From NCBI RefSeq assembly GCF_003612075.1, contig NZ_RAWF01000059.1, positions 1 through 40,012 of the forward strand: a stretch of DNA of 40,012 bases. The letters run 5' to 3'. The notes beneath the pieces are model-generated. The model had not been told where the DNA came from and did no database searches. It worked only from the letters and a program-made list of their open reading frames with translations. Shown here one piece after another: positions 1-40,012 of the stretch (the stretch's first letter is position 1; each line of letters starts with the position of its first letter). The stretch comes from Corallococcus sp. CA041A. Lineage in GTDB: Bacteria; Myxococcota; Myxococcia; Myxococcales; Myxococcaceae. Position numbers and translations under genes: made by a program.

Positions 1-96
1 GTGTTCTACAACCGGAAGCGGCGCCACTCCGCCCTGGGCTACGTCAGCCCAGTGGAATACGAGCGGAGGGCCGCAACCAAGAGGCTGGCAGCGTAG
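1..96 (+). mobile_element. 3' end of an IS3-family transposase (OrfB integrase-core C-terminus), truncated by the window edge
   Basis: Frame 1 reads VFYNRKRRHSALGYVSPVEYERRAATKRLAA*. The RRHSALGY..SP..YE motif is the characteristic C-terminal tail of IS3-family DDE transposases. Only 32 codons are visible, so element ends and inverted repeats cannot be assessed. Confidence 0.6.
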
Positions 97-311
97 TCAA
101 CCTGTCCACCGAACCGGAGCAGGCCCACACCGCCGCACGACCCGCGTGATGGGGACGCGCACGGATAGCGCGCTCGAAGTCCGACATGTCCAGCGCTTCG
201 ACAGCCGCCCATACAGCGCGCACTGGATGCTCTCGGTCAACCAACTGCTCGTAGGTCCGAGCCGCCAGCACCTGCGTCCGTTTCGGCCGGAGCACACGCA
301 CTCGCGGCCGT

Positions 312-1025
312 TTGCTCCCCGCCATGGCGATTCATGCTCGCACAGCAGCGCTTATGCATCCTTTGGATGCATCAGAATCGTTAATTTTTTCTCATCCCCT
401 CAGGGTCGCGGGCGTCTTCTCGGCCGCGGCGGTGCTCCTCATCGGGGCGGCTCATGCTCGGGGGCTGAAGCGCGATGACATCACGCCTGTCTATGTTGGC
501 GCGCACACGCTCGGGGTGGGGGGCGCCTGGCTCCTGGCGTATGCGGCGGCTCGCCTCGAGCGCGCGCGAGCGACGGCGCTCATCGGTGGCCTCTCCGCGC
601 TGTCACTGGCTGGTTTCGGGGCGTACGAGCTCACTGCGCCTCAACCACCGTACAAGGAGATCTCGGAGATCCTTCGCCCCTATCTGGAACCACTGCCGCC
701 CGGGCATGAGAGCTTCATCTCGCCCCGGTACAAGGTTCTTCAGCTCTACCTGTTTCGCAATGGTCGCTACTGGCAGTCCTTCTACACGGAACTCCGGCCG
801 GAGACGCTCGTGGCGAGCATCGCGTCCGGCGAGTACTGCGCCTTCGTCTTCGGCCCGGAGGAGCGTGAAGACCCCCGGCTCGTGCAAATGGAGCGGGACA
901 TCGCGCTGCAGGCCTTGGACTTGAGCGCGGAGTTGCCGGAGGGCGCACGCGGGGGATTCCGCGTCTTCGTGAACCGAGCATGCATGCAGGAGGGCGCGAA
1001 GGGTTCACGCCACGCGGAGGGATGA
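312..1025 (+). CDS. hypothetical membrane protein; start codon uncertain
   Basis: 237-aa ORF with an N-terminal hydrophobic segment (VAGVFSAAAVLLIGAA) and a second Ala/Gly-rich TM-like stretch. The first 30 codons are AT-rich with atypical GC3 for this genome, so the true start is probably downstream (for example the GTG near 433). No recognisable domain. Confidence 0.3.
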   Translation: MLPAMAIHARTAALMHPLDASESLIFSHPLRVAGVFSAAAVLLIGAAHARGLKRDDITPVYVGAHTLGVGGAWLLAYAAARLERARATALIGGLSALSLAGFGAYELTAPQPPYKEISEILRPYLEPLPPGHESFISPRYKVLQLYLFRNGRYWQSFYTELRPETLVASIASGEYCAFVFGPEEREDPRLVQMERDIALQALDLSAELPEGARGGFRVFVNRACMQEGAKGSRHAEG

Positions 1026-1306
1026 CGCCAGCATTCAACGCCGGCTGTCTTCAACGCGCCTTTCCCACCCACACCACATGACCAGCGATCGCTATAGCTG
1101 CTCCATGACTGCTCCTGTTGAGTCATGACATGACGTCGAAGCACCACGGCCCGTTCTGGAAAGTCCAGAGCGGGCCGCGGTAGGTCAAGGGCTGGAAGGT
1201 GGCGGCGTGGTCGGCGCTCTGTCCAGCGTCGTCAACGTTCCGGCCGGACCTTCAGTCCGCGCGGGCCTCCGCGCTGCTCAGGCCCCGGTGCCTCACCCTG
1301 CTACAG

Positions 1307-1400
1307 GTGTTCGCCTTGCTCCGGAATTGGTGTTCGGCTTGTCCCGGAGCCGGTGTTCGGCTTGCTCCGGAATCGGTGATCGGGATCGTCCGGAGCACGC
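1307..1400. repeat. four tandem 23-bp direct repeats (alternating A/B variants) in a 578-bp intergenic region
   Basis: The units are ggtgttcgccttgctccggaatt, ggtgttcggcttgtcccggagcc, ggtgttcggcttgctccggaatc and ggtgatcgggatcgtccggagcacg. Each contains a TCCGGA core. They lie about 200 bp upstream of the lipoprotein gene start at 1604. Confidence 0.6.
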
Positions 1401-1603
1401 ATCCACCCTGAAGGGATGACGTTGAACCCAGAGGTGTCGCGGGCGCGTGACAGGTGGGCAGCGCCAGGGCGCTTCCTGGGGCAGGGAGAATTTCATGCGA
1501 GGGTGGCCCGGATGCGCGTTAGCCTGGAGTTCGCTTTACCAGCCACATCCCGCGCAACCATCGTTGAGATCCCTGCGCCTGCTCGGCGCGGAGAGGGAGA
1601 ACC

Positions 1604-2668
1604 ATGCAGCGCTTTGTCCTCTTGGGTCTTGCACTGCTCACGGCCTGTGCAACGCCTGTCCATCAGGCCGCATCGCCGGTCCAGCCCAGCCCGGTCTACG
1701 TGTTCGAAGGCGTGGAGGTGTTCGGCTCACGCAAGGTGCCCAAGGGCAAGCTGCTGGAGGTCATTGGGATGCCTGCGCCCGGCGCGCGCTTCAACCTCGA
1801 GAAGGGGGAGTTCACGCCGTACCTCATGGAGAGCAAGCCGCGGCTCCTGGCGGCCTACAAGTTCGCGTTCTGCAGGTACTCGATGGTGGCCTACCCGCCG
1901 ACGCGGACGTTCCGGGTGACGGTGGATCTGGTCGATGCCGGAGATGAGTGGCGTATGCCCTTTTCACCCGCGCCGCAGGGCGATATCCCGGAGCCGGAGG
2001 GCCTCCTCACGGCCTGGGATGAATACCAGACGGCCTACTGGAAGCTGAGCAGGGAAGGGGCTGTCCCCGAGTACGGCAAGAGCAAGTGCCATGCCCTCAA
2101 CTGCCATGGAGGATTCGACCACCCCGAGCTCGCGCCGCTGGAGCAGCGCTTCATGGATGGTGTTCCCCGCAATCTCGACACGCTGGTGCGGGTGCTGCGT
2201 GAGGATCGCAACGACTCCAAGCGAATGGCCACGGTCATGCTCCTGCCCTACATCAACTCACGCGAGCAACTGGTGAAGCTCGTTCTCCCGTCGGTGCGCG
2301 ACCCCTACGAGGGTGTGCGCAACGAGGCGCTGCGCCTGCTGGGAACGATGCAGGAGGGACAGCCGCGGGTCATCATCCCGCTGGAGCCCGTGCTCGAAGC
2401 GCTCTGGTACCCGCTCGAGACCGACCGCAACAAGGCAGCCTGGGCGCTCGTGCACATCGTGGAAACCGAAGGCGCCGCCCATCAGCGGCAGATTCTCGAC
2501 AAGGCGGGCGCGGTGCTGGTGGAGATGGCTGGAATGCAGCAGAAGACCGATGCCGAGCCTGCTCGCAAGGTGCTCGCCATCCTGGCGGGGCGGGACCTGG
2601 GTGACGAGCCGGCGGCCTGGCACCGTTGGGTCGAGCAGACGCTCGGCTCGAACAGTGCCCATCGGTGA
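1604..2668 (+). CDS. lipoprotein with HEAT/armadillo-like repeats in the C-terminal half
   Basis: GGAGAGGGAGAACC precedes the ATG. The N-terminus MQRFVLLGLALLTAC carries an LLTAC lipobox. The C-terminal region has repeated RNEALRLLG / DRNKAAWALVHI-type HEAT-like motifs. GC3 codon bias is typical of the host. Confidence 0.6.
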   Translation: MQRFVLLGLALLTACATPVHQAASPVQPSPVYVFEGVEVFGSRKVPKGKLLEVIGMPAPGARFNLEKGEFTPYLMESKPRLLAAYKFAFCRYSMVAYPPTRTFRVTVDLVDAGDEWRMPFSPAPQGDIPEPEGLLTAWDEYQTAYWKLSREGAVPEYGKSKCHALNCHGGFDHPELAPLEQRFMDGVPRNLDTLVRVLREDRNDSKRMATVMLLPYINSREQLVKLVLPSVRDPYEGVRNEALRLLGTMQEGQPRVIIPLEPVLEALWYPLETDRNKAAWALVHIVETEGAAHQRQILDKAGAVLVEMAGMQQKTDAEPARKVLAILAGRDLGDEPAAWHRWVEQTLGSNSAHR

Positions 2669-2719
2669 CGAAGATGCTGCGAAGGCGGCAGTACGGGGGG
2701 CGTAACCCCTGGAACGCAT

Positions 2720-2785
2720 TGGCGGTAGGGCACGGGAATCGAACTCGCCAGGGACTGCTCTCGTAGCCCCTCACCGGTTTTGAAG
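2720..2785. repeat. 66-nt direct repeat (65/66 identical) of the 3' portion of the tRNA-Sec gene; putative attR-type island boundary
   Basis: tggcggtagggcacgggaatcgaactcgccagggactgctctcgtagcccctcaccggttttgaag is identical to 6071-6136 apart from one T/C difference (2764 vs 6115). The repeat begins exactly at the tRNA CCA 3' end and runs to the anticodon loop. Similarity ends abruptly on both sides. Confidence 0.7.
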
Positions 2786-2933
2786 CCCCGCCACACCGAT
2801 CCGCGAGGTGCCCGGGAGGATTGAGGGGTGGCCCGTTTCCCTCTGGCGCGGGGTGGACCGCGAGTCCGTAAAGGTCCACCCGCGTCCGTTCATCTTGGGT
2901 ACAGCTTGGGTACGCGGGTGGGGACGGCAGGGG

Positions 2934-3542
2934 TTAGGGGGCATTGGCTGCACCGGGGCCGGTCACGTCCGTGAACTTCGTGCCGGTGATGACCGCGCGC
3001 TCCAGGGCCTCCTTGATCTCCTCGGACACGATCAAGGCCACGGTCCAGCCCCAGGTGCGGAACACCTTGGCGCCTTCCACCTTCGCCGGGTCGATGCGCA
3101 TCCCGGACACGGAGGAGTACGTACCCACCTTTTCGGGCATCCCGTCCTCCGGGGTCCAGTAACGCACCTCCTCGCACGCTGCATCGTCGATGCACTTCAC
3201 CAGCCGGGTGGCGTTGAGGATGAAGTGCTGAGCGGGCTGGGAGTCGATCTCCACCGGGATGAGCTTCATGTCGTCGGGTGCCAGCTCGGTGAAGAAGGAG
3301 GCCGCCCGGGCGTGGACGACGGGGATGCTGAATGCCGCGTGGGAATAGTCGAGCGGTTTGCCGGAGATCTTGATGGGGATCCTGATGCGCTCGTCCGAGT
3401 GAGCCCGCTGCCCGATCCTGAACTGCCACGGGTCATAGAGCTTGCGCCCTTCCTGATCGAGAGGATGCCCCAGCTCCCACCGGCCGGAGAGGTACACATC
3501 ATCGGTCAACTTGAAGAACCGCGTCGGCATGAGGTCGTCCAT
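2934..3542 (-). CDS. putative (orphan) polymorphic-toxin immunity protein, Imm11/DUF1629-like by recollection
   Basis: 202-aa ORF starting MDDLMPTRFFKLTDDVYLSGRWELGHPLDQEGRKLYDPWQF. It sits 10 nt downstream of the first immunity gene within the toxin locus, on the same strand, and has no signal peptide. The family assignment is from memory only. Confidence 0.45.
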   Translation of the reverse strand: MDDLMPTRFFKLTDDVYLSGRWELGHPLDQEGRKLYDPWQFRIGQRAHSDERIRIPIKISGKPLDYSHAAFSIPVVHARAASFFTELAPDDMKLIPVEIDSQPAQHFILNATRLVKCIDDAACEEVRYWTPEDGMPEKVGTYSSVSGMRIDPAKVEGAKVFRTWGWTVALIVSEEIKEALERAVITGTKFTDVTGPGAANAP

Positions 3543-3552
3543 CCGAGGCGGG

Positions 3553-3903
3553 CTACTCTGGATCGAGCGCCCAGGTTCCTTCTTCCCAGCGCTTCAATGC
3601 CTGCCCGGCTTCAAAGGGAACGAGCCCCTTGCCCTTGGCGGCTTCCTCCAGAACCGCCTTCGCTTCGGCCGTCCGGTAGCGGAGCAGATGGGCGGCGGCC
3701 ATGACACGCACATCCATGCGCTCATGCTTGAGCAGGACGAGGAGGGCATCACGTCCTGCGTTTCCATGGGCCAGGAGCTTATCGACGGCTGCACCGTACT
3801 TCCTGGCGTGCTTGTTTCCCGTCTTGGCATCTCCCCGGAAGATGGCCTCGGTCTGTGCCGCCACGTTCAGGGCGAACTGCTCGACCAATCTCTCCAACGT
3901 CAT
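3553..3903 (-). CDS. DUF2019-like immunity protein (HEAT-like helical repeat) cognate to the upstream toxin
   Basis: Its ATG overlaps the toxin TGA by one nucleotide (GTGATG on the minus strand), as is typical of translationally coupled toxin-immunity pairs. It is 116 aa and helical. LLAHGNAGRDALLVLLKHERMDVRVMAAAHLL resembles DUF2019 immunity proteins. Confidence 0.55.
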   Translation of the reverse strand: MTLERLVEQFALNVAAQTEAIFRGDAKTGNKHARKYGAAVDKLLAHGNAGRDALLVLLKHERMDVRVMAAAHLLRYRTAEAKAVLEEAAKGKGLVPFEAGQALKRWEEGTWALDPE

Positions 3904-5255
3904 CACCAGACCCCCTTCGCCACGTTCTCCATGGCCAGCAGCCCGAAGTCACGCTGGGCCTCGTAGGACTGCGTGCTCAACCATTGCCTCACGGTCAATG
4001 GCGAGCCGGTGATACTACGCCGGATCGACGAGTAGAGCGCGCTGACGTCGGTGTGCAGGATCTTGTCCAGTGGGATGAGGTTCTCGGTGTTGTGGAGGGC
4101 CTGGGGGCCGAAGCGCTTCACGTTGCCCGGAGTTTGCTCGACGATGTGGTGCCACTCCTTGTTCTTGCCCGCCGGGCCCATGGCCTTCTTGAAACCACTG
4201 AACGAGCTCCAGGCCCTGTAGCCCAAGGGACGCGCCTTGGCGGAGGCGCTGCCGCCCGTGGCTTTGGCCCCCATGGCCACCGCGCCGGGCGCGAGGGCGA
4301 TGGTGACGGTCTCGGCGCTCACGGCCACCGTTCCCACGTCCGCGACCGCCGCGAGCCTGATGCCCATTTGCGCTTCAGCCTGGACCGCCGCCTGCGCGGC
4401 GCCTGGGAGCATTGGCACCTTCGACCCCAGCCCCGCCGCCGTGTTCCCAAGGGCGGCCGTTGCCAACATGGCGAACGCGCGCGCCGCGTTGCGGCCCATG
4501 ACCTTGCCGTAGCGCTCACCCGCCTCGCGGAGTTCGTCAAACGTGGTGGCCCGCTCCGCCTCCTCCACCAGCTGCTTGAAGCCCAAGATGAGGCTCCAGA
4601 ACGTATCGACCCCCACGTAGGCAATGAGGGAGGCGGTCATCACGGCGGCCACGCCCTTCGAGAAAGGCTCGGGCACCGCGAGCAAGATGCAGTACGTGGT
4701 CCACGTCCAAAGAACCGCAGCCATCATGGCCTGGGGATCAGCCATCTCCTTGAAGGCGTCCATCATCTCGTCCCGCACGACGCCTTGGGCCAAGGCCATG
4801 GCCAGGGCGTAACGGCCATCTCCGGTGACAGTAGGGCTCTCCACCAGGAGGCGCAGGCAATCGCCGGGTTTGCTCGTTCGCTCGCACCAGCGCAGGTATG
4901 CGCGCGTCAGATCCACCTCTGTCGAGGGGAGATCACCGTCCAGGTGTTCGCCCGGTCCCAGCGGGATGACACGGTGGCTGCGCGGCTCGTACAGGTACGA
5001 ACCGCTGCGCGGATCCATCTCGAAAAACCGCCGGGCCGTTTCCTGGGGATGAGTGGACGGCCGCACGTTCCGGGCGAGCACTGCTACGACTTCAACGAAG
5101 TCGTCTTCGTCCAACTCCACCGGCGCGGCATCGCCGCTGCGTGGGGTGAGGACGATGGGGTCGCCGTGGCCCGTGTGTAGGCGCACGGACTTCGTGGTGC
5201 CGCTGCATCCGGCCAGCATCACGATCAGTAGGGGAATCGACCATCGTGGCAGCAT
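3903..5255 (-). CDS. SitA-like polymorphic lipoprotein toxin with a C-terminal WHH-type HNH nuclease domain
   Basis: Start moved to the ATG at 5255, which is preceded by AGGAGG 8 nt upstream. The N-terminus MLPRWSIPLLIVMLAGCSGT is a lipoprotein signal with an LAGC lipobox. A long variable or hydrophobic central region follows. The C-terminus KEWHHIVEQ...ALHNTENLIPL...ILH matches the WHH subfamily of HNH/EndoVII nucleases (catalytic HH, structural N, metal-binding H). The immunity gene overlaps its stop. Confidence 0.6.
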   Translation of the reverse strand: MLPRWSIPLLIVMLAGCSGTTKSVRLHTGHGDPIVLTPRSGDAAPVELDEDDFVEVVAVLARNVRPSTHPQETARRFFEMDPRSGSYLYEPRSHRVIPLGPGEHLDGDLPSTEVDLTRAYLRWCERTSKPGDCLRLLVESPTVTGDGRYALAMALAQGVVRDEMMDAFKEMADPQAMMAAVLWTWTTYCILLAVPEPFSKGVAAVMTASLIAYVGVDTFWSLILGFKQLVEEAERATTFDELREAGERYGKVMGRNAARAFAMLATAALGNTAAGLGSKVPMLPGAAQAAVQAEAQMGIRLAAVADVGTVAVSAETVTIALAPGAVAMGAKATGGSASAKARPLGYRAWSSFSGFKKAMGPAGKNKEWHHIVEQTPGNVKRFGPQALHNTENLIPLDKILHTDVSALYSSIRRSITGSPLTVRQWLSTQSYEAQRDFGLLAMENVAKGVW

Positions 5256-5614
5256 GCGGAGCCCTCCTGGCGCTGGCGCTCTTTGCTCGGGAGCGCATCG
5301 GTGGCGCAAGGTCGGGTAATACCAGGTAGAACTGACAAGCGCTCCGGGTGGTCACCGGCTGTCGTCGAGCGTGCGGGCCGACGGCGTGCCGGAAGTGTTC
5401 AGGTGCAGTGCGCCCAATGACTAGATTGCTTCCATGGGAGCATCCGGTCTGTCCAAACGCGCCTGCCAGCAGAGGTCCCACGATAGCCCACAGGACCAGC
5501 CGCCGTGCTGTTTTCCCGAGAGCCAAGCGACTCTCCATTGCCATGGGTTCACAGTGACTGGGGGCGATGCTGATCGTCAGGCCCAAGTCAGTCGTTCAAA
5601 TCTAGTTCGGCATA

Positions 5615-6004
5615 CTAGGGGAGCCGGACTGTCCCGATGTGAACTCCAAGTGAGAGGAACGCGTCTCGTCGTACGAGCCCATACTTTCCAGCGGATGAGC
5701 CGCGACCGGCCGACTCGCGGGTATGTTTGGAATAAATGCTGGACGGTAGTGACCAAATGTCAAAGCTGCCGTCGCTCTGTTGGAAAGCACCGAATACGCG
5801 GGACACGCGTGCAAGCATCTTGAAGGTGACACCGACGGTGTCGGTGTCAGGTTTGGCGCACTTGATCACAATCAATTCGTCGTCGAGTAGCGCCTCATTC
5901 GAGATGTTGCTGAGTGGCTTGGCTCCTAGCTTTTCGGCGAGCTGTCGAGCTGTATCACGGCCCCATTGAGCGGCAGTTGCGCCACTTTCCTTATCCTGTG
6001 GCAT
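5615..6004 (-). CDS. hypothetical protein in a low-GC (about 57 %) segment of the island
   Basis: 129-aa ORF. Local GC is clearly below the flanking 70 %, suggesting foreign origin. No recognisable motifs, and coding status is uncertain. Confidence 0.3.
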   Translation of the reverse strand: MPQDKESGATAAQWGRDTARQLAEKLGAKPLSNISNEALLDDELIVIKCAKPDTDTVGVTFKMLARVSRVFGAFQQSDGSFDIWSLPSSIYSKHTRESAGRGSSAGKYGLVRRDAFLSLGVHIGTVRLP

Positions 6005-6070
6005 TTGTGCGTCGACCTCTTGGTAGCTGCTGGCTGGTGACGATGAATCGCTAACCGGATTGCAGAGGTG

Positions 6071-6169
6071 TGGCGGTAGGGCACGGGAATCGAACTCGCC
6101 AGGGACTGCTCTCGCAGCCCCTCACCGGTTTTGAAGACCGGGCCGGCCACCAGGTCCGGAGGCCCTACC
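6071..6169 (-). tRNA. selC: tRNA-Sec (selenocysteine tRNA, anticodon UCA), about 99 nt with a long variable arm
   Basis: Minus-strand sequence GGTAGGGC...CCGGT-CTTCAAA-ACCGG...GAGTTCGATTCCCGTGCCCTACC-G-CCA. It has an 8-bp acceptor stem and a 7-nt anticodon loop with U33, anticodon TCA and A37. It also has a roughly 25-nt variable arm, a GTTCGATTC T-loop, a G73 discriminator and an encoded CCA. One A-C mismatch sits in the T-stem. Confidence 0.7.
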
Positions 6170-6211
6170 GCTTCCGATTACCTCCGCTCCGCCCCAGTCC
6201 GTCAACCACGG

Positions 6212-7180
6212 TCACGGCTTGCGCGCGAACACCACGGCGTACTCGTCGCAGTTGAACAGCGCGGGCCACTGGAGCTGCTCCGGTGTCATCCGCATCGCCT
6301 TGTGCACGTCCGCGCGCACCTGGTGCAGCGACGTGCTCCCCGGATTGCGCTCCAGCTGCGTCATGCCCCGCAGCGCCACCAGCGCCGTGTTCACCGCCGG
6401 GTACACATCCTCCGCGATGGACTCCACCTTCGCGTCCTGGAACCCCGCCCGCCGCAGCTCCGACAGGTAGCGCTCCGTCGACCAGACGTTCTCCTCCGGG
6501 AAGGCAATCAGCCCCCGCCAGTAGCGGTAGCGCAGCCGCGCTCGGAGTCCGGCTCCAGCCTCACGGTCCGTCTTCTGCGCCATGTCCGCCATCACCAGCC
6601 GGCCTCCCGGCTTCAGCACCCGGAAGGCCTCGCGCAGGAAGTCCTGCCGCATCCGGAAGTGCATCGCGGACTCCAGCGCGAACACCACGTCGAATGCTCC
6701 CTCCGGCCCAGGCAGCGCCGTCGCGCTCCCCACCTCCAGCCGGACCACGCCCTCCAACCCCGTCAGCTTCACGCGCTCCCGGCCCACCTTCACCTGGTTC
6801 GGCGTGATGTTCACCCCGACGATGCTCGCGGGCTTGAACTCCTCCGCCCACAGCAGGTCCTGGTCCGCGTAACCGAAGCCGCAGTCCAAGACGGCATCCC
6901 CGGGCCCCAGCTTCGCCGTCCTCGCCAACAGGCGCGCCATCTCCGCCTGGGCGGACCGGAACAGCTCCCCCACGCGCTCCACGTTGGAGTCGTCCACCTT
7001 CTCCACGTGCTTCCAGTAGCCCAGGTTGATCCAGAAGGGCTCCCGGCCCGTTGTCACCCGGATGTCGCTCGGCGCCGGCATCCCCGCCACCCAGGCTCCT
7101 GTCTCGTTCGTATAGAAGCGCTCCGGGTCCGCCAGGAACGCACTCTTCAGCCGCGTCGCGACCTGCCTCACGTTGACCAT
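6212..7180 (-). CDS. class I SAM-dependent methyltransferase
   Basis: CAGGAGG RBS 7 nt before the ATG. Motif I VLDCGFGYADQ and motif post-I/II (VVFALESAMHF, LKPGGRLVM) are typical of the Rossmann-fold methyltransferase family. Confidence 0.75.
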   Translation of the reverse strand: MVNVRQVATRLKSAFLADPERFYTNETGAWVAGMPAPSDIRVTTGREPFWINLGYWKHVEKVDDSNVERVGELFRSAQAEMARLLARTAKLGPGDAVLDCGFGYADQDLLWAEEFKPASIVGVNITPNQVKVGRERVKLTGLEGVVRLEVGSATALPGPEGAFDVVFALESAMHFRMRQDFLREAFRVLKPGGRLVMADMAQKTDREAGAGLRARLRYRYWRGLIAFPEENVWSTERYLSELRRAGFQDAKVESIAEDVYPAVNTALVALRGMTQLERNPGSTSLHQVRADVHKAMRMTPEQLQWPALFNCDEYAVVFARKP

Positions 7181-7358
7181 CGCCAGCCTCCTGGGCCTTC
7201 CAACCGATGGCCGGAACCCTAGCCCGTGTCACGGCAATTCCAGGCTTGGCCTGCATGACGGTTTTCACTGGTGAATGAAGCGGGGCCGCTCGCCCGGTGT
7301 CCCAGGGGGCGCCTTGCCCGGCGCGTCATCCGGGCTCCATGATGAGCGCCCTTCCGCC

Positions 7359-9758
7359 ATGCGCCGAACCTTCCGTTCCGTCCTCCTGGCACCGGGCTTC
7401 TTTCCGGTGCCCGTCCTGCTGCTGTGTCTGTGTCTGTCCTTGAGCGCCGGGGCAGCACCGGCGGCGACGAACGCCAGGCCGTTCCGCGTCGGGCCTCCCG
7501 CCGCGTGGGTGAGGCCGCTTCCCATTCCTCCAGACCCCGGCCCGACTCCCGAGGGCGAGGAGGAGACCAGCGTCTCCCGGCTGCTGATCGAGGAACAGGT
7601 GCGCGTGTCAGGCCCATCGCGCGTGCACTACCTGCACTCGGCCCAGAAGGTCCTCTCTCCGCGGGGCATCGACCGCGTCACGGACATCCAGTTCCGCTTC
7701 GATCCGACGTACCAGAAGCTCACCGTCCACGGCATCTGGCGCATCCGCGACGGCCGCCGCGAGGACGTCTTCCAGCCCGCCGAGGCCCGGGTCATCCAGC
7801 AGGAGACCGAGCTCCAGAACCGGCTCTACAACGGCAACCTCTCCGTGGTGCCCTTCCTCCACGACGTGCGGGTGGGCGACACCGTGGAGGTCGCGTACTC
7901 CTTCGAAGGCGCCAACCCCGTCTTTGGCGGCCGCTTCTCCGACGTCGTCGGCGTGGGCCATTCCCATCCCGTGGTCCACTTCGCCTACCGGCTGCTGTGG
8001 CCGGAAGGGCGGGGTCGCACGCTCTTCATCCGGGACTTCGCCGCGCCGGGCCTGTCGCGCTCGGAGTCGATGCTGAACGGCGAGCGTGAAATCATCCTGG
8101 AGCGCCGCCACGTGCCCGCGGTCCGCCACGAGGACAACGTCCCCGGCTGGCAGCCCGTCTACCCGTGGATCCAGTTCAGCGAATACAAGGACTGGAACGA
8201 CGTCGCGCGCTGGGCCTCCACGCTGTTCCAGGTGCCCGCCCGCTCGAAGTCGCTGGAGCAGGAGGTCCGCCGGCTGTCGAAGGAGCCCACCCCGGAGGCT
8301 CGCTTCCTCGCCGCGCTTCGCTTCGTCCAGGACGAGGTGCGCTACCTGGGCATCGAGATGGGCCCCAACTCCCACCAGCCCCATCCGCCCGACGAGGTCC
8401 TCCAGCGCCGCTTCGGCGACTGCAAGGACAAGTCGCTCCTCTTGGTGTCGCTCCTCAAGGGGTTGGGCATCGACGCGCAGCCGGCGCTCGTGAGCACGGA
8501 CCTCACGCAGCTGCTGGACGGCTTGCGTCCCACCGCCACCGCGTTCAACCACGTCATCGTCCACGCCACCGTGGCCGGCCGCGAGCTGTGGGTGGATCCC
8601 ACGGCGACGCTGGAGCGCGGCGGGCTGGAAAGCTACGAGCCGCCCTCCTACGGCCGGGCCCTCCTCGTCGCCCCCGCCACCACGGCGCTCTCCGTCATCC
8701 CCACGCCCACGCTGACGGAGCCCTCCCTCTTCGTGGACGAGACCTACGTCGCGATGGGCCGCGACGGGGCCGCGACACTCGACGTCGTCACCACGCGCAC
8801 GGGGGCGGACGCCAACTCCATGCGCCGCGCGCTCGCGGGCACGTCCCTGTCCGAGGTGTCCCGCCTCTACTTCAACTACTACGCGAAGACGGACGCGGAC
8901 ATCTCCATCGCGAAGCCCATGTCGGTGGACGACGACACCGTGACGAACGTGCTCGTCACGCAGGAGCACTACCGCATCGAGGACTTCTGGACCTCGGACG
9001 GTCGCCGGGAGTTCCGCGCGCATGGCCTGCGCCAGCACCTCGCCGTGCCGAACTACTCCCACCGAGCCTTCCCGCTGGAGGTGGAGCACCCCGTCTTCGC
9101 CCGCCACCGCATCACGCTGAAGGCCGGCGAACTGCCCCCCGTCAAAACGGAGTACGAGGTCGTGGACGGTCCGGCCTTCCGCTTCGTGGCCGACACCCGC
9201 GCCGAAGGCAAGACGCTGCTGCTCGACTACAGCTACCGCAGCACCGCGGACTCGGTCCCGCCCGAGCGCATCGCCGAGTACGTGAAGGCCCTGCGCGCCA
9301 CCGAGGCCCAGCGCGGCTACGCCATCCAACTCAGGAGCCGAGCCGCCCGCCACCAGGCCTCATCCGTTCCGTCCGGCGAGGCGGGTGCCATCCTCCTGGG
9401 CGTCATCGCGACGTGCCTCGTGCTGTGGTTCGTCATCGCGCAGGGCGGCCCGGTGGCGCTCTGGCGCAAGGGCCGCGCCTGGGGCAGGCGCCGCGCCTTC
9501 GCACGCAAGTTCGACGCGGACCACCGGGGCGACAGCGCCGGGTCCGCCATCCCCATCACCAGCCCGCAGGAGCTGCTGTCCACGCTGGGCCGGCTGCGCT
9601 GCGCCTGTGGAGCCACCAGCGAGGCCCCACGGGAGTCGCTCCGCCACGAGGCCGTCGTCCTGGGCGACCGCCACCTCACCCTGGTGCAGTGGCAGTGCCC
9701 CACCTGCGCCCGAGCCCGCCGCGCCTACTTCGAGGACATGGGCTCGCGCGCCGCCTGA
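7359..9758 (+). CDS. DUF3857 / transglutaminase-like cysteine-protease-fold protein with signal peptide, C-terminal TM helix and a Cys4 tail
   Basis: Start chosen at MRRTFRSVLLAPGFFPVPVLLLCLCLSLSAGAAPA (signal peptide). The transglutaminase-like core RFGDCKDKSLLLVSLLKGLGI sits at about aa 360. A hydrophobic helix (ILLGVIATCLVLWFVIA) near the C-terminus is followed by a CxC...CxxC tail. The upstream ATG at 7275 is also possible. Confidence 0.65.
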   Translation: MRRTFRSVLLAPGFFPVPVLLLCLCLSLSAGAAPAATNARPFRVGPPAAWVRPLPIPPDPGPTPEGEEETSVSRLLIEEQVRVSGPSRVHYLHSAQKVLSPRGIDRVTDIQFRFDPTYQKLTVHGIWRIRDGRREDVFQPAEARVIQQETELQNRLYNGNLSVVPFLHDVRVGDTVEVAYSFEGANPVFGGRFSDVVGVGHSHPVVHFAYRLLWPEGRGRTLFIRDFAAPGLSRSESMLNGEREIILERRHVPAVRHEDNVPGWQPVYPWIQFSEYKDWNDVARWASTLFQVPARSKSLEQEVRRLSKEPTPEARFLAALRFVQDEVRYLGIEMGPNSHQPHPPDEVLQRRFGDCKDKSLLLVSLLKGLGIDAQPALVSTDLTQLLDGLRPTATAFNHVIVHATVAGRELWVDPTATLERGGLESYEPPSYGRALLVAPATTALSVIPTPTLTEPSLFVDETYVAMGRDGAATLDVVTTRTGADANSMRRALAGTSLSEVSRLYFNYYAKTDADISIAKPMSVDDDTVTNVLVTQEHYRIEDFWTSDGRREFRAHGLRQHLAVPNYSHRAFPLEVEHPVFARHRITLKAGELPPVKTEYEVVDGPAFRFVADTRAEGKTLLLDYSYRSTADSVPPERIAEYVKALRATEAQRGYAIQLRSRAARHQASSVPSGEAGAILLGVIATCLVLWFVIAQGGPVALWRKGRAWGRRRAFARKFDADHRGDSAGSAIPITSPQELLSTLGRLRCACGATSEAPRESLRHEAVVLGDRHLTLVQWQCPTCARARRAYFEDMGSRAA

Positions 9759-9761
9759 CGC

Positions 9762-10064
9762 CTACTGGCAGATGCCCGGGCAGTCCGCGCTGCCCCCGGG
9801 CTGGCACGTGTCGGACGGATCATCCACGCAGGTGTTCCCGGACACGTTCCCCGCGCAGCCCCCGAAGAGGCCGCCGCAGCACTCGACGTACCCCTCCGGC
9901 ACGTCACACGGCGTCGGGAAGGACTGGCACGTCTCGCTGTCCGAGCGCGCGAACACCACCACCTGCGGACACGTGCGCGGCTCTTCGTCGTCGTCGCCCA
10001 GACAGCCCGTCAGACCCAGCACCGCCATCAGCCCCAGCTTCGTCCATGCATGCATGGCGCGCAT
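9762..10064 (-). CDS. small Cys-rich lipoprotein
   Basis: MRAMHAWTKLGLMAVLGLTGC carries an LTGC lipobox. The roughly 80-aa mature part has 10 Cys and acidic DDDEE near the lipid anchor. No clear RBS. It overlaps the 3' end of the convergent gene 10085-11158 only if the longer ORF start is used. Confidence 0.4.
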   Translation of the reverse strand: MRAMHAWTKLGLMAVLGLTGCLGDDDEEPRTCPQVVVFARSDSETCQSFPTPCDVPEGYVECCGGLFGGCAGNVSGNTCVDDPSDTCQPGGSADCPGICQ

Positions 10065-10084
10065 CAGGGCAGGGGAGAACGGCG

Positions 10085-11158
10085 CTAGTCCAGCCCCCGC
10101 TCCCACAGGTCGTCTTCATCCAGACCCATCAAGTGACCGACTTCGTGCATCACCGTGATGCCAATCTGTTCGATGAGTTCCTCGCGGGTCCGCGCGAAGC
10201 GCTCCAGGTTCTTCTGGTACAGCACGATGGAGGGCGGGAAGTGATCCGCCGCGTCCATCACGCTGCGCTCGCCCACGGGCGTGCCCCGGAACACCCCCAG
10301 GATGCACGGTGACAGTGGCGGCTGCTGACCCAGCAGGTCCTCATCCGACGGCAGGTCCTCCACCGCCAGCGTCACGTTGTCCATGTACTGCTTCACCTGC
10401 GAGGGCAGGGCGCGCATCGCGTCCTCCACCGCGCGGTCGAACGCCGCCTCCTCCAGCGCCACCGGCGGCGGCAGCTCCTCCGGGGCCAGCGCCTGCGCCC
10501 GGGAGAAGCGCTTCTTCGCCTCCTTCGCATCCTGGCGCCGCTCCGCGACCAGCCCCAGGTAGTGGTGCGCCCAGGCCTCGTCCGGCGCGTCCTTCAACAC
10601 CCGCTCGAAGGCCTCCTGCGCGGGCGCGAAGCGGCACAACTCGAACAGCGCGATGCCCCGCTCCAGCTGCGCGTCCGTCGAGCGCGGCATGTGCGTCAGC
10701 GCCTGGTCCAGGATTTTCAGCGCGGACTCACATTCCCCCAACTGGTTGAGGCCCATGCCCTCCAGGAGGAGGAACTCGTAGACGAGCTCCACGTCATCGG
10801 CCCGCTGCGCCAGCTTCCGCCCGCGGCCGCACCACTCCAGCCCTTCCTCCACCGCCTCGCGGTCCTCGCCGGTGCGGCACACGAGGAATTCCGCCGCGCC
10901 GAAGAGGATCTCCAGGTCTTCCGGGGCCATCTTGAGGGCGGCGCCATAGGCCTTGCCCGCGTCCTCCAGGCGTCCCACCTCCACCAGCGCGGCGGCCCGG
11001 TAGTGCAGGGCTTCTGGTGAGTCCGGAACGTCCCGGAGCAGGGCGTCGGCGCTGGTGAGCGCGGCCTCGAAGTCCCGCGCCTCGAAGGCGTCCGCGACTC
11101 CCTCCAGCCGCGCGTCCATGTCCCGCGCCTCCCCTTGCTTCGCCATGCGCTTCGCCAT
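10085..11158 (-). CDS. TPR-repeat protein fused to a C-terminal minimal zinc metallopeptidase domain (COG3824-like)
   Basis: The N-terminal two-thirds holds several TPR-like helix pairs (ALHYRAAALVEVGRLEDAGKAY..., AHHYLGLVAERRQDAKEA...). The C-terminus VMHEVGHLMGLDEDDL is the HExxH core of the MMP-like predicted Zn-dependent protease family. Confidence 0.7.
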   Translation of the reverse strand: MAKRMAKQGEARDMDARLEGVADAFEARDFEAALTSADALLRDVPDSPEALHYRAAALVEVGRLEDAGKAYGAALKMAPEDLEILFGAAEFLVCRTGEDREAVEEGLEWCGRGRKLAQRADDVELVYEFLLLEGMGLNQLGECESALKILDQALTHMPRSTDAQLERGIALFELCRFAPAQEAFERVLKDAPDEAWAHHYLGLVAERRQDAKEAKKRFSRAQALAPEELPPPVALEEAAFDRAVEDAMRALPSQVKQYMDNVTLAVEDLPSDEDLLGQQPPLSPCILGVFRGTPVGERSVMDAADHFPPSIVLYQKNLERFARTREELIEQIGITVMHEVGHLMGLDEDDLWERGLD

Positions 11159-11246
11159 TCGGGCCGGCAGCTAAGAAGCCGTCCTTCGCGTTGTCAACGA
11201 CCGGCGTCGCTGTTACCTTCCAGCGCCCCGTTTCGGCCCGAACCCC

Positions 11247-11603
11247 GTGAACATCCTGGTCGTCGACGACGATTACGAGCTGTGCACCATGCTCTCTCGC
11301 TACCTGGAGATGCATGGCTACACCGTGTTCTCGGCGTCGGACGCGCTCCAGGCCCTGGACATCATGGAGCGTCACCCCGTGGGGCTGGTCATCACCGACT
11401 ACCTGATGCCCCACCTGGACGGCATCCACTTCACGGAGATGCTGAAGGCGGACCCCCGCTTCCAGCGCATCTCCGTCCTGATGATGACCGCCAGCACGGA
11501 CGCCAACATCTCCGACCGGGGCCTGCGCAAGGGCGTCGCCATCACCCTGCAGAAGCCCCTGGACATGGGGCAGCTGCTCAACCTCGTGCGCTTCGCGGAG
11601 TAG
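11247..11603 (+). CDS. single-domain response regulator (CheY-like receiver)
   Basis: GTG start. NILVVDDD, the phospho-acceptor context LVITDYLMP and the conserved T/K (MMTAS...QKPLD) are all present. There is no output domain. Confidence 0.8.
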   Translation: MNILVVDDDYELCTMLSRYLEMHGYTVFSASDALQALDIMERHPVGLVITDYLMPHLDGIHFTEMLKADPRFQRISVLMMTASTDANISDRGLRKGVAITLQKPLDMGQLLNLVRFAE

Positions 11604-11707
11604 GGCCTTCCCAAGGCGGCCCGGCCCCCCACCCGGACGGGCCAGTAGGCGTCCTCAGGCCCACACGGCTGCCCCTTTCCGTTGACATCGTCGATGCGGC
11701 CCTTATG

Positions 11708-11734
11708 TTGGCGCTCGACATGGCCGAGTGCTAA
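11708..11734 (+). promoter_or_regulatory. CIRCE (HrcA operator) inverted repeat upstream of groEL
   Basis: TTGGCGCTC-N9-GAGTGCTAA compared with the consensus TTAGCACTC-N9-GAGTGCTAA: the right arm is perfect, the left arm has two mismatches, and the spacer is 9 nt. It lies about 50 bp upstream of the groEL ATG. Confidence 0.7.
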
Positions 11735-13426
<1,692 letters not shown>

Positions 13427-13462
13427 GCCGACGTAACGGCTCCGTAGCTTCGTAGGGTTTCC

Positions 13463-13511
13463 GGCCCCGGTGGGCTCCGCGAAAGCGGGGCGCCCGGGGC
13501 CGGAGTCTTTT
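13463..13511. terminator. bidirectional rho-independent terminator between groEL (+) and the convergent histidine kinase gene (-)
   Basis: GC-rich hairpin GGCCCCGG-tgggctccgcgaaagcggggcg-CCCGGGGCC followed by TCTTTTT. The opposite strand also reads as hairpin plus an A/T run. Confidence 0.6.
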
Positions 13512-15041
13512 TCAGGAAGCGGTCTTCTTGAAGGCCAGGCCCAACTCGCGGCTGAGCGCCGTGGTGTCGGAGAGCAGCTTGGGCAGGCACGCGGCGGCCC
13601 CGGCGCGCAGCGATGCCAGGGCCGTGTCCATGGTGAGGTGCTCGGCCAGGACGACGAAGGGCGCGCCCTGGCTCAGGGCCCGGGCCAGCTCCAGCGCCTT
13701 CTTGCCGTAGGCCGGCGCGAAGTCCCAAGACACCACCACGCCCATGGGCGGCTCCATGGTGGCCACCTCCGCGCCCGCGACGACGCGCGCCTCCAGGCCC
13801 AACAGCGTCAGCGCCTCTGAAATCAGCCGCGCGGTGGCCGGGTTGTCCTCCAGCACGTCCACCCGGCGCACGCCAGCGCTGGGGGCGGGGACAGGCGGCG
13901 CGGCCGGTGTGTACAGCGCCTGCCGCAACAGTGCGCGCACCTGGCGGATGTCGTCGAAGGGCTTGAGCAGGTAGTCCACCAGGCCCAGCTGCAGCGCCTG
14001 CTGCGTCGTCACCAGCGAGGGGTAGCCCGTCATCAGGATGACGCGCGACGCGGGATCCAGCTTCCGCGCGTGCTGGGCCAACTCCAGGCCGGAGATTCCG
14101 GGCAGGTTCTTGTCCGTGACGATGAGATCCACGCGCGACGAGCGGAGGATTTCGAGCGCGGCTTCGCCCGTGGCCGCTTCAATGACTTCGCACTCCTTGT
14201 CCATCAGGTCCTTGAAGACCATCCGGATGATGCCCTCGTCGTCCACCACCAGCAGGCGCTTGCGCGGCGGGCGCGGCGCGTCCGTGGGCGGGAAGAGCAC
14301 GCGGAACACGGTGGCCGGGGGCGGCACTTCGCGCAGCGTCGTGGGCGGCACCAGGGCAATCTGCGCGTGGTGCTCCTGCGCGATGCGACGACAGACGGCG
14401 AGCCCCAGGCCCGTGCCGCGTTTGCTGGCGGAGACGTAGGGCTCGAAGATGCGCGTCTTCAGCTCGTCCGGGATGCCCGGTCCCCAGTCGGACACGTAGA
14501 GGGCCGCGGAGGCGCCATCGCGCGTGAGCGTCACCTTCACGCGGCCCCGGCCGGACATGGCGTCGCGGGCGTTGTTGAGCAGGTTGAGCGTGAGCTGTTC
14601 AATCAGCCGCGCGTTGCCCTGGATGGTCAGGTCCTCGGGGGCCTCCACCTCCAGTGAGATGCGCGCCGAGTCCGGGTTGACGCTGAACACCTTCGCCGCC
14701 GCCCAGATGGGCGCGGCCAGGGACAGCCGCTGCTGCGGGGCCGGCCGCTCGCTGGCCAGGCGGATGAAGTCGGAGACGATCTGCTCCATCCGCTCCACCT
14801 GCGCGAGCAGCAGCTTCAGCGGACCGCTGGAGCCTCCTTCCTCGGCGAGCAGCTGGGCGTAGGCCTTCGCGCCCAGGAGGGGCTGACGCAGCTCATGGAG
14901 GACCTCCGCGGCGACCTGATGGGTGTGGGCGTTGGCGCGTTGCAGCGCCACGGCCGCGACCCGTGCCTTCTCCAGGTCCCCCGCGTCCAGGGCCTGGAGC
15001 AGCTGCGCGAGCGGCGAGGGGGTCTCCATGCGCGGGAGCAT
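13512..15041 (-). CDS. cytoplasmic hybrid sensor histidine kinase (HisKA-HATPase_c-receiver, plus a second receiver-like C-terminal domain)
   Basis: H-box HELRQPL near the N-terminus with no TM or sensor domain. N/G boxes LLNNARDAM...DWGPGIP...GTGLGLAV. Receiver LLVVDDEGIIRMVF...DLIVTDKNLPGISGLEL...ILMTGY. A further CheY-like fold lies at the C-terminus. Confidence 0.85.
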   Translation of the reverse strand: MLPRMETPSPLAQLLQALDAGDLEKARVAAVALQRANAHTHQVAAEVLHELRQPLLGAKAYAQLLAEEGGSSGPLKLLLAQVERMEQIVSDFIRLASERPAPQQRLSLAAPIWAAAKVFSVNPDSARISLEVEAPEDLTIQGNARLIEQLTLNLLNNARDAMSGRGRVKVTLTRDGASAALYVSDWGPGIPDELKTRIFEPYVSASKRGTGLGLAVCRRIAQEHHAQIALVPPTTLREVPPPATVFRVLFPPTDAPRPPRKRLLVVDDEGIIRMVFKDLMDKECEVIEAATGEAALEILRSSRVDLIVTDKNLPGISGLELAQHARKLDPASRVILMTGYPSLVTTQQALQLGLVDYLLKPFDDIRQVRALLRQALYTPAAPPVPAPSAGVRRVDVLEDNPATARLISEALTLLGLEARVVAGAEVATMEPPMGVVVSWDFAPAYGKKALELARALSQGAPFVVLAEHLTMDTALASLRAGAAACLPKLLSDTTALSRELGLAFKKTAS

Positions 15042-15197
15042 GGCGGAGGCAGGTGTTCACGCGCAACGCACCCCCAGCGGGATTCGGTTGACCGCGCTCG
15101 CGACCGAACGGATGCTCGCGCACGTCCTCCAGCCCGGCCTGACGGAACGTCGTTGCCCGCTCGCCTGTTGGGGACTCTCCCTGTCGCTGAGGTCCTC

Positions 15198-15587
15198 ATG
15201 CCGCAGACGAACCCGTTCCACTCGCTGGTGCCCCGGAAGCTGACGGACTCCGAACTGGCCCGCTCCATCCGGCTCAACATCGAGGCGGAGCTGGACGCCA
15301 TCAACCTCTACGCCGCGCACCTGGACGCGACGGACAACGAGGAGGCGAAGGCCATCCTGCGGCACGTCATGGACGAGGAGCGCGAGCACGCGGCCCTCTT
15401 CTGGCAGCTCATCGCGCGGTTGGATCCGGAGCAGGCCCAGCACGACCGCGAGGCGTCGCAGAAGTACCGCCTCATCACCACCGGCGCGTCTCACGAAGAG
15501 GTGGAGGCGGTGGGCGAGGGCGGCGGCGGCGTGCCCGCGGAAGTGGAGCTGCCCAAGCACCTCACCGTGGGCAGCCTGCGCAAGTAG
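15198..15587 (+). CDS. encC: encapsulin cargo protein, ferritin-like/rubrerythrin-like (EncC/EncB-type) with C-terminal targeting peptide
   Basis: GAGGTCCTC precedes the ATG. It is 129 aa with four-helix-bundle diiron-type motifs (EAELDAINLY..., MDEEREHAALF = ExxH). The C-terminal LTVGSLRK matches the Myxococcus encapsulin cargo-loading peptide (LTVGSLRR-type). No shell gene is in the window. Confidence 0.75.
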   Translation: MPQTNPFHSLVPRKLTDSELARSIRLNIEAELDAINLYAAHLDATDNEEAKAILRHVMDEEREHAALFWQLIARLDPEQAQHDREASQKYRLITTGASHEEVEAVGEGGGGVPAEVELPKHLTVGSLRK

Positions 15588-15601
15588 CGCGCGTCCGGCG
15601 T

Positions 15602-16990
15602 TCAGCCCTGGCCCTGCGGGGGCGGGGGATTCTGACGGCGCTCGGCCGGGGTGGCTTCCAGGTCCTGCGCCGCCATGTAGACGACGTTCCGGGTGCCGCG
15701 CTTGCCCCGGTACATGGCCCGGTCGGACAGGTCCAGCAGGTGGTCCTTGTCCTGGGCGTGCTCCGGGAAGCTGGCCACGCCGATGCAGGTGGTGAGCTTG
15801 AGCGCCAGCCCCTCGCGGCCCAGGAACTGATGGGTCTCCATGGTGCGGCGGATGCGCTCGGCGACCTTGAGGGCCCCTCCGGAGTCCGTGCCGCGCAGGA
15901 GCACCACGTACTCGTCGCCGCCGAAGCGCGCCACCACGTCCGGGTCGCGTACGCAGCCCTTGAGCACGCGCGCGGCCTCCACCAGCACCCGCGAGCCCAC
16001 CAGGTGCCCGTGCGTGTCGTTGATGGCCTTGAAGCGGTCCAGGTCCAGGAACAGCAGGGAGAAGGGGCGCTCCGTCTGCAGGGCCTCGTTCACCTCGCGG
16101 TCCAGCACCAGGTGCAGGTAGCGCGTGTTGAACAGGCGGGTGAGGTCATCGACGTAGGCCAGGTCCTCCACGGCGGCGAAGCGGCCCAGGTTGCGCAGGG
16201 CCAGCGCCCAGTTGCGCACGAGGAAGCCCACGGTCTCCGCGTGGTGCTCCGCGGGCGCGTTGTCGTGGAAGAGCACCGCGTGGCCCAGCACCAGTTCTCC
16301 GTCCACGGCGGGGAAGGAGAGGGTGCGCGGCCAGGGAACTTGAAGTCCGTCGAGCTCCACCTGCGTGCGCGTGCCCGAAAGCCGCTCGATGAGCAGCGGG
16401 ACGAGCGCCTCGTGCAGGTCCACCGGCAGCCCGCGCATGCCGTGCGAGCGGAAGCCCGTGCCGCCGGGGTCCCGCTCCAGGAGCATCACCGCGGAGGCGT
16501 TGGCCATGGACTCCAGCGCGTCCGACGCGGCCGTGGACAGCCGCTCGCGGTCGAGCGTGGTGGCGATGCGCTGGCCCGCCTCCAGCAGCGCGACGTGCTG
16601 GCGCAGGGACGCGTTCTCACGCATCAGGTCGCGCGTGGTGAGCGCGCGGCGCAGCGCGTGCTCCAGGGCCTCCGGCGCCACGGGCTTGACCAGGTACTCC
16701 GCCGCGCCGCTCTTGATGGCGCGCACCGCGGGGGCCACCTTGTCCAGGCCGGTGATGACCAGCACCTCCACGCCGGGGTAGCGCTCGCGCACGTGGCGAA
16801 GCACCTCCATGCCGTCGCCGCCGGGGAGGATGAGGTCCGTCACCACCGCGTCGAACCGCGCCGCGGAGAGGGCTGCCTTCGCGTCCGCCACGGTGGGCAC
16901 CGCCGTGACCAGGTGTCCCGCGGCCGTGAGGTAGTCGCCGTAGAGATTGCGGGCGATCTTTTCGTCGTCGACGAGGAGCAGTCGCGCCAT
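15602..16990 (-). CDS. response regulator / diguanylate cyclase (REC-linker-GGDEF) with a GGDEY active-site variant
   Basis: N-terminal receiver MARLLLVDDEKIARNLY...DAVVTDLILPGGDGMEV...VLVITG. The C-terminal GGDEF domain has RYLHLVL...LLFLDLDRFKAINDTHGH...RFGGDEYVVLL and an RxxD-like I-site context. GGDEY replaces the canonical GG(D/E)EF. Confidence 0.85.
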   Translation of the reverse strand: MARLLLVDDEKIARNLYGDYLTAAGHLVTAVPTVADAKAALSAARFDAVVTDLILPGGDGMEVLRHVRERYPGVEVLVITGLDKVAPAVRAIKSGAAEYLVKPVAPEALEHALRRALTTRDLMRENASLRQHVALLEAGQRIATTLDRERLSTAASDALESMANASAVMLLERDPGGTGFRSHGMRGLPVDLHEALVPLLIERLSGTRTQVELDGLQVPWPRTLSFPAVDGELVLGHAVLFHDNAPAEHHAETVGFLVRNWALALRNLGRFAAVEDLAYVDDLTRLFNTRYLHLVLDREVNEALQTERPFSLLFLDLDRFKAINDTHGHLVGSRVLVEAARVLKGCVRDPDVVARFGGDEYVVLLRGTDSGGALKVAERIRRTMETHQFLGREGLALKLTTCIGVASFPEHAQDKDHLLDLSDRAMYRGKRGTRNVVYMAAQDLEATPAERRQNPPPPQGQG

Positions 16991-17855
16991 GACTGTTCAG
17001 GGCTTAGCACCCAACGCTGGAAGGCTGCTAGGGTCCCGGGCCGTGCCCTTTGAAAGCGGACGGCGGCTCTGCCTGCTGGTGGAGGCCGGAGAGACGCGCT
17101 ACGCGGTGGAGGCCACCTCCGTCATCGAGGTCGCGATGCCGGGCGCTCGCGGCGCGAGTCTGCGCGGCGTACTGGAAGTGAAGGACCTCGCCGCGCTGCT
17201 CGGCGGCCTGCCTGAGGAAGTGCCGGGCATGGTGGTGGTCCTGGACGTCAGCCCCACGCTCGCGGTGCGGGTGCGCGCCGTGGTGGAGGTCGCGGACGTC
17301 GCGAGGGACCCGTTCTTCCTGCTGCCTCCGGGCCTGGCGGACTCGCTGGCGCCGCTGAGCCGGGGCGCGGTGCTGCACAAGGACCGGCTGTACCTGGAGC
17401 TCATCGTGGAAGCGCTGCCGCACCGGGCGGGCCCCCGGGCGACCCCGCCAGAGCCCCGGCCCGTGCACTATGCGGACGCGCCCCCGGAGCGGGCGCTGGT
17501 GCTGGAGTCCCAGGGGGTGCTGTTCGGCGTCCCGCTGGGTTGCGTCTCCCAGGTGGTACCCCGGGGCGAGGCGTTCAGCGTGCTCCCGGTGCAGAGCGGG
17601 CCGGTGGCGGGCGTCTATCCCCACGCGCAGGCGCTATGGCCCATCTGTTCGATTCCAGCGCTGCTGGGTGCGCCGGCCCAGGCGGAGGAGCTGTTCGTCC
17701 TCACGGAACTGGCGGGGCGGAACGTAGGGCTGGCGGCCACCCGGGTGCTGGGTGTGCTGCAGAAGTTCAAGCCGGCCGAGCTTCCCGGAACGTTCCGGGC
17801 GCCGGGGCTGCCGGATCCGGTGATGTTACTGGACCTGCAGCGCATGTTTTCTTGA
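16989..17855 (+). CDS. double CheW-like domain protein
   Basis: Two CheW-like modules (LCLLVEAGETRYAVEATSVIEVAMPGA...LRGVLEVKDLAALLG and ALVLESQGVLFGVPLGCVSQVVP...). The ATG at 16989 overlaps the divergent start codon of the GGDEF gene by 2 nt. A GTG near 17043 (AGGG 10 nt upstream) is an alternative start. Confidence 0.55.
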   Translation: MTVQGLAPNAGRLLGSRAVPFESGRRLCLLVEAGETRYAVEATSVIEVAMPGARGASLRGVLEVKDLAALLGGLPEEVPGMVVVLDVSPTLAVRVRAVVEVADVARDPFFLLPPGLADSLAPLSRGAVLHKDRLYLELIVEALPHRAGPRATPPEPRPVHYADAPPERALVLESQGVLFGVPLGCVSQVVPRGEAFSVLPVQSGPVAGVYPHAQALWPICSIPALLGAPAQAEELFVLTELAGRNVGLAATRVLGVLQKFKPAELPGTFRAPGLPDPVMLLDLQRMFS

Positions 17856-17972
17856 TCGGCCCAACGCGCGAATCCTAAGCTTCTCCGATTGACACAGGGC
17901 GTGCAGGCAGGCTTGCTCGCCCGAAATCTCAAACGAATTCAGGGGGGTATGCGCCCCCCGAGGCCGGAGCCG

Positions 17973-26732: not shown

Positions 26733-27749
26733 ATGAGCAACCCCGAAGGGGCGGTCCGGAAGAGCGGTGCACGGTGGCTCGGCATGGGGGCCCTGGCGGC
26801 CCTCGCGCTGGCCGTGGTGGCGCCGGGATGCAGCAGCGACGAGTGCGTGGATGCGTTCGACTGCCGCGATGAGGGCGCGGCCCCCAAGGGCAAGGCATGG
26901 ACCTGCAACGCGGACAGGAAGTGCGAGCAGCGCACCCTGACTCCGGCCGAAGAGCCTGAGACGGACGCGGGCACGGGCGGTGAGACGGACGCGGGCACCA
27001 CCACTGACGCCGGGACGACCACCGACGCGGGCACCACCACCGACGCGGGCACGGAGACGGACGCGGGCACTCCTCCCGCGGATGGCGGCGCGGAGCTGTG
27101 CCGCAACGCCGTGGCCTGCACGGAGCAGAGCATCGACAAGCTCCGGCTCCGCACGGTCGTCTCCGACGGCGGCGTGATCGAAGAGGGCACGACGGCGGGC
27201 GAGCACCTCACGTACCTGGATGGCCGCGGGGGTGGCACGGCGGTGCCGGACTCGTACACCTACGCGCGCTTCACGGCGACGGGGCTGGAGAAGGTCTACA
27301 TCGATGACCAGTCCTCGCTGGATTCGACCGCGTGGGACGTCGCGGTGCGCCGGTACGTCGTCCGCTTCAACAGCGGCGTGTCCGGCCCGTCGTGCGTGAC
27401 CGTGGCTCAGACGGCGGACGGCACGACGTTCGAGTCGGTGACCTCCGTGCCCACGGATGCGCAGTTCGTGGCGGAGAACTACTACACGCCCGACACCTGC
27501 ACGTTCACCGGGGACTCGTTTGGCCTTCAGAGCCCGGCGACCCAGACCCTCTCGTACTGGGACTACGCTTCCTGCCTGCAGATGACGAACAAGGTCTACC
27601 TGGTCCAGCTGGCGGACGGCCGTCACGTGAAGCTGCAGGTCAAGGACTTCTATGAGCCCGCGATCCAGGAGGAGTGCAACACGACGGGCAAGGTGAGCTC
27701 GACGGCCAGCGCCGGGTCGATCCGCCTGCGGTGGTCCTTCCTGCCGTGA
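26733..27749 (+). CDS. secreted (lipo)protein with Thr/Asp/Ala/Gly (TDAGT) repeats and a Cys-containing C-terminal beta-rich domain
   Basis: ATG at 26733 with an AAGG RBS (the GTG at 26724 is an alternative). It has a signal peptide ending ...LALAVVAPGCSS. A Cys-rich spacer precedes ETDAGTGGETDAGTTTDAGTTTDAGTTTDAGTETDAGT. The stop overlaps the next gene's start (TGATG). Confidence 0.6.
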   Translation: MSNPEGAVRKSGARWLGMGALAALALAVVAPGCSSDECVDAFDCRDEGAAPKGKAWTCNADRKCEQRTLTPAEEPETDAGTGGETDAGTTTDAGTTTDAGTTTDAGTETDAGTPPADGGAELCRNAVACTEQSIDKLRLRTVVSDGGVIEEGTTAGEHLTYLDGRGGGTAVPDSYTYARFTATGLEKVYIDDQSSLDSTAWDVAVRRYVVRFNSGVSGPSCVTVAQTADGTTFESVTSVPTDAQFVAENYYTPDTCTFTGDSFGLQSPATQTLSYWDYASCLQMTNKVYLVQLADGRHVKLQVKDFYEPAIQEECNTTGKVSSTASAGSIRLRWSFLP

Positions 27750-29329
27750 TGACCCCCGGGGTTCCCACGCTGCTCCTGCTGCTGGCCGGCGCGGGAACCC
27801 CGCGCGGCCTCCCGCACGAGCGGGAGGCCGTACAGAAGCGGGTCGCCGAGTCCGGGCGGCCCACCTCGCCTGGCGCGCAGGCGCCGCGCTATGAGCCCGA
27901 GGACACGGTGGAGTCCGTCGTGTCGCCGGGCGGGCGCTTCCGCATCCACTTCACCCGCCAGGGCACGCACGCCGTGCCGCCAGCGGACGCGGATGGCACC
28001 GGCGTGCCCGACTTCGTGGAGCTCGTCGGGCGCACCTACGAACACGTGGCGACGTTCTACGTGGACCTGGGCTTCCGCCTGCCGCCCGACGACACGAATC
28101 CGGCCGGGGACGACGGCGGCGACGGCCGCTTCGACGTGTACCTGGTGGACTTCGCGAGGATTGGCGACGGCGCCTTCCGGCAGGAGACCTGCCTGGAGGG
28201 CGTCACGCGCTGCACGGGCTTCATGCTCCAGGAGAACGACTTCACGGGCTACAACTACCCGTCCGACGCAGAGGCCGTGGAGATCCTGGCCAGCCACGAG
28301 TTCTTCCACGCGGTGCAGGCCGCCTACCGGCCCGACCTGGGCGGCGTCGCCTCCGAGGGCACCGCCGTCTGGGCCACCGAGCGCTTCGAGCCCGCGCTCG
28401 ACGACCTGGAGCACTTCACCCGCGGCTACATGCTGACTCCGGACAGCACGCTGGTGCTGGACCCCGCGGGGCCCGGCGTGACCTTCATCTACGGCGCGGG
28501 GCTCTTCTTCCAGTTCGTGGGCGAGCGCTACGGTGACGGCGCGCTCGTCGCGCTGCTGGAGGAGTCCGTGCGCCAGCCGGAGGCCCGCTGGCCGGTGCTG
28601 CTGGACACCTGTCTGCGCCGCGACTTCGCCTCCAGCTTCGACGCGGCCTTCGCCCAATTCGCCACCTGGAACCTGGGCACCGGCCCGCGCGCGACGCCGG
28701 GGTTCGGCTACGCGCGAGGGGAGGGCTATGCACCGGTGGCGAAGACGGCGGCGGAGCTCCCCACCACGAACGACCGCGTGCGCGTCGCGGCGGCGGCCTC
28801 GCGGATCTTCGAGCTCCCCGGCGGCGCTTCCTTCGTGGGCGCCTCGTTCGAGCCCGAGCCGGGCATCGACCCGGCCACGGTGCACCTGGTCATCGCGGCC
28901 GTCACGGATGACGCCGTGCTGCGGGTGGCGACCGTGGACGGGCCGGACGCCCTGCGCGCCCAGGTGGCCGCGGATGACGCCACGCGCGTGATGGTGGCGG
29001 TCGTGGACGGCCGGATGGAAGGCCTGGGCCGCTATGGCCGGCTGTGCATCGCGGCCACCGGCCAGGCCGCGTCCTGCGCGCCGCTCGAGTCGATGGACGC
29101 GGGCACGGACGCCGGATCCGACTCTGGGACGCCCGATGCCGGCGCGGACGCGGGCACCTCCGATGCGGGGACCGTGGACGCGGGCAGGCCCGTGGATCCC
29201 ATCGATGATCCGCGCACGCCCTCGGATGACGGTGGCTGCCAGGCCGCGGGTGGCCCCCTGTCCGGTGCGCTCGTCGCGCTGCTGCTCGGCGGGGGCCTGC
29301 GGGCCCGGCGGCGTTCACGGGCGCGTTAG
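27749..29329 (+). CDS. secreted HExxH zinc-metallopeptidase-like protein with TDAG-type repeats and a MYXO-CTERM sorting signal
   Basis: Translationally coupled to the upstream gene. It has a signal peptide (MTPGVPTLLLLLAGAG) and HEFFHAVQ. The C-terminus is SDSGTPDAGADAGTSDAGTVDAG...DDGGCQAAGGPLSGALVALLLGGGLRARRRSRAR (GC motif, hydrophobic helix, Arg cluster). Confidence 0.65.
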   Translation: MTPGVPTLLLLLAGAGTPRGLPHEREAVQKRVAESGRPTSPGAQAPRYEPEDTVESVVSPGGRFRIHFTRQGTHAVPPADADGTGVPDFVELVGRTYEHVATFYVDLGFRLPPDDTNPAGDDGGDGRFDVYLVDFARIGDGAFRQETCLEGVTRCTGFMLQENDFTGYNYPSDAEAVEILASHEFFHAVQAAYRPDLGGVASEGTAVWATERFEPALDDLEHFTRGYMLTPDSTLVLDPAGPGVTFIYGAGLFFQFVGERYGDGALVALLEESVRQPEARWPVLLDTCLRRDFASSFDAAFAQFATWNLGTGPRATPGFGYARGEGYAPVAKTAAELPTTNDRVRVAAAASRIFELPGGASFVGASFEPEPGIDPATVHLVIAAVTDDAVLRVATVDGPDALRAQVAADDATRVMVAVVDGRMEGLGRYGRLCIAATGQAASCAPLESMDAGTDAGSDSGTPDAGADAGTSDAGTVDAGRPVDPIDDPRTPSDDGGCQAAGGPLSGALVALLLGGGLRARRRSRAR

Positions 29330-30360
29330 CGCTCGAACTCGTCGCACCCCGTCTCCTGCTTGGGCGGGAAGGCGGACTTCTTCTCCTGGCGCACGTAGTC
29401 GTGGCTCTGGGAGAAGAGGTCCGGGCTGCTCACGGTCACGGTGCCCTTCGCGGCGTCGGCCGTCTTCCACTGGAGCGCCTCCGGCTTGCCGTCCGCGGCC
29501 GTGAGCCCCAGCACCCAGGCCCCGGCGCCCTTGCCGGCCTCCACGGACGTCACCTTCATCGTCGTGGCCTCCTGGCCCAGCTGCACCTCCACCTCGCCCG
29601 TCGCGGGCTTGACGGTGAAGCTGCGCGTCGCGGCCGAGCAGGGCTTGAGCACCACGAAGCCCTTGCCCTGACGCGTCAGCTCCACCCACGTCCCCGCGAA
29701 CGGCTGGAGCTTGTCCGCGGCCACGGGAGCCTTCGCGGCCGTGGGCGCTGACTCCGACGCGCAGTCCAGGTCCTCGCGCTTGAGCAGCCCCGCCGTGGCC
29801 TTCTGGGGCCCCTGGAAGCGCGCGGCGAGGAAGTCCGGCTCCACCGGGTCGACGTAGGCCTCCACCGCGTCCCCGGACACCACGAACGCCTTGCGCGGCG
29901 TGTTGGCCGCGTCAGACGCGTGGAAGACCGCCTTGGACACCTTCACCTTGCAGATGCTCAGCGGCTTGGAGGTGCTCCGGGCGAACGTGTCCTTGCCTGA
30001 ATAGCCGGCGCCGCAACAGGACGGTGACGGACCCGACTCCAGGACGAATTGCTTGGGATTGACGCGCAGCGTCCAGGCGTCTTCCTCACCCGTCTGATGA
30101 AGTGACCAATTCGTGGCTGTCTTCTTCTGGACGACCAGGGCGCAATCGCAGGTGCCCGCGCTGCTGCCCTGCGGGAACGAGCCCGCGAAGTGCACGAGCG
30201 TCTCGTTGCTGCCCTCGACGATGGCGAGCGTCCCGCTCTTGTTCGAATAGACCCCCGTGAGTCCCTCGGACCCCTGAGCCGAGGCGTCCGGGACCGCGCT
30301 CGTGACGCAAATGGCAAACAGCAATGCCAAATTTTTGAATTCCGGTTGGATCCTGGACAT
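29326..30360 (-). CDS. secreted hypothetical protein (signal peptide, several Cys pairs)
   Basis: 344 aa. The N-terminus MSRIQPEFKNLALLFAICVTSAVPDASAQ is encoded by unusually AT-rich codons. The rest has normal GC3. It is convergent with the metalloprotease gene and overlaps it by 4 nt. Confidence 0.55.
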   Translation of the reverse strand: MSRIQPEFKNLALLFAICVTSAVPDASAQGSEGLTGVYSNKSGTLAIVEGSNETLVHFAGSFPQGSSAGTCDCALVVQKKTATNWSLHQTGEEDAWTLRVNPKQFVLESGPSPSCCGAGYSGKDTFARSTSKPLSICKVKVSKAVFHASDAANTPRKAFVVSGDAVEAYVDPVEPDFLAARFQGPQKATAGLLKREDLDCASESAPTAAKAPVAADKLQPFAGTWVELTRQGKGFVVLKPCSAATRSFTVKPATGEVEVQLGQEATTMKVTSVEAGKGAGAWVLGLTAADGKPEALQWKTADAAKGTVTVSSPDLFSQSHDYVRQEKKSAFPPKQETGCDEFER

Positions 30361-30554
30361 CGGACTGGTCCTCCTGGGCAGGTTCTTCAGTCTCAGCGGA
30401 TCGATCTGCTGAAGCTGAAGTTGCTGGAATCACTGGTTTCACACGATTGTGACTGGGAATGCGAAACTGATCGCATTGCCTTTCGATAATCCGGGCAATC
30501 CAAGCACGTCCGCGGCGCCTTTGGTCGCGGCCAGACATAGAGGGGTCTTCTCCG

Positions 30555-32167
30555 TGACCGTCTCCAACATCCGCGTCAATTCGGGCGACACGCTTTCCGG
30601 CCTCGCGAAGCGCTACAACACGACCGTTGACGCGCTGGCCAAGGCGAACAACATCAAGGATCCGAACAAGATCCTGGCCGGCCAGACGCTGAAGGTGCAG
30701 GACGGTTTCGACACGAAGGGCACCAACAAGTCGAGCGCGGGGACGAAGACGTCGGGCGACAGCTTCACGCAGTCCACGGACGGCGCGAAGACGACCACGC
30801 CCGCCGCGAACACGAACTCCAGCAGCGCGACCAACGGGGAGCTGGGCGGGCTGAGCCGCAAGTACGAGGCTCGCGGCCCCGGCACCGTGTCCACGGGCAA
30901 GGGTGACAAGGGCGGCGTGTCCTACGGCTCCTACCAGTTCGCCTCCGCGAACGGGTCCGCGCAGTCGTTCGTCAACTCGCTGAAGAAGACGAACCCGGAG
31001 TTCCACAAGGCGCTGTCGGGCAGCAAGCCGGGCACCGCGGAGTTCTCCGCCGCGTGGAAGCAGCTGGCCGCGAAGGACCCGAAGGGCTTCGACAAGGCGC
31101 AGCACGACTACATCAAGACCACGCACTACGACGCGGGCGCCGCCAACATCAAGAAGGCGACGGGCATCGACCTGGACAAGCGCTCCGCGGCGCTGCGGGA
31201 CGTGGCCTGGTCCACCTCCGTGCAGCACGGCCCGGGCAAGGCGGACGACATCTTCAAGAAGGCGCTCAACGGTCGCGACCCCGCGAAGGTGAGCGACGAG
31301 CAGCTCATCAAGGACATCTACGCCGAGCGCGGCCGCACCAACGCCAGCGGCACCCTGGTGCACTTCTCCGGCAGCTCCAAGGACGTGCAGAAGGGCGTGG
31401 CCAACCGCTTCAAGTCGGAGGCGAAGGACGCCCTCGCGATGCTGAAGCAGGAGAAGTCGGGCACCACGACCAAGCCGGCCAACACCAACACGGGCGTGGT
31501 TCCCCCGTCCGTGAACAACGGCTCGAAGCCGGGCACCACGGAAGGCAAGCCCACGACGCAGGGCACGAACACCTCCAAGCCCACCACGGAGGCGGCCCCC
31601 GCGAACACGGAGCAGGTGGCCCCGTCCAAGGACAAGCCGGCGGTGCACGTGAAGGTGCCGTACTACAGCCAGTTCGAGAACGGCCACGGCTACACCGCGA
31701 GCGACACGGCGTGCTTCAAGGCCGCGACGGCGATGGCGCGTGACTCCGGCGCGACCGTGCTGGGCCCCGACCGCCGCATCCAGGTGGGCAAGAGCGAGAA
31801 CGGCGTCGGCGCGCTCAACGTGGACTCGAAGAAGGCCGCCGAGGGCCGCAGCTACATCGACAAGCAGCTGGAGGCCGGCAAGCCGGTGGTCGTGGGCGTG
31901 AGCCACAAGGACGCGAGCTACAACGCGGACGGCCTCACGGACCACTTCGTGACCATCACGGGCCGCGGCGTCGACGACAAGGGCCGCACCTACTACACGT
32001 TCCACGACCCGGGCACGAAGAACGCCAGCACGGGCAAGGACACGAACCCGAACAACCGCTTCTACGTGGATGACAAGACCGGGAACATGTACCGCCCCGG
32101 CAAGGCCGCGAACGGCTACGTGACCGAGCGCCACTACGACGTGGCCATGGTGCGCATCAACAAGTAG
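30555..32167 (+). CDS. LysM domain / central unknown domain / C-terminal C39-like (papain-fold) cysteine peptidase; no signal peptide
   Basis: GTG at 30555 with AGAGGGG 9 nt upstream (the ATG at 30449 is an alternative). LysM: [43 protein letters not shown]. An Ala/Thr/Lys-rich linker follows. The C-terminus has [24 protein letters not shown]...DHFVTITG...HDPG (C39_2-like Cys/His). Confidence 0.6.
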
Positions 32168-32270
32168 CCCCGGCGGCGAAAGCCCCCGGAAGTGATTCGG
32201 CCCGGCGACCTCGTGAAGAGGTCGACCGGGCCGTTATGCGTCATCCGTCTGGGATTCGAAGCGACGGGTC

Positions 32271-33866
32271 CTACGCCTGCGCCGCCTCGCGCCTCGCGGG
32301 CACCTCGCCGCGCAGCTCCGCGACCTCGGCGCGCAGGAGCCAGTCGGTGGGGAAGTCCGTGGACGCGCGGGCGATCTGCTCCAGCCGCTCGGCGGCCAGC
32401 TGTCCCGTCTCGCGGATGCGGCGCACCTCCGTGTAGAGGGCGGCCAGCGACGGGGGCAGGGCCTGCGCCTTGCGCTCGCGCGCCTGGGCCTCGCCGTCGC
32501 CCGCGGTGAAGGCGTCCATCTCCCCGAACCACTCGTCCCACGTGCCCGGGTCGGCGGGGCCGCCCGCCACGGACGGCAGCCGCTCCGTCAGGTACAGGCG
32601 CGCCATGGACGGCAGCGTCAGCTCTTGTCCGGCCAGCGTGCCGCGCAGGGCAATCACTTCTCCGCCGCCCACCGCGAAGCCCTCCAGCACCAGCCCGCTG
32701 TCGAGCGTGAGCGTGAAGTTCCCGCGCTCCGGCAGGGTGCCCTGGCCAAAGGCGACCAGCGCCGCGCCGCTGAACGGCTTGTCCAGGGCGTGCCCGTTCA
32801 TGGACGTGAGGATGGGGCCCTCCAACCGGGCCAGCGCGGTGGACAGGCCCGGGGCCACGTCCTTCGCGGCGGGCAGCAGCTCCACCACCTTGCCCGTCAC
32901 CTCGCGGCCGTCCGCGAGCACCAGGTGGTTGACCGTGCGCGCGCGCAGCGCCTCGTTCAGGCCGAGGTCTCCGCCGCGCTTCCACGCGAGCGTGGACTCG
33001 AACTCGGACAGGACTTCGAAGAGGTGCTCGAAGTCGCGCGCCACGAAGAGCTGCGGCTGCATGCGGGTGATGTCGTAGTCCGTGTCCGCGCACGCCACGC
33101 CCAGGGGCAGCTTGTGCACGGCGGACGTCAGGCAGTGCCGGGCCTCGCCGATGCTGGACAGCAGGCCCGCGCCGTAGATGCGCGGGTGCTTCAGGTCGCC
33201 AATCAGTCCGTACTCCGCGGTCCACCAGTACAGGCGGCTCGCGCGGGTGCTCTCGCTGATGTAGCGGTGGCTGGCGTTGGCGGCCTCCAGGCGGGCCTGG
33301 GCGTGGGCGATCTCCTCCTCCGTCGCGGTGGGGTCCTCCTTCACCACGGAGAGGTTGCGGATGGCCTCGAAGACGGCCTGGTCCTCCACGCTGGCGATGG
33401 CCTTGAAGCCCACCAGCCCCACGGCCTTGAGGTACTGGGCATAGCGCGCGTTCGCGATGATGGGCGCGTGGCCCGCGCTCTCATGGACGATGTCCGGCGC
33501 GGGCGTGTACTGGATGTGCTCGTGCGTGCGGATGTCCGCCGCGATGGCCAGCACGCCCAGCGCCTGCAGCTCCGTGAAGACGGCCGGCGGGATGAAGCCG
33601 CGCACCGCCACGCAGGACCAGCCCAGCTGGGACAGCTTCTCGTTCATCTCGTCCAGGCTGGGGATGGCCTCCGCGCCAATGCCCGTGGCCTCCAGGCCCT
33701 CCAGGTAGACGGGGTGCGCCTTGTCGCTCAGGTGCTCGCGCAGCTGCCCCAGGATGTGCCGCCACACCGCCTGATCCCTGGGCGTGTACGCCGCGTAGTC
33801 CTGGCCCACCACGTAGCGGCGCAGGTGGGCGGGAAGGCGGGCAATGGTCCGTTCCGTGGGCGTCAT
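32271..33866 (-). CDS. phhA: biopterin-dependent aromatic amino-acid hydroxylase (phenylalanine-4-hydroxylase-like) with a roughly 240-aa C-terminal extension
   Basis: Start at MTPTERTIARLPAHLRRYV. The iron-binding motif PDIVHESAGHAPII is present, along with conserved YWWTAEYGLIG...IYGAGLLSSIGE. Bacterial PAH is usually about 260-300 aa, whereas this one is 531 aa. Confidence 0.8.
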   Translation of the reverse strand: MTPTERTIARLPAHLRRYVVGQDYAAYTPRDQAVWRHILGQLREHLSDKAHPVYLEGLEATGIGAEAIPSLDEMNEKLSQLGWSCVAVRGFIPPAVFTELQALGVLAIAADIRTHEHIQYTPAPDIVHESAGHAPIIANARYAQYLKAVGLVGFKAIASVEDQAVFEAIRNLSVVKEDPTATEEEIAHAQARLEAANASHRYISESTRASRLYWWTAEYGLIGDLKHPRIYGAGLLSSIGEARHCLTSAVHKLPLGVACADTDYDITRMQPQLFVARDFEHLFEVLSEFESTLAWKRGGDLGLNEALRARTVNHLVLADGREVTGKVVELLPAAKDVAPGLSTALARLEGPILTSMNGHALDKPFSGAALVAFGQGTLPERGNFTLTLDSGLVLEGFAVGGGEVIALRGTLAGQELTLPSMARLYLTERLPSVAGGPADPGTWDEWFGEMDAFTAGDGEAQARERKAQALPPSLAALYTEVRRIRETGQLAAERLEQIARASTDFPTDWLLRAEVAELRGEVPARREAAQA

Positions 33867-33959
33867 CGCGAGCGGCTCCTTCAGGAGATGCAGGACTCCT
33901 GAAGAATACGCACCCCACTGCAAGACGGAAATCCGGCAGAATTCGACGTCTTCGTCGGA

Positions 33960-34880
33960 TTATCGCCGTTTGTTCAGGCGGCGACGCAGCCCGTCAAGGA
34001 TGGATTGGACGGCGGGGCTGAGGCCTCCGGAGGGCCAGACGGCCACCACCTCCACGACCTGGGGCTCCTGTTCGCGCAGGGGCCAGACGTGGAGGTCCGA
34101 GGGGAAGGGCTGGGTGGGGCGTACGTCCGGGGCGATGGTGCAGGCCTTGTAGGCGCGCAGCAGCTCGTAGAGGTGGAGGAAGCTCTCCACCCGGCCGACC
34201 TCGGTGACGGACACGCCGTGCGCTGCGAAGCGCGCGCTGTTGGCGCCGCCGTAGGGGTCGTCCCGCAGCCAGTCCACGAAGCGCTGGCCCTGGAGGTCCT
34301 TCACGTCCAGGGTGCGGCGGGAGGCGTGCGCCTTCGCGAGCGGGGAGTCGGGGCCCGCGATGACCGCGAAGGACATGCGCAGCAGGGACTCTGTGTCCAC
34401 GCCCTCGTGCGGGGGCAGGGGTGTGAAGTCGAGCGCCAGGTCCTGCTGCCGCGTCTGCACCTGGCGCATGAGCTCGTGCGAGCCGCCGAAGCCCACCACC
34501 AGCTTGAGGTCGGCGGCGGCGGCGTCCTGCGCGATGCCACCCAGCAGCGACATGGACAGCGTGGGGTTGAGGCCCAGGCGCAGGGTGGGCTCCACGCGGG
34601 CCAGGTCCATCAGCCGCTTCACGTCCAGCTGGTGAAGCGGCGTCTGGGTGCCCGCGTAGAGGCGCTCTCCTCGCGCGGACAGTTGCAGGCGCCGGCCCGG
34701 CCCCCGCTCCAGCAGGGCGGCGCCATCCGCGAGCGCTTCCTCCAGGGCGCGGATGTGCTCGCTCACGACGGAGCGGGCGACGCCCAGGTGCTCCGCGGCG
34801 GCGTCGATGCTGCCTGCCTCCACGGCGGCGGTGAAGGACTCGAGCCAGACCAGGTGTCGCTGGAGCTTGCGCGGGGGCAT
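33960..34880 (-). CDS. LysR-family transcriptional regulator
   Basis: N-terminal HTH (LVWLESFTAAVEAGSIDAAAEHLGVARSVVSEHIRALEEAL) and a LysR substrate-binding fold. Confidence 0.85.
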   Translation of the reverse strand: MPPRKLQRHLVWLESFTAAVEAGSIDAAAEHLGVARSVVSEHIRALEEALADGAALLERGPGRRLQLSARGERLYAGTQTPLHQLDVKRLMDLARVEPTLRLGLNPTLSMSLLGGIAQDAAAADLKLVVGFGGSHELMRQVQTRQQDLALDFTPLPPHEGVDTESLLRMSFAVIAGPDSPLAKAHASRRTLDVKDLQGQRFVDWLRDDPYGGANSARFAAHGVSVTEVGRVESFLHLYELLRAYKACTIAPDVRPTQPFPSDLHVWPLREQEPQVVEVVAVWPSGGLSPAVQSILDGLRRRLNKRR

Positions 34881-34894
34881 GGGGCCAAGACGCG

Positions 34895-35716
34895 CTAGAG
34901 GAAGAAGTCGGGCAGCAGCTCCGCGCCGGGGACGGACTGGTACTTGTCCAGGTTGGTGACGCCGGCGGCGCGCAGCACTTCATCGTCGATGCAGAAGTTG
35001 CCGGTGAAGGAGCGGCTGGGCTTGGTGAGGATGGTGTACGCGGCGTCGGCCATGATCTCCGGCGTGCGGCTGCCCTTGATGGTGTCGTCGCCGCCCAGCA
35101 GGTTCTGCACGGCGGCGGTGGCGATGACGGTGCGGGGCCACAGCGTGTTGACGGCGATGCCGTCGTCCTTGAGCTCCTCCGCCATGCCCAGCGCGCACAG
35201 GCTCATGCCGTACTTCGCGATGGTGTAGGCCACGTGGGGGCCGAACCAGCGCGGCTCCATGTTGAGCGGCGGCGAGTTGTTGAGGATGTGCGGGTTGGAG
35301 GACTTCTTGAGGTACGGGATGCACGCCTGCGAGCACGCGAAGGTGCCGCGCGTGTTGATGCCGTGCATCAGGTCGAAGCGCTTGAGCGGCGTCTCCAGGG
35401 TGCCGGTGAGGCTGATGGCGCTGGCGTTGTTCACCAGGATGTCGATGCCGCCGAAGGTCTCCACGGCCTTGGCGACGGCGGCGTGGATCTGCGCCTCGTC
35501 GCGGATGTCCACCACGCAGGGGAGGGCCTTGCCGCCGGCCTCTTCAATCTCCTTCGCCGCCGTGTAGATGGTGCCGGGCAGCTTGGGGTGCGGGTCCGTG
35601 GTTTTCGCGGCGATGACGATGTTTGCGCCGTCGCGGGCCGCACGCAGCGCGATGGCCTTGCCGATGCCGCGGCTGGCGCCGGTGATGAAGAGGGTCTTGC
35701 CTTGGAGGTTGGACAT
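34895..35716 (-). CDS. SDR-family oxidoreductase (HSDL2-like short-chain dehydrogenase)
   Basis: Start MSNLQGKTLFITGASRGIGKAIA (the TGxxxGIG cofactor motif) with an AGGA RBS. The catalytic YxxxK (YTIAKYG) and NNAS are present. Confidence 0.85.
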   Translation of the reverse strand: MSNLQGKTLFITGASRGIGKAIALRAARDGANIVIAAKTTDPHPKLPGTIYTAAKEIEEAGGKALPCVVDIRDEAQIHAAVAKAVETFGGIDILVNNASAISLTGTLETPLKRFDLMHGINTRGTFACSQACIPYLKKSSNPHILNNSPPLNMEPRWFGPHVAYTIAKYGMSLCALGMAEELKDDGIAVNTLWPRTVIATAAVQNLLGGDDTIKGSRTPEIMADAAYTILTKPSRSFTGNFCIDDEVLRAAGVTNLDKYQSVPGAELLPDFFL

Positions 35717-35808
35717 GGGCCGCATCCTGACCCACTCCACCGCCGCGTGCATCTGGAAGACACCCGGTGGACCGGGGCCGCGAGGAGCCCCGGTCCCCGG
35801 ACTGTCGG

Positions 35809-36699
35809 TTACTGCGTGATGCAGGTGACCGTTTCGAGCATGGTCACATTGGAATTGCCGGTGGTGCCCCAGTTGCCCACGCCGTTCGTGCCCACGATGA
35901 ACGAGTAGGCGGAGCCGCGGATGGCGATGGTGAAGTTGCTCGCGTTGACATGGCCCTGGTCCTGGCAGAAGCGGCGGGCGGTAGCCGCCGGGGTGCTGTA
36001 GTTGCCGGACGGGAAGTTGGGCTGGACGGTGCCGATCTGGTAGCCGTTGACCGTTGGCGTCGTGTACGTGAGCACCGTCGCGTCGAAGCAGGTGATCGTC
36101 TCCAGCATGGTCACGTTGGAATTGCCGGTGGTGCCCCAGTTGCCCACGCCGTTCGTGCCCACGACGAATGAGTAGGCGGAGCCACGGATGGCGGTGGTGA
36201 AGCTGCTCGCGCCGGTGTGGCCCTGGTCCTGGCAGAAGCGGCGGGCGGTATCGGCGGCGCTGCTGAAGTTCCCGGTGGGCTGGTTGGGGAGGTACGTGCC
36301 AATCTGATAGCCATTGACCGCGGGAGTCGTGTAGGTGACGCCCGAGTTGGAGGTGAAGCAGGTGACGGTCTCCAGCATGGTCACGTTGGAATTGCCGGTG
36401 GTGCCCCAGTTGCCCACGCCATTCGTACCCACGATGAACGAGTAGGCGGAGCCACGGATGGCGGTGGTGAAGCTTTGCGCGCCGCTGTGGCCCTGGTCCT
36501 GACAGAAGCGGCGGGCGGTGTCGGCGGCGCTGCTGAAGTTCCCGGTGGGCTGGTTGGGGAGGTACGTGCCAATCTGATAGCCATTGACCGTGGGCGTCAC
36601 ATAGGTCTGGTAGGTGTCAGCGCTGGCCGACGACGCGAAGCCCACGACGAAAAGCAGGGACACGAAGAGGGAGGGAAGATCGCTGCTGCGACGAAACAT
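35809..36699 (-). CDS. secreted protein made of three tandem roughly 90-aa repeats (two Cys each), function unknown
   Basis: Signal peptide MFRRSSDLPSLFVSLLFVVGFASSASA. The repeat TY.TP.VNGYQIGT..PN.P.GN.S..A.TARRFCQDQGH..A..FT.AIRGSAYSF.VGTNGVGNWGTTGNSNVTMLET.TC occurs three times and is highly conserved even at the DNA level (about 270-bp tandem units). A perfect 10-bp-stem hairpin (35772-35799) follows the stop. Confidence 0.7.
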   Translation of the reverse strand: MFRRSSDLPSLFVSLLFVVGFASSASADTYQTYVTPTVNGYQIGTYLPNQPTGNFSSAADTARRFCQDQGHSGAQSFTTAIRGSAYSFIVGTNGVGNWGTTGNSNVTMLETVTCFTSNSGVTYTTPAVNGYQIGTYLPNQPTGNFSSAADTARRFCQDQGHTGASSFTTAIRGSAYSFVVGTNGVGNWGTTGNSNVTMLETITCFDATVLTYTTPTVNGYQIGTVQPNFPSGNYSTPAATARRFCQDQGHVNASNFTIAIRGSAYSFIVGTNGVGNWGTTGNSNVTMLETVTCITQ

Positions 36700-36860
36700 G
36701 TTTATCCTCGGCTAGAGGGTGATGCGGGGGGATCAGGACCGTAGCGGCTCGCGGGGTTGAAATCACTGCTTCACGGATTGGAGACATTTCAAGAATGCTG
36801 TGGGTGCGAGCCGAGACGTAGGCGCGGTGCGCGACCCGCGCATGGTCTACGCTGCGCCCC

Positions 36861-39545
36861 ATGCGACTGCTCCCACTCCTCGCCCTGGTGGTGTTGACCG
36901 TCCGCTGCGCCCACGCGCCGGAGGCCGCGCCGACTGCATCCGCGCCGCCCTCCGTTTCGTGGCCGGAGGCCCTGCCCCCCGCGCTGCGGCTGCCGGACAC
37001 CGTTCGGCCCGTGCACTACGCGCTGGATCTGAAGCTCGTGCCCTCGGAGGACAGGTACCCGGGCAGCGTCACCATCGACGTGGAGGTCCGCGAGCCCGTG
37101 CGCCAGGTGTGGCTGCATGCGCAGGACGTGGAAGTGACGCGTGCTCGTGTCACCGTGGCGGGCCGCACGTTCGATGCGAAGCCTGTCACCGCGCCCGAAG
37201 GACGTCTGGGATTGCTGCTGCCGGAGGAGCTGCCGGTGGGCAAGGCCCAGCTCCTGCTCGACTTCACCGGCAAGGTGGACCGTGAGCGCAGCCAGGGCAT
37301 CTACGGGGTGGAGGAGGGCGGTGAGCCCTACCTCTACACGTTCTTCGAACCCATCGACGCGCGCCGCGCCTTCCCGTGCTTCGACGAGCCGACCTTCAAG
37401 GTGCCGTGGCGCCTGCGCTTCACCGTGAAGGCCGGACACGTGGCGCTGGCCAACCATCCCGTCGTGTCGCGCGAGCCTCTGGCGGACGGACTGGAGCGCG
37501 TCACCTTCGCGGAGAGCAAGCCGATGCCCAGCTACCTCGTGGCCTTCATGGTGGGGCCGTTCGACATCGTCGAGGCCGGCACCGTGGGACGCACGAACGT
37601 GCCGCTGCGCTTCATCGTCCCCAAGGGCCGGGGCGCGGAGACGCGCTACGCCGCGAGCATCACGCCTCGCATCGTGAAGGGCCTGGAGGACTTCTTCGAC
37701 CAGCCGTATCCGTACGAGAAGCTCGATGTGGCGGTCGTGCCCCGGTACTGGGGCACCATGGAGCACCCGGGCATCGTCGCGCTCGGACAGCCGCTCACGC
37801 TCATTCCGCCCGGCGAGGAGACGCTGGCCCGCCGCAAGTCGTACGCGGTCATCGCCAACCATGAGCTGGGGCACTACTGGTTCGGGGACGTCGTCACCTG
37901 CTCCTGGTGGAACGACATCTGGCTGAACGAGTCCTTCACCGCGTGGTTGGACCGGCAGACCGTGGACCGGCTGGAGCCGTCCTGGGACTACCAGCAGGAG
38001 CGCGCCATGTCCGCGACCCGCTCCGCCCTGGCGTCGGATGAGCTGGCGTCGGCGCTGCCCGTTCGCAAGCCGGTGGAGAGCAATGACGACATCGTGGGCT
38101 CGTTCGACAACGGGACGACGTATGACAAGGGCTCGTCCGTCATCGCCATGTACGAGGCCTGGATGGGACCGGAGCGCTTCCGCGACTTCCTCCGGGGCTA
38201 TGTCCGCAAGCACGAGTGGAAGGTCGCGACGATGGAGGACTTCCTCGCGGACCTGTCCCAGGCGGCGGGACCGGAGGTGGCGCAATCCTTAGGCGGGTTC
38301 ATCGAGCGGAGCGGGGCGCCTCGGATCACCGCGCAGCTGTCGTGCCCGGCGGGCGGCGCTCCGTCCGTGAAGCTGTCGCAGGAGCGGTACCTGCCCGTGG
38401 GCTCCAAGGCGGACTCGCGGCAGGAATGGCAGGTGCCCGTGTGTCTTCGCGTGGGCACGGGCACGCAGTCGTCGCGGGTGTGCTCGATGGTGCAGGGGCC
38501 CTCGACGGAGGTCGCGCTGCCCTCGAAGCAGTGCCCGGCGTGGGTGCTGCTCAACGCGGGCGGCACGGGTTACTACCGCGGCGGTTACACCCGCGAGCAG
38601 TTGACGAAGCTGCTCGCGACTCCGGCCGCCGCCTTCACTCCCGCGGAGCAGATGGCGCTCTGGGCGGATGTGGATGCGGCGGTGAGCCGGGGCGACCTGC
38701 CGCTGGGGGAGGCGCTGAAGGCGGTGCCTGCCTCCGCGAAGTCGACGAACCGGCTCGTGGTGCAGAGCGGCGCCTCGCTGCTGGAACTCGTGCGCCTGGA
38801 TCAGCTCACGCCCGAGGAGCGCCAGCGCTTCCGCGCGTGGGTGGCCTCGCTCTACTCGGCACGTGCGCGGGCCATGGGCTGGGTGCCGAAGCCGGGCGAG
38901 GACGACTCCGTGAAGGATTCACGCTCCCTGTTCCTCCGGCTGGCCGGTGGCCTGGGCGATGACCCTCGGCTGGTGAAGGAGGCGCTGCCCCTGGTGCGCG
39001 CATGGCTGGCGGACCGGAAGTCGGTGGACCCGGAGGCGTTCAGTGCCGCGCTGCCCCGAGCGGCGACGCACGGCGATGCGGCGCTGTTCGACGCGCTGCT
39101 GGAAGCGGCGAGGAAGGAACAGGACCGCACCGAGCGTTCCCGGCTGCTGATGTCGCTGGGCTACTTCCGGAACCCGGAGCTGTTGTGGCGGGCGCTGGGG
39201 CTCGTGGTGTCGCCGGACTTCGATGTGCGGGACTCGCAGAGCATCCTCCGGATGGCGTTGATGTTGCCGGAGTCGCAGTCGCTGGCGTGGAACTTCTATC
39301 AGACGCACTTCGATGCGCTGACCCAGCGGCTGCGTTCGGATGAGCTGGGTCGGCTGATTGGCCAGACGGGGAGCCTCTGCGATGACATCCACCTGGCACA
39401 GGTGGAGACGTTCCTGACGCCCCGCGTGGACAAGATTGAAGGCGGACCGCGCGCGCTCACCCGGGCCCTGGAGTCCATCCGGCTGTGCATCGAGTCCCAG
39501 AAGCTCCAGTCCCCGAGCGTCAAGGCGTTCCTCCGCGCCCGGTGA
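36861..39545 (+). CDS. pepN: secreted M1-family aminopeptidase (aminopeptidase N-like)
   Basis: Signal peptide MRLLPLLALVVLTVRCAHA. The M1 zinc motif HELGHYWFG...WLNESF is present. The exopeptidase motif appears as the variant GTMEH rather than GAMEN. An ERAP1-like C-terminal helical domain follows. Confidence 0.88.
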   Translation: MRLLPLLALVVLTVRCAHAPEAAPTASAPPSVSWPEALPPALRLPDTVRPVHYALDLKLVPSEDRYPGSVTIDVEVREPVRQVWLHAQDVEVTRARVTVAGRTFDAKPVTAPEGRLGLLLPEELPVGKAQLLLDFTGKVDRERSQGIYGVEEGGEPYLYTFFEPIDARRAFPCFDEPTFKVPWRLRFTVKAGHVALANHPVVSREPLADGLERVTFAESKPMPSYLVAFMVGPFDIVEAGTVGRTNVPLRFIVPKGRGAETRYAASITPRIVKGLEDFFDQPYPYEKLDVAVVPRYWGTMEHPGIVALGQPLTLIPPGEETLARRKSYAVIANHELGHYWFGDVVTCSWWNDIWLNESFTAWLDRQTVDRLEPSWDYQQERAMSATRSALASDELASALPVRKPVESNDDIVGSFDNGTTYDKGSSVIAMYEAWMGPERFRDFLRGYVRKHEWKVATMEDFLADLSQAAGPEVAQSLGGFIERSGAPRITAQLSCPAGGAPSVKLSQERYLPVGSKADSRQEWQVPVCLRVGTGTQSSRVCSMVQGPSTEVALPSKQCPAWVLLNAGGTGYYRGGYTREQLTKLLATPAAAFTPAEQMALWADVDAAVSRGDLPLGEALKAVPASAKSTNRLVVQSGASLLELVRLDQLTPEERQRFRAWVASLYSARARAMGWVPKPGEDDSVKDSRSLFLRLAGGLGDDPRLVKEALPLVRAWLADRKSVDPEAFSAALPRAATHGDAALFDALLEAARKEQDRTERSRLLMSLGYFRNPELLWRALGLVVSPDFDVRDSQSILRMALMLPESQSLAWNFYQTHFDALTQRLRSDELGRLIGQTGSLCDDIHLAQVETFLTPRVDKIEGGPRALTRALESIRLCIESQKLQSPSVKAFLRAR

Positions 39546-39563
39546 GCCCCACGGCCTGAAGCC

Positions 39564-39962
39564 TCACGGACCGTAGGGGCACATCTTCAGCATCTGCGCG
39601 ATGGGCGGGCGGCAGAGCTCCAGGAGCTGTGTCTCGTCCAGGAACGAGGAGGTCCGCGCCTTGAAGAAGCAGGCCGCGGGATCATCCGAGGGCTGGGCGT
39701 ACTGGCAGAGCTGGAGCGCCTGCGGGTCGGCGAGGAAGCCTTTCTCCTGCACCCGGAGGAAGCACTGCGCCGGGGTGTCGGAACGGGCACCCTGGCAGAG
39801 CTGCGCCGCGATGCTCTCGCTCACCGAGCTGCCCTGGCGCGCCGCTTCGAAGCAGGAGTATTGCGACGCACCCTCGGGTGGGCCTTCCATCTGCCCCACC
39901 GCCGGAAGCCCGAGCAGCGCGGCAGCCAGCCCCCAGGCACCTCTCCAATGGCCTCGCTTCAT
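39564..39962 (-). CDS. small secreted Cys-rich protein with three short LC...P..CF repeats
   Basis: GGGGGTGA RBS. Signal peptide MKRGHWRGAWGLAAALLGLPAVG. Repeats AQLCQGARSDTPAQCFLRV, LQLCQYAQPSDDPAACFFKAR and LLELCRPP...MCPYGP. Confidence 0.5.
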   Translation of the reverse strand: MKRGHWRGAWGLAAALLGLPAVGQMEGPPEGASQYSCFEAARQGSSVSESIAAQLCQGARSDTPAQCFLRVQEKGFLADPQALQLCQYAQPSDDPAACFFKARTSSFLDETQLLELCRPPIAQMLKMCPYGP

Positions 39963-40012
39963 CGTTCACCCCCCAAAGAAGGTGGGGGAGTCATGGCCCG
40001 CATGGGAGGGAC

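Follow-up and report, generated by a model that had tools for sequence, protein, structure and literature searches.

Organization of the tRNA-Sec locus

The 40,012-nt stretch of DNA analysed here (the window), from a soil bacterium of the genus Corallococcus, contains a single tRNA gene, which ARAGORN identified as tRNA-SeC with anticodon TCA. The gene scored 70.5 bits on the Rfam covariance model RF01852 (gathering score 47), confirming the initial annotation of an intact selC. Its 3′ part is duplicated in direct orientation, with 65 of 66 nt identical and a single mismatch (T at 2764, C at 6115); allowing a second mismatch extends the repeat to 69 nt. A 30-mer taken from the repeat occurred exactly twice within the window (0 of 100 shuffles). 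The distal copy reached only 32.8 bits on RF01852 and is therefore a fragment, not a second tRNA. As originally described, the duplication runs from the encoded CCA end into the anticodon loop, ending there at nucleotide 34 of the tRNA, which opens the 7-nt loop CUUCAAA; the inner boundary of the 66-nt core follows GGTTTTGAAG. Behind the distal core lies a segment (AATGCGTTCCAGGGGTTACGCCCCCCGTACTGCC...) about 90% similar to the DNA after the intact tRNA in L006-L009 (L numbers denote the loci and contigs compared), which is probably the native selC trailer.

Features of the tRNA-Sec locus (positions in the window)
Feature	Position	Strand	Basis
HEAT-repeat lipoprotein gene, chromosomal flank beyond distal core	1604..2668	+	Pfam HEAT_2
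Trailer after distal core, probably native selC trailer	2675..2719	-	similarity to L006-L009
Distal 66-nt att core, displaced original tRNA 3′ part, one mismatch at 2764	2720..2785	-	repeat search
Element arm (P arm) adjoining distal core	2786..2933	-	arm identity in L004, L010, L040
Two exact 9-mers CTTGGGTAC in tandem, read as GTACCCAAG in the tRNA orientation, 11 bp from start to start	2894..2913	-	motif comparison
Imm11-family immunity gene, orphan	2934..3542	-	Pfam PF07791, E 3.1e-12, 46.7 bits, cutoff 22.1
DUF2019 gene, presumed SitI5 immunity protein	3553..3903	-	Pfam PF09450, E 4.2e-6, 27.1 bits, cutoff 23.3
sitA5, 450-aa outer-membrane lipoprotein toxin, lipobox LAGC	3903..5255	-	NCBIfam NF050093
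Conserved upstream region of sitA5 cassette	5256..5390	-	allele alignments
Strain-variable low-GC slot adjoining tRNA, GC 0.56-0.58	5391..6070	-	allele comparison
129-aa gene, widespread uncharacterised family	5615..6004	-	homologue search
Proximal 66-nt att core, covering the tRNA from anticodon loop to CCA	6071..6136	-	repeat search
Intact tRNA-Sec gene (selC), anticodon TCA; attL core and tRNA	6071..6169	-	ARAGORN; Rfam RF01852
SAM-dependent methyltransferase gene, chromosomal, conserved next to selC in Corallococcus	6212..7180	-	Pfam

The flanks of the island recur in other genomes: the HEAT gene is a common neighbour in L001-L003 and L042/L043, and the methyltransferase gene adjoins tRNA-Sec in L009-L014, L025 and L026. 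Positions 1-396 of the window are not colinear with L001-L003. The transposase piece at the window start had been labelled an IS3 tail at 1-96. This label was rejected, as the sole family match of the ORF (44-325, minus strand) was to IS1182 (NCBIfam NF033551, E 2.3e-6), over the N-terminal 50 residues only (profile positions 5-53 of 488). The piece is the N-terminal end of its gene and more likely belongs to an IS1182-family element end than to IS3.

Cargo of the island

The gene content was as first annotated, with a toxin gene, two immunity-type genes and a low-GC ORF. The toxin, named SitA5 family polymorphic toxin by NCBI, matched the SitA5_escort model with E 6.3e-116 over residues 27-292 (386.5 bits, cutoff 160), and its translation reads as a lipoprotein signal ending in the lipobox cysteine (MLPRWSIPLLIVMLAGC, followed by SGTT). 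Its putative C-terminal toxin domain is HNH_2-like and has a WHH motif. The match of this protein to PF13391 (HNH_2) was weak (E 0.09-0.13), five of 24 homologues matched PF13391 (best E 8.4e-5), and the W-H-H, N, N and H columns were conserved; a search for a relative in the PDB returned none. An HNH toxin domain of the PF13391 type is known for SitA5-Mf1 (PMC5562445, PMC8546572). The protein had been described as a lipoprotein nuclease toxin: the lipoprotein assignment stands on the lipobox, and the C-terminal domain may tentatively be read as an HNH_2 nuclease.

The toxin stop codon and the ATG of the DUF2019 gene share 1 nt (TGATG). Directly downstream in the same operon, this gene is presumed to encode the cognate immunity protein, SitI5. 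The Imm11 gene, which gene callers start at 3530 (198 aa), has no cognate toxin alongside. The 129-aa ORF, in a stretch with a GC content of 0.56-0.58, had no matches in Pfam, PHROG or PADLOC; it is a real gene of a family that counted 274 representatives with a limit of E ≤ 1e-3 and 142 with a limit of E ≤ 1e-10, most of them full-length proteins (128-130 aa). Elsewhere, fusions to NOV_C, HNH, FRG and DUF6998 occur. The gene is conflict-system-like.

Profile searches returned no integrase between the repeats and no integrase family match for any island ORF, and tblastn detected no homologue of either selC integrase type described below anywhere in the 40-kb window. Both results bear out the original reading of an integrase-less island. 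The window allele likewise contains no excisionase, replication genes, transfer genes or P′ arm-type sites.

Integrase-bearing elements at tRNA-Sec in relatives

Selenocysteine tRNA is the target of integrases in related genomes. In close as well as distant relatives, the same 66-nt segment with an identical inner boundary was present: in L002 (GCA_003668965.1), L028 (an IMG/VR provirus), L040 (strain BB11-1), L014, L025 and L039, which substantiates the attL/attR interpretation first given to the repeat. Two types of selC integrase were identified, a 378-aa tyrosine integrase in L002 and a 381-aa type in L014 and L025.

L002 is 99.98% identical to window positions 397-6136 (1 base differs in 5,740), and the exact 6136/6137 boundary is where a prophage-like element joins it. 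Past this point L002 encodes the 378-aa integrase, which matched PHROG_1 integrase with E 4e-11, together with an N6/N4 methylase and a family-A polymerase. In the same genome the intact tRNA is on contig L008, followed by DUF2381/kinase genes; in L006 and L009 these genes are in turn followed by an endolysin and a tail protein. L002 and L008 represent a tandem array of prophage, core, island and core. The L028 integrase is 83% identical to that of L002. Adjoining it is the 66-nt fragment, here in the tRNA-Sec variant of the L028 host, and its boundary is the one seen in the other elements.

The 381-aa integrase shares 44% identity with the L002 integrase. It is located directly 3′ of the intact tRNA-Sec in L014 and L025, and this type directly follows tRNA-Sec in several Corallococcus species. 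L040 carries a complete 3.9-kb element consisting of the tRNA, a P′ arm that bears tandem GTACCCAAG, an integrase with a frameshift, an HNH effector, the P arm and a 67-nt fragment. The selC integrases form a Myxococcota-specific clade with 131 matches at E ≤ 1e-10, most of them without a precomputed PF00589 match. The 66-nt core and its boundary are used by three integrase subtypes; at least three combine one core with different arm repeats.

A probable element arm with tandem motifs in the island

The P arm of the island is 85% identical in L004 and 74% in L010. Its counterpart in L040, the distal arm of the complete integrase-bearing element, is 77% identical to window positions 2786-2912, motif included. 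The tandem 9-mers within the island's arm are putative arm-type integrase-binding sites. L014, L025, L039 and L040 have tandem GTACCCAAG in the interval that separates tRNA-Sec from the 381-aa integrase, and L040 has it a second time in its P arm, where the position is homologous to that in the island. On both arms, every integrase subtype bears a tandem motif particular to it, with 11-bp spacing: TGCGTTAC in L002 (P arm) and L008 (P′ arm), and GTCGTTAGCG in L007 and L009 (P′) and L028 (P). This subtype specificity supports the arm-site reading. A single exact GTACCCAAG is not rare, with one unrelated occurrence in L028, and only the tandem arrangement at the att arms is telling.

The tRNA-proximal junction of the window (CACCTCTGCAATCC...) is unlike the L014-type P′ arm and resembles L004 and L012 for about 20 nt after the CCA. 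At the other end the distal core is 98.5% conserved, more than the adjacent arm, a difference that would not be expected if the island were a fossil evolving in a purely neutral way.

Alleles of the locus and decay in relatives

Among the Corallococcus species sampled, nearly every one has different content after selC, and the position and flanks of the island are constant in every strain carrying it. L042/L043 (C. exiguus) are 98.0% identical to window positions 397-5390. After their tRNA come the first ~50 nt of an L040-type P′ arm (48/50), then GmrSD_N and an IS66 relic in place of the window's slot, with no integrase. In L004 the slot is occupied by a 171-aa ORF and an IS3-like transposase, and neither the Imm11 gene nor the tandem motif is present; identity to the window is 91.9% in sitA5-sitI, 85% in the arm and core, and 98.2% on the methyltransferase side. 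Alignments with L004, L042/L043 and L013 all stop at position 5390. Decay of the island is visible in relatives: L007 has a truncated sitA5 beside an IS21 piece, L012 only a DUF2019 relic, and L010 a fragment (82% identical) beside its arm.

An empty site, with tRNA-Sec followed directly by the trailer and HEAT gene, was found in none of 8 strain loci and 19 species loci. The one polymorphism with exact boundaries involved the neighbouring prophage-like element, which distinguishes L002 from the window; presence/absence polymorphism of the island itself was not seen among the loci compared. In L041 (C. coralloides B035) the HEAT gene is followed directly by sitI-sitA5 with no fragment between them, the fragment and arm are 8 kb away, and the tRNA is absent from the 21 kb fetched. 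Viral contigs gave 0 matches to a circular or attP form of the island.

Origin of the island

We conclude, with a probability of roughly 0.8, that 2720-6169 is an integrase-less, decayed remnant of a selC-targeting integrative element, comparable to a CIME, because its P arm matches the 381-aa integrase lineage and the L040 arm, L042/L043 keep a P′ stub, and integrase-bearing elements of relatives use the same boundary. An element of such a family would carry an attP in which the last 66 nt of tRNA-Sec, anticodon loop through CCA, are copied. Its tyrosine integrase would recombine attP with the chromosomal tRNA of Corallococcus exiguus at the anticodon loop, so that the element's copy would complete the tRNA and the displaced native 3′ part would stay behind as the distal repeat, followed by the trailer. 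The island would then have kept the P arm with the tandem GTACCCAAG of the 381-aa integrase lineage (L014, L025, L039 and L040) and lost the integrase and P′ arm, the tRNA-proximal 0.7 kb serving as a replaceable slot that varies by strain. Addiction probably retains sitA5-sitI5, as sitI-less cells would die from the toxin of their siblings. On this reading the tRNA is still a live attB, at which other elements insert and push the island into a tandem array. The repeats, tRNA, cargo families, the core and boundary shared by three integrase subtypes and the arm homology with a complete element are directly observed; we infer integrase binding at the tandem motifs, the order of events and deletion as the cause of integrase loss.

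The initial annotation had proposed a decayed or minimal island, or one mobilised in trans. The retained P arm, the loss of P′ arm and integrase, and the L042/L043 stub favour decay over a minimal element mobilised in trans. A functional minimal element (a strict CIME or satellite), excised by an integrase acting in trans or co-excised with a neighbouring selC element, would fit the two nearly perfect cores, the two exact arm-type repeats kept in the P arm and the prophage-core-island-core tandem of L002/L008, and CIME-ICE co-transfer is documented in other bacteria (PMC5704250). The greater divergence of the L004 island alleles than of their flanks could also reflect exchange between lineages. 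We nevertheless consider it unlikely: the window allele has neither P′ arm-type sites nor excisionase, replication or transfer genes, the tandem partner in L002 is of another integrase subtype and has another arm motif, no circular form was matched in viral contigs, relatives show ongoing decay, and the constant place and flanks in all carrier strains are what vertical descent predicts. That the repeat is no att site at all, and arose by chance or by segmental tRNA duplication within an ancestral gene order, is highly improbable. Such a reading could draw on the unrecovered empty site and on L041, but L041 is a rearranged mosaic rather than ancestral, none of the 100 shuffles reproduced the repeat, at least five other genomes have integrase-bearing elements flanked by the identical 66 nt with the same inner boundary, and post-selC content changes with almost every species.

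The decayed element may be a two-element chimera and not a simple deletion derivative, since the tRNA-proximal junction of the window is not an L014-type P′ arm. Two selC elements would have accreted, after which a deletion would have taken out the inner core along with the integrase and one P′ arm, with the proximal 0.7 kb derived from the later element. Three unrelated tRNA-proximal segments joining the sitA5 block at the single breakpoint 5390, the low GC content of the proximal segment relative to the rest, and the L004/L012-like junction point in this direction, and accretion with deletion is a published route to such islands (PMC5704250). Against it, no relic of an inner core is visible in the sequence at 5391-5460, and a sitA5 cassette moved by homologous recombination could just as well have its natural upstream end at 5390. 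We give the chimera somewhat less than even odds and regard it as refining the decayed-element explanation, not competing with it.

Relation to known systems

Enterobacterial islands linked to selC include LEE and SHI-2. These share the target gene with the island described here, whose cargo is a kin-discrimination toxin instead of virulence genes and whose relatives encode a Myxococcota-specific integrase clade of at least three subtypes with one core. A classification of tRNA and tmRNA integration sites by Williams in 2002 reportedly includes an anticodon-loop sublocation; as in that mode of integration by tyrosine integrases, identity begins at the 7-nt anticodon loop and continues to the tRNA 3′ end, the tRNA is regenerated and its displaced 3′ part forms a direct repeat.

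CIMEs and tandem accretion were defined for ICESt1/ICESt3-related islands of Streptococcus (PMC5704250). Like a CIME, the island is located in the 3′ end of its target gene with attL and attR on either side, has lost its integration genes and is being eroded by deletions and IS insertions, and a second element with a related integrase occupies the regenerated site in the L002/L008 array. It differs from the Streptococcus CIMEs in its myxobacterial host and tRNA-Sec target, and in that the partners are prophage-like and small primase-bearing elements rather than conjugative ICEs. Both 66-nt cores and the P arm tandem repeats are kept here, the P′ arm repeats are absent, and a P′ stub is found only in L042/L043. 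With one arm bearing arm-type repeats, the window allele may no longer be mobilisable.

By sequence, the cassette resembles the Myxococcus SitA5/SitI5 loci in its escort-domain lipoprotein, modular C-terminal toxin domain, directly downstream immunity gene and residence on mobile DNA (PMC5562445, PMC8546572). Unlike these, it has no sitB, is not part of an Mx-alpha unit, and belongs to a small selC island that lacks an integrase and includes an additional orphan Imm11 gene. TraAB-dependent transfer of SitA toxins via outer membrane exchange is an experimental property (PMC8546572). The initial annotation overstated the novelty of linking selC to such toxins, as frequent residence of sitAI loci on mobile DNA had already been reported (PMC8546572, PMC5562445); our literature search found no paper naming tRNA-Sec as a sitAI integration site.

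The 3.3-kb island is a tidy example of a well-known process, the loss of an integrase from a mobile element, and not a new kind of system: a worn-down element whose integrase is gone and whose kin-killing toxin and antidotes are kept. It is doubtful, though conceivable, that it is still mobilisable in cis, by a landing element of the 381-aa integrase type that supplies the missing P′ arm and integrase. Recombination of the incoming attL with the island's P arm and distal core would then excise a composite with sitA5-sitI-Imm11 and carry it to a new strain. If so, small selC elements would act as shuttles of kin-recognition toxin/immunity 'barcodes' among Corallococcus lineages, and the variable tRNA-proximal slot would be a record of their successive visits.

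Anatomy of the tRNA-Sec locus

ARAGORN recognized a single tRNA in the window, a tRNA-SeC with anticodon TCA, and the gene scored 70.5 bits with the Rfam tRNA-Sec model against a gathering score of 47, confirming the selC gene proposed in the initial annotation. A repeat finder returned one long direct repeat (2720-2788 and 6071-6139), which is 66 nt long with one mismatch (T at 2764, C at 6115) or 69 nt long with two. Within the tRNA it covers everything from nucleotide 34, where the anticodon loop CUUCAAA begins, to the encoded CCA. The proposed search for further copies was run on the window: a 30-mer from the repeat occurred exactly twice in 40 kb and was absent from 100 shuffles. The duplication had thus been placed and described correctly. 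The distal copy scored 32.8 bits with the tRNA-Sec model and is therefore a tRNA fragment.

All island genes lie on the minus strand. None of the island ORFs matched an integrase family in Pfam or NCBIfam, and tblastn with both selC integrase types detected nothing in the whole window or in the other integrase-less islands, in agreement with the earlier description of an island lacking an integrase.

Features of the tRNA-Sec locus, of the BB11-1 element (in element order) and of the tandem arm motifs
Feature	Locus	Position	Strand	Evidence or remark
tRNA-Sec (selC)	window	6071-6169	-	ARAGORN, Rfam
66-nt repeat, distal copy (fragment)	window	2720-2785
66-nt repeat, copy in tRNA	window	6071-6136
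Imm11 gene	window	2934-3542	-	Pfam E 3e-12; no toxin partner
DUF2019 gene	window	3553-3903	-	Pfam PF09450
sitA5-type 450-aa lipoprotein (MLPRWSIPLLIVMLAGC...)	window	3903-5255	-	SitA5 escort domain, NCBIfam NF050093, E 6e-116, 386 bits vs cutoff 160
129-aa ORF	window	5615-6004	-	low-GC DNA (0.56-0.58)
tRNA-Sec	L040	9790-9888		first part of element
P' arm with tandem motif	L040			after tRNA-Sec
381-aa-type integrase	L040			after P' arm; frameshifted
HNH effector	L040			after integrase; PADLOC PDLC00739, E 1e-30
Distal arm	L040	13633-13754		77% identical to window arm, motif position included
67-nt fragment	L040			after distal arm, last part
TGCGTTAC tandem, P arm	L002	11462, 11473		L002/L008 type
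TGCGTTAC tandem, P' arm	L008	15176, 15187		L002/L008 type
GTCGTTAGCG tandem	L007, L009 (P' arm); L028 (P arm)			L007/L009/L028 type
GTACCCAAG tandem	L014, L025, L039, L040 (P' arm); L040, window (P arm)			381-aa integrase lineage

Cargo of the island

A protein identical to the sitA5-type product is labelled 'SitA5 family polymorphic toxin' by NCBI (Corallococcus exiguus and unclassified Corallococcus). As read from the sequence, the DUF2019 gene begins with an ATG that overlaps the stop codon of the toxin gene, which is where a SitI gene would be expected. The C-terminal ~110 residues of the toxin carry a conserved W-H-H...N...N...H pattern. HNH_2 (PF13391) was matched weakly by the window protein (E about 0.1) and by 5 of 24 homologues with E up to 8e-5; an HNH module of the PF13391 type has been reported for SitA5-Mf1 (PMC8546572), in line with these matches. 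A profile search of PDB sequences with the C-terminal domain gave nothing meaningful. This domain (window 3903-4230; database proteins P0150-P0269) represents a family without a Pfam model, consisting mostly of free-standing 90-220-aa 'hypothetical' proteins from Myxococcota, with one from a Bacteroidia MAG; many members of ~93 aa may be orphan toxin modules.

The 129-aa ORF is a real gene. Its homologues, 274 representatives at E<=1e-3 and 142 at E<=1e-10, are for the most part full-length at about 128 aa and form a sizeable, uncharacterised family (database proteins P0270-P0419); the ORF has no match in Pfam, PHROGs or PADLOC. Since some homologues are fused to NOV_C, HNH, FRG or DUF6998, domain architecture points to a possible role in conflict systems.

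tRNA-Sec as an attachment site

Near-identical loci in other Corallococcus assemblies were retrieved by exact-protein look-up. Over the 5740 nt of window 397-6136, contig L002 (GCA_003668965.1) shows a single base difference; it then departs from the tRNA at the point matching window 6136/6137. Beyond this boundary about 90 nt are followed by a 378-aa gene, an N6/N4 DNA methylase and a family-A DNA polymerase. The product of the 378-aa gene was recognized as an integrase by PHROG_1 (E 4e-11), and its C-terminal RH...H...Y follows the tyrosine recombinase pattern. Between the window and L002, a large element has thus been integrated or excised exactly at the repeat's inner boundary.

At this boundary L002 holds a second 66-nt fragment and not a tRNA; the intact tRNA of the same genome lies on contig L008, where DUF2381 and Ser/Thr-kinase genes follow. 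At loci L006 and L009 an endolysin and a tail protein come after the same genes, and we infer that the L002 and L008 contigs belong to one prophage-like element. The element spans at least ~38 kb (L002 11399-17930, L008 15092-16804; also L006 and L009). One end carries the divergent tyrosine integrase, N6/N4 methylase and family-A polymerase; the other carries DUF2381, two Ser/Thr kinases, Xre-type regulators, endolysin and tail protein. TGCGTTAC tandems occur on both arms.

A relative of the L002 integrase (83% identical) was found in the IMG/VR provirus L028, adjoining a 66-nt tRNA-Sec fragment of the variant found in its host (91% identical to that of the window). The boundary is the same, with ...GGTTTTGAAG meeting GCGAGTTCTAGCC at the junction. 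tRNA-Sec is thus a live attachment site. Directly beyond the L028 fragment (L028 1819-9270, UViG 2833744468) are genes for a Tiamat TmtA-like protein (PADLOC E 8e-151) and a DRT-associated type of NERD/UvrD helicase (E 2e-64), so that the selC site collects defence genes as well.

In all three element types the DNA beside the cores, termed the P arm at the distal core and the P' arm near the tRNA, contains tandem motifs spaced by 11 bp in the same orientation relative to the tRNA. The three integrase subtypes have one 66-nt core in common and arm repeats of their own. These motifs behave like arm-type sites and are putative integrase-binding sequences. A single GTACCCAAG is not rare; what carries weight is that copies stand in tandem at att arms. 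Eight matches to the tandem motif in viral contigs were attributed to chance, since the contigs were all low-GC and had neither a tRNA-Sec fragment nor an integrase relative. The core 30-mer had no match in viral contigs, nor was a relative of the 381-aa integrase found there.

Origin of the island arm

In a survey of one genome per species, queried with the selC-flanking methyltransferase, tRNA-Sec lay beside the methyltransferase gene only within Corallococcus, and the DNA following the tRNA was different in almost every species. A 381-aa integrase (PHROG_1, E 3e-19), which shares 44% identity with the L002 type, begins about 110 nt past the intact tRNA in C. llansteffanensis (L014) and C. 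interemptor (L025), with DUF3854/DUF5906 primase-like genes after it. The intervening arm contains CGTACCCAAG-TTT-TACCCAAG. The window arm (2786-2933) has two exact copies of GTACCCAAG in the tRNA sense, at 2894 and 2905, 11 bp apart.

Corallococcus sp. BB11-1 (L040) carries a complete 3.9-kb element of this lineage at tRNA-Sec. Two C. exiguus loci (L042 and L043) share 98.0% identity with window 397-5390; beyond the tRNA both retain the first ~50 nt of an L040-type P' arm (48/50), and a GmrSD-type gene and an IS66 relic occupy the expected place of the integrase. These comparisons identify the distal end of the island as the P arm of the 381-aa integrase lineage; in the C. exiguus sister allele the other arm is still visible and the integrase has probably been deleted.

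Two further occurrences of this integrase were noted. In Corallococcus sp. CA047B (L039 9821-11152) a 381-aa-type integrase and P' arm adjoin a 69-nt tRNA-Sec fragment with paired changes in the variable arm (CGCT...GGCG vs CTGC...GCAG), in a different chromosomal context with no intact tRNA within 10 kb; a tandem array and a secondary site are both possible readings. P0066 (UniProt Q5ZPC0), labelled Archangium disciforme, is 93% identical to the Corallococcus enzyme despite the different genus.

Decay and rearrangement

Other alleles display varying degrees of turnover. Within the same species, L004 retains sitA5-sitI at 92% identity and the fragment at 95%, but lacks Imm11 and has a shortened arm without the motif; an IS3-like transposase adjoins its tRNA. 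L007 contains an IS21 piece and a truncated sitA5, and at L012 a DUF2019 relic is all that stays. A 3.5-kb integrase-less island with other content in C. carmarthensis (L010) is bounded by a fragment 82% and an arm 74% identical to those of the window. At window 5390 the sitA5 block is joined to three different tRNA-proximal segments: the 129-aa ORF (window), a 171-aa ORF with IS3 (L004), or the P' stub with GmrSD and IS66 (L042/L043). Inspection of the sequence at this common breakpoint revealed no degenerate inner core.

No empty selC site was present among the genomes compared. The arrangement in C. coralloides B035 (L041 10001-19500, CP034669), where the HEAT gene abuts sitI-sitA5 (87% identical), was considered as an ancestral order. 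Here sitI-sitA5 is followed by a DUF2381/kinase block and then by the tRNA-Sec fragment, the arm and a DUF2019 relic. We rejected an ancestral order since the fragment and arm are still there, at a distance of 8 kb, and the 21 kb compared contain no tRNA-Sec. The locus is a rearranged mosaic of the window locus, and the missing tRNA-Sec suggests that an inversion or translocation ended within the island.

Colinearity with L001-L003 is lost in window 1-396. L001-L003 have an intact gene for a 602-aa PMT_2/GT39-type glycosyltransferase; in the window this gene is cut and only ORF 312-1025 remains. The foreign DNA encodes an IS1182-family transposase N-terminus reading out of the window (ORF 44-325, minus strand) and looks like an IS insertion private to strain CA041A. 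The spacer that separates the truncated glycosyltransferase gene from the HEAT lipoprotein gene contains a 23-nt unit, GGTGTTCGSCTTGCTCCGGAnnc, in three to four tandem copies (1306-1396).

Discussion

tRNA-targeted islands, cis-mobilizable elements (CIMEs) and their accretion, and sitAI genes on mobile elements are all established, and selC is an island hotspot in enterobacteria. Every component of the locus is therefore already known, and the toxin carries an NCBI annotation. What is added here is the anatomy of the site, a shared core with lineage-specific arm repeats. A literature search linking tRNA-Sec, integrases and myxobacteria found no paper.

The classical account of integration followed by integrase loss is the best-supported origin of the island. 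An element of the 381-aa integrase family would have integrated at the anticodon-loop sublocation of tRNA-Sec, with subsequent loss of the integrase and the P' arm. Additional integrations and deletions would probably then have replaced the tRNA-proximal part, leaving the sitA5-sitI pair, the orphan immunity gene and the P arm as survivors. The att-site interpretation of the initial annotation was essentially right, as the same core and boundary recur at integrase-bearing elements (L002, L028, L040). This account matches the published route, which leads from integration through decay to a CIME and then to a new element accreting in the regenerated site (PMC5704250); L002/L008 represent the stage after accretion. 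That the toxin/immunity pair has been kept is consistent with the proposal that sitAI genes on mobile DNA behave in an addiction-like way (PMC5562445). Movement in cis with a 381-aa-type element is unlikely for the window allele because the P' sites are missing.

The selC island does not overturn current understanding. The 66-nt core and lineage-specific arm repeats could become site-specific integration tools for Corallococcus; the Mx8 and Mx9 integrases serve this purpose in Myxococcus. In myxobacterial swarms it is the SitA toxins that set social boundaries, and the movement of sitA genes between strains therefore bears on the origin of kin groups. The locus provides one sequence-resolved route for such movement, a tRNA-Sec att site common to at least three integrase lineages, at which toxin and defence genes remain behind as selC elements decay.

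Follow-up and report, generated by a model that had tools for sequence, protein, structure and literature searches.

Gene content of the locus

As shown in Table 1, the window, the 40,012-nt stretch of Corallococcus sp. CA041A DNA analysed here, carries on its reverse strand a gene for a lipoprotein toxin of the SitA5 family, followed by a gene for a DUF2019 protein. An Imm11-family gene lies behind this pair, and a 129-aa ORF and a tRNA-Sec gene lie ahead of it. Two copies of a 69-nt direct repeat, for which 0 matches are expected by chance, bound a 3,351-bp islet (~3.35 kb) with four ORFs: Imm11, DUF2019, SitA5 and the 129-aa protein of no known function. A sequence-only reading of this DNA had described the cassette as tRNA-borne, and the tRNA-Sec 3′ repeat that brackets the islet bears this out. 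The flanking gene encodes a methyltransferase. Neither traA nor traB was present in the window.

Table 1. Features of the tRNA-Sec islet and its cassette in the window.
Feature	Coordinates	Strand	Details and source
SitA5 toxin gene	3903..5255	(-)	450 aa + stop
Shine-Dalgarno AGGAGG	5263..5268	(-)	7-nt spacer to ATG at 5255; read from sequence
Lipoprotein signal peptide	5205..5255	(-)	lipobox LAGC, lipidated Cys17, Ser at +2; read from sequence
SitA5 escort (delivery) domain	4434..5231	(-)	residues 9-274; NCBIfam NF050093
Ala/Gly/Val-rich pre-toxin linker	4233..4433	(-)	residues 275-341; conserved in SitA5
C-terminal toxin domain, HNH_2-like	3906..4232	(-)	residues ~342-450; alignments, AlphaFold, profile search
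sitI5-type immunity gene (candidate)	3553..3903	(-)	116 aa, DUF2019 (HEAT-like, all-helical); Pfam PF09450
Orphan Imm11-family immunity gene	2934..3542	(-)	202 aa; Pfam PF07791
tRNA-Sec gene	6071..6169	(-)	anticodon TCA; ARAGORN; Rfam RF01852, 70.5 bits
Left copy of 69-nt direct repeat	6071-6139	(-)	tRNA-Sec 3′ part; repeat search
Right copy of 69-nt repeat	2720..2788	(-)	anticodon loop to CCA end; 97% identical
129-aa ORF adjoining tRNA-Sec	5615..6004	(-)	not an integrase

The toxin ORF was found with the extent and the length of 450 aa that had been claimed for it. The proposed start at the ATG preceded by AGGAGG also stood, but the spacer between them measured 7 nt and not 8 nt. No sigma-70-like promoter was found for the cassette in a scan that covered this single promoter type and is uninformative for myxobacteria. 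The product begins with MLPRWSIPLLIVMLAGC, in which the L-A-G-C lipobox with Cys17 can be read as had been proposed. Cys17 and the L-[ATVS]-[GA]-C box were invariant in 110 full-length homologs.

The toxin belongs to the SitA5 family

The NCBIfam model NF050093 (SitA5_escort) matched the product at 386.6 bits against a cutoff of 160 (E=5.6e-116), from model position 1 to 262 of 262. Because of this match and a GC3 of 0.84, computed on the containing ORF 3903-5309, we regard the toxin ORF as a genuine gene and not as a product of chance. The earlier assignment to the SitA-type lipoprotein polymorphic toxins can thus be made exact as SitA5. The escort domain includes two hydrophobic helices at residues ~185-230. 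For the SitA5 alleles that have been tested, transfer requires TraAB, entry requires ExbB1/MXAN_0057, and the tips are swappable (PMC8546572). The window protein shares with the family the lipoprotein signal, the full-length escort domain and a modular C-terminal nuclease tip (PMC8546572; NF050093). The arrangement is shared too: sitA and sitI are two successive genes, the second overlaps the first, and the pair lies on variable or mobile DNA. At the family level the window protein does not differ from SitA5 proteins. The tip of one tested allele, SitA5-Mf1, is given as 'HNH nuclease (PF13391)' (PMC8546572), which is the same Pfam model that lies nearest to the window tip.

The end of the pre-toxin linker is the junction for toxin-tip swapping in SitA5. 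The same linker stands ahead of a tip of a different type, AHH, in the homologous locus L009, where that tip is borne by a SitA5 escort domain. When the untrimmed tip was compared with AHH alignments by hhalign, this SitA5 linker was the sole matched stretch. Between loci, the identities of escort domain, tip and immunity gene were mosaic.

Extent, conservation and distribution of the C-terminal tip

The conserved C-terminal domain covers residues ~345-450 (~106 aa). Its motif, KEWHHIVEQ...HNTENLIPLDKILH, lies at residues 366-401, 85 to 50 residues before the C-terminus, and not within the last ~60 aa where it had been placed. H369, E373, N389 and H401 were invariant in 40 close relatives and in the 110 full-length homologs, and in the latter W368, H370 and N392 were invariant as well. 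Across a set of 117 members of the tip family, W368 and H369 remained invariant and H370, E373, N392 and H401 were at least 90% conserved; N389 was not. C-terminal to the core is a conserved helical lobe of ~45 residues, YSS...TVRxW...QxxFG.

A profile search with the tip retrieved 2,234 protein clusters at E<=1e-3; 437 of these reached E<=1e-30. In 138 of 144 matches the domain ended no more than 4 residues from the protein C-terminus. Its hosts include Rhs/TcdB proteins, SitA5 proteins, an inverse-autotransporter-like protein and, in Priestia, a protein whose pre-toxin domain is of the PT-TG type. Judged by this distribution, the C-terminal ~106 aa is a genuine polymorphic-toxin tip. NCBIfam has no model for it, Pfam gave no match when searched with the full-length protein, and a literature search with the motif string HHIVEQ returned no match. 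Current Pfam and NCBIfam models miss what appears to be a widespread toxin domain, whose tie to the Pfam family HNH_2 runs only through a divergent member (see below). Some tip homologs were located in unannotated plasmid records.

A first homolog search with the tip only gave proteins of no more than 186 aa, as if the domain were a stand-alone small protein. This reading was dropped after full-length searches, the short matches being attributed to fragments, orphan modules and the word index of the search.

Relationship of the tip to HNH nucleases

HNH_2 (PF13391) was the sole Pfam match to the window tip at E<=10, at 13 bits and E=0.095, under the 21-bit cutoff. It was also the only Pfam family that recurred among members, with matches in 14 of 117 and a best E of 0.013 in that set. 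The member from Ralstonia GMI1000, which the tip profile matched at 73.5 bits across the full domain, reached 21.4 bits with HNH_2 (E=2.3e-4), a margin of 0.4 bits over the cutoff of 21. In the three sequences with a reported span (window, L005 and the Ralstonia member), the stretch aligned to HNH_2 was near-identical in profile position.

The AlphaFold model of the tip (pLDDT 95) has a beta-beta-alpha core with the HH/N/H residues at the canonical places: in the model the invariant residues map to strand 1, to the stretch before strand 2 and to the helix's first turn. N392 and H401 are spaced by 9 residues, the same spacing as that of N118 and H127 in colicin E9.

From these links, the earlier placement of the tip among the HNH endonucleases is supported in the broad sense, the tip being probably an un-modelled branch of that superfamily with HNH_2 as the nearest Pfam family. 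As in HNH_2 and other His-Me nucleases, an HH...N...H motif is carried by a beta-beta-alpha core, which is predicted here; unlike them, the tip has an extra helix between the strands, the added ~45-residue helical lobe and no zinc-binding cysteines. The lobe is not a standard HNH feature, and the substrate of the predicted nuclease may therefore be DNA or RNA.

It is unlikely, though still worth weighing, that the tip is toxic through another fold or activity, such as a metal-independent RNase or a non-nuclease enzyme, and that the HH/N/H pattern is coincidental. The structure searches with the tip model lent weak support to an HNH-type fold: Foldseek returned no match with E<1 against the PDB and nothing significant against BFVD, and sequence and profile searches for a solved relative returned nothing relevant. 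There is also no similarity to AHH domains, and the helical lobe, which lies away from the putative active site, accounts for over half of the conserved positions. However, the weak sequence matches converge on one HNH model, HNH_2, and the Ralstonia member passes the curated cutoff of Pfam for it. Moreover, the invariant residues are placed in the predicted fold as in His-Me nucleases, and the N392-H401 spacing is that of colicin E9.

Homologous cassettes and the tRNA-Sec islet

Full-length homologs form more than 120 clusters of 64-93% identity in Corallococcus, Myxococcus, Archangium and other genera, and many are already named SitA5 in RefSeq. The closest database relative is WP_172813180 of C. 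exiguus (93% identical). The supposition that the window holds a new toxin-tip and immunity combination must therefore be given up: the same pairing of tip and DUF2019 is common among these clusters, and the tRNA-Sec site of C. exiguus is likewise occupied by this cassette.

The 69-nt repeat that closes the window islet also closes the C. exiguus islet (L017) and a cassette array in C. coralloides (L016). Positions 6070-10000 of the window are 98.65% identical to a C. exiguus contig, which places the source in Corallococcus and not in Myxococcus. The 129-aa ORF, which is absent from the C. exiguus islet, had no match in Pfam, NCBIfam or PHROG, and the GC content around it, 56-58%, is the lowest in the profiled region 1-12,000. 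With the same three collections, no integrase or other mobility gene was found among the four islet ORFs of the window; in the C. exiguus islet the sole such gene is the transposase of an IS3-type element, recognised by eye from ORF translations. As in tRNA-targeted genomic islands, the inserted DNA, which varies in content among close relatives, lies between direct repeats of the 3′ part of a tRNA gene. The window islet differs from such islands in its size of only 3.35 kb and in being without an integrase in both genomes examined. It illustrates cassette shuffling at one chromosomal site among close Corallococcus relatives.

These features raise the question of whether the cassette is decaying and no longer expressed or delivered, so that only its immunity genes would matter, against the toxins of neighbours. 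An islet that lacks an integrase and holds an orphan Imm11 gene would fit such a history, as would the failure to find a sigma-70-like promoter. Decay is also seen elsewhere, where truncated or internally deleted toxin copies are common (P0021, P0045, P0103 and 93-aa forms) and tip fragments occur in arrays (L001, L008, L016). For the window copy we consider decay improbable. The gene has an uninterrupted, full-length reading frame behind a strong ribosome-binding site, its product keeps the lipobox and every invariant catalytic residue, and full-length proteins of other Corallococcus genomes match it at 91-93% identity; the promoter scan, limited to one type, says nothing about a myxobacterium. 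By these comparisons the window holds an intact and unremarkable example of a kin-discrimination cassette already known from myxobacteria.

The DUF2019 gene as the probable immunity gene of the tip

The DUF2019 model (PF09450) matched the product of the downstream gene at 27.1 bits against a cutoff of 23.3, and its homologs at 24-39 bits. The DUF2019 profile in turn matched PDB 2I9C over its full length (E=1.4e-7). At the junction, TGGTGATGACG, the TGA stop of the toxin gene and the ATG of the DUF2019 gene share the A at 3903 (TGATG), which is the overlap with a 116-aa DUF2019 ORF that had been noted; an alternative GTG start at 3906 would give 117 aa. The stop/start overlap is recurrent in homologous loci.

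A DUF2019 gene directly followed the tip in 13/13 myxobacterial pairs. It was also found behind the tip in Rhs proteins, in Ralstonia, in the inverse-autotransporter-like protein, in the Gram-positive Priestia PT-TG protein and in stand-alone versions, and every neighbourhood inspected had a DUF2019 or HEAT-like gene in this place. The identities of toxin and immunity protein co-varied (r=0.71, reached in 0/2000 permutations). In three loci (L001, L008 and L016), arrays of tip fragments are followed by DUF2019 genes. These data support the view that the DUF2019 gene behaves as the immunity gene of the tip, in agreement with the toxin-immunity arrangement proposed earlier: DUF2019 tracks the tip in the 13 myxobacterial pairs and in the other delivery contexts. 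The family with structure 2I9C would thus act as a tip immunity protein across Myxococcota, Proteobacteria and Bacillota. A literature search on DUF2019 gave only unrelated mentions.

HEAT-like helical repeat proteins are frequently adaptors, and Pfam still lists DUF2019 as of unknown function. The protein might on these grounds be a chaperone or adaptor for export or activity of the toxin and not its immunity protein, but we hold this to be very improbable. DUF2019 accompanies the tip and not the delivery domain, in at least five delivery contexts and three phyla, and its sequence co-varies with that of the tip. It is kept behind tip fragments in the orphan arrays, and inspection by eye revealed no signal peptide, as a cytoplasmic immunity protein requires.

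Comparison with Tox-WHH and Tox-AHH

Like the Tox-WHH and Tox-AHH tips (PMC3482391), the window tip occupies the C-terminal position on polymorphic toxins including Rhs, and an xHH motif closes its first strand. The signature downstream of this motif differs, and the partner is DUF2019 here against Imm11 and others for AHH. The Tox-WHH signature consists of WHH, L, H and HxG, and the immunity partners of that family are Imm-SUKH, Imm28 and Imm37 (PMC3482391).

The sequence-only reading had assigned the tip to the WHH flavour (PF14414), and the literal W-H-H tripeptide (W368 and H369 invariant in the 110- and 117-member sets, H370 invariant in the former and at least 90% conserved in the latter) gave it some reason, but membership in that family is scarcely credible: PF14414 had no match to the window tip at E<=10 and was outside the 25 Pfam families matched most often by the 117 members at E<=1, H401 is followed by T-D, no HxG is seen in 26 sequences or in the consensus lines of alignments A1 and A3, the immunity partner is DUF2019, and member P0096 of the narrower alignment A1 reads LHH in place of WHH.

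Tox-AHH (PF14412) was rejected as well. Trimmed tip alignments compared by hhalign with 37 AHH domains gave probabilities of 1.2-1.4%, and a weak AHH match (E=0.022) came only from the Ralstonia member.

Proposed function of the cassette

Taken together, the window very likely holds a functional-looking sitAI5 cassette that encodes a SitA5 lipoprotein toxin with an HNH_2-near tip and a DUF2019 immunity protein in a tRNA-Sec islet. By analogy with the published SitA5 work (PMC8546572), the lipoprotein would be anchored in the outer membrane and be passed by outer-membrane exchange to neighbours with a compatible TraA receptor, where the escort domain would use inner-membrane proteins, such as ExbB1, to enter the cytoplasm. 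The tip may then cut nucleic acid in the cytoplasm through its His-Me (HH...N...H) metal site. The cytoplasmic DUF2019 protein, which would not itself be transferred, is proposed to bind and block the tip, and clonemates would survive because of this block.

Strains carry dozens of sitAI cassettes, and for this reason the window cassette alone adds little to kin-recognition biology. The two by-products of the analysis, the tip domain and the role of DUF2019, are of modest annotation value.

The orphan Imm11 gene

The Imm11 model (PF07791) matched the product of the last islet gene at 46.7 bits against a cutoff of 22.1 (E=3.1e-12). No cognate toxin of Imm11 was found in the window. In the locus L009, a 52%-identical Imm11 follows the SitA5 protein with the AHH tip, and Imm11 is known to pair with Tox-AHH (PMC3482391).

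A similar organization is known from the orphan arrays of Rhs and CDI systems. There, as in L001, L008 and L016, a full-length toxin gene is followed by tip fragments with intact immunity genes, and a leftover immunity gene of other specificity likewise stands behind the active pair, as Imm11 does in the window. The window cassette has a lipoprotein escort domain in place of the Rhs cage or the CdiA filament, and no toxin fragment precedes its Imm11 gene, which begins only 10 nt past the DUF2019 stop. On its pairing elsewhere, the Imm11 gene is an orphan immunity gene against a predicted AHH-type SitA5 toxin, either left over or stockpiled.

Identification of the toxin gene and its delivery domain

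Reading of the sequence confirmed the sitA5 ORF and its lipoprotein signal (MLPRWSIPLLIVMLAGC, lipobox LAGC with Cys17), and a GC3 of 0.84, measured on the containing ORF 3903-5309, fits a real gene. The proposed AGGAGG followed by ATG is present, with a spacer of 7 nt rather than 8. The lipobox cysteine is invariant in the alignment of 110 full-length homologs. Residues 9-274 match the whole of NCBIfam model NF050093 (SitA5_escort) with 386.6 bits (E=5.6e-116; cutoff 160 bits). This match and the lipobox bear out the suggestion of a SitA-type lipoprotein toxin and narrow it to SitA5. SitA5 proteins are lipoproteins of the outer membrane that pass between cells by TraAB-mediated outer-membrane exchange; their escort domain uses ExbB1 and MXAN_0057 for entry, and their C-terminal nuclease tips are swappable (PMC8546572). 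Judged by sequence, the window protein has every feature of a SitA5 toxin.

Searching with the full protein gave 1,087 relatives (E≤1e-10). The top 120 of these, from Corallococcus, Myxococcus, Pyxidicoccus, Stigmatella, Archangium and Cystobacter, cover 82-100% of the protein (mostly at least 97%) at 64-93% identity, and many carry the NCBI or UniRef name 'SitA5 family polymorphic toxin'. The supposed new toxin-tip and immunity combination is a further allele of the known SitA5 family; the closest relative is 93% identical.

Features of the tRNA-Sec islet, and other contexts with a DUF2019/HEAT-like gene after the tip
Feature	Position or locus	Strand	Evidence or remark
tRNA-Sec	6071-6169	-	same strand as sitA5
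Direct repeat, 69 nt, tRNA-Sec anticodon loop to CCA end	6071-6139 and 2720-2788		97% identity
129-aa ORF	5615-6004	-	adjoins tRNA-Sec
AGGAGG	5268-5263	-	7 nt ahead of ATG
sitA5 ORF, 450 aa	3903-5255	-	read from sequence
DUF2019 immunity gene (putative), 116 aa	3553-3903	-	DUF2019 match
Imm11 gene, 202 aa	2934-3542	-	PF07791, 46.7 bits
Rhs contexts	L011, L013
Archangium truncated copy	L012
Inverse-autotransporter-like context	L015
Ralstonia context	L018
Priestia context	L019

The tip as a module of polymorphic toxins

The tip, residues ~345-450, is a module of its own. A tip profile built from 40 close relatives and searched against 1.84 billion representative proteins matched 2,234 proteins at E≤1e-3, of which 437 reached E≤1e-30, and the domain ended within 4 residues of the C-terminus in 138 of 144 scorable top matches. 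Its hosts include SitA5 proteins, Rhs/TcdB-type toxins of about 2,000 aa, an inverse-autotransporter-like protein and a secreted Priestia megaterium protein in which it sits behind a PT-TG pre-toxin domain; Ralstonia GMI1000 encodes it on the megaplasmid as a stand-alone 149-aa protein. Conversely, the SitA5 escort domain of locus L009 bears an AHH tip (PF14412, E=1.3e-23). One tip on varied hosts and another tip on the same escort domain are the defining behaviour of polymorphic toxin domains.

Many database relatives of the tip are proteins of 73-186 aa (P0010, P0021, P0033, P0045 and P0103 among the matches). Some begin at an internal Met and are 93 aa long. In others an internal deletion has joined the SitA5 N-terminus to the tip, and in one an escort domain runs into half a tip. 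Such forms suggest frequent recombination and decay of sitAI5 cassettes. The Ralstonia tip (R. pseudosolanacearum GMI1000, L018 3430-5677) and its HEAT/DUF2019-like partner lie directly 3' of a tyrosine recombinase gene.

Classification of the tip

The nuclease motif noticed by the sequence-only reading is present, but at residues 366-401, outside the last 60 residues. Both the 40 close relatives and the 110 full-length homologs keep H369, E373, N389 and H401 without exception; the 110 also keep W368, H370 and N392. Across a wider set of 117 tip-family members, W368 and H369 still never vary, and conservation is at least 90% at H370, E373, N392 and H401. C-terminal to the HH/N/H residues lies a strongly conserved segment, S..YSS...TVRxW...Q..FG. 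The AlphaFold model of the tip, built on the alignment of the 40 relatives (pLDDT 95), has, in tip numbering, a strand at 25-29 with HH at its end. Two short helices lead from it to a second strand (52-56), and the last His sits on a helix at 57-67, a predicted beta-beta-alpha-metal layout with an insertion.

No Pfam model matched the window protein at its threshold. HNH_2 (PF13391) was the sole recurring model, found below threshold in the window protein (E=0.095) and in 14 of the 117 members (best E=0.013). The clearest sequence tie to HNH is the Ralstonia protein, a full-length family member (73.5 bits against the tip profile) that scores 21.4 bits against HNH_2 (E=2.3e-4) and barely exceeds the Pfam cutoff of 21; it is the sole member to do so. 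Foldseek with the tip model found nothing significant in the PDB or in BFVD, where most named matches were HNH endonucleases. The tip is probably an HNH_2-like His-Me nuclease, whether of DNA or RNA. The tip of the characterised allele SitA5-Mf1, given as 'HNH nuclease (PF13391)' (PMC8546572), may be the same.

The WHH subfamily had been proposed instead. Profile searches gave no PF14414 match for the window tip (E≤10), nor was this model among the 25 most-matched Pfam families of the 117 members (E≤1). The Tox-WHH signature (WHH, L, H, HxG) and its partners Imm-SUKH, Imm28 and Imm37 (PMC3482391) are also unlike those found here, and WHH membership was rejected. AHH membership was rejected too, as hhalign against 37 AHH domains gave a probability of ~1%.

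Probable immunity genes

The predicted overlapping DUF2019-like gene was borne out: the last base of the toxin TGA is the first of the 116-aa ORF's ATG (TGGTGATGACG), and the product scores 27.1 bits against Pfam DUF2019 (cutoff 23.3). Used as a profile, this product aligns along its full length with the structural-genomics entry 2I9C (E=1.4e-7). In 13 myxobacterial toxin-immunity pairs the DUF2019 gene begins no more than 15 nt after the tip, and in further contexts (see Table) the tip is followed by a DUF2019/HEAT-like gene of 108-125 aa, which usually overlaps the stop codon. From this conserved neighbourhood we infer that the DUF2019 protein would be the immunity protein. Tip and immunity identities co-vary (r=0.71, reached in 0 of 2000 permutations) and escort identity does not track them, which fits module exchange. 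Downstream of the full gene, loci L001, L008 and L016 carry arrays in which a tip fragment is paired with a DUF2019 gene.

In a record labelled Comamonas sp. KCTC 72670 (L010), 8001-8488 encodes part of this myxobacterial tip (78% aa identity) together with a DUF2019 gene that is 90% identical to that of the window; the organism may be mislabelled or the transfer recent.

The Imm11 gene starts ten nt past the DUF2019 stop. A 52%-identical Imm11 lies behind the SitA5-AHH toxin of L009, and Tox-AHH is a known partner of Imm11 (PMC3482391). Because of this pairing, the window Imm11, whose cognate AHH-tipped toxin is absent from the window, is an orphan immunity gene, either the remnant of a replaced tip-immunity module or kept against neighbours' toxins.

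The tRNA-Sec islet and its relatives

The 69-nt tRNA-Sec repeat around the islet, for which zero chance matches are expected, upholds the proposed tRNA association. The repeats enclose 3,351 bp with four genes (129-aa ORF, sitA5, DUF2019 and Imm11), none of them an integrase. The 129-aa ORF has no Pfam, NCBIfam or PHROGs match and lies in the stretch of lowest GC (56-58%) in the profiled region 1-12,000. sitAI loci are reported often on mobile DNA (PMC8546572).

Window 6070-10000 shares 98.65% identity with a contig of Corallococcus exiguus (L017), so the source of the window is this species or one closely related to it. L017 also has this tRNA-Sec, a 92%-identical sitAI5 cassette and the same closing repeat, which again denies the tip-immunity combination its novelty. 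Its islet lacks Imm11 and the 129-aa ORF and holds a different small ORF and an apparent IS3-type element; the DNA past the closing repeat is unlike the window's. Corallococcus coralloides CP034669 (L016 5779-10777) has a tandem array: besides two complete sitAI5 cassettes it contains an Imm11 gene that is truncated, a fragment from the N-terminal part of sitA5 and a third DUF2019 gene. A 45-nt copy of the tRNA-Sec repeat closes the array, and no tRNA gene was found across the 17.4-kb locus. In other species the cassette occupies unrelated sites, the L001 copy adjoining tRNA-Leu. The tRNA link is therefore real, but both the cassette and its place in the genome recur elsewhere. Neither L016 nor L017 contains DNA corresponding to the sequence left of the 2720 repeat copy.

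As a whole, the earlier interpretation named the kind of system correctly and erred on tip subfamily and novelty; what remains of interest is a widespread tip family without a model and a functional hint for DUF2019.

Other features of the window

At 1306-1396 a 23-nt unit (GGTGTTCGGCTTGCTCCGGAA-like) occurs three times in tandem, upstream of the gene for a HEAT-repeat lipoprotein (1604-2668). The valyl-tRNA synthetase at 19289-22783 (+) ends in a C-terminal tail of ~115 residues that is probably of low complexity, given its matches to the extensin and histone H1-like HC2 models. The 572-aa protein at 30449-32167 (+) has a LysM domain and, at its C-terminus, a peptidoglycan-degrading domain like that of T6SS VgrG3 (E=2.8e-53). 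The 759-aa protein encoded at 24359-26638 (+), in a core region that is ordinary apart from this gene, strongly matches the eukaryotic major vault protein (MVP_shoulder, E=9e-45, and Vault repeat domains 1-4) and is a bacterial homolog of vault proteins.
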